From a virus (lineage: Duplodnaviria > Heunggongvirae > Uroviricota > Caudoviricetes), in the IMG/VR virus record IMGVR_UViG_2579779009_000002: 23,706 bases of DNA. One strand, written 5' to 3'. The notes under the pieces were generated by a model. The model made no database searches. It had not been told where the DNA came from and was given only the letters and a program-made list of their open reading frames with translations. The position numbers and the translations under genes were made by a program. Below are positions 1-23,706 of the stretch, piece after piece. The first letter of the stretch is position 1. The number at the start of each line of letters is the position of its first letter.

Positions 1-1044
1 TTAGCTGTTTGCTTCAAGGCTCGTTGCTTTAGTGGAAAGTGTGGCTAATGGATTGAAACGCAGTGCTGTTTCAAGGTGATCAGGGGCAAGATGTGCATAG
101 CGCATAGTCATTTTTATATCGTGGTGGCCCAGGATTTTTTGCAAAGCAAGAATGTTCCCGCCGGACATCATAAAATGTGCTGCGAACGTATGGCGTAGAA
201 CGTGGGTAAGTTGCCCGCGTGGTAGTACGATCGAGGTTCTATCCATCACGGCTAAAAACTGGAAGTAGCAGTCAGTAAATAATTTGAAGCCGTCTAGGGC
301 AACAATTTCCTCATACAGCTCTTTGCTGATCGGAATGCTGCGGTTTTTTTTGCCCTTAGTTCTGACAAATGTGATTCGGTATTTCGTGACCTGAGAACGT
401 GTCAGGTTCACAGCTTCGCGCCAACGTGCTCCGGTGCTCAAGCAGATTTTGACGACAAGAGCGAGCAGGGGGCTTTGGCGTTGACAGTCGAACAGAAGCT
501 CTGTGATTTGTTCATGTGTCAGCCAGGCCATTTCTTTTTCGGCAATGGTGAATTTACGCATGTTCTCCAGTGGATTTGGTGCTGTCCATTCACCGAGTCG
601 GGCTAACTCGCTAAAGACCCCACTCAGATAGCTTTGCTCCAGATTGATAGTTACCGGGCTGGCTCCTTTCTTCCATTTTTCGCTGAAGTAGATTTCACCC
701 GTCAGGCGCTTATCGCGATAGTGCGCGAACATTTTGGATGTTAGATCGGTGGCGAGGGGATTTCCGAGAGCATCGACCATCAGTATCAACTTGTCGTAAA
801 CATGCTCGCCAGCGGTCAGGGATTTGCCGTGCAGTTTGAACCAGAGTTCAACGATATCCTGTAGAGTTCGACGGTCTACCGATTCACCAAGCCAAGGCTT
901 AGCTTCTGCCTCCTCCATCGTGTGACGCTCAAAAGCTAATGCTTCGCCTTTGGTAGCGAACTGTTTACGCACGCGACGCCCGCTGCGTCCGGCGGGGTAA
1001 CATTCGCAAAGCCATTTCCCTGTGGTTAGTTTTCGTACTGCCAT
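1..1044 (-). CDS. int: Tyrosine integrase (P2/186-type site-specific recombinase)
   Basis: ORF-track 399-aa frame; I place the start at the internal ATG (1042-1044) preceded by GGAGGG, giving about 347 aa beginning MAVRKLTTGKW. C-terminus has the tyrosine-recombinase catalytic region (LRHTFAAHFMMSGG...HHDIKMTMRYAHL). Stop codon at 1-3, so attL would lie at or beyond the window edge. Confidence 0.9.
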   Translation of the reverse strand: MAVRKLTTGKWLCECYPAGRSGRRVRKQFATKGEALAFERHTMEEAEAKPWLGESVDRRTLQDIVELWFKLHGKSLTAGEHVYDKLILMVDALGNPLATDLTSKMFAHYRDKRLTGEIYFSEKWKKGASPVTINLEQSYLSGVFSELARLGEWTAPNPLENMRKFTIAEKEMAWLTHEQITELLFDCQRQSPLLALVVKICLSTGARWREAVNLTRSQVTKYRITFVRTKGKKNRSIPISKELYEEIVALDGFKLFTDCYFQFLAVMDRTSIVLPRGQLTHVLRHTFAAHFMMSGGNILALQKILGHHDIKMTMRYAHLAPDHLETALRFNPLATLSTKATSLEANS

Positions 1045-1232
1045 AAAAAATGCCCTCCAGTAGAGAGCATTTTCACTGTATGTATAACCAGTGTCAATGT
1101 ATGAAATCCTACGACCATACATCTCACTGAAGCCATAATTAAGTTGGCTATTCTTTTTGCTATGTGAGCATGTAATTTTTGCGGTTAACCTGCGGCTCAT
1201 TTTTATTTTAGGCGCAGATATAAAAGCAAAAG

Positions 1233-1424
1233 TTATCGTGAGTTTTTAGTACAGATTTTTTTGGATTTACTAATAGTTCCATCATTGCAAACAAATTTGC
1301 CATCTGAGGTACAGTGAGAAACACCTCCCTTTTTCCCTGAACAGGGATAATTTCTAGCATAGGTAGTTAGTGGGTTTAATAACAAAGAACATGACAAAAC
1401 CACAAAAAATACCTTACCAAGCAT
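1233..1424 (-). CDS. Small secreted Cys-rich peptide (about 63 aa; signal peptide plus about 40-aa mature part with 4 Cys), unknown function
   Basis: ATG at 1422-1424 preceded by GGGAGG (6-nt spacer) on the minus strand; N-terminus [23 protein letters not shown] looks like a Sec signal peptide; mature part [40 protein letters not shown]. Lies just downstream of the repressor gene and upstream of int. Confidence 0.45.
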
Positions 1425-1440
1425 AGTTTTCCTCCCGGTA

Positions 1441-2097
1441 CTATTTAACATACTTGACTGTTAAACTTATAATTTTACCAATTATTTCAATGTCTTCTAT
1501 CTTGCATTCGAAGGCTCTGTTTCCACCCTCGACGAAGATTCTTCCACCGGGTAAACGAGTAATGTCACGGATCGTTATTTCGCCATCAATACTTATTACC
1601 CATTTACCATCACGTATATCATCAAATTCCTTATCACAAATAAATTCAGAATTATTATCTGTGATTGCAAAAAGATTCTTGAATGCCGACGGTAGAAATT
1701 CCCTATCGAAAATATAAAAACCGTCTTCACACAAGGCCCCATCAGATAATACATATTTAGCAACTTCCATAGTATTTGTATTTGCTGATGCTTGCTTTGA
1801 ACCATGCCCTGTTGTTAGCCAATTAAGCGAGGTGCCCGTTTCAAGGGCGCACTGGATTACCCAATCTGCTGGAAAAATATCACGCATATAGCGCGTTGCC
1901 ATGGTGCTCTTAGAAACACCTAAATGATCACAGAGAGCCTGACGGGTACCGAACCCATATGCTTCAACTAAACGTTCTATGGCTTTCTTACCGCCGCTAT
2001 TGAAATCCACAAGTCCTCCAAAGAAATCCAAAATTCGTTGACAGATTCCAAAAGCGATCTTAAAGTTGAACCAGAAGTGTTCTTTTGGAGCCTTCAC
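1441..2097 (-). CDS. cI: CI-like immunity repressor (HTH N-terminal domain plus C-terminal domain)
   Basis: 218-aa ORF; HTH-like segment [33 protein letters not shown] followed by [17 protein letters not shown], which resembles 186-type CI repressors (from memory). Divergent from the apl-like gene. The codon at 2095-2097 is GTG with no obvious SD, so the true start is uncertain. Region is AT-rich. Confidence 0.7.
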
Positions 2098-2155
2098 TAC
2101 TAATCACGATAAACAACGGCTCGCCACAAGCCATATCTAGAAGGAATGTTGCCTT
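2098..2155. promoter_or_regulatory. Lysis-lysogeny switch region between repressor and Apl/Cox-like gene (expected to hold early promoter and operators)
   Basis: Short intergenic gap between divergently oriented cI-like and apl/cox-like genes; no individual promoter or operator boxes were resolved by eye. In 186 the pR/pL promoters are face-to-face, so pL may lie inside the apl-like ORF. Confidence 0.35.
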
Positions 2156-2359
2156 ATGACACCTAACATTTCAATTACTCTGAATACACCACATGTCACA
2201 ATCGAACGTTATAGCGAACTGACTGGCCTTTCTATTGATACGATTAACGACATGTTGGCTGATGGCCGACTACCTCGTCATCGTCTTCGTAAAGACAAAA
2301 AACGTGAAAAGGTAATGATTAACCTGGCTGCTCTGACTGTTGATGCTTTGTCTGCTTAA
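2156..2359 (+). CDS. Apl/Cox-like small HTH DNA-binding protein (excisionase / lytic-switch regulator)
   Basis: 67-aa ORF, ATG at 2156 with AAGGAA upstream; HTH-like [25 protein letters not shown]; first gene of the rightward early operon opposite the repressor. Confidence 0.6.
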
Positions 2360-2423
2360 TAGACGTCTATTTTCGCAATAAGACGCTGAGTTCGATTTTG
2401 CGATAAGTTCGGAGTTGAAAACC

Positions 2424-2933
2424 ATGTTTGATTACCAAGTTTCCAAACATCCACATTTTGATGAAGCCTGTCGTGCATTCGCACTGCGCCACAATCTGGT
2501 GCAACTGGCAGAACGTGCAGGCATGAATGTGCAGATTCTGCGGAACAAACTGAACCCAGCTCAACCTCATTTATTAACCGCACCAGAAATTTGGTTGCTT
2601 ACCGATCTGACTGAAGATTCAACGCTGGTAGATGGTTTTCTGGCACAGATTCACTGCCTGCCATGTGTACCGATTAATGAGGTAGCAAAAGAGAAACTGC
2701 CGCATTACGTCATGAGTGCAACTGCAGAGATAGGACGTGTCGCGGCAGGTGCGGTTTGTGGCGATGTAAAAACCAGTGCAGGCCGTCGTGATGCGATCAG
2801 CAGCATTAACTCTGTTACACGACTGATGGCGCTGGCTGCTGTTTCATTGCAGGCCCGTTTACAGGCTAATCCTGCGATGGCGAGTGCAGTTGATACCATG
2901 ACTGGTCTTGGTGCTTCATTCGGTTTGCTGTGA
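2424..2933 (+). CDS. cII: CII-like lysogeny-establishment transcriptional activator (phage 186 CII family)
   Basis: Translation [25 protein letters not shown]...[25 protein letters not shown] closely resembles 186 CII as I recall it; I place the start at ATG 2424 (GGAG at 2411-2414) rather than the TTG at 2415 used by the ORF track. Confidence 0.8.
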
Positions 2934-2940
2934 GGTGCTT

Positions 2941-3237
2941 ATGCTTACGAAAGAACCATCATTTGCATCGCTGCTGGTAAAACAAAGTCCGGCAATGCAC
3001 TACGGTCACGGCTGGATCACGGGTGAGGATGGAAAACGCTGGCATCCATGTCATTCACAAGATGAATTGCTGTCTGAATTGACCACGAGGAAACGGAGAA
3101 AGTCCAAATGTATGCGGCAGAAAGTGAAGTGGTTTATCAGTTTCGTTACAGAGGGGAGAGTTATTCAGTACCTGAAGATGATTTGCTCTGTTGCTATCCG
3201 TCATTGTCGGGCGATGGCAGTTACTTTTTCACGTTAA
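2941..3237 (+). CDS. Hypothetical early protein (about 98 aa); C-terminal third may be non-coding read-through
   Basis: ATG at 2941 preceded by GAGGTG (2932-2937); N-terminal about 60 aa looks protein-like, but the last about 40 aa overlap the next ORF in another frame. Confidence 0.4.
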   Translation: MLTKEPSFASLLVKQSPAMHYGHGWITGEDGKRWHPCHSQDELLSELTTRKRRKSKCMRQKVKWFISFVTEGRVIQYLKMICSVAIRHCRAMAVTFSR

Positions 3238-3332
3238 AGGATGGGACGTTTTTACGGGGAGAGCAGGTTAAAGAGACGATACGAAAAAATGTATCTCCTC
3301 TTGAGCGTTACCGTAAGAACAAAGAACGATAG
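3108..3332 (+). CDS. Hypothetical early protein (74 aa)
   Basis: ATG at 3108 preceded by GGAGA (3094-3098); overlaps the previous ORF by about 130 nt in a different frame. Confidence 0.45.
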   Translation: MYAAESEVVYQFRYRGESYSVPEDDLLCCYPSLSGDGSYFFTLKDGTFLRGEQVKETIRKNVSPLERYRKNKER

Positions 3333-3354
3333 CTGCGTTTGGGGGATATGAAGT

Positions 3355-3696
3355 ATGGCAATTAATGGCGCTGCAGCAACTGTTCCATTAAGCCCCGGTG
3401 AACGCCTGAATGGACTTAATCACATTGCGGAGTTAAGGGCGAAAGTTTTTGGCCTGAATATTGAGTCAGAGCTTGAGCGGTTTATTAAAGATATGCGTGA
3501 TCCACGGGATATCAATAATGAACAAAATAAACGGGCACTGGCTGCCATATTCTTTATGGCAAAAATTCCAGCTGAACGTCATAGCATCAGCATTAATGAG
3601 CTGACCACTGACGAAAAGCGGGAGCTGATTAAAGCAATGAATCATTTTCGTGCAGTGGTGAGCTTATTTCCCAGACGGCTAACCATGCCGAATTAA
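3355..3696 (+). CDS. Hypothetical early protein (113 aa)
   Basis: ATG at 3355 with GGGGGA 8 nt upstream; no recognisable motif. Confidence 0.6.
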   Translation: MAINGAAATVPLSPGERLNGLNHIAELRAKVFGLNIESELERFIKDMRDPRDINNEQNKRALAAIFFMAKIPAERHSISINELTTDEKRELIKAMNHFRAVVSLFPRRLTMPN

Positions 3697-3763
3697 CCAA
3701 CTAATGAAATTAATGGCGTAAACCCGCCGGGCATCCCTTTATCTAAATTCAGGAGAATTGATT

Positions 3764-3997
3764 ATGCGTAATATTGAAACCCTCACGACTAAAACCGGAC
3801 CGGATGACGCAGGGCTTAATATCTTACTGACAGAGGCTCGTCTGGAAGAACGCCGGGCAAGGGCAGAAGCAATGGCAGCTCGCCTTGATAGCCTGGCGTG
3901 TCATATCACATCCCGCCAGCTAAACCACGTCGAAGCGGCAGAACTACTGCGTGTAACTGCTGAAGCAATCCAGAACGAAGCGCAGGAGATCCACTAA
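3764..3997 (+). CDS. Hypothetical early protein (about 77 aa)
   Basis: ATG at 3764 preceded by AGGAG (3751-3755); its stop overlaps the next start (TAATG), suggesting translational coupling. Confidence 0.55.
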   Translation: MRNIETLTTKTGPDDAGLNILLTEARLEERRARAEAMAARLDSLACHITSRQLNHVEAAELLRVTAEAIQNEAQEIH

Positions 3998-4224
3998 TGG
4001 CTGATGCAATGGATCTCGTACAGCAGCGCGTTGAAGAAGAACGCCAGCGCCATATTCGTGCTGCCCGTGCCAAAACACCGGGCGTGTCTCGCGTGCTTTG
4101 TATTGAATGTGAAGCGCCAATTCCGCCAGCACGACGCCGCGCCATTCCGGGAGTGCAGCTTTGCATTACCTGCCAGGAAATCGCAGAGCTGAAAGGCAAA
4201 CATTACAACGGAGGTGCTGTATGA
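3997..4224 (+). CDS. TraR/DksA-family C4 zinc-finger protein
   Basis: 75 aa with CIEC...(17 aa)...CITC four-cysteine motif typical of phage/plasmid TraR/DksA-like proteins; stop overlaps the dam start (ATGA). Confidence 0.7.
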   Translation: MADAMDLVQQRVEEERQRHIRAARAKTPGVSRVLCIECEAPIPPARRRAIPGVQLCITCQEIAELKGKHYNGGAV

Positions 4225-5078
4225 GCACCATCCTGAAATGGGCGGGAAATAAAACCGCCATTATGTCCGAACTGAAAAAACACCTTCCTGCTGGCCCGCG
4301 ACTGGTTGAACCTTTCGCGGGTTCCTGTGCTGTGATGATGGAGACGGATTACCCCAGCTATCTGGTTGCGGATATTAATCCTGATTTAATCAACCTCTAT
4401 AAAAAGGTTGCCGCTGATTGCGAGGCGTTTATATCTCGTGCCAGAGCTTTATTTGAGGAAGCAAACAGGGAGGTGGCTTATTACAACATAAGGCAGGAGT
4501 TTAATTACTCCACTGAAATTACTGATTTCATGAAAGCGGTATATTTCCTGTATCTCAATCGTCATGGTTACCGTGGGTTATGTCGCTATAACAAGAGCGG
4601 GCATTTCAACATTCCCTATGGGAATTATAAAAATCCGTATTTCCCTGAAAAAGAAATTCGCAAATTTGCAGAAAAAGCCCAGCGAGCAACGTTTATCTGC
4701 GCCAGCTTTGATGAAACGCTGGCGATGTTGAAGGCGGGGGATGTGGTGTATTGCGATCCGCCTTATTACGGTACGTTTTCCGGCTATCACACTGATGGCT
4801 TCACTGAGGATGACCAGTATCACCTGGCATCCGTTCTTGAACATCGATCATCTGAAGGTCATCCGGTCATTGTTTCTAACAGTGACACATCCCTGATTCG
4901 TTCGCTGTATCGCAATTTCACTCACCACTACATCAAGGCAAAACGCAGCATCGGCGTGTCGGCTGGCGAGAGTAAATCTGCAACAGAAATCATTGCTGTT
5001 TCCGGGGCGCGCTGCTGGGTGGGATTTGATCCTTCGCGTGGCGTAGATAGTTCTGCTGTGTACGAGGTGCGTGTATGA
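4221..5078 (+). CDS. dam: DNA N6-adenine methyltransferase (Dam-like)
   Basis: ATG at 4221 after GGAGG; N-terminal ILKWAGNK...PFAGSCAV (AdoMet binding) and the catalytic DPPY motif ([12 protein letters not shown]); stop overlaps the replication gene start. Confidence 0.85.
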
Positions 5079-7489
5079 GTCATGACGATATGAGCAACTC
5101 TAGCGGCTTTAACGAGGCCGCCGCATCATTTTCATGGAACGGCCCGAAAAAGGCCATTAACCCTTATCTGGACCCGGCGGAAGTTGCGCCGGAGTCTGCA
5201 CTTTCAAACCTGATCACTCTGTATGCTGCCGATAACGAGCAGGAACAACTGCGCCGCGAGGCACTGAGTGAGCAGGTCTGGGAGCGTTATTTCTTTAATG
5301 AATCCCGTGATCCTGTCCAGCGCGAAATGGAGCAGGATAAGCTCATTAGCCGGGCAAAGCTGGCGCATGAGCAGCAGCGTTTTAATCCAGACATGGTCAT
5401 TCTGGCTGACGTCAACGCCCAGCCTTCCCATATCAGCAAGCCGCTGATGCAACGTATTGAATACTTCAGCAGCCTGGGCAGGCCAAAGGCTTATTCCCGC
5501 TATTTGCGTGAGACGATTAAGCCATGTCTGGAACGGCTGGAGCATGTACGCGACAGTCAGCTATCCACTTCTTTTCGCTTTATGGCGAGCCATGAAGGGC
5601 TGGACGGCCTGCTGATCCTGCCTGAAATGAGTCAGGATCAGGTGAAACGCCTGTCCACCCTGGTAGCTGCGCATATGAGCATGTGCCTTGATGCAGCTTG
5701 TGGCGATTTGTATGCCACCGATGACGTTAAGCCAGAAGAAATCCGCAAGACATGGGAAAGGGTGGCAGCAGAAACCCTGCGACTGGATGTCATCCCACCT
5801 GCGTTTGAGCAACTCCGCCGGAAAAGAAACCGCCGTAAACCCGTGCCCTATGAACTCATTCCGGGTTCGCTGGCGCGTATGTTGTGCGCCGACTGGTGGT
5901 ACCGGAAATTATGGAAGATGCGTTGCGAATGGCGGGAAGAGCAGTTGCGCGCTGTCTGCCTGGTCAGCAAAAAAGCATCTCCCTATGTCAGCTATGAAGC
6001 CGTGATGCATAAACGTGAGCAGCGCCGTAAGTCGCTGGAGTTTTTTCGTTCTCATGAACTGGTGAACGAAGACGGCGACACGCTGGATATGGAAGACGTG
6101 GTAAACGCCAGCAGCAGCAACCCTGCACATCGCCGCAATGAGATGATGGCCTGTGTTAAAGGTCTGGAGCTTATCGCGGAAATGCGCGGTGACTGCGCCG
6201 TTTTCTACACCATCACCTGTCCGTCACGTTTCCATTCCACGCTCAATAACGGCAGACCAAACCCAACCTGGACAAATGCGACGGTAAGACAAAGCAGCGA
6301 TTATCTGGTCGGCATGTTTGCTGCATTTCGTAAGGCGATGCACAAAGCCGGGTTGCGCTGGTATGGCGTGCGGGTGGCTGAGCCGCATCATGACGGTACG
6401 GTTCACTGGCACCTGTTGTGTTTCATGCGCAAAAAAGAGCGCCGTGCCATTACAGCATTGTTGTGTAAGTTTGCCATCCGTGAAGACCGCGAGGAACTGG
6501 GTAATAACACTGGTCCACGCTTTAAATCTGAGCTGATAAACCCGCGCAAAGGAACACCGACAAGCTACATCGCGAAATACATTAGTAAGAACATTGACGG
6601 GCGTGGTCTGGCTGGCGAGATCAGCAAGGAAACGGGTAAATCCCTGCGTGATAACGCTGAATACGTTAATGCCTGGGCGTCTCTGCATCGTGTTCAGCAA
6701 TTCCGCTTCTTTGGTATTCCGGGGCGTCAGGCTTACCGTGAACTGCGATTGCTGGCTGGTCAGGCGGCAAGGCAACAGGGCGACAAAAAAGCAGGTGCGC
6801 CGGTACTGGATAACCCGCGCCTTGATGCCATCCTGGCTGCTGCTGATGCTGGTTGTTTTGCCACTTACATCATGAAGCAGGGTGGCGTACTGGTTCCCCG
6901 CAAATATCACCTCATCAGAACTGCTTATGAAATTAACGAAGAGCCGACCGCCTATGGCGATCACGGCATTCGTATTTATGGCATCTGGTCACCCATTGCA
7001 GAGGGCAAGATCTGCACTCATGTAGTGAAGTGGAAAATGGTTCGTAAAGCCGTTGACGTTCAGGAGGCGGTAGCCGACCAGGGCGCTTGCGCCCCTTGGA
7101 CTCGTGGCAATAACTGTCCCCTTGCTGAAAATTTGTACCAACAAGGGAAAGACAAATCAGCTGATGGAGATACCAGAACGGATATCACCCGTATGGATGA
7201 CAAGGAGTTGCACGATTACCTGCACAGTATGAGCAAAAAAGAGCGCCGGGAACTGGCAGCAAGGTTACGCCTGGTGAAACCGAAACGGCGTAAAGACTAC
7301 AAACAGCGAATTACAGACCATCAACGACAGCAGCTCGTCTATGAACTGAAGTCCAGAGGATTTGATGGCAGCGAGAAAGAGGTCGATTTACTCCTTCGCG
7401 GCGGCAGCATTCCGTCAGGAGCAGGCCTGCGTATCTTCTATCGGAACCAGCGTTTGCAGGAAGATGATAAGTGGCGGAACCTGTATTAA
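5075..7489 (+). CDS. A: Rolling-circle replication initiation protein (P2 gpA / 186 RepA family, HUH endonuclease)
   Basis: 804 aa; HUH-type motif [16 protein letters not shown] and active-site tyrosine region [13 protein letters not shown]. In P2 the origin lies inside this gene (established knowledge, not located here). Confidence 0.9.
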
Positions 7490-7558
7490 TTACGCGGATT
7501 AACAATTCGTGCTCTTAATAATACCAGGCATATCAGGCTGATGAACGTAAAAAAACGT

Positions 7559-7601
7559 TTTACATCAGTAAGATTATTATATACTGTAAATATAAACAGT
7601 G
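7559..7601 (+). promoter_or_regulatory. SOS-regulated promoter: -35 TTTACA, -10 TATACT, overlapping LexA box TACTGTAAATATAAACAGTG (7582-7601)
   Basis: CTGT-N8-ACAG with AT-rich centre matches the LexA operator consensus (TACTGTATATATATACAGTA); lies about 45 nt upstream of the antirepressor-like ORF, as for the 186 tum promoter. Confidence 0.7.
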
Positions 7602-7642
7602 GTTATGCATACAGCATTGCTTGTGGTGTTATAGGAGGAAAG

Positions 7643-7831
7643 ATGCAGGACTATTTTTTGGAGTCTTTGAAGCTCCAGCGCATTGATTTTTTTCTTAAGC
7701 TTGTAGCGGCTAGTGAGTGTAGTGATGAAGAGAAGGGGCTGGCTCTGCAGTGGGTTTCTGAATTGACTGATGAACTCATGGCAAAAATCAGAACCCACGA
7801 ATACAACCGCTCAATGGATGTCATCAGCTGA
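7643..7831 (+). CDS. Small protein in the LexA-controlled operon; candidate Tum-like antirepressor
   Basis: ATG at 7643 preceded by AGGAGG (7633-7638); 62 aa. Function inferred only from position downstream of the LexA box and next to a DinI-like gene. Confidence 0.5.
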   Translation: MQDYFLESLKLQRIDFFLKLVAASECSDEEKGLALQWVSELTDELMAKIRTHEYNRSMDVIS

Positions 7832-7841
7832 GGTGACTTTT

Positions 7842-8075
7842 ATGCGCATTGAAATAATGATCGATAAAGAGCAGAAGATTAGCCAGTCTACACTGGACGC
7901 CCTTGAATCCGAGCTTTACCGCAATCTGCGCCCCCTGTATCCCAAAACGGTAATTCGTATCCGCAAAGGTAGCTCTAACGGTGTGGAACTGACCGGACTG
8001 CAACAGGACGAAGAAAGAAAACAAGTGATGAAAATTATGCAGAAGGTGTGGGAAGACGACAGCTGGCTGCATTAA
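7842..8075 (+). CDS. DinI-like protein (SOS-regulated RecA modulator family)
   Basis: 77 aa beginning MRIEIMIDKEQ and ending KVWEDDSWLH, collinear with E. coli DinI (MRIEV...ETWESADDWF) as I recall it; GAGGTG 6 nt upstream of the ATG. Confidence 0.75.
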   Translation: MRIEIMIDKEQKISQSTLDALESELYRNLRPLYPKTVIRIRKGSSNGVELTGLQQDEERKQVMKIMQKVWEDDSWLH

Positions 8076-8345
8076 GAAACGTTGCTGGCGTCTGAACTTG
8101 CTTCTGGCGTCAGCAAGGTTGAACAACGAGCTATGCGAGGCGTTAGTGTCAATTTGTTACCTTAACCACTATATATGCCAGGAAATTAACAGTTCTTAAG
8201 AAACCGCTTGCATGATCGAGCGCATTGAACTTAAGTTTAAGTAACGAAATCAACAGATGATATTGTTGTCTAAATTTTAAAGATAATCTGTTGAGGTTGT
8301 AGGCGTCGGAGTGTAGACTTCCGCGCTATGTGAAAAGGGGGAGTT

Positions 8346-8561
8346 ATGTCAAGCATCGCCGCATTTAGCCTGGGTAACCCAGTTGAACGTCTGGCAAGGG
8401 TTCTTAAAGAGAACCAGGACAAACTCAATCTTAGTAAAGATGGTTTTGTGTCCGTAGACTTGTCTAACAAAAGAGCAATGGATGCCATCAAGGCACAGAT
8501 GGATAAGCTTGAAGGCATCAAAACGAGCACTGTAAAAGAGAAAACTAATAGAACCAGATAA
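8346..8561 (+). CDS. Hypothetical 71-aa hydrophilic protein, first gene of the accessory two-gene cassette
   Basis: ATG at 8346 preceded by AAGGGGGAG; stop overlaps the next gene's start (TAATG); AT-rich; no recognisable motif. Confidence 0.6.
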   Translation: MSSIAAFSLGNPVERLARVLKENQDKLNLSKDGFVSVDLSNKRAMDAIKAQMDKLEGIKTSTVKEKTNRTR

Positions 8562-9403
8562 TGGCAACATTACTTTTAGCAGTGATTTTGGTTAGTGGTT
8601 TTATTTATGTAAACCTATCACTTTCAACAAGATACCGATATAAGCGTTCCAACGGCTGGGACGCTTATTTTTTTGTGGCTGCCTGGGGTATCGTTTTTTT
8701 TCTCCTTGGCGGTTTTTTCACCTTTATTTTGAACGTCAGCGGAGGGTTTCGTTGGCTGGCTAATGCCTTGAATCTAACACCTGACAGTTTTAATGGCATG
8801 TTGTCTTCATCGAAAGACAAACTTCAAAGAATAAATGAAATCAAACAGATAGCATGGGTTATGATTTCAATTGTCCTCGCTGCGATTTCAGGTTTTGGAA
8901 ATAAGTTACGCACATCACGTGGAGATCGTCGCTGGGATGCCTTAGCTAAAGCTGTGGGTAATAACGCTTTCGAATCATTACTTATGGAAGCGTCCGCAAG
9001 ACAGTTTCCGATCATAGCAACTCTGTCGTCTCGCAAAATCTATGTTGGCCTTGTTACTTGTCCGGCGTTAGAAAACGGGCTTTCAGAGCACCTTGAACTT
9101 CTCCCGATGTTAAGCGGATATCGGGATAAAGATGATCTAACGATTAGTATCACGACTAACTATCACCAACATTATCTTGATAGTGGTGTGATAAGTGGAA
9201 TGTCTCGGCTTAATATCGAAGATTTCCGTGTGCTCATACCAAAAGATGAGGTTGAAACAATTTCGTTTTTTGATACTGAGACATATAACAAATTTAAAGA
9301 AAATGAAGCCAGGGATAGAAAGAACTGTCGAAAGATTGGTAGTAAAAGTGCATCTTCGCGCAGCAAGCGTGCAGCAGATGCTGAGTCAAATGATCGTGCA
9401 TGA
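8561..9403 (+). CDS. Hypothetical 280-aa inner-membrane protein (three predicted TM helices plus about 165-aa C-terminal soluble domain), second gene of the accessory cassette
   Basis: Hydrophobic stretches ATLLLAVILVSGFIYVNL, YFFVAAWGIVFFLLGGFFTFILNV and IAWVMISIVLAAISGFG; Ser/Lys/Arg-rich C-terminal tail; translationally coupled to the upstream small ORF. Confidence 0.7.
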   Translation: MATLLLAVILVSGFIYVNLSLSTRYRYKRSNGWDAYFFVAAWGIVFFLLGGFFTFILNVSGGFRWLANALNLTPDSFNGMLSSSKDKLQRINEIKQIAWVMISIVLAAISGFGNKLRTSRGDRRWDALAKAVGNNAFESLLMEASARQFPIIATLSSRKIYVGLVTCPALENGLSEHLELLPMLSGYRDKDDLTISITTNYHQHYLDSGVISGMSRLNIEDFRVLIPKDEVETISFFDTETYNKFKENEARDRKNCRKIGSKSASSRSKRAADAESNDRA

Positions 9404-9451
9404 CTATGCTGCATGAGATCGCATGATCGTTTGAGGAGCATTTTTGCTGAG

Positions 9452-9476
9452 GCCCGCCAGAACTGGCGGGCTTTTG
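9452..9476 (+). terminator. Rho-independent terminator candidate downstream of the two-gene cassette
   Basis: GCCCGCCA / TGGCGGGC 8-bp stem with 4-nt loop, followed by TTTTG. Confidence 0.5.
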
Positions 9477-9520
9477 CGTAGATCATGCAACTGCATGAAA
9501 ACCACTACATAAAGCGGGCA

Positions 9521-9539
9521 GGCGTGGCGGGGATACGAG
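9521..9539. other. Candidate cohesive-end (cos) site of a P2/186-type phage
   Basis: GGCGTGGCGGGGATACGAG: the first 13 nt match the 186/P2 cos overhang as I recall it (186 GGCGTGGCGGGGAAAGCAT; P2 GGCGAGGCGGGGAAAGCAC). Position on the cos-proximal side of portal gene Q is as expected. The last 6 nt differ, so this is tentative. Confidence 0.4.
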
Positions 9540-9547
9540 CGCGCGCA

Positions 9548-9570
9548 TTGATTTCAAAAGATGAAATCAA
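9548..9570. promoter_or_regulatory. Perfect 9-bp inverted repeat TTGATTTCA-N5-TGAAATCAA upstream of the 565-aa gene (operator-like)
   Basis: Seen directly in the sequence, about 50-70 bp upstream of ATG 9617; a plausible -35 (TTCAAA) / -10 (TACGAT) pair overlaps it. Confidence 0.35.
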
Positions 9571-9616
9571 GTGGTACGATAAGTAGGATTACTACCAATT
9601 CTCAAAGGGATGTCTC

Positions 9617-11314
9617 ATGCATAGAATTGTTAAAGCTCATCTTGATAACTTCGTGAAAAGTCACGGTATTGAAAATCATCAAGAGGACACGCAGTTCGAG
9701 CTATTTTGTAATAAAGCTTTGCTGTCTTCTCGTATAAGTATGGATTATGAAATTGACGATGTAACAACCGGGGCTGGTGATGATGGCATGGATGGTGTTG
9801 CCATCATAATTGATGAAGAATTGTGTATATCTTCTGAAGATGCTACTTCAATATTTTCCTCATTACGTAAAAATCATGATGTTGATATTGTTTTCATTCA
9901 ATCAAAGCGTAGTGAGTCTTTTGATTTAGGTGATTTTTTAAAGTTTAAAGCTTCCGTTTTTAGATTTATAGAGGATTCTCCTTACTTATGTGTAGATGAA
10001 ATTCAAAAAAATGCAAGGGAAGTTTTTGATGTCATAATAAAAAATGTACCTAAGATAAGAGGTGGGCGACCAACTTTTACTGCTAAATATGTTGCAACTG
10101 GTTTATATAAAAAACCTAAAGAGTTAGAGAATGCTCGGAAGTTATTTGCAAAAGAAATTGACGAGTTGGGATATTTCTGTAATGTTAGCGTTGAGTTTGT
10201 TGATCGTGATGAATTAACACGTACTTGGATTGATACTTATTCAGTTGTCAATGCTGAATTGCCATTATTTAGTAATGCACCACTTCCCAAAATTAATGGT
10301 ATAGAAGAAGCTTATCTTGCTGTCGTTAAAGCAAAGGATTTTGTTGGTAATTTATTGATGACGGACGAGGGGTCTCTCCGTAATCATGTTTTTGTTGAGA
10401 ACGTCCGGGCGTTCTTGGGAATTGATAATCCTGTTAACGCATCGATTGCTGAGACAATTAAAAATAAAGATGCCGCTTCACGATTTCCTGTTTTAAATAA
10501 TGGAATAACAATTGTTAGTCCGGATGTAAAACTTCAAGGGAGTATTTTACATCTAGAAAATTTTCAGATAGTTAATGGCTGTCAGACATCAAATGTGCTT
10601 TACGAATGCCGCGATTCCTTAGATGATACGATGATGGTTAACTTGAAAGTCGTAGAGACATTAAACGAAGATGTTTTTTCAGAATTGGTTCGAGCGACTA
10701 ACAGTCAGACTAAGGTTGATGAGACTCAGTTCTATTCTCTTCGTCCAATAATAAAGAAAGTAGAAGCGTACTTTGATACTTATGAAGGGCAGGATGGTCG
10801 TTTATATTTAGAAAGACGTGAAAGACAATTTATCGGTAGAGATATACCTGCAGTTAGAGTATTTTCAGTTCATATGGCAGCTAAATGTGTAGCAGCTATG
10901 TTCTTCCGTCGGCCAGATCTTTCATATAGATACCCTAAAAAAATGTATGAATTGTTGGCTGAGAAAATATTTTCTAATGATACCAAGGAGATTGTATTTT
11001 ATTCAGCATGTTTAACATTATATAGATTACACCTACTTACTTCTAATGCTGATATTCCACAAAATATCAGGAAGTACAAATGGCATTTAATGGCGGTAGT
11101 TGGTGCTTTAATTGCCGGAAAGGATGTGCCTAATTTTGGCTCTAAGAAAATGGATGCGTATTGTAATAAAATCATCACTGAAATGACAAAGCATGGTGAT
11201 AAAATAAAAGCTACTTTCCAGAAGGCTGTTGATATTGTTTTGTCAATTGATGATATCACTGATGATAGAATGAAAAGGCAAGCTATTTTAGAGGAAATGC
11301 TTGCCAAGATTTAA
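9617..11314 (+). CDS. Large 565-aa accessory protein; candidate AIPR-family abortive-infection protein (tentative)
   Basis: ATG at 9617 with AAAGGGA upstream; very AT-rich (about 30% GC on a hand-counted 60-nt sample, versus about 58% in a late-gene sample). Motifs NNGITIV and QIVNGCQT resemble, from memory, conserved blocks of the AIPR family (PF10592). N-terminal GAGDDGMDGVAIIIDEE...FIQSKRS could be a PD-(D/E)xK-like nuclease signature (speculative). Confidence 0.7.
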   Translation: MHRIVKAHLDNFVKSHGIENHQEDTQFELFCNKALLSSRISMDYEIDDVTTGAGDDGMDGVAIIIDEELCISSEDATSIFSSLRKNHDVDIVFIQSKRSESFDLGDFLKFKASVFRFIEDSPYLCVDEIQKNAREVFDVIIKNVPKIRGGRPTFTAKYVATGLYKKPKELENARKLFAKEIDELGYFCNVSVEFVDRDELTRTWIDTYSVVNAELPLFSNAPLPKINGIEEAYLAVVKAKDFVGNLLMTDEGSLRNHVFVENVRAFLGIDNPVNASIAETIKNKDAASRFPVLNNGITIVSPDVKLQGSILHLENFQIVNGCQTSNVLYECRDSLDDTMMVNLKVVETLNEDVFSELVRATNSQTKVDETQFYSLRPIIKKVEAYFDTYEGQDGRLYLERRERQFIGRDIPAVRVFSVHMAAKCVAAMFFRRPDLSYRYPKKMYELLAEKIFSNDTKEIVFYSACLTLYRLHLLTSNADIPQNIRKYKWHLMAVVGALIAGKDVPNFGSKKMDAYCNKIITEMTKHGDKIKATFQKAVDIVLSIDDITDDRMKRQAILEEMLAKI

Positions 11315-11365
11315 TTATACCTTGACATGTATATTAACGTGATTTTTTAAGTTGAATATCTAAGT

Positions 11366-11399
11366 AAAAAGAGTGCTTTTATTGTTAAGCACTCTTTTT
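11366..11399. terminator. Bidirectional rho-independent terminator between the 565-aa gene (+) and portal gene Q (-)
   Basis: AAAAAGAGTGCTT - loop - AAGCACTCTTTTTT: GC-containing stem flanked by an A-tract on one side and a T-tract on the other, so it can terminate either strand. Confidence 0.6.
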
Positions 11400-11401
11400 T
11401 A

Positions 11402-12436
11402 TTAAGCTAACTCAAGGCTATATGTATTGAATTTAATAATGTCATCTTCTACCCACTCATTAATTTCTTTGATTCTTTCCTGTAAGGGGGTTAATTCGTT
11501 ACGGACGAATACCTTGCTGGCTTTTTCAATATCGCCAAATCCACCAGTGTTTTGTGGAATAATGCCCATCATCTGCGGAGGAACTCGATGTGCTGCCATC
11601 ATGTCATCGCGACTGACATTTTTGATATTCAGAAACTCATCCTTCGCCGCGACTTCTGACAACGGGATGATCTGAAGCCCGTCCTTTTTGCCGTTAGGCG
11701 AGTACATAAACAAATTGCGGAAGTTGCCTGGACCTTTGGCACTTTTCATCGCGTTGCGGAGGTTGTTTACATCTTCCTGGTTTTGCGCGGCGTCGGTCAT
11801 GTACATGATGAAGCCTGCATGACTGCCGTTAATGTAATACTTCCGGCGGAACAGCGTGGCGGACTCGTTGAGCAGGGCTGACGGAATGACAGAAAGATAG
11901 CCGGGCAGGCCGTAGATTTCTTGATTAATATCCGGCTCCATCAGGTGAAAAATGCTGCCTTTCGTGAACTGATACGGCTGCGTGGTCATGCCGTATTGCA
12001 CAAACCAGTAGGTATCCAGGTCTAACCCGCGTCGGGTGTATTTTGCCAGCGCAGGCTCAAGGGCGATAACTTCACCGAATCGGTTCGTGCGTTTCTCCAG
12101 GTAGGCGTTACCAAATACCAGATAGTCCTGCACAAAACGCGAAAAAGCCTGCTGGCTGAGCAGCGGGTGGGGGATGTAGGTACTGGTCAGAATGTTGCAT
12201 TTCACCGCAATTGGTGAACTGTGATGCACGGCGGCGCGGAAGGTGCGCGCCAGTCCGTCAAAGCTTACTGGCGGCTCATACCAGCGATCTGTCTGTAAGC
12301 ATTCCACATAGTCCAGCAGTTCGCGGCGGTCCAGAACAGGAACGGGATCACCGAAGCTGAATGCTTCGGCTGTAGTTTGACTTTTATGCTGGATCTGGTT
12401 CGTCGACGCAGCGCGGTTCTTCTTACTCTTTCCCAT
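11402..12436 (-). CDS. Q: Portal protein (P2 gpQ family)
   Basis: About 344 aa, the length of P2 gpQ, in the position and orientation of P2 Q (leftward, downstream of P, next to cos); ATG at 12434-12436 with GGAGA upstream; start overlaps the terminase stop (TGATG). Confidence 0.9.
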   Translation of the reverse strand: MGKSKKNRAASTNQIQHKSQTTAEAFSFGDPVPVLDRRELLDYVECLQTDRWYEPPVSFDGLARTFRAAVHHSSPIAVKCNILTSTYIPHPLLSQQAFSRFVQDYLVFGNAYLEKRTNRFGEVIALEPALAKYTRRGLDLDTYWFVQYGMTTQPYQFTKGSIFHLMEPDINQEIYGLPGYLSVIPSALLNESATLFRRKYYINGSHAGFIMYMTDAAQNQEDVNNLRNAMKSAKGPGNFRNLFMYSPNGKKDGLQIIPLSEVAAKDEFLNIKNVSRDDMMAAHRVPPQMMGIIPQNTGGFGDIEKASKVFVRNELTPLQERIKEINEWVEDDIIKFNTYSLELA

Positions 12437-14202
12437 CAAAAAATCTCCACAATATTACTGGTATTGGCGGACTCGCCCTGCAGTGGTTCGTTAAACAGTG
12501 CGTGCATTGTTGCCCAGGCCAGATCGGCGTGGCTGGCTTCTTCGCTGCGGCTGGCTTCATAGGTTGGGCGGTTGCCACTGGCGGTGGTTGCGCGACGGAT
12601 TGCCATGAATGACTGCGCAATGTCGGTGTGCCCGGCGTCAAACTCCAGACGGCGGTGGCTGATAATGTCGTAGGCCTTGAGTACCAGGGCGTTTTTAACG
12701 TTGGGGTTGTAGACAAACTCCCGGACGGCAGGAAAGAACGCTTTCACGTTCTCGTAAACCCCGTGACCAACGCCGGTTGAGTCGATACCGATATAGGTCA
12801 CGTTGTACTGTTCGGTAAGTTTTTTGATGGCGTCAGCCTGGGCGCGGAAGTCCATCCCGCGCCACTGGTGACGCTCAAGAATGCGGAACTTACCACCCGG
12901 CACGGCTGGCGGTGCCACCACCACGCATCCAGCGCTGTCGCCGTTTTGCGTACCTTTTGCCGGGTCATAACCGATCCACACTTCGCGCCAGCCAAACGGG
13001 CGCAGCGCCAGTGCATGAAAGTCGGTCCAGACTTCCCAACTGTCCACCATGCACGCCTGCAGCTCGCTGAGCGGAAACACGGACGCGAGATCGTCCACAA
13101 ACTCGCACATCAGCAGGTTCTGGTATTCGTCCGGGCTGTACTCCATGCGTAGCTGGTCGAGGTCGAACAGGTTACAGCCGCCGCGCACCGCATCTTCCAC
13201 GGTGACTATCTGGCGGTATTGCCCGTCTGCGCACAGCAGGCCGGGGGCCAGATTGCTGTGGGACAGGTCGATGTCCACCTTATCGGCTTTGTTGCGCCCA
13301 CGGTTGAACAGCGCACCGGACCAGAACGGATAAGCACTGTGTGTCAGACTGGATGGCGTGGAAAAATAGGTTTGTCGCCATTTTTTGTGAATAGCCATAC
13401 CGGAAGCCACTTTGCGCAGCTCCTGGAATTTCGGTATCCAGAAATATTCATCCAGATACAGGTTGCCGTGGTAACTCTGGGCCGTGCGGGCATTGGTGCC
13501 GAGGAAGTAAAGCGTGGCCCCGTTAGGAAGCACCATCGGATCGCCTTTCAGCTCCACCTCCACTTCTTTGGCAAAGTCGATGATGTACTGTTTAAAGACG
13601 TGGGCCTGAGCCTTGCTGGCAGAAAGGAAAATCTGGTTACGCCCGGTCAGCAGGGCGTCAATCAGGGCTTCACGGGCAAAGTAAAAGGTCGCGCCGATCT
13701 GGCGTGACTTCAGCAGGTTGCGGATGCGGTTGGTTTTTCCGGCTTCCCACCAGTGGCGCTGGTAGTTGAACATGGAGGAATGGAAGATTTCTTCCAGTTT
13801 CTCAATCTGTTCATCGGTGAAAACATTCTTTTCCGGCTGACGACGTGGGCCTTTGTTGCGGTTGGCAACGTTAGGGTTTAAGTCGGCTTCGTTGCCGCCA
13901 TTGTTAAACTTGCCGATCCGCGCGTGGCGCTCAGACTGGCGTGCCAGCAGGTCAATTTCTTTGAAATCTTTCCCTTCTTTGTGCTCCTTCATAATGAGCT
14001 GGCAGTAGCGTGCGGCGGTGGTGAGCTGCATCTGATCCAGCGGCCCATAGTCACCCCACTTGTCGCGTTTTTTCCAGCTGTGAACGGTTGCAACTTTCTC
14101 GCCCAGCATTTCAGCAATGCGGGCGACGCGGTATCCCTGAAAGTACAGCAGCATGGCCTGCCGACGGGGATCGAGATCTGCGGGTGTCAGTGTGGTGTTC
14201 AT
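12436..14202 (-). CDS. P: Terminase large (ATPase) subunit (P2 gpP family)
   Basis: 588 aa, close to the 590 aa of P2 gpP, upstream of Q on the same strand and divergent from the O operon; the assignment rests on length and gene order. Confidence 0.9.
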   Translation of the reverse strand: MNTTLTPADLDPRRQAMLLYFQGYRVARIAEMLGEKVATVHSWKKRDKWGDYGPLDQMQLTTAARYCQLIMKEHKEGKDFKEIDLLARQSERHARIGKFNNGGNEADLNPNVANRNKGPRRQPEKNVFTDEQIEKLEEIFHSSMFNYQRHWWEAGKTNRIRNLLKSRQIGATFYFAREALIDALLTGRNQIFLSASKAQAHVFKQYIIDFAKEVEVELKGDPMVLPNGATLYFLGTNARTAQSYHGNLYLDEYFWIPKFQELRKVASGMAIHKKWRQTYFSTPSSLTHSAYPFWSGALFNRGRNKADKVDIDLSHSNLAPGLLCADGQYRQIVTVEDAVRGGCNLFDLDQLRMEYSPDEYQNLLMCEFVDDLASVFPLSELQACMVDSWEVWTDFHALALRPFGWREVWIGYDPAKGTQNGDSAGCVVVAPPAVPGGKFRILERHQWRGMDFRAQADAIKKLTEQYNVTYIGIDSTGVGHGVYENVKAFFPAVREFVYNPNVKNALVLKAYDIISHRRLEFDAGHTDIAQSFMAIRRATTASGNRPTYEASRSEEASHADLAWATMHALFNEPLQGESANTSNIVEIF

Positions 14203-14247
14203 GGCACAAACCTACAGCCTTGAATGACGGCTTTCCCCGCCTGCGGT

Positions 14248-14267
14248 TTGTGTGGTTGTCGGTACAA
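14248..14267. promoter_or_regulatory. Late-promoter activator (Ogr/B-type) binding dyad TTGT-N12-ACAA in the divergent P / O promoter region
   Basis: TTGTGTGGTTGTCGGTACAA; P2-family late promoters carry a TGT-N12-ACA dyad near -55 (established knowledge). Centre is about 87 bp upstream of the O start codon. Confidence 0.45.
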
Positions 14268-14344
14268 ATACCGCGCATTGTTTCACTGCCCCCATCACCG
14301 CAACCATAAGGCTCCAGTAAGTTTTTTCTAACGGAGCACGGCTC

Positions 14345-15178
14345 ATGACAGTGAAAGCAAAGCGTTTTCGCATCGGGGTGGAAGGTGCCACCACCGACGG
14401 ACGCGAAATCCAGCGTGAATGGCTGGAACAGATGGCAGCCAGCTACAACCCGGCGGTGTATACCGCGCTGATTAACCTTGAGCACATCAAGTCTTATCTG
14501 CCGGACAGCACCTTTAACCGCTACGGCAAGGTGACTGCGCTGTTTGCTGAAGAAATCACGGAAGGTCCGCTGGCAGGCAAGATGGCGCTGTATGCCGACG
14601 TTGAGCCAACGGAGTCCCTGGTGGAACTGGTGAAAAAAGGCCAGAAATTATTCACCTCTATGGAAGTCAGCCCGAAGTTCGCTGATACGGGCAAAGCCTA
14701 CCTGGTCGGCCTGGCTGCCACTGATGACCCTGCCAGTCTGGGCACTGAAATGCTGACATTCAGCGCCAGTGCAGCCCATAACCCGCTGGCAAACCGCAAG
14801 CAGAATCCCGCCAATCTTTTTACCGCTGCAGAGGAAACGGTGATCGAACTGGAAGAAATCCAGGATGACAAACCGTCCCTGTTTGCCCGTGTCACGGCGC
14901 TGTTCACCAAAAAAGAGCAGTCCGATGACGCCCGGTTCTCTGATGTGCATAAGGCCGTGGAACTGGTCGCCACTGAGCAGCAGAACCTGAGTGCGCGCAC
15001 CGAAAAATCCCTGTCTGAGCAGGAAGAACGCCTGTCTGAGCTGGAGACTGCCCTGCAGGCACAGCAGACCGCCTTTAACGAACTGGTGGACAAGCTGAGC
15101 CATGAAGACAGCCGCCAGGACTACCGCCAGCGTGCAACAGGCGGTAACGCCCCCGCTGACACTCTGACCAATTGCTGA
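14345..15178 (+). CDS. O: Capsid scaffolding protein (P2 gpO family)
   Basis: 277 aa; ATG at 14345 with GGAG upstream; first gene of the rightward late capsid operon; acidic and coiled-coil-like C-terminal half. Confidence 0.85.
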   Translation: MTVKAKRFRIGVEGATTDGREIQREWLEQMAASYNPAVYTALINLEHIKSYLPDSTFNRYGKVTALFAEEITEGPLAGKMALYADVEPTESLVELVKKGQKLFTSMEVSPKFADTGKAYLVGLAATDDPASLGTEMLTFSASAAHNPLANRKQNPANLFTAAEETVIELEEIQDDKPSLFARVTALFTKKEQSDDARFSDVHKAVELVATEQQNLSARTEKSLSEQEERLSELETALQAQQTAFNELVDKLSHEDSRQDYRQRATGGNAPADTLTNC

Positions 15179-15194
15179 TGGAGCACAAAACCTG

Positions 15195-16253
15195 ATGAAG
15201 AAGAATACCCGCTTTGCTTTTAACGCTTACCTGCAGCAACTGGCGCGTCTGAACGGTGTGGCCGTTGAAGAACTGTCCAGCAAGTTCACTGTAGAGCCGT
15301 CTGTGCAGCAGACGCTGGAAGATCAGATCCAGCAGTCCGCCGCATTCCTGACGCTGATTAACGTCACGCCAGTGACTGAGCAGTCTGGTCAGTTGCTGGG
15401 GCTGGGGGTTGGCAGCACCATTGCCGGAACCACTGATACCACAGCTAAAGAGCGTGAGCCTGTCGATCCGACGCTGATGGTCGATGTGGAATATAAATGC
15501 GAGCAGACTAACTTTGACACGGTGCTGACCTACGCGAAGCTGGACCTGTGGGCGAAGTTTCAGGATTTCCAGGTGCGTATCCGTGACGCCATCGTAAAAC
15601 GTCAGGCACTGGACCGCATCATGATCGGCTTTAACGGCGTGAAGCGTGCGAAAACCTCCAACCGTAGCGAAAACCCGCTGCTGCAGGATGTGAACAAAGG
15701 CTGGCTGCAGAAAATCCGTGAAGATGCACCGGATCACGTCATGGGCAGCACCACCACGGGCGGTGAAACCACACCGGGTGCGGTGAAAGTCGGTAAAGGT
15801 GGCGAATATGCCAACCTGGACGCCGTGGTGATGGATGCCGTCAATGAGCTTATCGACGTGGTCTACCAGGACGATGACGAGCTGGTGGTGATTTGCGGTC
15901 GTGAGCTGCTATCTGACAAGTATTTCCCGCTGGTCAACAAAGAGCAGGAAAACAGTGAAAAACTGGCTGCCGATATGATCATCAGCCAGAAACGCATGGG
16001 TGGCCTGCAGGCCGTGCGTGCGCCGTTCTTCCCGCCGAATGCGCTGCTGATCACCCGTCTGGATAACCTGTCCATCTACTGGCAGGAAGACACTCGCCGC
16101 CGTTCAGTTATCGACAACCCGAAACGTGACCGGATTGAAAACTTTGAATCCGTTAACGAAGCCTATGTGGTTGAGGACTACCGCTGCGCCGCACTGGTGG
16201 AAAACATCCAGATTGGCGACTTCAGCACCGCCGCAGCAGAAACCGGAGCGTAA
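15195..16253 (+). CDS. N: Major capsid protein (P2 gpN family)
   Basis: 352 aa; N-terminus TRFAFNAYLQQLARLNGV...KFTVEPSVQQTL parallels P2 gpN as recalled. Confidence 0.9.
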   Translation: MKKNTRFAFNAYLQQLARLNGVAVEELSSKFTVEPSVQQTLEDQIQQSAAFLTLINVTPVTEQSGQLLGLGVGSTIAGTTDTTAKEREPVDPTLMVDVEYKCEQTNFDTVLTYAKLDLWAKFQDFQVRIRDAIVKRQALDRIMIGFNGVKRAKTSNRSENPLLQDVNKGWLQKIREDAPDHVMGSTTTGGETTPGAVKVGKGGEYANLDAVVMDAVNELIDVVYQDDDELVVICGRELLSDKYFPLVNKEQENSEKLAADMIISQKRMGGLQAVRAPFFPPNALLITRLDNLSIYWQEDTRRRSVIDNPKRDRIENFESVNEAYVVEDYRCAALVENIQIGDFSTAAAETGA

Positions 16254-16256
16254 TCC

Positions 16257-16907
16257 ATGAGCCTGAGTCCCGCACGGCAGCATCGCCTGCGCGTTCAGGC
16301 TGAACAGGCCGCCCGCGAGGGCGGCAGTGTTCGCCACGCGTCGGGCTATGACCTGATGCTGCTGCAACTGGCGGAAGACCGTCGCCGTCTCAAGGGCGTT
16401 CAGTCCATGGTCAAAAAAGCGGAAATCAAGGTGGAGCTGCTGCCGAAATACGTCGCCTGGGCAGAGGGTGTCCTGGCTGCCGGAGGCGCTCAACAGGATG
16501 ACGTGCTGATGTACGTGATGCTGTGGCGCATTGATGCCGGAGATTATGCCGGGGCGCTGGAGATCGGGCGTCATGCCCTGCGTCATGGTTGGGTGATGCC
16601 GCTGGGTAATCGCAATGTGCAGACCGTGCTGGCAGAGGAAATGGCAGACGCGGCGCAGAGCGCAATGCTTGCCGCCACCGGCTTTGATGCCGATCTGTTG
16701 CTGCAGACGCTGGAGCTGACAGACGGTCTGGATATGCCGGACCAGTCACGGGCTCGTCTGCATAAAGCGATTGGCGCTGTCCTGAGTGAAAGCAACCCGG
16801 CTTCCGCCCTTAATCATCTCAACCATGCGTTACAGCTCGATCCCCGCTGTGGCGTGAAAAAAGACAAACAGCAGCTGGAGCGCCGACTGCGCAATGACAG
16901 CCGCTGA
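16257..16907 (+). CDS. M: Terminase small / endonuclease subunit (P2 gpM family)
   Basis: 216 aa; follows N with a 3-nt gap; GGAG upstream; position matches P2 M. Confidence 0.8.
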   Translation: MSLSPARQHRLRVQAEQAAREGGSVRHASGYDLMLLQLAEDRRRLKGVQSMVKKAEIKVELLPKYVAWAEGVLAAGGAQQDDVLMYVMLWRIDAGDYAGALEIGRHALRHGWVMPLGNRNVQTVLAEEMADAAQSAMLAATGFDADLLLQTLELTDGLDMPDQSRARLHKAIGAVLSESNPASALNHLNHALQLDPRCGVKKDKQQLERRLRNDSR

Positions 16908-17002
16908 CAGAACGTGCCCCCGCGCACGGGCGGCACGGGGTGGCGAAAGGCACTGCCACATCAAAACCCCGTCCACCGCCCTCTATTTCAGGAGAAAGCA
17001 GC

Positions 17003-17467
17003 ATGAAGTTTGTTGCGCCAGAACAGGCACCGGAACAGGCGGAAATCATCAGAAACACGCCGTTCTGGCCTGATGTGGACCTGTCGGAGTTTCGCAGTGT
17101 CATGCGCACTGACGGCACGGTGACGCAGCCGCGTTTAAAGCAGGTTGCGCTGTCGGCAATTTCGGAGGTCAACGCAGAGCTGTATGAGTTTCGCAGACGC
17201 CAGCAGATGCTGGGATATGCCTCGCTGGCAGAGGTTCCGGCGGAGCAGCTGGACGGCAAAAGTGAGCGCATTCAGCACTATTTCAACGCGGTTTACTGCT
17301 GGGCACGCGCCATGCTCAACGAACGATACCAGGACTATGACGCCACGGCATCCGGTGTGAAGCGAGGCGAAGAACTGGCAGAAGCCAGCGGTGATTTGTG
17401 GCGTGACGCCCGCTGGGCCATCAGCCGGGTGCAGGATGCGCCGCACTGCACAGTGGAGCTTATCTGA
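17003..17467 (+). CDS. L: Head completion / stabilisation protein (P2 gpL family)
   Basis: ATG at 17003 with GGAGAAAG upstream (the ORF track extends to 16940); about 154 aa; stop overlaps the X start (TGATG). Confidence 0.8.
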   Translation: MKFVAPEQAPEQAEIIRNTPFWPDVDLSEFRSVMRTDGTVTQPRLKQVALSAISEVNAELYEFRRRQQMLGYASLAEVPAEQLDGKSERIQHYFNAVYCWARAMLNERYQDYDATASGVKRGEELAEASGDLWRDARWAISRVQDAPHCTVELI

Positions 17468-17670
17468 TGAAAGTGCGTGCGCATCAGTATGACACGGTGG
17501 ACGCGCTTTGCTGGCGTCATTACGGGCGCACGCAGGGTGTCACGGAGCAGGTACTGAAGGCAAATCCGGGGCTTGCCGAATACGGCCCCTTTTTACCTCA
17601 CGGGCTGCAGGTGGAGCTGCCGGACATTCCGACCACCACCACCGTGCAGACCGTCCAGCTATGGGACTGA
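17467..17670 (+). CDS. X: Tail protein X (P2 gpX family, LysM-like)
   Basis: 67 aa, the same length and position as P2 gpX. Confidence 0.8.
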   Translation: MKVRAHQYDTVDALCWRHYGRTQGVTEQVLKANPGLAEYGPFLPHGLQVELPDIPTTTTVQTVQLWD

Positions 17671-17673
17671 ATT

Positions 17674-17889
17674 ATGACGCTTGAGCGAATCAGCGCCTTT
17701 ATCACGTATTGCATCGCCGTCGTGCTGGCCTGGCTGGGCGATTTGTCCATCAAGGATGCCTCAACGCTGGGCGGCCTGATGATTGGTGTGCTGATGCTGG
17801 CTATCAACTGGTACTACAAACACAAAGCCTACCAGCTTCTGCGCGACGGGCAGATCTCGCGGGAGGACTATGAATCCATCAATCGTTAA
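17674..17889 (+). CDS. Y: Holin, probably pinholin-type (71 aa, two TM segments)
   Basis: Two hydrophobic segments (ISAFITYCIAVVLAWLG and LGGLMIGVLMLAINWYY) and a charged C-terminus; immediately upstream of, and overlapping, a SAR-endolysin gene. Confidence 0.65.
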   Translation: MTLERISAFITYCIAVVLAWLGDLSIKDASTLGGLMIGVLMLAINWYYKHKAYQLLRDGQISREDYESINR

Positions 17890-18382
17890 ACGCTGCCTTG
17901 TCGGGGCCGTGCTGGCTATTGCTGCCACGCTGCCGGGTTTTCAGCAGCTTCACACCTCCGTGGAGGGGCTGAAACTGATTGCCGATTACGAAGGTTGTCG
18001 TCTGCAGCCGTATCAGTGCAGCGCGGGTGTCTGGACCGACGGCATTGGTAATACGTCAGGCGTCATTCCCGGCAAAACCATTACGGAGCGACAGGCAGCA
18101 GAAGGGCTGATCTCCAACGTGCTGCGTGTCGAGCGGGCGCTGGAAAGGTGTGTGAAGCAACAGCCGCCGCAGAAGGTGTATGACGCTGCGGTGTCGTTTG
18201 CCTTCAACGTGGGAACGGGCAATGCCTGCAGTTCCACGCTGGTGAAATTACTCAATCAGCGGCGCTGGGCAGATGCGTGCCGACAGTTGCCGCGCTGGGT
18301 TTATGTGAAAGGTGTTTTTAATCAGGGACTGGATAACCGCCGTGCGCGGGAGATGGCCTGGTGTTTACAGGGAGCAAACTGA
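17870..18382 (+). CDS. K: SAR endolysin (T4-lysozyme-family muramidase with N-terminal signal-anchor-release domain)
   Basis: N-terminal weakly hydrophobic SAR-like segment CLVGAVLAIAATLPGF followed by catalytic E...D...T context (YEGCRLQPYQCSAGVWTDGIGNT), resembling P21 R / P1 Lyz-type SAR endolysins. Confidence 0.85.
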   Translation: MNPSIVKRCLVGAVLAIAATLPGFQQLHTSVEGLKLIADYEGCRLQPYQCSAGVWTDGIGNTSGVIPGKTITERQAAEGLISNVLRVERALERCVKQQPPQKVYDAAVSFAFNVGTGNACSSTLVKLLNQRRWADACRQLPRWVYVKGVFNQGLDNRRAREMAWCLQGAN

Positions 18383-18383
18383 A

Positions 18384-18761
18384 ATGAAAAAGAAATTAAT
18401 CAGCGGACTGTTTCTGATGTTATGGATGGCGCTGTTAATCGCAGCAATGGTGTATCCGCAGGGGATTTTTCCGGTACTGGCAGCGTCCGGCGTTTGGGTA
18501 GCCTGTTTGCTGACATGGGCGGTAATTCCGGTAGCACTGGCTGCGTTAATTAAGAACGGCCCGCTCTGGCAGGAGTTAAGGGCATCTTTGCTGAAGACAA
18601 TTACCCGAAAAGAAAACGTATTTATCAGTTGGGTGATGCGATTGCTGATTATCGTAAGTCTCGCCTGGACGGGGTGGGCCATTACCCTGGTCTTTTATCT
18701 GCTGACCGTTATTGCCTTCTGGATCACCCGTAATCAGATGGCGCAACAGGTAGCAGCATGA
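18384..18761 (+). CDS. lysA: LysA-like membrane protein (lysis timing accessory, several TM segments)
   Basis: ATG at 18384 with GGAG upstream; about 125 aa, strongly hydrophobic; position matches P2 lysA. Confidence 0.65.
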   Translation: MKKKLISGLFLMLWMALLIAAMVYPQGIFPVLAASGVWVACLLTWAVIPVALAALIKNGPLWQELRASLLKTITRKENVFISWVMRLLIIVSLAWTGWAITLVFYLLTVIAFWITRNQMAQQVAA

Positions 18762-19186
18762 ACCGGTTGCTGCTGGTTGTGCTGGCGTTATTACTGGCGT
18801 CGCTGGGCTGGCAGACGTGGCGGCTGGCTGATGCCAGCCAGACCATCAGCACGCAGGCAGACGAGCTGCGTAGCAAAAGTCAGGCACTGGCAAAGAGCAA
18901 CAGCCAGCTTATCAGCCTGTCCATTCTGACTGAAACCAATAACCGGGAGCAGGCGCGGCTCTATGCCGAAGCAGAACAGACCAGCGCGCTGCTGAGACAA
19001 CGACAACATCGGATTGAGGAACTGAAACGTGAGAACGAGGATTTACGCCGCTGGGCTAATACTCCTTTGCCTGCTGACATTATCCGGCTGCGGGAACGTC
19101 CGGCACTCACCGGAGGTGCAGCTTACCGTCAGTGGTTGTCCGCGAGTGACGCCGTGTCAGCTGGATCAGGCAGCGCCACACAATAA
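18758..19186 (+). CDS. lysB: LysB, i-spanin (Rz-like inner-membrane spanin subunit)
   Basis: N-terminal TM anchor LLLVVLALLLASLGW, then a coiled-coil-like periplasmic region; start overlaps the lysA stop (ATGA). Confidence 0.7.
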   Translation: MNRLLLVVLALLLASLGWQTWRLADASQTISTQADELRSKSQALAKSNSQLISLSILTETNNREQARLYAEAEQTSALLRQRQHRIEELKRENEDLRRWANTPLPADIIRLRERPALTGGAAYRQWLSASDAVSAGSGSATQ

Positions 19187-19319
19187 CGGTGATCTGAACG
19201 CATTACTGGATGAAACGGAGGCCGCCTGGGCGGTCTGTGCAGACAAAGTGGACATGATTATTGCGTGTCAGGAGCGAAACAGTGAACAAACCACGATCCC
19301 TGCGCCACGCCCTCAATAA
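19029..19319 (+). CDS. lysC: LysC, o-spanin (Rz1-like outer-membrane lipoprotein) embedded in and extending beyond lysB in another frame
   Basis: Lipobox LTLSGC after a hydrophobic signal, proline-rich mature part; lies in the +1 frame relative to lysB; start codon uncertain (GTG at 19029). Confidence 0.55.
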   Translation: MRTRIYAAGLILLCLLTLSGCGNVRHSPEVQLTVSGCPRVTPCQLDQAAPHNNGDLNALLDETEAAWAVCADKVDMIIACQERNSEQTTIPAPRPQ

Positions 19320-19713
19320 AGCAGTGCCTTATGTCCGTAATAACCCGGACAAACTGCATCTGTTTGTGGATAACGGTTCGCTGGTTGCCACCGGGGCCAG
19401 CTCCATGTCATGGGAGTACCGCTACACCCTGAACGTGGTGATTGAAGATTTCAGCGGCGACCAGAATCTGCTGATGGCCCCGGTTTTGCTGTGGCTGCGG
19501 GATAACCAGCCTGATGCCATCAATAACCCGACGTTACGGGAAAAGCTATTCACCTTTGAGGTGGATATTCTGCGCAACGATGTCTGTGATATCAGCCTGA
19601 ACCTGCAGCTGACGGAGCGTGTGCTGGTCAGCACTGACGGCAGTGTGTCGAGCGTTGAAGCTGTAGCGGAACCCGATGAACCTGAAGAAATGTGGACGGT
19701 GAAACGTGGCTGA
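19282..19713 (+). CDS. R: Tail completion protein R (P2 gpR family)
   Basis: GTG at 19282 with AGGAG 7 nt upstream; product (M)NKPRSLRHALNKAV...HLFVDNGSLVA...RYTLNVVIEDFSGD parallels P2 gpR as recalled. Confidence 0.8.
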   Translation: MNKPRSLRHALNKAVPYVRNNPDKLHLFVDNGSLVATGASSMSWEYRYTLNVVIEDFSGDQNLLMAPVLLWLRDNQPDAINNPTLREKLFTFEVDILRNDVCDISLNLQLTERVLVSTDGSVSSVEAVAEPDEPEEMWTVKRG

Positions 19714-20152
19714 ACTGCAGAAGGTGGACGACTGGCTGAGTGCTTTGCTGGCGAATCTGGAACCAGCCGCAAGAAGCCGAATGATGCGCCAGCTGGCGCA
19801 GGAACTGCGCCGGACACAGCAGCAGAATATCAGGATGCAGCGCAATCCAGATGGCAGCAGTTATGAACCGCGCAGGGTAACAGCACGCAGTAAAAAAGGC
19901 CGTATCAAACGGCAGATGTTTGCAAAGCTGCGCACCACAAAATACCTGAAAACTTCCGCCAGCGCCGACTCTGCCAGCGTACAGTTTGAAGGCAAGGTGC
20001 AGCGTATTGCCCGTGTTCACCATTACGGCCTGCGTGATCGCGTCAGTCGCAAAGGACCGGAGGTCCGTTACGCAGAGCGCCGCCTGCTGGGTGTAAATGA
20101 TGATGTTGAGGCAATGACCCGCGACATGATTCTGCAATGGCTGGCGGGGTGA
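19706..20152 (+). CDS. S: Tail completion protein S (P2 gpS family)
   Basis: 148-aa ORF overlapping the R stop; GTG start; position matches P2 S. Confidence 0.75.
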   Translation: MAELQKVDDWLSALLANLEPAARSRMMRQLAQELRRTQQQNIRMQRNPDGSSYEPRRVTARSKKGRIKRQMFAKLRTTKYLKTSASADSASVQFEGKVQRIARVHHYGLRDRVSRKGPEVRYAERRLLGVNDDVEAMTRDMILQWLAG

Positions 20153-20155
20153 TCT

Positions 20156-20175
20156 TTGTATCAGCACTGATACAA
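20156..20175. promoter_or_regulatory. Perfect palindrome TTGTATCAG-CA-CTGATACAA (TTGT-N12-ACAA) upstream of V: late-promoter activator site candidate, or a hairpin
   Basis: Seen directly; same TTGT-N12-ACAA spacing as the dyad in the P/O region; centre is 55 bp upstream of the V ATG. Confidence 0.5.
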
Positions 20176-20220
20176 GTTGCAGCACTGCCGCCTTTCTTCC
20201 CCTGATGGCAACCTTTCCCT

Positions 20221-20799
20221 ATGAACGCACAATTAACCGAAATCATGCGCCTTATCACCAATCTGATCCGCACAGGTGTAGTCACCGAAGTGGACCGGGA
20301 AAACTGGCTTTGTCGGGTGAAAACGGGCGACCTTGAAACCAACTGGATTAACTGGCTGACGCTGCGCGCGGGTGATGCCCGCACATGGTGGAAACCATCG
20401 GAAGGTGAGCAGGTGGTGCTGCTGAGTCTGGGCGGCAATCTGGAAACCGCGTTTGCGCTGCCCGCCATCTATTCGAATCAGTTCGCACCACCGTCAACGT
20501 CGGCGGACGCCTGCGTGACAGAACATCCTGACGGTGGCTGGTTTGAATACGAACCCGCCACTGGGCGCTGGTATGTCAGGGGAATCAAATCAATGGTCAT
20601 TGAGGCCGCTGACAACATCACCATGAAAACCAGTGAGTTTGTACTGGAGGCTGACCGCACGCGCATTAACAGCGAAGTGGTGATCAATGGTGGCGTTACC
20701 CAGGGCGGCGGAGCGATGAGTTCTAACGGGATCGTGGTTGATGCGCATCAGCATACTGGCGTCCTGAAAGGCGGCGATACAACCGGAGGCCCGGTATGA
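20221..20799 (+). CDS. V: Baseplate spike / assembly protein V (P2 gpV family)
   Basis: 192 aa; internal blocks TWWKPSEGEQVVLLSLGGNLETAFALPAIYS and SSNGIVVDAHQHTG parallel P2 gpV as recalled; no obvious SD before the ATG. Confidence 0.85.
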   Translation: MNAQLTEIMRLITNLIRTGVVTEVDRENWLCRVKTGDLETNWINWLTLRAGDARTWWKPSEGEQVVLLSLGGNLETAFALPAIYSNQFAPPSTSADACVTEHPDGGWFEYEPATGRWYVRGIKSMVIEAADNITMKTSEFVLEADRTRINSEVVINGGVTQGGGAMSSNGIVVDAHQHTGVLKGGDTTGGPV

Positions 20800-21155
20800 C
20801 GCTTTATAGCGGGATGAACAATACCAGCGGCAAAGTCATTAATGATATTGACCATCTGCGCCAGTCGGTGCGGGACATTTTGCTGACGCCGCAGGGTAGC
20901 CGCATTGCCCGTCGGGAATATGGTTCCCTGCTGTCGGCACTGATAGACCAGCCACAAAATCCGGCATTACGCCTGCAGGTCATGTCGGCAGTGTATGTGG
21001 CGCTGAGTCGCTGGGAGCCACGGCTGACGCTAGATTCCATCACCATTAACAGCAATTTTGACGGTTCAATGGTGGTGGGGCTGACCGGGCGGCGTAATAA
21101 CGGTGTGCCTGTTTCCCTTTCCGTATCAACAGGAGCAGAGAATGGCAGTGATTGA
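20796..21155 (+). CDS. W: Baseplate protein W (P2 gpW, gp25-like)
   Basis: 119 aa; GGAGG upstream; overlaps the V stop. Confidence 0.85.
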   Translation: MTLYSGMNNTSGKVINDIDHLRQSVRDILLTPQGSRIARREYGSLLSALIDQPQNPALRLQVMSAVYVALSRWEPRLTLDSITINSNFDGSMVVGLTGRRNNGVPVSLSVSTGAENGSD

Positions 21156-22050
21156 CCTTTCGCAGTTGCCTGCGCCGCAGATTGTCGATGTGCCGGACTT
21201 TGAGACGCTGCTTGCCGAACGCAAGGCCGAATTTGTTGCGCTTCATCCGAAAGATGAGCAGGAAGCCGTGATCCGCACGCTGGAACTGGAATCTGAACCC
21301 GTCACCAAATTGCTGCAGGAGAACGCTTACCGTGAGTTGCTTCTGCGCCAGCGCATTAACGAAGCCGCGCAGGCGGTGATGGTGGCTTACGCGATGGGCG
21401 GCGATCTTGACCAGCTCGCTGCCAACTACAACGTGAAACGCCTGACGGTGACGCCTGCTGATAATGACGCTGTGCCACCCGTTGCGGCTGTGATGGAAAG
21501 CGATGAAGCGTTACGCCTGCGTGTGCCCGCAGCCTTTGAAGGGCTTTCTGTTGCGGGGCCAACTGCCGCTTATGAATTTCATGCCCGAAGCGCCGACGGT
21601 CGGGTGGCGGATGCCAGTGCAACCAGTCCGGCACCTGCAGAGGTGGTGCTGACTGTCCTTAGCCGCGAAGGCGATGGAACTGCAGAAAAAGACCTGCTGG
21701 ACGTGGTGGAAAAAGCTCTGAACAGTGAGAACGTCCGCCCGGTGGCTGACCGTCTTACGGTTCGCAGCGCAGAAATCATCCCGTACCGTGTGGAAGCCAC
21801 CATTTTTCTTTATCCGGGACCGGAAGCAGAGCCGGTAATGGCAGCGGCAAAAGTCAGTCTGCAGAGGTACATCGCCAGTCAGACGCGGCTCGGTCGGGAT
21901 ATTCGCCGTAGTGCTATTTTTGCCGCGCTGCATGTTGAGGGTGTTCAACGTGTGGAACTGGCTTCTCCGCTGGCGGATGTGGTTCTGAACAAAACGCAGG
22001 CGGCATCATGTACGCAGTGGAGCGTGACCAACGGAGGAACGGATGAATAG
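21142..22050 (+). CDS. J: Baseplate wedge protein J (P2 gpJ family)
   Basis: ATG at 21142 with AGGAG 6 nt upstream; about 302 aa, the length of P2 gpJ. Confidence 0.85.
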   Translation: MAVIDLSQLPAPQIVDVPDFETLLAERKAEFVALHPKDEQEAVIRTLELESEPVTKLLQENAYRELLLRQRINEAAQAVMVAYAMGGDLDQLAANYNVKRLTVTPADNDAVPPVAAVMESDEALRLRVPAAFEGLSVAGPTAAYEFHARSADGRVADASATSPAPAEVVLTVLSREGDGTAEKDLLDVVEKALNSENVRPVADRLTVRSAEIIPYRVEATIFLYPGPEAEPVMAAAKVSLQRYIASQTRLGRDIRRSAIFAALHVEGVQRVELASPLADVVLNKTQAASCTQWSVTNGGTDE

Positions 22051-22648
22051 TCTGCTGCCACCGGGTTCAACTTCACTGGAGCGACGACTGGCGCAAACCT
22101 GCAGCGGGATTTCTGATCTGCAAGTGCCGCTGCGTGACTTGTGGAATCCGGCAACCTGTCCGGTCAGTTTCCTGCCTTATCTCGCCTGGGCGTTCTCTGT
22201 GGATCGCTGGGACGAGGGCTGGACAGAAAGCGTCAAGCGCCAGGTGGTGAAGGATGCTTTTTATATTCATCAGCATAAAGGGACCACCAGTGCCGTGCGG
22301 CGGGTGGTGGAGCCGTTCGGCTTTCTGATCCGCATTATTGAGTGGTGGCAGACCGGAGAAACACCGGGCACGTTTCGCCTGGATATCGGCGTGCAGGACC
22401 AGGGTATCACTGAAGATACCTATCTGGAACTTGAGCGACTGATAAGCGATGCCAAACCATGTAGCCGTCACATGATCGGCATGTCCATCAACCTGCAGAC
22501 CAGCGGCCCGCATTGGGTGGGAGTCGCCAGCTATCTTGGCGAAGAAATCACGATCTATCCGTATATCAACGAAACGATTATTTCCGGTGGCACCGCGCAT
22601 GAAGGCGGGGCGGTCCATGTTATTGACACAATGAGAGTGAATCCATGA
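22043..22648 (+). CDS. I: Baseplate protein I (P2 gpI family)
   Basis: 201 aa; GGAGG upstream; start overlaps the J stop and stop overlaps the H start. Confidence 0.85.
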   Translation: MNSLLPPGSTSLERRLAQTCSGISDLQVPLRDLWNPATCPVSFLPYLAWAFSVDRWDEGWTESVKRQVVKDAFYIHQHKGTTSAVRRVVEPFGFLIRIIEWWQTGETPGTFRLDIGVQDQGITEDTYLELERLISDAKPCSRHMIGMSINLQTSGPHWVGVASYLGEEITIYPYINETIISGGTAHEGGAVHVIDTMRVNP

Positions 22649-23706
22649 GCACAAAATTTTATACCCTGCTGACGGATATTGGCGCGGCGAAACTTGCCAG
22701 CGCCGCCGCGCTCGGTGTGCCGTTAAAAATTACCCATATGGCGGTAGGCGATGGCGGCGGAACATTGCCAACGCCGGACGCAAAGCAGACAGCATTAGTA
22801 AATGAGAAACGCCGGGCTGCGCTGAATATGCTCTATATCGACCCGCAGAACAGCAGCCAGATTATTGCTGAACAGGTGATCCCTGAAAACGAGGGCGGTT
22901 GGTGGATACGTGAAGTGGGCCTGTTTGATGAGTCCGGGGCATTGATTGCCGTGGGCAACTGCCCGGAAAGCTATAAGCCGCAACTGGCTGAAGGCAGCGG
23001 GCGTACCCAGACCGTGCGTATGGTGTTGATTACCAGCAGCACGGACAATATCACCCTGAAAATCGACCCTGCCGTAGTGCTGGCAACCCGCAAGTATGTG
23101 GATGATAAGGTACTGGAGCTGAAGGTGTACGCGGATGATCAGATGGCAAAACATCTTGCCGCACCGGACCCGCATTCACAGTATGCTCAGAAAGAAAGTC
23201 CTACGTTTACCGGGACACCCAAAGCTCCAACGCCAGCGGCGGGGAATAATACCACGCAACTTGCGACCACCGCGTTTGTTCAGGCGGCACTGACGACCCT
23301 GATTAATGGTGCGCCAGCCACGCTGGATACGCTGAAAGAAATTGCCGCAGCCATAAACAATGACCCGAAATTCAGTACCACCATTAACAATGCGCTGGCA
23401 CTGAAAGCGCCGCTGTCGAGTCCGGCACTTACCGGAACGCCAACAGCCCCCACTGCGGCACAGTCGGTTAACAATACACAGATTGCCACCACGGCATTTG
23501 TGAAATCGGCGATTGCGGCAATGGTGGGTTCTGCACCTGCGGCACTGGATACACTGAATGAACTGGCGGCGGCGCTGGGGAATGACCCGAACTTTGCCAC
23601 GACAATGCTTAATGCGCTGGCAGGTAAACAACCGCTGGACAATACGCTGACTAATTTGAGTGGAAAGGATGTAGCTGGTCTTCTCACATACCTTGGTTTG
23701 GGAGAA
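22646..23706 (+). CDS. H: Tail fibre protein H, 5' partial (runs off the window end)
   Basis: ATG at 22646 (ATGA overlap with I); N-terminus MSTKFYTLLTDIGAAKLASAAALGVPLKITHMAVGDGGG typical of P2-type tail-fibre N-termini; open to the window end, which is why it is absent from the ORF track. Confidence 0.85.
23245..23650 (+). repeat. In-frame tandem duplication (about 75-aa unit) within tail fibre H
   Basis: Two copies of the block NNTQ(L/I)ATTAFV...AP(A)TLDTL(K/N)E(I/L)AAA..NDP(K/N)F.TT..NALA.K.PL seen in the translation. Confidence 0.5.

What the first reader, a model, noticed from the sequence alone, without database searches (positions are those of the whole stretch)
1233..1424. Small secreted Cys-rich peptide gene inserted between the repressor and integrase genes
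It has a strong SD, a signal-peptide-like N-terminus and four cysteines in a roughly 40-aa mature part, and sits downstream of cI on the lysogenic strand, so it would probably be expressed in the lysogen. I do not recall a gene at this position in P2 or 186. Candidates: a lysogenic-conversion factor, a superinfection-exclusion peptide, or a periplasmic toxin or immunity peptide.
Basis: partly seen in the sequence, partly recalled or inferred. Interest (0 to 1): 0.5.

Follow-up and report, generated by a model that had tools for sequence, protein, structure and literature searches.

The report
Prophage copy of periplasmic YdcA mini-protein
This is a real, strongly conserved 63-codon gene that a 186-like prophage carries just after its repressor gene; it encodes an exported, disulfide-held 40-residue protein of the catalogued YdcA family, whose function is unknown, so the sequence is ordinary but its role in the lysogen is still open.

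Summary
Window 1233-1424 (-) is a 63-codon gene with a GGGAGG ribosome-binding site, 16 nt after the cI stop and 188 nt before int. It has a signal peptide and four invariant cysteines in a 40-aa basic mature part.

It is not new. The exact protein is RefSeq WP_000900883.1, "YdcA family protein" (NCBIfam NF007463 above cutoff, Pfam PF27300, PHROG 6000). The full-length gene is in 628 of 5426 complete E. coli genomes. Nearly all E. coli also carry the chromosomal paralogue ydcA, whose function is unknown.

P2 and 186 do lack a gene here. However, cI -> ydcA-like -> (0-1 cargo gene) -> int is conserved in 186-like prophages of E. coli, Klebsiella, Yersinia and Hafnia, and in Haemophilus phage HP2, where the gene is unannotated.

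New leads:
- The domain resembles the two lobes of Legionella Dot/Icm Dis2.
- It is fused N-terminally to three families of secreted nucleases.
- The same slot in Vibrio phage K139 encodes Glo, a soluble periplasmic exclusion protein that is not homologous.

Best reading: a binding protein made in the lysogen and exported to the periplasm. It possibly hinders entry of foreign DNA, but that step is speculative. A toxin or a lipoprotein is unlikely.

The parts
1233..1424 (-). ydcA-like CDS: 63 codons plus the stop at 1233-1235
   Evidence: ORF list and sequence. NF007463 scores 115.8 bits, above the cutoff of 93. PHROG 6000 matches at E 1.9e-34. PGAP annotates the identical gene as WP_000900883.1, YdcA family protein. 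Purifying selection is shown.
1356..1424 (-). Signal-peptide coding part (residues 1-23, [23 protein letters not shown]). The predicted SPase I site is after Ala23.
   Evidence: It has a K4 n-region, a hydrophobic core and T-Y-A at -3 to -1. Ala23 is invariant, while the rest of the leader diverges freely among homologues. No SignalP run was possible, so cleavage is inferred.
1236..1355 (-). Mature peptide coding part: 40 aa, 4.3 kDa, pI 9.7, four Cys. The core is [32 protein letters not shown].
   Evidence: Invariant residues are P27 C28 S29 K32 G33 G34 C38 F44 C46 D48 G49 S52 S54 K55 C58. The AF2 core has pLDDT 83-91 and forms a short beta-hairpin.
1431..1436 (-). Shine-Dalgarno GGGAGG of the ydcA-like gene, 6 nt before the ATG
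   Evidence: Read directly from the sequence.
1441..2010 (-). 186-type CI repressor gene, the upstream cistron of the same lysogenic transcription unit
   Evidence: Pfam Phage_CI_repr at 3e-31 and Phage_CI_C at 2e-26.
1046..1074 (-). 13-bp hairpin followed by a U6 run, immediately before the int ATG. Its 3' arm holds the int SD (GGAGG). It is a likely attenuator or terminator that ends the cI-ydcA unit.
   Evidence: RNA fold of 1245-1040 (-): -58.1 kcal/mol, z = -4.6. The arms are kept, with a compensatory UA<->CG change, in the E. coli, Klebsiella and Hafnia siblings.
1069..1097 (-). Promoter-like TTGACA-17-GAAAAT. Its spacer is a LexA-box-like palindrome, ACTGGTTATACATACAGT (1075-1092). It is a candidate SOS-controlled int promoter downstream of the ydcA-like gene.
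   Evidence: Promoter scan. The palindrome search expects 0.03 matches by chance. It is conserved upstream of int in all sibling prophages.
1..1044 (-). Tyrosine integrase gene
   Evidence: Pfam Int_N at 7e-32 and Phage_integrase at 8e-21.

Best explanation
**What it is**
The ORF is a genuine gene for a YdcA-family protein. It is a paralogue of the core E. coli periplasmic protein YdcA, carried as fixed cargo in the lysogeny operon of a 186-like prophage.

**How it most likely works**
1. It is the second cistron of the lysogenic transcript (pL/pE -> cI -> ydcA-like). It has its own strong SD 16 nt after the cI stop, so it is made whenever repressor is made.
2. A hairpin with a U-run and a LexA-box promoter separate it from int.
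3. The 63-aa precursor is exported by Sec and cut by signal peptidase I after Ala23.
4. The 40-aa basic product (pI 9.7) folds in the periplasm into a small beta-hairpin domain held by two disulfides.
5. It has no catalytic features, so it acts by binding in the periplasm, probably near the outer membrane.

**The target I commit to**
I think it binds incoming nucleic acid, or the envelope machinery that carries it. The lysogen would then be less permeable to foreign DNA. This would be a soluble periplasmic exclusion factor, functionally like K139 Glo.

**What is shown and what is inferred**
- Shown: the gene, family membership, purifying selection, synteny, and the domain fusions.
- Inferred: export, disulfides, co-transcription with cI.
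- Speculative: the target.

**Sub-probabilities**
- Real YdcA-family gene: 0.97.
- Made in the lysogen: 0.8.
- Periplasmic non-enzymatic binder: 0.7.
- Target related to DNA entry: about 0.25-0.3.
For: **Family and reality of the gene**
- NF007463 scores above its cutoff. PHROG 6000 matches. PF27300 is recorded on all close homologues.
- pN is far below pS.

**Operon position**
- The gap to cI is 16 nt and the gene has its own SD.
- The simple scan finds no minus-strand terminator between cI and the gene.
- The hairpin with U6 and the LexA-box promoter lie only downstream of it.

**Conserved synteny cI -> YdcA -> (0-1 cargo gene) -> int**
- Seen in a second E. coli allele with a different cI, and in Klebsiella, Yersinia and Hafnia.
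- Seen in Haemophilus HP2, where the ORF starts at the last base of the cI stop codon.
- CI repressor and integrase are the most frequent neighbours across 76 species-level loci.

**Periplasmic location**
- The -1 Ala is invariant while the leaders diverge.
- K-12 YdcA is described as having a signal sequence and as a predicted periplasmic protein (bioRxiv 10.1101/2024.02.12.579971).

**Binding module near the outer membrane**
- The only structural relative is Dis2 (7MUC chain AN).
- Dis2 sits near the outer membrane and contacts DotK, DotC and DotD (PMC8486379; PMC12716638).

**Link to nucleic acids**
- Among 148 family representatives, 5 carry any other Pfam domain.
- Four of those five domains are nuclease-type: SNase x2, Endonuclease_NS, PLDc_2.
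- At least 7 more SP-YdcA-Endonuclease_NS proteins turned up in the larger search.

**Exclusion or defence setting**
- The adjacent slot in sibling prophages holds a KAP NTPase that matches PADLOC candidate PDC-S20 at E 1e-171.
- In Vibrionaceae K139-like P2-related phages, the cI-int interval is a published defence hotspot (PMC9122126).
- The same slot in K139 encodes Glo, annotated "periplasmic protein; involved in phage exclusion" (PMC3952083).
Against: - There is no experimental datum for this protein, and none shows what any YdcA does.
- The host already has a core ydcA (5412 of 5426 genomes match). That fits housekeeping in the envelope as well as defence.
- The only reported phenotype is chemical stress. 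Delta-ydcA in E. coli W is sensitive to 300 mM 3-hydroxypropionate, and expression is said to rise in acid (PMC7642389).
- PADLOC has no model that hits it.
- Dis2 binds proteins, not DNA, and its deletion has only subtle effects (PMC12716638).
- The core of the SNase-fused domains has net charge 0 to +1. Basic charge is therefore not universal in the family.
- Fusion to nucleases could equally mean an anchoring or localisation module.
- Neighbour genes across species show no enrichment for nuclease or competence functions.
- The Dis2 link is statistically marginal once the signal peptide is removed: HMM E 0.06, Foldseek E 0.29, hhalign probability 59%.
- Export, cleavage and disulfides are predicted, not measured.
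Confidence: 0.45

Rival explanations
1. Lysogenic conversion by dosage or variant. The prophage supplies an extra or altered copy of the host envelope factor YdcA. This improves tolerance to acid, organic acids or other envelope stress, and has no role against phages or foreign DNA.
For: - The chromosomal ydcA is core in E. coli.
- The prophage core is about 75% identical to it.
- Delta-ydcA in E. coli W is sensitive to 300 mM 3-hydroxypropionate, and ydcA is reported to be acid-induced under YdcI (PMC7642389).
- ydcA is up-regulated on the way into stationary phase or persistence (bioRxiv 10.1101/310961).
- Other phages carry the gene as a classic moron inside their structural modules.
Against: - The phenotype comes from a single study at an extreme acid load, and no mechanism is known.
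- It does not explain the recurrent nuclease fusions.
- It does not explain the fixed position next to a defence-cargo slot.
Confidence: 0.25
2. Dis2-like accessory. The peptide docks on outer-membrane lipoprotein assemblies such as conjugative T4SS, T6SS or other envelope machines. It modulates them, for example as entry exclusion against plasmids, rather than touching DNA.
For: - The resemblance to Dis2.
- Dis2 contacts the lipoproteins DotC and DotD and the OmpA-like DotK (PMC12716638).
- UniRef names the exact protein "Conjugal transfer protein".
- Homologues occur on Acinetobacter mobilisable plasmids, next to a gene annotated as conjugal transfer protein TraD and a MobA/MobL gene.
- One subfamily is fused to, or adjacent to, the T6SS domains VasL and ImpA.
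Against: - There are no T4SS or T6SS genes in the window.
- The UniRef name is an automatic label with no visible basis.
- Dis2 is dispensable for structure and nearly so for function.
- The Dis2 lobes have lost the basic character of stand-alone YdcA.
Confidence: 0.12
3. Secreted toxin or bacteriocin-like cationic peptide, or an immunity peptide for one.
For: It is small, cationic (+7), rich in disulfides and has a Sec leader, so it looks superficially defensin-like.
Against: - There is no export, processing or immunity partner gene next to it in any context.
- The producer and nearly every E. coli carry a paralogue.
- The Sec route ends in the periplasm.
- No bacteriocin or toxin family matches in Pfam, NCBIfam or PADLOC.
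Confidence: 0.04
4. Outer-membrane lipoprotein of the Cor/Llp type that blocks a phage receptor.
For: There is a Cys at residue 12 in the context V-L-S-C. One close variant, P0006, has a longer leader that would fit a lipobox.
Against: - C12 lies too close to the N-terminus, after a 5-residue hydrophobic stretch.
- K4 breaks the uncharged run that the lipobox rule requires.
- The Cys is absent or in a non-lipobox context in the Yersinia, Hafnia, E. coli-2, Klebsiella, HP2 and K-12 homologues, whereas Ala23 is invariant.
Confidence: 0.03
5. Chance ORF, or a spacer that only tunes int expression.
For: It is short and lies in an AT-rich region (34% GC).
Against: - pN 0.03-0.13 against saturated pS.
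- A curated HMM scores above its cutoff.
- 339 clusters at 50% identity were found across Alpha-, Beta- and Gammaproteobacteria.
- The same domain occurs in non-phage contexts and as a fusion partner.
Confidence: 0.01

Closest known systems
E. coli K-12 YdcA (b1419, NP_415936.1) and the YdcA family (Pfam PF27300; NCBIfam NF007462-64 / PRK10040; PHROG 6000)
   Same: - The architecture is the same: signal peptide plus a core of about 35 aa, PCSGxKGGxSHC...[17 protein letters not shown], with four Cys.
- The equivalog NF007463 is passed.
- The exact protein is already named "YdcA family protein" in RefSeq.
   Different: - The location differs. This copy sits in the cI-int lysogeny operon of a prophage, not between rydC and hokB on the chromosome.
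- The leader is unrelated.
- About 8 of 32 core residues differ.
- The core is more basic.
- The family's function is unknown.
Legionella pneumophila Dis2 (Lpg0823; PDB 7MUC/7MUD chain AN), component of the Dot/Icm T4SS outer-membrane cap
   Same: - Each Dis2 lobe carries the same motif (CCSKMGGINYC..GRLVCNNGxxS and GGV....GLVVCNDGxxSE).
- It is the top Foldseek hit for both AF2 models (probability 0.98 and 0.87, 38-39% identity).
- It is the top PDB HMM hit (E 1e-4).
- BLASTP to a Dis2-like protein gives E 4e-5 and 2e-4. That protein carries a precomputed PF27300 hit.
- It has a Sec leader and is periplasmic, disulfide-held and close to the outer membrane (PMC8486379).
   Different: - Dis2 is a tandem of two lobes pinned by five disulfides. 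It is acidic to neutral and part of a T4BSS.
- The prophage protein is a single basic lobe with four Cys, and no T4SS is nearby.
- The statistics are marginal without the leader (E 0.06; hhalign 59%).
Glo of Vibrio cholerae phage K139 (P2-related), a soluble periplasmic superinfection-exclusion protein
   Same: - It occupies the same slot and logic: PL -> cI -> ... -> glo -> int.
- It has a Sec leader and is a soluble periplasmic product made in the lysogen (PMC3952083).
- The cI-int interval of K139-like phages is a described defence hotspot (PMC9122126).
   Different: - There is no sequence relationship (hhalign probability 0.1%; no Vibrio phage hit).
- Glo is 137 aa and not Cys-rich.
- An exclusion phenotype has not been tested for the YdcA-like protein.
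Unannotated ORF of Haemophilus phage HP2/S2 between cI and orf1-int (NC_003315 2487-2669, complement)
   Same: - It is a true homologue: 60 aa, core [31 protein letters not shown].
- It lies in the same place, with its ATG starting at the last base of the cI stop codon.
- It shares 77% nucleotide identity over 69 nt with the window gene.
   Different: - The host family and leader differ.
- It is followed by a 254-aa secreted orf1 rather than a bare spacer.
- It is not annotated in the GenBank record.
Secreted nucleases with an N-terminal YdcA domain (for example P0281/P0302 Endonuclease_NS, P0133/P0218 SNase, P0205 PLD-like)
   Same: They have the same domain directly after the signal peptide.
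   Different: In these proteins the domain is an accessory to a catalytic nuclease. The prophage protein is the domain alone.

Membership tests
YdcA family (NCBIfam NF007463 / Pfam PF27300) | Profile-HMM score above the curated cutoff | tested here: met
   NF007463 scores 115.8 bits against a cutoff of 93, covering residues 5-63 on profile positions 1-58. PF27300 is precomputed on the cluster representative P0001, which is 98% identical. The local Pfam copy lacks PF27300.
YdcA family (NCBIfam NF007463 / Pfam PF27300) | Core motif P-C-S-G-x-K-G-G-x-x-x-C ... F-x-C-x-D-G-x-x-S-x-S-K-x-x-C with four Cys | tested here: met
   All 16 invariant columns of the 29-sequence alignment are present. The same pattern holds in 148 representatives at 50% identity.
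YdcA family (NCBIfam NF007463 / Pfam PF27300) | N-terminal Sec signal peptide cut by SPase I; periplasmic product | tested here: inconclusive
   The n/h/c regions and the invariant Ala at -1 are seen in the alignment. No signal-peptide predictor or experiment was available.
Dis2 (Lpg0823) of the Dot/Icm T4SS | Sequence and fold similarity to a Dis2 lobe | tested here: inconclusive
Dis2 (Lpg0823) of the Dot/Icm T4SS | Two tandem lobes pinned by five disulfides | tested here: not met
   The protein is a single lobe with four mature Cys. Dis2 is described in PMC8486379.
Dis2 (Lpg0823) of the Dot/Icm T4SS | Part of a T4BSS outer-membrane cap (contacts DotC, DotD, DotK) | not testable with these tools
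   No T4SS genes appear among the window ORFs I listed and the subset I scanned. Physical partners cannot be computed here.
Periplasmic superinfection-exclusion proteins of P2-related phages (K139 Glo) | Encoded in the lysogenic operon between cI and int; exported soluble product | tested here: met
   The K139 layout is.
Periplasmic superinfection-exclusion proteins of P2-related phages (K139 Glo) | Homology to Glo | tested here: not met
   hhalign probability is 0.1%.
Periplasmic superinfection-exclusion proteins of P2-related phages (K139 Glo) | Reduces plating of superinfecting phage | not testable with these tools
   This needs plating-efficiency assays.
Bacterial lipoproteins (Cor/Llp-type exclusion) | Conserved lipobox [LVI][ASTVI][GAS]C at the end of a proper leader | tested here: not met
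   V-L-S-C12 is too N-terminal, and K4 interrupts the uncharged run. The Cys is not conserved among homologues.
Known anti-phage defence proteins (PADLOC-DB v2) | Match to any defence HMM | tested here: not met
   The peptide has no hit. The neighbouring KAP NTPase of sibling prophages hits PDC-S20 at 1e-171.
DUF3761 (PF12587) | HMM match, tested directly and as a tandem or circular permutation | tested here: not met
   There is no hit at E<=10 for the tandem-duplicated or the permuted mature peptide. Only the triple-repeat relative P0081 carries a precomputed PF12587 hit.

The most novel reading that the evidence does not exclude
- The YdcA domain would be a previously unrecognised, disulfide-held periplasmic module that recognises DNA, or the envelope conduit that DNA passes through.
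- Secreted nucleases of three folds use it as their N-terminal accessory domain.
- Legionella duplicated it to make the T4SS cap protein Dis2. The Dot/Icm papers read here describe Dis2 as restricted to Legionellales, with no obvious homologues elsewhere.
- 186-like and HP2-like prophages express the bare domain from the repressor transcript. There it would act as a soluble periplasmic factor that blocks entry of foreign DNA, by superinfection, transformation or conjugation.
Probability: 0.2. Interest if true: 0.65.

Novelty: already known. Interest (0 to 1): 0.35.

Why it matters
As a sequence it is ordinary. The exact protein is in RefSeq, Pfam, NCBIfam and PHROGs, and about one E. coli genome in nine carries it.

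Three things make it a cheap and well-defined experimental target:
- A y-gene family of unknown function is core in E. coli.
- It is a fixed passenger of the repressor transcript in a whole lineage of P2/186-like prophages.
- It now has three convergent clues: the Dis2 resemblance, the nuclease fusions, and the Glo-like position next to a defence-cargo slot.

A positive result would give a function to YdcA. It would also add a second kind of soluble periplasmic exclusion factor, and show that a "Legionella-specific" T4SS component belongs to a widespread domain family.

Tried and rejected
- **DUF3761 relationship by circular permutation (recalled from memory).** Pfam gave no PF12587 hit for the peptide, a tandem duplicate or a permuted version. 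I dropped it for this protein. Only the triple-repeat P0081 has a precomputed PF12587 hit.
- **Rfam on the whole window.** Nothing.
- **PADLOC on the peptide.** Nothing.
- **A universal downstream partner gene.**
  - Moraxella and Acinetobacter copies are followed by weakly related single-pass membrane proteins.
  - HP2 orf1, the KAP NTPase and the Hafnia 347-aa protein are unrelated to them, and the window has none.
- **Neighbour-domain census over 76 species-level loci.** Apart from CI and integrase there is no recurrent functional partner, and no nuclease or competence genes.
- **Name collisions.** "ydcA" on plasmid pS88 is a DNA methylase. I took the Neisseria gonococcal island and B. subtilis "ydcA" hits for further collisions, without opening those papers.
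- **The "plasmid" hits in E. coli.** The one I inspected (H67) holds the same prophage beside chromosomal genes (rcdA, ybjJ), so I read it as a chromosome fragment; H68 is a near-identical hit.
- **Homology to K139 Glo.** None.
- **Upstream ATG at 1451 as the start.** It has no SD, overlaps cI, and is not used by PGAP.
- **Weak Pfam and PDB hits** (GULLO2-like, EGF_BRNP, potato-type proteinase inhibitors, LDL-receptor repeat). All are below threshold and typical of Cys-rich queries.
Full report
**1. The observation**

The minus strand of window 1233-1424 holds a 63-codon ORF. Its product is [63 protein letters not shown].
- A GGGAGG Shine-Dalgarno lies at 1436-1431, 6 nt before the ATG at 1424. 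The TAG stop of the upstream gene (1443-1441) is 16 nt before that ATG.
- The upstream gene is a 186-type CI repressor (Phage_CI_repr 3e-31, Phage_CI_C 2e-26). The downstream gene, 1-1044 (-), is a tyrosine integrase.
- PGAP annotates identical DNA in E. coli chromosomes with the same boundaries: cI, a 63-aa "YdcA family protein" (WP_000900883.1), and a phage integrase.
- The rest of the window I looked at is 186-like: Apl/Cox-like, CII, Fil, DUF5347, DUF2732, TraR/DksA, Dam and replication endonuclease A. The remaining large ORFs were only listed, not scanned.
In 186, cI and int abut. In P2, C and int are 115 nt apart with no gene between them.

**2. It is a real gene**

I compared the 32-codon core with homologues from a second E. 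coli prophage type, Klebsiella, Yersinia, Hafnia, HP2, K-12 and Moraxella.
- Synonymous differences are saturated (pS 0.66-1.0), while non-synonymous differences are 0.03-0.13.
- The leader peptides are almost unrelated, apart from an invariant Ala at the predicted -1 position.
- The core keeps 16 invariant residues, including all four Cys.
- The mature product would be 40 aa, 4.3 kDa, pI 9.7, with 9 K+R against 2 D+E.
- AlphaFold models, with and without the leader, give a short beta-hairpin core (pLDDT 83-91 with the leader; 10-residue block means 70-87 and no residue above 90 without it).
- A lipoprotein reading of V-L-S-C12 fails. The Cys is too N-terminal, K4 interrupts the uncharged run, and the Cys is not conserved.

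**3. What it is**

NCBIfam equivalog NF007463 (PRK10040.1-2) scores 115.8 bits against a cutoff of 93. PHROG 6000, of unknown function, matches at 1.9e-34. All close homologues carry Pfam PF27300, "YdcA".
- The exact sequence is recorded on at least 1000 contigs of E. coli, Salmonella and Klebsiella.
- 505 IMG/VR viral contigs encode a relative.
- In 5426 complete E. coli genomes, 628 carry the full-length prophage gene at 90-100% identity (2 more at 80-90%).
- In the same set, 5412 have a match. Most of these are the chromosomal ydcA, at about 75% identity over the mature part.
- K-12 ydcA (b1419) lies between rydC and hokB and has the same architecture.
- A 2024 preprint calls K-12 YdcA a 57-aa predicted periplasmic protein of unknown function.
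- The only phenotype I found is sensitivity of E. coli W delta-ydcA to 300 mM 3-hydroxypropionate, together with reported acid induction (PMC7642389).

So the finding is a phage-borne paralogue of a core host gene from a catalogued family with no assigned function.

**4. Context elsewhere**

*In lysogeny operons.* The order cI -> YdcA-family gene -> int recurs with diverged alleles (overall identity 53-69%).
- It is seen in a second E. coli prophage type with another cI, in the Klebsiella pneumoniae complex, in Yersinia enterocolitica and in Hafnia alvei.
- Between the ydcA-like gene and int there is either nothing, as in the window and Yersinia, or one variable gene.
  - One such gene is a 443-aa KAP P-loop NTPase that matches PADLOC defence candidate PDC-S20 at 1e-171.
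  - In Hafnia it is a 347-aa protein with no family.
- About 100 nt of the window's 188-nt spacer, directly after the ydcA-like stop, has no BLAST match in the KAP-carrying sibling.
- The roughly 90 nt before int are shared with that sibling.
- In Haemophilus phage HP2 (and S2), an unannotated 60-aa homologue starts at the last base of the cI stop codon. A secreted orf1 and int follow it.

*In other elements.*
- In Moraxella and Acinetobacter phages the gene sits inside the head-tail module, like a classic moron.
- It also occurs on Acinetobacter and Rhizobium plasmids.
- Across 76 species-level loci, CI repressor and integrase are the commonest neighbours (5 each). No other functional partner recurs.
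- No deposited enterobacterial phage genome carries it.

**5. Transcription logic (inferred)**

- In 186, pL and the CII-dependent pE transcribe cI and int as one lysogenic operon. This is the annotation of NC_001317.
- Here I saw no promoter or terminator in the 16-nt gap between cI and the ydcA-like gene. The scan lists no minus-strand terminator down to 1233.
- Downstream I found two conserved elements.
  - The first is a promoter-like TTGACA-17-GAAAAT (1097-1069). Its spacer is a LexA-box-like palindrome, ACTGGTTATACATACAGT (expected 0.03 by chance). It is conserved as TTGACnACTG-N10-CAGT in every sibling prophage.
  - The second is a 13-bp hairpin with U6 (1074-1046). Its 3' arm contains the int SD and it ends 2 nt before the int ATG.
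    - The fold has z = -4.6.
    - The arms covary between the window, the E. coli sibling and the Klebsiella sibling.
- The simplest reading is that the repressor transcript carries cI plus the ydcA-like gene and is attenuated before int.
- An SOS-derepressed transcript would start inside the 5' arm and so leave the int SD free.

This supports expression in the lysogen. It has not been measured.

**6. Clues to mechanism**

*(a) Structure.*
- The top PDB hit for both models is chain AN of 7MUC/7MUD, Legionella Dot/Icm Dis2 (Lpg0823). Foldseek gives probability 0.98 and 0.87, with 38-39% identity over 38-39 columns.
- A family HMM also finds it first (E 1e-4) and matches both of its lobes.
- Without the leader the E-value falls to 0.06.
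- A Dis2-like protein recovered from the protein database carries a precomputed PF27300 hit. It aligns to the mature peptide at E 4e-5 for lobe 1 and 2e-4 for lobe 2. hhalign gives 59%.
- I judge the homology likely (about 0.75) but not proven.
- Dis2 is described as two similar lobes pinned by five disulfides. It lies next to the outer membrane and contacts DotK, DotC and DotD.
  - Its deletion has subtle effects.
  - The two Dis2 papers I read describe it as species-specific, restricted to Legionellales, with no obvious homologues elsewhere (PMC8486379; PMC12716638).

*(b) Domain fusions.*
- A mature-core profile finds 339 clusters at 50% identity.
- Of 148 top representatives, only five carry any other Pfam domain. 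Four of those are nuclease-type: SNase twice, Endonuclease_NS and PLDc_2. The fifth is T6SS VasL.
- A wider search adds at least seven proteins of about 310 aa built as signal peptide, YdcA domain, linker, Endonuclease_NS. It also adds tandem two- and three-repeat proteins.
- The core usually has net positive charge (median +3; the window's is +5). K6, K/R17, K29 and K/R30 of the core are nearly invariant. The SNase-fused copies, however, are near neutral.

*(c) Positional analogy.*
- In the P2-related Vibrio phage K139, the lysogenic operon is PL-cI-orf2-glo-int.
- Glo is a soluble periplasmic protein involved in phage exclusion (PMC3952083).
- Rousset et al. describe the cI-int interval of K139-like phages as a defence hotspot (PMC9122126).
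- Glo is not homologous to YdcA.

**7. Reading**

- Well supported: this is a non-enzymatic mini-protein, probably made in the lysogen and exported to the periplasm, that acts by binding.
- My preferred target, with about 0.25-0.3 probability, is incoming DNA or the envelope route it takes. That would give exclusion of foreign DNA.
- This fits the nuclease fusions, the Dis2 link to a conjugation-derived machine, the defence-slot neighbourhood and the Glo precedent.
- MGE-borne periplasmic or secreted DNases that block DNA uptake are known (review PMC12378983).
- The main rival, about 0.25, is plain lysogenic conversion by an extra envelope-stress factor. That matches the only reported ydcA phenotype and the core status of the host gene.
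- A Dis2-like role docking on envelope machines is third.
- Toxin, lipoprotein and chance ORF are unlikely.

**8. Novelty and score**

- The gene and its family are already catalogued, so on the novelty scale it is "already known".
- I did not find the following stated in the literature I could search: the fixed place of the gene in the lysogeny operon of a whole prophage lineage, the missing annotation in HP2, the likely kinship with Dis2, and the nuclease fusions.
- These are leads, not demonstrations.
- Interest is 0.35. It is a tidy, testable case of an unknown-function moron, but not a surprise to a specialist.

Noticed in passing
window 1069-1097 (-), palindrome 1075-1092: A promoter-like TTGACA-17-GAAAAT lies just upstream of int. 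Its 17-nt spacer is a LexA-box-like palindrome, ACTGGTTATACATACAGT. It is conserved as TTGACnACTG-N10-CAGT before int in all sibling prophages of E. coli, Klebsiella, Yersinia and Hafnia. This suggests an SOS-controlled int promoter, which 186 is not annotated to have.
   Followed up: partly
window 1046-1074 (-): A 13-bp hairpin, GAAAAUGCUCUCU-ACU-GGAGGGCAUUUUU, ends 2 nt before the int ATG. Its 3' arm holds the int SD and is followed by a U run, so it looks like a terminator or attenuator. The region's z-score is -4.6, and the arms covary among siblings. A transcript from the LexA-box promoter would start inside the 5' arm and escape the hairpin.
   Followed up: partly
window 7583-7600 and 7770-8075 (+): A second LexA-box-like palindrome, ACTGTAAATATAAACAGT, lies upstream of an ORF with a DinI-like domain (Pfam 5.9e-23). 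From memory, this may correspond to the LexA-controlled tum antirepressor module of 186; I did not check that.
   Followed up: partly
window 9617-11314 (+): A 565-aa AIPR/AbiU abortive-infection protein (Pfam AIPR 1.5e-43; PADLOC AbiU 4.4e-112). It sits between the replication gene A and large minus-strand ORFs (11402-14202) that I took, from memory and without a scan, for the portal and terminase. A 2026 preprint describes the primase-portal interval as a defence hotspot in P2-like phages.
   Followed up: partly
window 8561-9403 (+): A 280-aa ORF in the same cargo region has no Pfam or PADLOC match.
   Followed up: no
L001 2920-3102 (+) = NC_003315.1 2487-2669 complement: The Haemophilus phage HP2 (and S2) record lacks an annotation for a 60-aa YdcA-family gene that starts at the last base of the cI stop codon.
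   Followed up: yes
L010 5198-6529 (also L011-L013, L097, L098): Sibling 186-like prophages carry a 443-aa KAP P-loop NTPase between the ydcA-like gene and int. It matches PADLOC candidate PDC-S20 (E 1e-171) and, weakly, PifA. The cI-int interval therefore looks like a small cargo or defence slot in enterobacterial 186-like prophages too.
   Followed up: partly
proteins P0133, P0218, P0193, P0205, P0281, P0302, P0246, P0081, P0082, P0084, P0103: The YdcA domain occurs as an N-terminal accessory of secreted SNase, Endonuclease_NS and PLD-like nucleases. It also occurs as 2-3 tandem repeats and fused to a T6SS VasL domain. The two Dis2 papers I read (2021, 2025) treat Dis2 as restricted to Legionellales.
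   Followed up: partly
window about 1100-1800: An AT-rich island (33-38% GC, against 45-56% in int and the replication genes) covers the ydcA-like gene, the spacer and the 3' half of cI.
   Followed up: no
L014 5186-5884, L004 4126-4578, L008 966-1697: In Moraxellaceae (chromosome, phage Mcat17, plasmid pApiMCR53a) the ydcA-like gene is followed within 10-60 nt by weakly related single-pass membrane proteins. This may be a lineage-specific partner. It is absent from the window.
   Followed up: partly

Follow-up and report, generated by a model that had tools for sequence, protein, structure and literature searches.

The window analysed here is a stretch of 23,706 nucleotides from a virus of the Caudoviricetes (IMG/VR record IMGVR_UViG_2579779009_000002), in which the genes for gpA, DinI, portal, terminase, scaffold and capsid form the backbone of a prophage of the P2/186/Fels-2 type. 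The gpA gene occupies positions 5075–7489, and the region considered here (8076–11401) is bounded by a DinI-like gene on the left (7842–8075, plus strand; Pfam DinI, 3.1e-23), which is backbone rather than cargo, and by the portal gene on the right (11402–12439, minus strand; Pfam Phage_portal, 1.9e-17), a gpQ homologue related to the portal genes of P2, 186, Fels-2 and others. The Pfam matches to both genes bear out a preliminary description of this DNA, which had placed phage genes on either side of the region. Between them lie three plus-strand ORFs of 71 residues (8346–8561), 280 residues (8561–9403) and 565 residues (9617–11314), the first two referred to below as orf71 and orf280. Fels-2 and relatives from Klebsiella and E. 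coli keep the gene order from gpA to the portal gene, the DinI flank shares 95–99% identity with relatives as far as 8073–8149, and the record GCA_000692395.1 is 100% identical to the window across 13.7 kb.

Analysis of base composition reveals a GC content of 0.380 for positions 8076–11401 versus 0.526 outside them; of all 3326-bp segments, the one at 8151 has the lowest value, so that the region is the lowest-GC 3.3-kb stretch. Its composition is itself uneven, with 0.42 in the left unit, 0.488 in the cos-containing segment 9404–9616 and 0.347 in the gene for the AIPR protein. Third-position GC is lower in the cargo genes (0.345 for orf280 and 0.253 for the AIPR gene) than in the flanking late genes (0.59–0.69). 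The view of the region as an AT-rich accessory island is thus upheld by a non-uniform composition and by relatives that hold other genes between flanks that are 95–99% identical. One could argue that AT-richness marks an ordinary, conserved part of the backbone, like an early or immunity region, and indeed GC is also low elsewhere in the window (1201–1800, approximately 0.35). This reading is refuted by the entirely different genes found here in relatives with 95–99% identical flanks and by phages 186 and P2, in which cos and the portal gene are no more than about 190 bp apart (186 bp in P2); we accord it practically no probability.

The 19-mer GGCGTGGCGGGGATACGAG (9521–9539, plus strand), the predicted 5' cohesive end, sits between the left and right units. 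It matches the annotated putative cos of phage SEN8 and the Fels-2 sequence at 19 of 19 positions, the annotated cos of 186 at 15 of 19 and the cosL of P2 at 14 of 19, and its 13-nt core GGCGWGGCGGGGA is found a single time in the window, at this site, for 0.06 occurrences expected by chance. The sequence follows the P2/186-type cos pattern, a 19-nt G-rich stretch GGCG(A/T)GGCGGGGA... and then GCGCGC, the latter being invariant in the alignment of SEN8, Fels-2, 186 and P2. Moreover, the SEN8 and EtG records stop at the equivalent of position 9520. The cos site that the preliminary description had proposed between the two units is therefore supported by its identity to the SEN8 and Fels-2 sequences. 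It lies within a conserved backbone block of 152 bp (9395–9546, plus strand) that is common to relatives with any cargo, with 88–95% identity over its whole length in more than 50 phage records and conservation in 102 records; in 4LV2017 it is the sole segment shared with the window from DinI to the portal gene. It follows from the P2 and 186 maps that packaged DNA would carry the two units at opposite ends: with the terminase cutting at 9520/9521, the right unit would come to lie at the portal-proximal (left) end and orf71-orf280 at the other.

The limits of the exchanged DNA were defined by blastn comparison with six relatives and with ten loci carrying the exact AIPR protein. The left cargo slot (8086–9394, plus strand, on the side of the mature right end) is swapped as a block, with its left edge at 8150 in some relatives; similarity is lost at 8073, 8085 or 8149 and regained at 9395–9397. 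The right cargo slot (9547–11425, plus strand, on the side of the mature left end) extends up to approximately 11495 in some relatives; similarity to relatives with other cargo ends at 9546–9547 and is regained at 11426, 11442 or 11496, the variable DNA overlapping the portal gene at its 3' end. Backbones that are 95–99% identical carry at least four kinds of left cargo, and their right slot exists in at least five states. The locus consists of two independently exchangeable slots around the conserved cos block rather than of one island: the accessory nature of the cargo stands, its unity does not, and the comparison with 186, P2 and related prophages separates the variable slots from the conserved block 9395–9546. 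A repeat search detected no direct repeats flanking either cassette of the kind expected for transposition or site-specific insertion. The most likely route of cargo replacement is homologous recombination within the conserved DNA that borders each slot: the end of DinI, the cos block and the 3'-terminal part of the portal gene.

Screening for transcription signals revealed a hairpin just 3' of the DinI gene (8083–8117, plus strand; dG -23.5, z -3.6) that has no T-run and whose arms co-vary in the alignment of relatives with pairing maintained; it is possibly a terminator or a processing element of the early operon. A second, terminator-like hairpin with a T-run (9449–9478, plus strand; dG -25.3, z -4.5; 0 of 200 shuffles fold equally well) lies inside the cos block and is a predicted intrinsic terminator that would end transcription of the left unit while belonging to the block itself. 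The hairpin at 11361–11404 (inverted repeat I2; z -5.95 for plus-strand and -5.98 for minus-strand folding) is a predicted bidirectional terminator common to the right-hand gene on the plus strand and the portal/terminase operon on the minus strand. Neither of these last two was reported as a terminator by the consensus scan. The units had been thought to possess a terminator each; the hairpins agree with separate termination, whereas the first, at 9449–9478, is part of the cos block and not of the cargo. Given two slots and a conserved cos block with its own terminator, cargo would therefore be exchangeable without disturbing packaging. A consensus promoter scan yielded no convincing plus-strand promoter 5' of either unit, so that transcription of the left unit independently of the early operon is what we infer rather than observe. 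A low-confidence candidate read by eye, TTGCAT-17-TTAAGT (8208–8236, plus strand), falls below the threshold of that scan; its hexamer regions are kept in five copies of the cassette, in which the outer arms (CAACAG...CTGTTG) of an inverted repeat 5' of orf71 (8250–8294, plus strand; repeat pair I3) are invariant. This repeat may be an operator or a 5'-UTR hairpin. Scanning positions 7400–11700 against Rfam gave a single chance miRNA match (E 0.48), and we therefore assign no retron or toxin-antitoxin RNA to this segment.

The right slot carries one gene (9617–11314, plus strand), whose product of 565 residues belongs, by Pfam, PADLOC and fold, to the AbiU/AIPR family and is a predicted single-gene anti-phage protein. 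The AIPR domain (PF10592) scores 150 bits against a cut-off of 25, and the AbiU profile of PADLOC 374 bits, with residues 2–563 aligned to profile positions 3–532 of 537, that is, over the full length. The AF2 models of this protein and of orf280 are of moderate confidence (pLDDT 76–78, pTM 0.43–0.57, with AIPR residues 359–413 unmodelled). In the model, the N-terminus adopts a PD-(D/E)xK (FokI-like) nuclease fold as seen in restriction endonucleases, the central AIPR region gives weaker structural matches to ParB/sulfiredoxin-like proteins, and the C-terminal domain is helical; a PDB sequence search with the protein returned no match. An assignment as MzaE of the MZA system was rejected, the NCBIfam score being 42.3 bits against a cut-off of 1050 with the AIPR core alone aligning. 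In the slot, AbiU occurs without a second ORF travelling along, and its neighbours are many and varied. Lactococcal AbiU (AbiUi) is a single-gene system, for which a resemblance to the FokI nuclease has been reported, and delays phage transcription (PMC13064643); the copy in the window differs in being enterobacterial and prophage-borne and in having no adjoining AbiUii/HEPN gene. By analogy, AbiU may protect the lysogen against phages, or abort infections, by way of its nuclease. The nearest described arrangement is that of Fels-2, in which STM2723.1, an AbiU/AIPR homologue, occupies the same slot between cos and the portal gene next to an identical cos 19-mer. The DNA is 83% identical to window positions 9395–12600, and the left slot of Fels-2 contains STM2726 (243 residues) instead of orf71-orf280.

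The left slot is filled by a two-gene cassette on the plus strand. Its first gene, orf71 (8346–8561), encodes a small, soluble, basic protein matching phrog_9843 (1.4e-36, function unknown), and its stop codon overlaps by one base (TAATG) the start of orf280 (8561–9403), which encodes a membrane protein with three hydrophobic helices and a conserved motif LSGYRDKD. Searches with both proteins gave no match in Pfam, NCBIfam or PADLOC-DB v2 (E <= 0.01 for Pfam and PADLOC) and only families of unknown function in PHROGs; the orf280 family has no match among PDB sequences at E <= 1. In the AF2 model, orf280 carries a cytoplasmic Sm/Hfq/WYL-like β-barrel, in which a helix is followed by a bent β-sheet of five strands as in the Sm fold, and a basic disordered tail. 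No Sm1/Sm2 or Hfq motif is detected in this C-terminal domain by the Pfam LSM and Hfq models, and it differs from known Sm/LSm/Hfq and WYL barrels in being tethered to the membrane by the three helices and in having no Pfam or PDB sequence match. Residues K159, Y161, R188, Y201 and Y205 of this domain are invariant. The family comprises approximately 2,900 clusters at 50% identity and is spread widely over Gammaproteobacteria, with members also in Alpha- and Betaproteobacteria and Acidobacteria. Immediately 5' of orf280 homologues, including those with as little as 22% identity, about 71 of 75 intact loci have a small ORF; it belongs to the orf71 family in 28 loci and to a second small-protein family in 43. 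Aligning these two families with hhalign superposed the expected core at a probability of 9%, which is not significant. The conserved pair of a small, coupled first gene and a larger second one corresponds to a toxin-antitoxin-like layout. Pfam annotation of 147 genes neighbouring distant orf280 homologues indicated no enrichment in phage or defence genes; these neighbours, housekeeping genes among them, are heterogeneous, as expected for a mobile module.

The composition of the two units differs, an identical AIPR protein is associated with four left cargos (ComF-like plus a 185-residue protein, DUF8087, ASCH plus Mrr_cat, and orf71-orf280), and the left cassette occurs with right slots that contain PIN_12, TIR/SEFIR or a 310-residue ORF without assignment, or that are empty; in Table S5A of Rousset 2022 it is listed together with DUF262/DUF1524, SieB and PIN_12 (PMC9122126). 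These findings support separate acquisition of the units, which is one of two options left by the preliminary description. The other option was cooperation; one can picture a single system straddling cos, for example a left-hand membrane effector together with a right-hand nuclease or sensor, whose assembly would require the circular or prophage form. The two units are indeed adjacent and on the same strand both in the window and in GCA_902810125.1, the left cassette is also found beside TIR proteins, and P2-like hotspots do hold multi-gene systems in which an enzymatic component is joined to membrane proteins, such as 2TM+1TM+TIR in AC1 (PMC9122126). On the other hand, each unit assorts with other partners: the identical AIPR protein is accompanied by any of four unrelated cargos on the left, and the right slot beside the left cassette occurs in at least four states, different or empty. 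Among 5,426 complete E. coli genomes the left cassette is present in 52, the right one in 7 and both in none. The units are kept apart by a strong terminator hairpin and by the cos block, both PADLOC and the lactococcal system (PMC13064643) have AbiU as one gene acting alone, and the membrane proteins of AC1 show no sequence relationship to the left cassette, so that cooperation is very improbable. For the same reason the combination of the left cassette with a TIR partner was not equated with the 2TM+1TM+TIR system of AC1: the sequences differ, and SGYRDKD is absent from Rousset Table S2.

In P2-like phages the cos-proximal region between gpA and gpQ is a published defence hotspot (PMC9122126, Rousset 2022), and AbiU has been reported in P2 elements (PMC13586616, Moura de Sousa 2026). 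The window agrees with this hotspot (old/tin, the 'TO' region of P2) in its place between A and Q adjoining cos and in a content that varies among close relatives and consists of short known or putative defence systems, AbiU included. Since the locus is that hotspot, the finding is largely known. Whereas both papers treat the locus as one hotspot, here it resolves into two slots around the cos block; in P2 itself only the A-proximal slot is filled, by old and tin on the minus strand. The only new lead in the locus is the left cassette, as a candidate. Its proteins orf71 (WP_000094764) and orf280 (WP_000212611) occur in Rousset Table S5A, the only place where these accessions were found, the main texts searched being devoid of them. 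Entries #43 and #57 ('2 TM' proteins) of Table S5B are distantly related to orf280, share its SGYRDKD motif and N-terminal helices, and recur in the E. coli P2 hotspot with 93 and 75 occurrences, respectively. Both have diverged from orf280; #43 appears as a one-gene entry and #57 with a small protein in second place. Neither has a match among the cloned systems of Table S2.

These comparisons make it very probable that the region is a cos-proximal cargo hotspot extending from gpA/DinI to gpQ, with two exchangeable slots, AbiU in the right one and the orf71-orf280 module in the left. We infer that the left cassette is a prophage-expressed module of phage exclusion or abortive infection with a toxin-antitoxin-like layout. 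A purpose other than defence, namely superinfection exclusion, a membrane-physiology 'moron' or a selfish toxin-antitoxin addiction module, is a serious if not the favoured alternative. A predicted inner-membrane protein from a prophage that has no PADLOC match would suit it, as would the overlap with the small gene first, typical of type II toxin-antitoxin pairs, the distant homologues found amid housekeeping genes, and the non-defence cargo known from the hotspot, such as partition systems and cytolethal distending toxin (PMC9122126). Against this, the recognisable cargo of the slot is mostly defensive, the cassette is exchanged as defence cassettes are, and the Sm/WYL-like domain with its invariant residues suggests sensing of a ligand or nucleic acid over simple membrane exclusion. 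For a defensive module, one may envisage that orf280 oligomerises via its Sm-like domain and thereby damages the membrane or blocks incoming DNA, with the small protein orf71 restraining it or acting as a sensor. In a broader version, a ring of orf280 would sense a nucleic acid or nucleotide signal and permeabilise the membrane, held in check by its small partner. That the cassette represents an undescribed, widespread two-gene anti-phage or abortive-infection family with a membrane-anchored Sm/WYL ring effector and, as a separate point, that the P2 hotspot in general comprises two slots which recombine independently and are delimited by the cos block, is a tentative proposal, somewhat doubtful as a whole. 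When the literature was searched for Sm-like anti-phage proteins anchored in the membrane, only papers on WYL transcription factors came up.

The locus mainly confirms and illustrates the cos-adjacent defence cargo already published for P2-like phages. Its additional value is modest and lies in the resolution of the hotspot into two independently swapping slots and in the family of the left cassette, which is large, has no Pfam or PADLOC model and recurs in the hotspot. This cassette thus offers a cheap and concrete candidate for the discovery of defence systems.

The prophage in the window is of the P2/186/Fels-2 type (Peduoviridae). The integrase gene (1–1200, minus strand) and replication gene A (gpA, 5075–7489, plus strand) are followed by a small conserved ORF and DinI (7842–8075, plus strand), the latter being the left flank of the region considered here. 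The right flank is the portal gene (11402–12439, minus strand), beyond which lie the large terminase gene (12436–14202, minus strand) and then the scaffold, capsid, small terminase and tail genes. Contig KK736296.1 (assembly GCA_000692395.1) matches the window with 100% identity across 13,698 bases. The AT-rich stretch between DinI and the portal gene noted in the preliminary description is borne out by calculation: GC content is 0.380 in 8076–11401 and 0.526 in the remainder of the window, and the 3,326-bp window with the lowest GC in the entire sequence begins at 8151. Composition within this stretch is not homogeneous, with GC and GC3 values of 0.42 and 0.444 for orf71, 0.41 and 0.345 for orf280, and 0.347 and 0.253 for the AIPR gene, a GC of 0.488 for the segment 9404–9616, and GC3 values of 0.59–0.69 in the flanking late genes. 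A second low-GC stretch (1201–2000, GC 0.35–0.41) adjoins the integrase gene in the presumed immunity/early region; published work also places minor P2 cargo hotspots at a similar location (PMC13586616). In one relative the interval from the Dam-like methylase to gpA, another variable spot of the early operon, has gained an additional gene with a PAPS_reduct domain (369–1379 of locus L009).

The three ORFs implied earlier were found on the plus strand: orf71 (8346–8561, 71 aa) and orf280 (8561–9403, 280 aa), in which the stop codon of the former and the start of the latter have one base in common (TAATG), and the AIPR ORF (9617–11314, 565 aa). The preliminary observation, with its two units that each have a terminator, is confirmed with the sole exception of promoters. 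Two hairpins that a simple terminator scan had missed are present, one at 9449–9478, strong and with a T-run (dG −25.3 kcal/mol, z −4.5), and a bidirectional one at 11361–11404 (z about −6 on each strand), but the promoter scan of the region identified none with confidence. A further hairpin lies directly past the DinI stop codon (8083–8117); it is kept in relatives with both arms changed and pairing preserved, has no T-run, and may be a terminator, a processing site or a regulator.

The 19-mer GGCGTGGCGGGGATACGAG (9521–9539) is the sole match in the window to the P2-type cos core, against 0.06 matches expected by chance. The Salmonella phage SEN8 record opens with an annotated ‘putative cos site’ of exactly this sequence, and Fels-2 has it too, which upholds the candidate cos site between the two units; the 19-mer also agrees at 15/19 positions with the annotated phage 186 cohesive end and at 14/19 with P2 cosL. 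The GCGCGC directly after it is invariant in 5/5 sequences compared, and in both SEN8 and Erwinia phage EtG the deposited record terminates exactly at the equivalent of 9520. On the left side of the predicted cut, some 45 bp (TGCAACTGCAT.AAAACC...AAGCGGGC) are similar both to the P2 right end and to the P4 cos region printed in Table S2 of Rousset et al., a likeness that fits the common cos core of P2 and P4 cited there (Rousset et al. 2022, PMC9122126).

Variable and conserved segments were told apart, as had been proposed, by alignment to relatives, using blastn of 7000–12600 against Fels-2, three Klebsiella phages, two E. coli prophages and ten loci with an identical AIPR protein. Different cargo is found between conserved edges, and the breakpoints are sharp and recurrent. 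Conservation of the left flank ends at 8073, 8085 or 8149 and similarity returns at 9395–9397; where a phage has different right-hand cargo, it ends again at 9546–9547 and returns at 11426, 11442 or 11496. The only DNA between DinI and portal in common with Klebsiella phage 4LV2017 is 9395–9546 (152 bp, 90.8% identical), and this block is present at full length, with 88–95% identity, in more than 50 phage records. Because of these recurrent breakpoints and the conserved block, the island falls into three segments: two cargo slots, the left one at about 8086/8150–9394 and the right one from 9547 to about 11425–11495, and between them a conserved cos backbone block (9395–9546). The terminator at 9449–9478, previously assigned to the cargo, sits instead in the backbone block. 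Since similarity to the right resumes only at 11426, 11442 or 11496, the recombination junction lies inside the portal gene; the variable DNA reaches into its 3′ end (11402–11495), so that the last 8–31 codons move with the cargo. A search for flanking direct repeats found none, and for this reason homologous recombination within the conserved slot edges would be the simplest mechanism of cargo replacement.

The 565-aa product of the right unit is, judged by its profile matches, a full-length member of the AbiU/AIPR family: it matches Pfam AIPR (1.5e-43, 150 bits for a cut-off of 25) and PADLOC AbiU (4.4e-112, residues 2–563 covered) and falls in PHROG 1841, ‘Abi alpha-like’. An identity as MzaE was rejected (42 bits vs. 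a cut-off of 1050). Residues D59, D88, Q95 and K97 are invariant across 34 homologues, as are the motifs NNGITIV and QIVNGCQTSN; D...QxK is a variant of the nuclease motif of Mrr-type enzymes. These features agree with two published views of such proteins, namely the description of AbiU1/AIPR as a ParB-superfamily domain fused with nuclease domains (PMC3632139), and the reported FokI-like model of lactococcal AbiUi, a protein that protects modestly and delays phage transcription (PMC13064643). The protein is 61–67% identical to proteins of Deltaproteobacteria, Bacteroidales and Thermodesulfobacteriota MAGs (P0107, P0115, P0140, P0143, P0201), an unusually high conservation across phyla that suggests recent and wide horizontal spread. 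In Fels-2 the homologue STM2723.1 occupies the same slot. The AIPR gene is also kept in decayed prophages, one of which (L010) has window position 12266 joined to 16800 with loss of portal through capsid, while two others (L015 and L017) have large deletions among the structural genes; locus L006 (E. coli 30EVA1) has a frameshift annotated in the AIPR gene itself.

Whether the two units had been acquired separately or might cooperate was left open in the preliminary description, and the comparison of loci speaks for the former. The identical AIPR protein occurs in the cos–portal slot with four different left-slot cargos: ComF-family and 185-aa genes on the opposite strand, DUF8087, ASCH plus Mrr_cat, and orf71 plus orf280. 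Conversely, the left cassette is accompanied in the right slot by PIN_12 (E. coli GF130), by TIR/SEFIR (Klebsiella phage ST15-OXA48phi14.1 and one Enterobacteriaceae genome), by an unknown 310-aa ORF, or by an essentially empty slot (Citrobacter, Photorhabdus), and the table of Rousset et al. also lists it with DUF262/DUF1524 and SieB (PMC9122126). The preliminary interpretation is supported, in that this mixing and matching favours separate acquisition and disfavours cooperation; on the genomic evidence, the two units do not belong together. Of the 5,426 complete E. coli genomes searched, 1,272 had a match somewhere in the region; the left cassette was present in 52, the AIPR cassette in 7 and both in 0, which is unremarkable because only about 0.3 genomes would be expected to carry both under independence.

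The region is the cos-proximal gpA–gpQ hotspot of P2-like phages, for which 1,650 arrangements across 18,150 E. coli loci were reported and in which the P2 genes old and tin are situated (Rousset et al. 2022, PMC9122126). AbiU is among the systems of P2 elements, and very rapid swapping at the hotspot has been documented (Moura de Sousa et al. 2026, PMC13586616). Both studies treat a single hotspot near cos; our alignments resolve it into two slots, exchanged independently of each other on either side of the conserved cos block, which refines the known hotspot but is no new phenomenon. In P2 and 186 the distance from cos to the portal gene is only about 190 bp. The right slot is filled in the window, in Fels-2 and in 4LV2017, where it holds a retron; only part of the phage family has a filled right slot.

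Neither orf71 nor orf280 has a match in Pfam, NCBIfam or PADLOC, and both belong to function-unknown PHROGs. Their accessions (WP_000094764, WP_000212611) appear in the table of hotspot arrangements of Rousset et al., where distant orf280 relatives constitute systems #43 and #57 (‘2 TM’); the left cassette, #43 and #57 are not among the systems cloned in that study (PMC9122126). In the membrane protein orf280, invariant residues (K159, Y161, G163, S185, G186, R188, Y201, Y205) are concentrated in the Sm-like domain, along with the motif LSGYRDKD. The orf280 family is large: when 1.84 billion representatives were searched by profile, 2,910 clusters passed E ≤ 1e-3, of which 2,035 also passed E ≤ 1e-10, the best 150 of the 2,910 being nearly all full-length (240–300 aa). 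We compared 80 loci with orf280 homologues, from Enterobacterales, Vibrio, Shewanella, Pseudomonas, Asticcacaulis, Novosphingobium and Acidobacteria. In about 71 of the 75 with an intact ORF, there is a small ORF on the same strand whose end coincides with the homologue's start or lies no more than about 15 nt from it; the orf71 family accounts for 28 of these, and a second family of about 65–115 aa with the motif (V)VGRGT(L/V)xID for the other 43. This second family precedes distant homologues (L050–L097: Pseudomonas, Vibrio, Asticcacaulis and others). Profile–profile comparison of the two small families aligned the same core at a non-significant level (probability 9%). Homologues of orf71 of 56–75 aa (P0059–P0076) are named ‘multidrug ABC transporter ATPase’ in NCBI and UniRef records; we rejected this name, the proteins being too small and having no ABC domain, and it looks like a propagated misannotation. 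P2-like markers adjoin only the closest members of the orf280 family; neighbours of distant ones are heterogeneous (162 Pfam families among 147 ORFs, three integrases) and gave no phage signal in Pfam. The 270 bp upstream move with the cassette, are conserved about as well as coding DNA, and hold a weak candidate promoter (TTGCAT-17-TTAAGT) and an inverted repeat (8250–8294) that may be an operator or 5′-UTR structure, since its outer arms, CAACAG and CTGTTG, are invariant among five cassette copies.

We infer a mechanism in which the cassette would act as a toxin–antitoxin-like exclusion or abortive-infection module, the Sm-like domain oligomerising and acting as sensor of a nucleic acid or nucleotide, with the membrane helices as effector, and we give this reading a little less than an even chance. 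The cassette may instead provide Sie-like exclusion, be a non-defence moron, or be a pure addiction module. That the orf71–orf280 cassette founds a widespread new defence family with a membrane-anchored Sm-like effector is a more tentative proposal, which we hold to be possible though rather doubtful. It is on this family that the interest of the locus rests.

Follow-up and report, generated by a model that had tools for sequence, protein, structure and literature searches.

The two genes at positions 8346-9403 of the DNA analysed here (a window of 23,706 nucleotides, IMG/VR record IMGVR_UViG_2579779009_000002, from a virus of the Caudoviricetes) form a discrete accessory cassette of the P2/186-like prophage hotspot and are not part of a core gene set. 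They encode a small soluble protein, ORF-A, and an inner-membrane protein, ORF-B, which had been proposed from the sequence as a candidate defence module. Our reading, tentative and held with a little less than even confidence, is that the pair constitutes an autonomous anti-phage module acting at the membrane, either through abortive infection or through a block of injection, and we consider it a good candidate for phage exclusion. The locus is organised as follows:

Upstream of the pair: replication gene gpA (Pfam Phage_GPA, 7e-127)
7584-7599: LexA box, a perfect match, preceding the phrog_698 ORF and the DinI-like gene
Upstream, between gpA and the pair: small ORF of the PHROGs family phrog_698
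Upstream, between gpA and the pair: DinI-like gene
8147-8345, plus strand: cassette-specific upstream non-coding region (backbone homology to the empty-site phage 500465-1 ends at 8146)
8208-8213 (TTGCAT) and 8232-8237 (TAAGTT), separated by N18, plus strand: candidate promoter, overlapping the palindrome ACTTAAGT
8335-8343, plus strand: Shine-Dalgarno sequence of ORF-A, AAGGGGGAG, 3 nt before the ATG
8346-8561, plus strand: ORF-A, 71 aa, ATG start, the conserved small partner
8561-9403, plus strand: ORF-B, 280 aa, ATG start, inner-membrane protein
9449-9476, plus strand: GC-rich hairpin followed by UUUU (fold z = -3.7), in the cos-proximal backbone
9521-9539: 19-mer GGCGTGGCGGGGATACGAG of the cos-type sequence AAAGCGGGCAGGCGTGGCGGGGATACGAGCGCGCGC, downstream of the hairpin
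Beyond cos, before the portal gene: AbiU/AIPR gene, 565 aa (PADLOC AbiU, 4.4e-112; Pfam AIPR, 1.5e-43)
After AbiU, minus strand: portal gene

The original prediction described two translationally coupled genes for proteins of 71 and 280 aa, AT-rich against a GC-richer backbone, and the coordinates, the coupling and the compositional contrast are all borne out. The stop codon of ORF-A and the start codon of ORF-B overlap by one base (TAATG, within ATAATG). Inspection of the sequence reveals a strong Shine-Dalgarno motif before ORF-A and none before ORF-B, which fits translational coupling of the second gene to the first. Both reading frames are under purifying selection: ORF-A has a dN/dS of 0.18-0.22 and ORF-B one of about 0.04 when compared with the copies of Klebsiella phage ST15-OXA48phi14.1 and of two other enterobacterial genomes (Serratia among the copies). 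Given these low ratios and the many homologues, ORF-A and ORF-B are real genes and not chance reading frames; the minus-strand ORFs of the region (86, 73, 70 and 104 aa) are without support. Over 8200-9400 the GC content is 0.40-0.42, while gpA has 0.50-0.55 and the late and structural genes 0.55-0.61.

Upstream of ORF-A, CTTGC and the palindrome ACTTAAGT are unchanged in all five cassette copies compared, including that of Serratia inhibens at 69 % identity. This conservation points to 8208-8237 as a candidate promoter; a scan for sigma-70 consensus promoters upstream of ORF-A called no site. A LexA-controlled promoter at about 7560-7600 could in addition read through into the pair. With no sigma-70 site called and such read-through possible, the pair is only presumed to be expressed in uninduced lysogens. 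At the other end, a terminator had been noted after the genes. The hairpin with its UUUU tract does lie there and is likely to act as an intrinsic terminator for the pair, but it is an element of the backbone and not of the cassette: the segment 9396-9547 is kept in phages that lack the cassette, and the hairpin/cos segment recurs in Fels-2, RE2010 and numerous Klebsiella phages. The consensus scan did not call this hairpin either, and an Rfam search of 7400-11500 returned nothing except a chance miRNA match.

As first proposed, the pair sits at a P2-type hotspot position, between the gpA/DinI-like gene and cos. In P2 itself, the gpA-cos hotspot is the site of old and tin. The pair lies at the right end of the virion chromosome (DinI to cos) and AbiU at its left end (cos to portal), and the gpA-cos/portal hotspot consists of two cargo slots split by cos. 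The locus has been established as a defence hotspot by Rousset 2022 (PMC9122126), and the P4 cos region in the inserts cloned in that study, AAAGCGGGCGGGCGAGGCGGGGAAAGCACTGCGCGC, is closely similar to the cos of the window.

Escherichia phage 500465-1 provides the corresponding empty site. Identity with the window breaks off after 8146 and is regained at 9396, the two flanks being 7 bp apart in that phage, so that by this comparison the cassette covers 8147-9395 (1,249 bp) and brings along 199 bp of upstream DNA of its own. A survey of the same position in related prophages, which had been suggested together with the original prediction, found the pair in 52 of about 1,277 flank-sharing records from complete E. 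coli genomes (~4 %); it is hence accessory and not a core set. These figures also bear on the idea that the pair serves the life cycle of its carrier phage near cos, in lysis timing, packaging or as an aid to injection. Adjacency to cos, a location inside the late operons of other phages and the possibility of SOS-driven read-through from the LexA-box promoter (~7560-7600) would all suit such a function. However, the pair is absent from about 96 % of the close prophages with the same flanks as well as from phage 500465-1, its position differs in every phage type, and chromosomal islets of the pair exist without phage genes; we consider a life-cycle function extremely improbable.

Copies of the cassette that are near-identical among E. 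coli strains (98.5-99.9 %) carry differing cargo across cos. In this window it is AbiU, while in other E. coli copies the place is taken by a PIN protein, a 778-aa AAA ATPase, a P-loop NTPase (KAP-type), a hypothetical protein together with a TIR protein, or a 557-aa hypothetical protein. In strain TUM1881 there is no cargo across cos and the pair is found alone. SieB, PIN_12 and DUF262/DUF1524 are further cargo recorded with the pair (Rousset 2022, Table S5A, PMC9122126). Since the cargo varies from copy to copy and is missing altogether in TUM1881, the pair needs no neighbour gene and is self-sufficient. It presents the features expected of a moron or of hotspot cargo, namely a discrete insert of atypical GC content with conserved upstream elements, among them the putative promoter, and an occurrence in unrelated phages.

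ORF-A is a basic (pI 9.9), soluble protein, modelled as a helix, a beta-hairpin (KDGFVSVDL) and a long helix (pLDDT 71). At nearly all the loci scanned, the membrane gene is preceded by an ORF of some 53-100 aa that touches or overlaps its start. These small partners share a core of the form [KRD][DNS]G-x-hydrophobic-x-hydrophobic-[ND], after which comes an amphipathic helix. With an HMM built from 32 of them, the partner is detected directly before the membrane gene at 82 of 88 loci, 50 of the 82 positive loci lying outside the training set; the gaps between the two genes are of -13 to about +36 nt. The association spans Gamma- and Betaproteobacteria and Acidobacteria, from Enterobacterales to Pseudomonas to Acidobacteria. 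No constant third gene accompanies the pair at 37 distant loci, and the top 150 representatives include no N-terminal fusion of the partner to the membrane protein and hence no Rosetta-stone support. To judge from these comparisons, the two genes form an old, obligate unit.

Such an organisation is also that of type II toxin-antitoxin systems, with the small gene first, a TAATG overlap and a partner present in 82 of 88 loci. ORF-B could then act as a toxin that damages the membrane, with ORF-A as its labile antidote, the two together stabilising the prophage or island by addiction; the strict co-occurrence of the genes and the movement of the autonomous two-gene unit between mobile elements are compatible with this idea. 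Against it, no antitoxin DNA-binding fold or family is recognised in ORF-A (by Pfam or PADLOC, or in the helix-hairpin-helix model), and neither Pfam nor PADLOC matches the pair to a toxin-antitoxin family. Many toxin-antitoxin modules are moreover defensive themselves, which makes this explanation overlap with the anti-phage one. As an account in its own right, addiction appears very unlikely to us.

For the second protein, three membrane-spanning segments and a cytoplasmic domain had been predicted, next to a soluble partner, and hydropathy and the AF2 models agree with this description. The transmembrane (TM) segments of ORF-B lie at about 1-21, 36-58 and 97-113 by hydropathy, and the strongly basic loop that follows TM1 (RYRYKR) implies an N-out/C-in orientation, in which the last 165 or so residues form a cytoplasmic domain. 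The AF2 model (pLDDT 78, from an alignment of 31 sequences) has the same topology: three TM helices and two short helices come first, then a domain made of a helix and a bent beta-sheet (~136-236), and at the C-terminus a long helix and a disordered basic tail. Conservation is found in the cytoplasmic TM1-TM2 loop (RYxxKRSxGWDAYF, with R29, Y36 and G43 invariant) and in the barrel domain, which carries the motifs SRKxYVG and LPxLSGYRDKDxL and the invariant residues L155, K159, Y161, G163, G173, S185, G186, R188, L193, Y201, Y205, F222, F237 and Y242.

In the model, residues ~136-236 adopt an Sm/LSm/Hfq-like fold, a helix and then a five-stranded beta-sheet with a strong bend, which can be superposed on Sm proteins. 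Sequence identity to the Sm/LSm/Hfq proteins and to WYL ligand-sensing domains is only 8-20 %, Pfam LSM and Hfq do not match ORF-B, and ORF-B is membrane-anchored, unlike proteins of the Sm/LSm/Hfq fold. Sm-fold proteins usually assemble into rings. Known membrane effectors share this combination of TM helices with a small cytoplasmic beta-barrel.

The pair had been said to belong to no recognised family and to be undescribed. The first of these statements stands. At E <= 1, neither ORF has a Pfam match beyond noise; PADLOC-DB v2.0.0 (5,027 models) gives 0 matches for ORF-A and, for ORF-B, a best E of 0.14 to an amino-acid transporter model over the TM helices; and a sequence-profile search of the PDB matches neither protein. 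The second statement holds for function only, insofar as searching the literature by accession and keyword brought up no functional work on any family member. The pair itself is already on record, in PHROGs as phrog_9843 and phrog_3630, both families of unknown function (ORF-A matches phrog_9843 at 1.4e-36), as “hypothetical + hypothetical” among the P2 hotspot arrangements of Rousset 2022 (Table S5A, PMC9122126), and in Table S5 of DefensePredictor (PMC13092281). What is new is the membrane-anchored Sm-like domain suggested by the model, the conservation of the small partner (82/88 loci) and the size of the family.

The pair is not among the systems cloned in Rousset 2022 (Tables S2A and S2B, PMC9122126). 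In the DefensePredictor study, a machine-learning approach, ORF-B (WP_000212611.1) is classed as a “Predicted novel defense gene”, its mean log-odds of 5.10 exceeding the stringent cut-off of 4, which agrees with its original designation as a candidate defence gene; the accession is absent from the tables of cloned or validated units (PMC13092281). Phage protection was obtained with 42 of the 94 predictions cloned there (PMC13092281), and this success rate provides a rough prior for ORF-B. Because the predictor is partly context-based, its score is not fully independent of the argument from the hotspot.

No described system is a homologue of the pair, yet it fits the pattern of two-gene membrane-protein cargo at the hotspot. 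P2 Old (OLD ATPase and TOPRIM nuclease) and Tin were rejected as relatives, as there is no Pfam or PADLOC match and both are unrelated in size and composition. Rst_Hydrolase-3TM from the P4 hotspot, active against T7 (Rousset 2022), is likewise a two-gene cos-adjacent cargo whose second protein has three TM helices. Its partner is however a HAD hydrolase of 290 aa, whereas ORF-A is a non-enzyme of 71 aa, its 3TM protein is without an Sm-like cytoplasmic domain as far as its length allows, and hhalign of the ORF-B family against it gives a probability of 0.3 %. The AC1 system (Rst_2TM_1TM_TIR; Rousset 2022) occupies the same P2 hotspot and its membrane proteins are the presumed effectors, but it comprises three genes including a TIR enzyme. 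The cassette has no TIR gene; TIR neighbours of the pair lie across cos, are optional and are swapped with other cargo, unlike those of the AC1 operon, and hhalign against the AC1 2TM and 1TM proteins gives 0.4 % and 0.2 %. Over all TM proteins of the Rousset systems compared (3TM, AC1 2TM and 1TM, gop, RT-nitrilase 1TM, HP+4TM, peptidase+TM and KwaA-like), hhalign probabilities are at most 1.1 %.

Among functional analogies, we propose lambda RexAB, which is also two-gene and prophage-borne and also combines a soluble partner with a polytopic inner-membrane protein. RexAB is a prophage abortive infection system made of soluble RexA and the multi-TM channel RexB; the latter, unlike ORF-B, lacks an Sm-like domain. 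The two systems have no sequence relationship (no PADLOC or Pfam match), and the sizes are reversed, with 71 aa for the soluble and 280 aa for the membrane protein here.

The family of the membrane protein is, by sequence comparison, far larger and older than a curiosity of the P2 hotspot. An exhaustive profile search yields 2,886 representatives at 50 % identity, 2,015 of them at E <= 1e-10, nearly all 240-340 aa long and matching end to end, where a word-indexed search had given merely 57 clusters for ORF-B and 29 for ORF-A. In a scan of one genome per species, 80 loci were found in Enterobacterales, Vibrio, Shewanella, Pasteurellaceae, Neisseria, Pseudomonas and Acidobacteria, the P2-type hotspot copies being loci L001-L017. 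Elsewhere, an Enterobacter lambdoid prophage carries the pair between tail genes K and I, an Aeromonas prophage just ahead of its tape-measure gene, and an Actinobacillus prophage behind the gene for the large terminase (TerL); in a Shewanella P2-like prophage it lies at the prophage end, on the repressor side. Its carriers among 50,697 phage records are all temperate. Several Photorhabdus genomes carry two or three diverged copies.

Some of these sites recall superinfection exclusion, in which an inner-membrane complex would stop the translocation of incoming phage DNA without killing the cell. HK97 gp15, P22 SieA and T4 Imm are exclusion systems that block DNA entry. gp15 is, like the pair, a prophage moron encoding an inner-membrane protein, but it is one small protein. 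The site of the Aeromonas pair, directly upstream of the tape-measure gene, is what we take to be the position of gp15 in HK97; the pair is further embedded in tail or head operons of lambdoid and Pasteurellaceae prophages, and SieB accompanies it in some E. coli hotspots. The predicted topology of ORF-B in the inner membrane leaves its N-terminus and one loop on the periplasmic side. The largest and best-conserved part of ORF-B is nevertheless cytoplasmic and not periplasmic, and a simple entry block requires neither a cytoplasmic Sm-like domain nor a soluble partner. Exclusion of this kind, on its own, is possible but unlikely in our view.

Other sites look more like those of a resident cellular function. 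The copies of the Pseudomonas fluorescens group (24-30 % identity) are found at a largely syntenic chromosomal site flanked by housekeeping genes, one for an OYE-type oxidoreductase on one side and one for an outer-membrane beta-barrel on the other, and the Neisseria copy adjoins valS. Directly around 37 distant loci, defence genes are not clearly enriched. The syntenic Pseudomonas copies weaken a purely defensive reading and keep a non-defence role open, such as lysogenic conversion in which the pair would raise host fitness through envelope or ion homeostasis, or through RNA or nucleotide handling at the membrane. The great size, age and uniform architecture of the family (2,886 clusters) speak for a role of this sort, and so does the layout of ORF-B, three TM helices and an Sm-like beta domain being the core layout of MscS in the SCOP/InterPro classification. 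In gross layout, the predicted ORF-B resembles MscS channels, which are likewise N-out and have three TM helices before a cytoplasmic beta domain in the Sm-like fold class. MscS channels are however outside the top structural matches of the ORF-B model, and ORF-B lacks the C-terminal alpha/beta domain of MscS. Homology to the MscS family was rejected, with no Pfam MS_channel match and an hhalign probability of 0.1 % against E. coli MscS (sequence checked against PDB 6rld). We regard a cellular role unrelated to phage as rather unlikely.

The anti-phage reading is favoured because the pair forms a discrete cassette that brings upstream DNA of its own to the gpA-cos hotspot, because it is inserted at varied positions in unrelated temperate phages, and because it combines a conserved partner with self-sufficiency across cargo, the architecture of a membrane effector and a DefensePredictor score of 5.10. 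Confidence in it is kept just short of even because of the Pseudomonas synteny, the lack of defence enrichment at distant loci and the lack of a called promoter. On this anti-phage reading, the pair would be a horizontally mobile two-gene moron expressed by the prophage for the benefit of the lysogen, and its most likely job would be to exclude other phages at the inner membrane. ORF-B may oligomerise through its Sm-like cytoplasmic domain into a ring, placing 3 x n TM helices in the membrane, while translational coupling would ensure that ORF-A is made in a fixed ratio to it. ORF-A could bind the cytoplasmic face of the assembly, at the Sm-like domain and/or the TM1-TM2 loop, and either keep it inert or set the specificity of the trigger. 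A component of a superinfecting phage would then displace or engage ORF-A or the Sm-like ring, upon which the TM bundle would open and the membrane depolarise, resulting in abortive infection. In a close variant of this scheme, the assembly of ORF-A and ORF-B would block genome entry instead.

A more far-reaching version, which strikes us as decidedly unlikely, is that ORF-B represents a new class of membrane effector, in which an anchored Sm-like ring would sense invader nucleic acid or a nucleotide signal and gate its own TM bundle, with ORF-A as plug or adaptor. It would amount to a widespread form of two-gene immunity or exclusion (more than 2,000 clusters at 50 % identity) without relatives among known systems, and would mean that the channel layout of MscS had been put to use a second time, independently.

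Should the pair turn out to be protective, the defence catalogue would gain a two-gene system that is compact, at 1.25 kb, and has a very wide distribution, with an effector that joins a membrane anchor to an Sm-like domain, a fold not yet tied to membrane-acting immunity. If it is not protective, the syntenic Pseudomonas copies would suggest that phages have taken over a membrane function not recognised so far. Protection would also provide a function for at least 2,000-2,900 clusters that are now without Pfam entry, NCBIfam-derived name or PADLOC model. As to the naming of the small partner, NCBI records often carry it as a “multidrug ABC transporter ATPase”, which is a misnomer.

The hotspot, the region with varied cargo between gpA and cos, is in fact two cargo slots, one per end of the virion DNA, since cos separates the gene pair from the AbiU/AIPR gene that precedes the portal gene. 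The pair consists of ORF-A (8346-8561, + strand), which codes for a 71-aa soluble small partner, and ORF-B (8561-9403, + strand), which codes for a 280-aa three-TM membrane protein. The features concerned are:

7584-7599, perfect LexA box, CTGTAAATATAAACAG, overlapping promoter-like TTTACA...TATACT
8640-8678, terminator-like hairpin called by scan inside ORF-B, 12-bp stem followed by TTTTTTT
9396-9547, conserved cos-proximal segment, with cos at 9521-9539
9617-11314, AbiU/AIPR gene

The AbiU gene is also more AT-rich than the pair (GC content of 0.31-0.38 vs 0.40-0.42), which suggests that the two were acquired separately.

Directly 3' of the promoter-like sequence and its LexA box (7559-7599) lie an ORF of phrog_698 and the DinI-like gene. 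The arrangement looks like an SOS-controlled operon, a control that can be likened to that of tum in phage 186, and read-through from this promoter could also drive expression of the pair. In addition, the palindrome ACTTAAGT and tandem TTAAGT repeats (8208-8245) are invariant 5' of the pair in all close copies of the cassette and could constitute an operator for an unknown regulator.

Within the pair, the hairpin falls in the ORF-B codons of the conserved KRSNGWDAYFFV loop and may be due to chance or act as an attenuator. Compared with the same relatives (L002, L004 and L007; window 8346-9400), the synonymous divergence of the two genes is about four-fold apart (dS ~0.47 for ORF-A vs ~2.0 for ORF-B), an inequality that hints at a recombination breakpoint within the cassette or at constraint on the ORF-A codons.

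In the Pseudomonas fluorescens group, distant versions of the pair (L054, L055, L063, L066, L070, L072, L074, L075 and L077) occupy a common chromosomal locus, with the gene for an OYE-type oxidoreductase on one side and that for an OMP beta-barrel on the other; in some species the flanks differ. The locus either houses a resident function or is a chromosomal hotspot. Photorhabdus akhurstii (L011, L027, L039) and P. namnaonensis (L010, L047) have the module two or three times in one genome, as diverged copies with 54% and 27-31% identity to ORF-B.

Many NCBI records call the 71-aa ORF-A homologues (P0059-P0083) "multidrug ABC transporter ATPase", evidently a propagated mis-annotation. In Klebsiella phage ST15-OXA48phi14.1 (L002), gp15 (6195-6404), annotated as a 69-aa "hypothetical protein", is probably not a gene, since it runs into the conserved segment that holds the terminator and cos.

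Follow-up and report, generated by a model that had tools for sequence, protein, structure and literature searches.

An AbiU-type AIPR family gene beside cos in a Fels-2/186-like prophage, a new copy of a catalogued defence gene in a known hotspot

The 565-amino-acid gene at 9617..11314 (+ strand, ATG start, single open reading frame) of the window, by which we mean the whole 23,706-nucleotide stretch of viral DNA analysed here (IMGVR_UViG_2579779009_000002), is a real, intact and compositionally foreign member of the AbiU/AIPR family. From its sequence and its surroundings, we put the probability at about three in four that it is a horizontally acquired single-gene AbiU-type anti-phage defence cassette in the cos-adjacent hotspot of a Fels-2/186-like P2-family prophage. 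Both the defence gene, of which this is a new copy, and its position next to cos, in a hotspot described earlier, had been catalogued before, so that the finding is correct but ordinary.

Shuffling the gene's bases 300 times gave no stop-free run longer than 146 codons, as against 565 in the gene. An earlier sequence-only reading of this DNA had called the gene foreign at about 30% GC; it is indeed AT-rich relative to portal gene Q (GC, 0.499; GC3, 0.592), to P (GC, 0.563) and to the whole window (GC, 0.506), but the counted values of 0.347 for GC and 0.253 for GC3 make the contrast less extreme than stated. That reading had also suspected an AIPR-type abortive-infection protein, and the family call was right, because the protein matches both Pfam AIPR (PF10592; E=1.5e-43, 150 bits against a cutoff of 25, residues 260-514 on profile positions 2-274 of 308) and, along its entire length, the PADLOC model of AbiU (PDLC02357; E=4.4e-112, residues 2-563 of 565 on profile positions 3-532 of 537). 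PHROG 1841 ('Abi') was matched at E=5e-147, and the Pfam scan of the protein returned AIPR and no other family. The related family MzaE (NCBIfam NF041935) was considered and rejected, with 42 bits against a cutoff of 1050 and with cos and the portal gene as neighbours instead of Mza partners; the match covers residues 258-400, leaving the N- and C-terminal regions unmatched, and since the resemblance is thus limited to the common AIPR core, the protein is not MzaE.

The AIPR/AbiU family to which the gene belongs is large and tightly conserved. A word-indexed search gave 1959 homologs, and an exhaustive HMMER search gave 3602 cluster representatives at E<=1e-3, 550 of them at E<=1e-30; most of the best 150 HMMER relatives can be aligned over their whole length, even at identities as low as about 27%. 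Full-length 565-amino-acid relatives at 61-67% identity occur in Gammaproteobacteria, Deltaproteobacteria and Bacteroidales.

The protein can be divided into an N-terminal region (residues 1-250; 9617..10366, + strand), the Pfam AIPR region (residues 260-514; 10394..11158, + strand) and a C-terminal all-helical region (residues 418-565; 10868..11311, + strand), the last taken from the secondary structure of a model with a pLDDT of 80-94 and possibly serving, as we only infer, in recognition or regulation. The N-terminal region has a PD-(D/E)xK nuclease fold and was identified by fold comparison only, because a Pfam search of this domain at E<=10, a phmmer search of the protein against the PDB and a search of the PDB with a family profile gave no match. 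The comparison figures were 10.4 for FokI, 8.5 for N.BspD6I, 8.3 for MspJI, 8.1 each for the small subunit of R.BspD6I and for AF1548, 7.9 for AspBHI and 7.2 for Avs4, with CdiA-CT toxins, LlaBIII, NucS, HamA and NucC ranking lower. All of these are PD-(D/E)xK nucleases, and many are restriction or defence effectors. The identity to the nuclease domains of FokI (cleavage domain), MspJI and AspBHI is 8-16%, with no match at the sequence level and with unrelated recognition domains.

Conservation was read from 119 aligned relatives (25-57% identity). The putative catalytic residues are E28 (9698-9700), conserved in 115 of the 119 and lying in the first long helix (residues 23-36); D59 (9791-9793), found in all 119, at the start of core strand 60-65; and Q95 (9899-9901) and K97 (9905-9907), conserved in 118/119 and 107/119, respectively, with Q95-x-K97 in the long strand 89-96. 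The domain thus has both the core fold of the PD-(D/E)xK class and its signature of acidic residues with (D/E/Q)xK. The sequence-only reading had proposed a D...E..K pattern; it was right in kind, since the fold matches and the E, D and QxK positions are conserved, but the motif itself did not hold, the conserved set being E28...D59...Q95-x-K97. This signature sets the domain apart from those of FokI, MspJI and AspBHI. We take it to resemble an Mrr-type signature, and we claim no Mrr membership because the Pfam scan of the N-terminal domain at E<=10 found no family. A HEPN N-terminus, as stated for AIPR proteins (PMC3506569), was rejected for this protein in view of its alpha/beta PD-(D/E)xK fold, and the absence of an R3-x4-H8 pattern from the consensus of distant relatives also argues against HEPN.

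The two blocks that had first suggested the AIPR family are present as NNGITIV (residues 294-300; 10496-10516, + strand) and QIVNGCQT (residues 317-324; 10565-10588, + strand), and within them N294, N295, G296, T298, N320, G321, Q323 and T324 are invariant in the 119 relatives, as are N262, R264, N274, N362 and R400 elsewhere in the core. AbiU1/AIPR has been described as a ParB-superfamily domain that is often fused to nucleases (Makarova et al., PMC3632139). A Foldseek search against the PDB had ParB-N as its top hit, at a weak E=0.06, with nothing at E<=0.001, and an AlphaFold model of the isolated core (residues 252-416) reached a pLDDT of only 44.7. Comparison by hhalign of the family profiles A1 and A4 with two DUF262 proteins and one DndB-like protein from the same slot yielded probabilities of <1%, so that as a check on the ParB link this comparison is uninformative or negative. 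The core is possibly a ParB/sulfiredoxin (Srx)-like fold, an assignment with only moderate support.

Gene order, Pfam matches and annotated orthologous regions identify the window as a Fels-2/186-type prophage of the P2 family. Its left part holds, in order, the integrase, the CI repressor, replication gene A (5075-7489), the DinI/Tum gene (7770-8075), two small cargo genes on the gpA side of cos (8346-9403), a hairpin, cos and the AIPR gene; these are followed by the convergent portal gene Q (11402..12439, - strand), which forms the conserved right edge of the slot and has annotated orthologs in Fels-2 and E. coli, by P (12436-14202) and by head, lysis and tail genes. A DNA adenine methylase, likewise with annotated orthologs in Fels-2 and E. 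coli, is encoded at 4161-5078. The 280-amino-acid open reading frame upstream is without similarity to 186 Orf97 or Fels-2 STM2726.

A search of the window for the P2 cos 19-mer with up to 3 mismatches gave 0 matches, because the Fels-2-type cos differs at more positions, and it was the alignment to the ends of 186 and P2 that resolved the site. The 186 record opens at cos, annotated as nucleotides 1-19, and the P2 record annotates cosL and cosR. The window junction ...TCATGCAACTGCATGAAAACCACTACATAAAGCGGGCA/GGCGTGGCGGGGATACGAG aligns with the joined ends of phage 186, and the joined ends of 186 and P2 share with the window the junction ...CATGCAACTGCAT.AAAACC....CATAAAG.GGGCA / GGCGTGGCGGGGA... 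(strokes mark the junction). Homology to the 186 cos gives a 19-nucleotide cohesive end, GGCGTGGCGGGGATACGAG, at 9519-9537, which is the dominant variant in 104 of the 134 related loci, inside a conserved cos core at 9491..9544, about -28 to +26 of the cut. Since the homology puts cos here, the AIPR gene lies between cos and Q, as the sequence-only reading had placed it. The Q stop codon lies about 1.9 kb from cos, compared with about 170-180 bp in 186 and P2. Conservation of the majority base stays at 0.9 or more from about -28 through cos +25 and drops to about 0.4 from +27, and megablast matches to other phages stop at window positions 9546-9567. Because of this collapse at +27, the cargo is taken to start 7-8 nucleotides past the cohesive end, at 9545. 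With its left edge set by the conservation break and the megablast ends and its right edge by the Q stop codon, the variable module after cos spans 9545..11401 (+ strand; GC, 0.34) and contains the AIPR gene along with the 5' and 3' signals that belong to it.

At the 3' end, a bidirectional intrinsic terminator with a 13-bp stem flanked by an A-run and a T-run lies between the convergent AIPR and Q genes at 11366..11399, and it stops 3 nucleotides short of the Q stop codon (11402-11404). Its fold energies are -18.3 kcal/mol (+ strand) and -16.6 kcal/mol (- strand), with no equally good fold among 200 shuffles, which bears out the shared terminator that had been read by eye; a simple consensus terminator scan did not list this hairpin. 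The upstream unit of DinI/Tum and the pre-cos cargo ends at a separate terminator hairpin at 9452..9471 (+ strand), with arms GCCCGCCAG/CTGGCGGGC followed by TTTT, which folds at -23.9 kcal/mol (z = -4.8) and is the positional equivalent of t95b, which the 186 record places just before cos. At the 5' end, the palindrome ascribed to the gene is real: a perfect inverted repeat, TTGATTTCA/TGAAATCAA, with 9-nucleotide arms at 9548-9556 and 9562-9570 and a 5-nucleotide spacer, stands at the cargo junction with a fold z of -2.9. Its function is doubtful, because alignment showed that the left arm is not kept at the Fels-2 ortholog locus, and for the same reason a role as an operator is unsupported. 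A candidate extended -10 element, TGgTACGAT (9572..9580, + strand), was read by eye upstream of the Shine-Dalgarno sequence AGGGA (9606-9610, + strand) and recurs unchanged at the Fels-2 and E. coli 30EVA1 loci; we treat it as a hypothetical promoter only, because a promoter consensus scan gave nothing above chance.

The sequence-only reading had regarded the position between cos and Q as unusual for the cargo of a P2-like phage, and this does not hold. We surveyed 80 viral contigs and 80 genomes of different species with the portal protein as the anchor and located the cos 13-mer downstream of Q, for which a chance match is expected well below 0.01 times per locus. The site was found in 75 viral contigs (interval occupied in 73 and empty in 2) and in 59 genomes (occupied in 50 and empty in 9), so that the interval is filled in 123/134 loci and empty in 11, an empty interval measuring about 180-270 bp and an occupied one 0.5-5.4 kb. 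The 123 occupied loci hold 233 open reading frames in 136 clusters, and 171 of the 177 frames of at least 150 amino acids are oriented from cos toward Q, like the AIPR gene. The 105 cluster representatives of at least this length include AbiL, AriA/PARIS, Old, PtuA (Septu), an RT-Toprim retron, GmrSD_N, TIR, PIN, a Cap4 nuclease, DprA, SieB, AbiC, DndB and three AIPR clusters.

The location is also a published one, and the Fels-2 reference genome has an ortholog at the same place. The interval between A and Q in which cos and the gene lie here varies among syntenic prophages, and this cos-proximal gpA-gpQ defence hotspot has been described with 1650 arrangements in 18,150 loci (Rousset et al. 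2022, PMC9122126). AbiU is listed in both the P2 and the P4 hotspots in a 2026 survey (PMC13586616) and has been mapped in the literature to prophages specific to S. Typhimurium. P2-like and P4-like elements both carry AIPR genes adjoining cos, and the P4 hotspot inserts in the supplement of Rousset et al. appear to break at the same cos +27 point (...AAAGCACTGCGCGC, then variable sequence). The gpA-side cargo differs among six loci with the exact protein. The Fels-2/186-like lineage has two independently exchanging cargo slots flanking a 54-bp conserved cos core.

Among the closest known relatives is STM2723.1.Fels2 (YP_001718749.1) in Fels-2 (NC_010463), which has the same position between cos and Q and the same orientation in a similar prophage and is annotated merely as a 'hypothetical protein'. 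The Fels-2-type allele, represented also by WP_087890510.1 ('AIPR family protein'), which likewise lies between cos and Q and adjoins the portal gene in E. coli EC444, differs from the gene studied here in having 84-85% DNA identity and a nonhomologous downstream terminator region, the match ending at window position 11316, and PGAP calls its N-terminus 18 codons longer. AIPR recurs in the supplementary tables of Rousset et al., with WP_087890510 in the P2 hotspot table (PMC9122126). The gene itself is carried by 7 of 5426 complete E. coli genomes, annotated as 'AIPR family protein', while 1269 carry the flanking cos region, and 445 index blocks of public assemblies contain the exact protein. 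It directly adjoins the portal gene in 5 of 6 loci read, the sixth being without the Q-to-M genes. Loss of the gene is tolerated, since the 98.8% identical copy in E. coli 30EVA1 is frameshifted.

No conserved partner gene was found in six phage loci and four nonphage loci. The neighbours differ completely in Halioxenophilus, Bacteroidales, Thermodesulfobacteriota and Brenneria, several loci lying beside restriction-modification (R-M) or toxin-antitoxin genes; those in other phyla include transposases, a PLD/NgoFVII-like enzyme, an AAA_15 ATPase with an MmeI/Eco57I R-M system and CcdB/Phd remnants. Because the neighbours of the relatives are unrelated, the gene is likely to work without a dedicated partner.

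Several characterised systems resemble the gene in part. AbiU of L. lactis (AbiUi/AbiU1; Dai et al. 2001) is likewise a single protein and gave its name to the PADLOC model matched here over the full length, the likeness being established via that model, and FokI can likewise be superimposed on its AlphaFold model (PMC13064643). In contrast to the gene described here, it is plasmid-borne in a Gram-positive host and has a downstream HEPN partner, AbiUii, which reduces its activity. The old and tin genes of P2 and tum and orf97 of 186 are, like this gene, prophage accessory or exclusion genes in the cos-proximal gpA-gpQ hotspot (PMC9122126), but they lie on the gpA side of cos, those of P2 being transcribed away from it, and they belong to families unrelated to AIPR, OLD being an ATPase-TOPRIM protein; the gpA-side cargo of the window is separate. 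GmrSD, BrxU and SspE also join a ParB/Srx-like module (DUF262) and a nuclease in a single chain and hold the same phage slot elsewhere. Their domain order is reversed, however, their nuclease is HNH/DUF1524 instead of PD-(D/E)xK, and their core motif is DGQQR and not NGCQT, with no similarity found by hhalign. Membership in the GmrSD/BrxU type was rejected, as there was no DUF262 or DUF1524 match in Pfam and the hhalign comparison with two GmrSD_N proteins was negative.

If the gene is a defence cassette, it would be expressed from the prophage, like old and tin of P2, and the lysogen would gain protection from unrelated phages. Infection would be sensed by the C-terminal domain together with the AIPR core, itself probably a ParB/Srx-like module that binds nucleotides or DNA, and these parts would then allow the N-terminal nuclease to cleave nucleic acid, DNA being the likeliest target, which may stall phage transcription and replication. 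A single-chain sensor-nuclease is the most likely mechanism. In favour of the defence reading, the gene is intact and conserved, has its own terminator and lacks a conserved partner, and other defence genes hold the slot in relatives. According to PMC13064643, citing Dai 2001, AbiUi of L. lactis alone confers resistance and delays phage transcription, with a modest drop in the efficiency of plating of only 10- to 100-fold. AbiU is also reported to be one of the defences that Vibrio phages overcome with experimentally characterised anti-defence proteins, the one against AbiU being Surt (bioRxiv 10.1101/2024.06.14.598830). Rousset et al. cloned one enterobacterial AIPR, borne by P4 (pFR77), and it is absent from the seven systems that protected against eight phages; it belongs to a different clade, with 28% identity over the core. 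The pFR77 outcome, the mild effect in L. lactis, the frameshift in 30EVA1 and the lack of a promoter above chance are the points against a defence cassette.

How the infected cell would fare is where the alternatives divide. In classical abortive infection, a triggered nuclease would degrade host and phage nucleic acid indiscriminately and the cell would be sacrificed, as suggested by the name of the family and by the phenotype first described in L. lactis (PMC13064643) and as would suit a fold shared with the abortive effector nucleases NucC, Cap4-like, Can2/Card1, HamA and Avs4; the mild L. lactis effect and the lack of an antitoxin or regulator partner in the loci examined speak against this, and we regard it as a serious contender that is nonetheless probably wrong. 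We are somewhat more doubtful of direct immunity of the restriction kind, in which an analogue of the type IV or modification-dependent endonucleases (GmrSD/BrxU, MspJI) would detect some feature of the incoming phage DNA, cut it and leave the host alive. The protein has no sequence relation to DUF262/GmrSD or DndB by hhalign, such an enzyme would have to tolerate the prophage's own DNA adenine methylase, and the name AbiU goes back to an abortive-type phenotype in which transcription was delayed, not to restriction (PMC13064643).

Two further explanations appear improbable. The gene may be a passenger with little or no role in defence, or may bring the phage another benefit, for example when it competes with P4-like satellites or with other P2-like phages that have the same cos; this would fit the frameshifted 30EVA1 copy, the P4 AIPR of Rousset et al. 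that was not validated, the few complete E. coli genomes with the gene compared to those with the flanking cos region, and the AIPR genes that adjoin cos in both kinds of element. It is hard to reconcile with strong purifying selection on the catalytic and core residues across thousands of relatives, with the 445 index blocks in which the exact protein is found, and with a Vibrio AbiU that is reported to work and has a phage counterprotein. An effector acting on RNA, that is, an RNase of PD-(D/E)xK fold, would explain the delayed transcription in L. lactis, but we find it the least probable of all, as the top fold matches are all DNA endonucleases and the ParB/Srx-like modules attributed to this family bind DNA or nucleotides.

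In conclusion, the discovery value of the gene is small, as RefSeq names the protein 'AIPR family protein', the Fels-2 locus is known, the hotspot has been on record since 2022 and AbiU has been listed as P2/P4 cargo since 2026. The analysis is useful in correcting the view that it is exceptional for cargo to lie between cos and Q and in providing an anatomy of AbiU with residues to mutate, namely, E28, D59, Q95 and K97 in the nuclease and N294-T298, N320-T324 and E399-R401 in the core. The literature searched gave no structure or biochemistry of any AbiU, and the abundant E. coli/Salmonella allele would be a convenient model for the family. Tentatively, and with more doubt than conviction, we suggest that AbiU-type AIPR proteins may be mechanistically undescribed single-chain defence nucleases in which a ParB/Srx-like nucleotide-gated switch (NNGxT/NGCQT/ERR) controls an Mrr/FokI-like PD-(D/E)xK domain and that cos +27 may be a cassette exchange point. 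If this is true, the AbiU-type proteins would be a mirror-image analogue of GmrSD/BrxU, and exchange at cos +27 would move cassettes between Fels-2-like helpers and P4 satellites.

The slot between cos and the portal gene Q that holds the AIPR gene (window 9617-11314) is also occupied by a second AIPR clade in locus L046 (5038-6783, - strand, 582 aa) and in four similar viral loci. Proteins of this clade share 26% identity with ours over the core and carry the motif SIVNGAQT, and a third clade is carried by P4 satellites (pFR77 of Rousset et al.). The DG.D...Q motif near the N-terminus is retained in all three clades. Close relatives of the gene (61-89% identity) were also found outside phages, in L180 (Brenneria tiliae), L167, L169 and L171, where the settings include CcdB/Phd remnants, IS elements, an adjoining PLD/NgoFVII-like enzyme, and a site with an AAA_15 ATPase on one side and an MmeI/Eco57I restriction-modification system on the other. 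The AIPR cassette is mobile across phyla, passing from defence islands to phage hotspots or the reverse.

A second and distinct cargo slot flanks cos towards gpA (window 8346-9403) and holds two overlapping ORFs, one of 71 aa (PHROG 9843) and one of 280 aa (PHROG 3630), neither of which had a match in Pfam or PADLOC searches. Membrane-like hydrophobic stretches are abundant in the N-terminal third of the 280-aa product, and no similarity to 186 Orf97 or Fels-2 STM2726 was found. The contents of this slot differ among loci with an identical AIPR protein, being in one case genes of 185 and 193 aa on the opposite strand, in another DUF8087, and in another an ASCH protein with an Mrr_cat-like protein, which means that the two slots exchange independently.

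The cos core conserved in the lineage spans only about 54 bp, from -28 to +26 (window 9491-9544), and variable DNA starts 7-8 nt beyond the cohesive end (both for loci L007-L166). The 19-mer GGCGTGGCGGGGATACGAG was present in 104 of the 134 related loci with a located cos, and its last six bases differ from those of 186, which reads ..AAAGCAT, and of the P2/P4 cos, GGCGAGGCGGGGAAAGCAC. From the sequences in the supplement of Rousset et al., P4 hotspot inserts appear to break at +26/27 as well. With mechanical ORF calling, several cargo ORFs ran upstream through cos (L059, L090 and other loci), giving some of them spurious N-termini such as '...HENHYTKRAGVAGIRARA' in the first ~40 residues, and automated annotation of the cos-Q slot may contain the same artefact.

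PGAP gives the Fels-2-type allele of Escherichia coli EC444 (L173:4162-5913) an upstream start and 583 aa. Most relatives have 565-566 aa, and since no in-frame start was found upstream of 9617 in the window, 565 aa is likely the true length of the family. A 98.8% identical copy in E. coli 30EVA1 (L002:12162-13915) is annotated as frameshifted. In L176 the gpL, tail-X and holin genes come immediately after an intact AIPR gene, and Q, P, O, N and M are not among the called genes, which suggests a decaying prophage that has kept its defence gene.

A DNA adenine methylase gene of the prophage (window 4161-5078) lies just upstream of gene A, as STM2730 does in Fels-2, and this enzyme could bear on self-tolerance if the predicted AIPR nuclease is affected by DNA modification.
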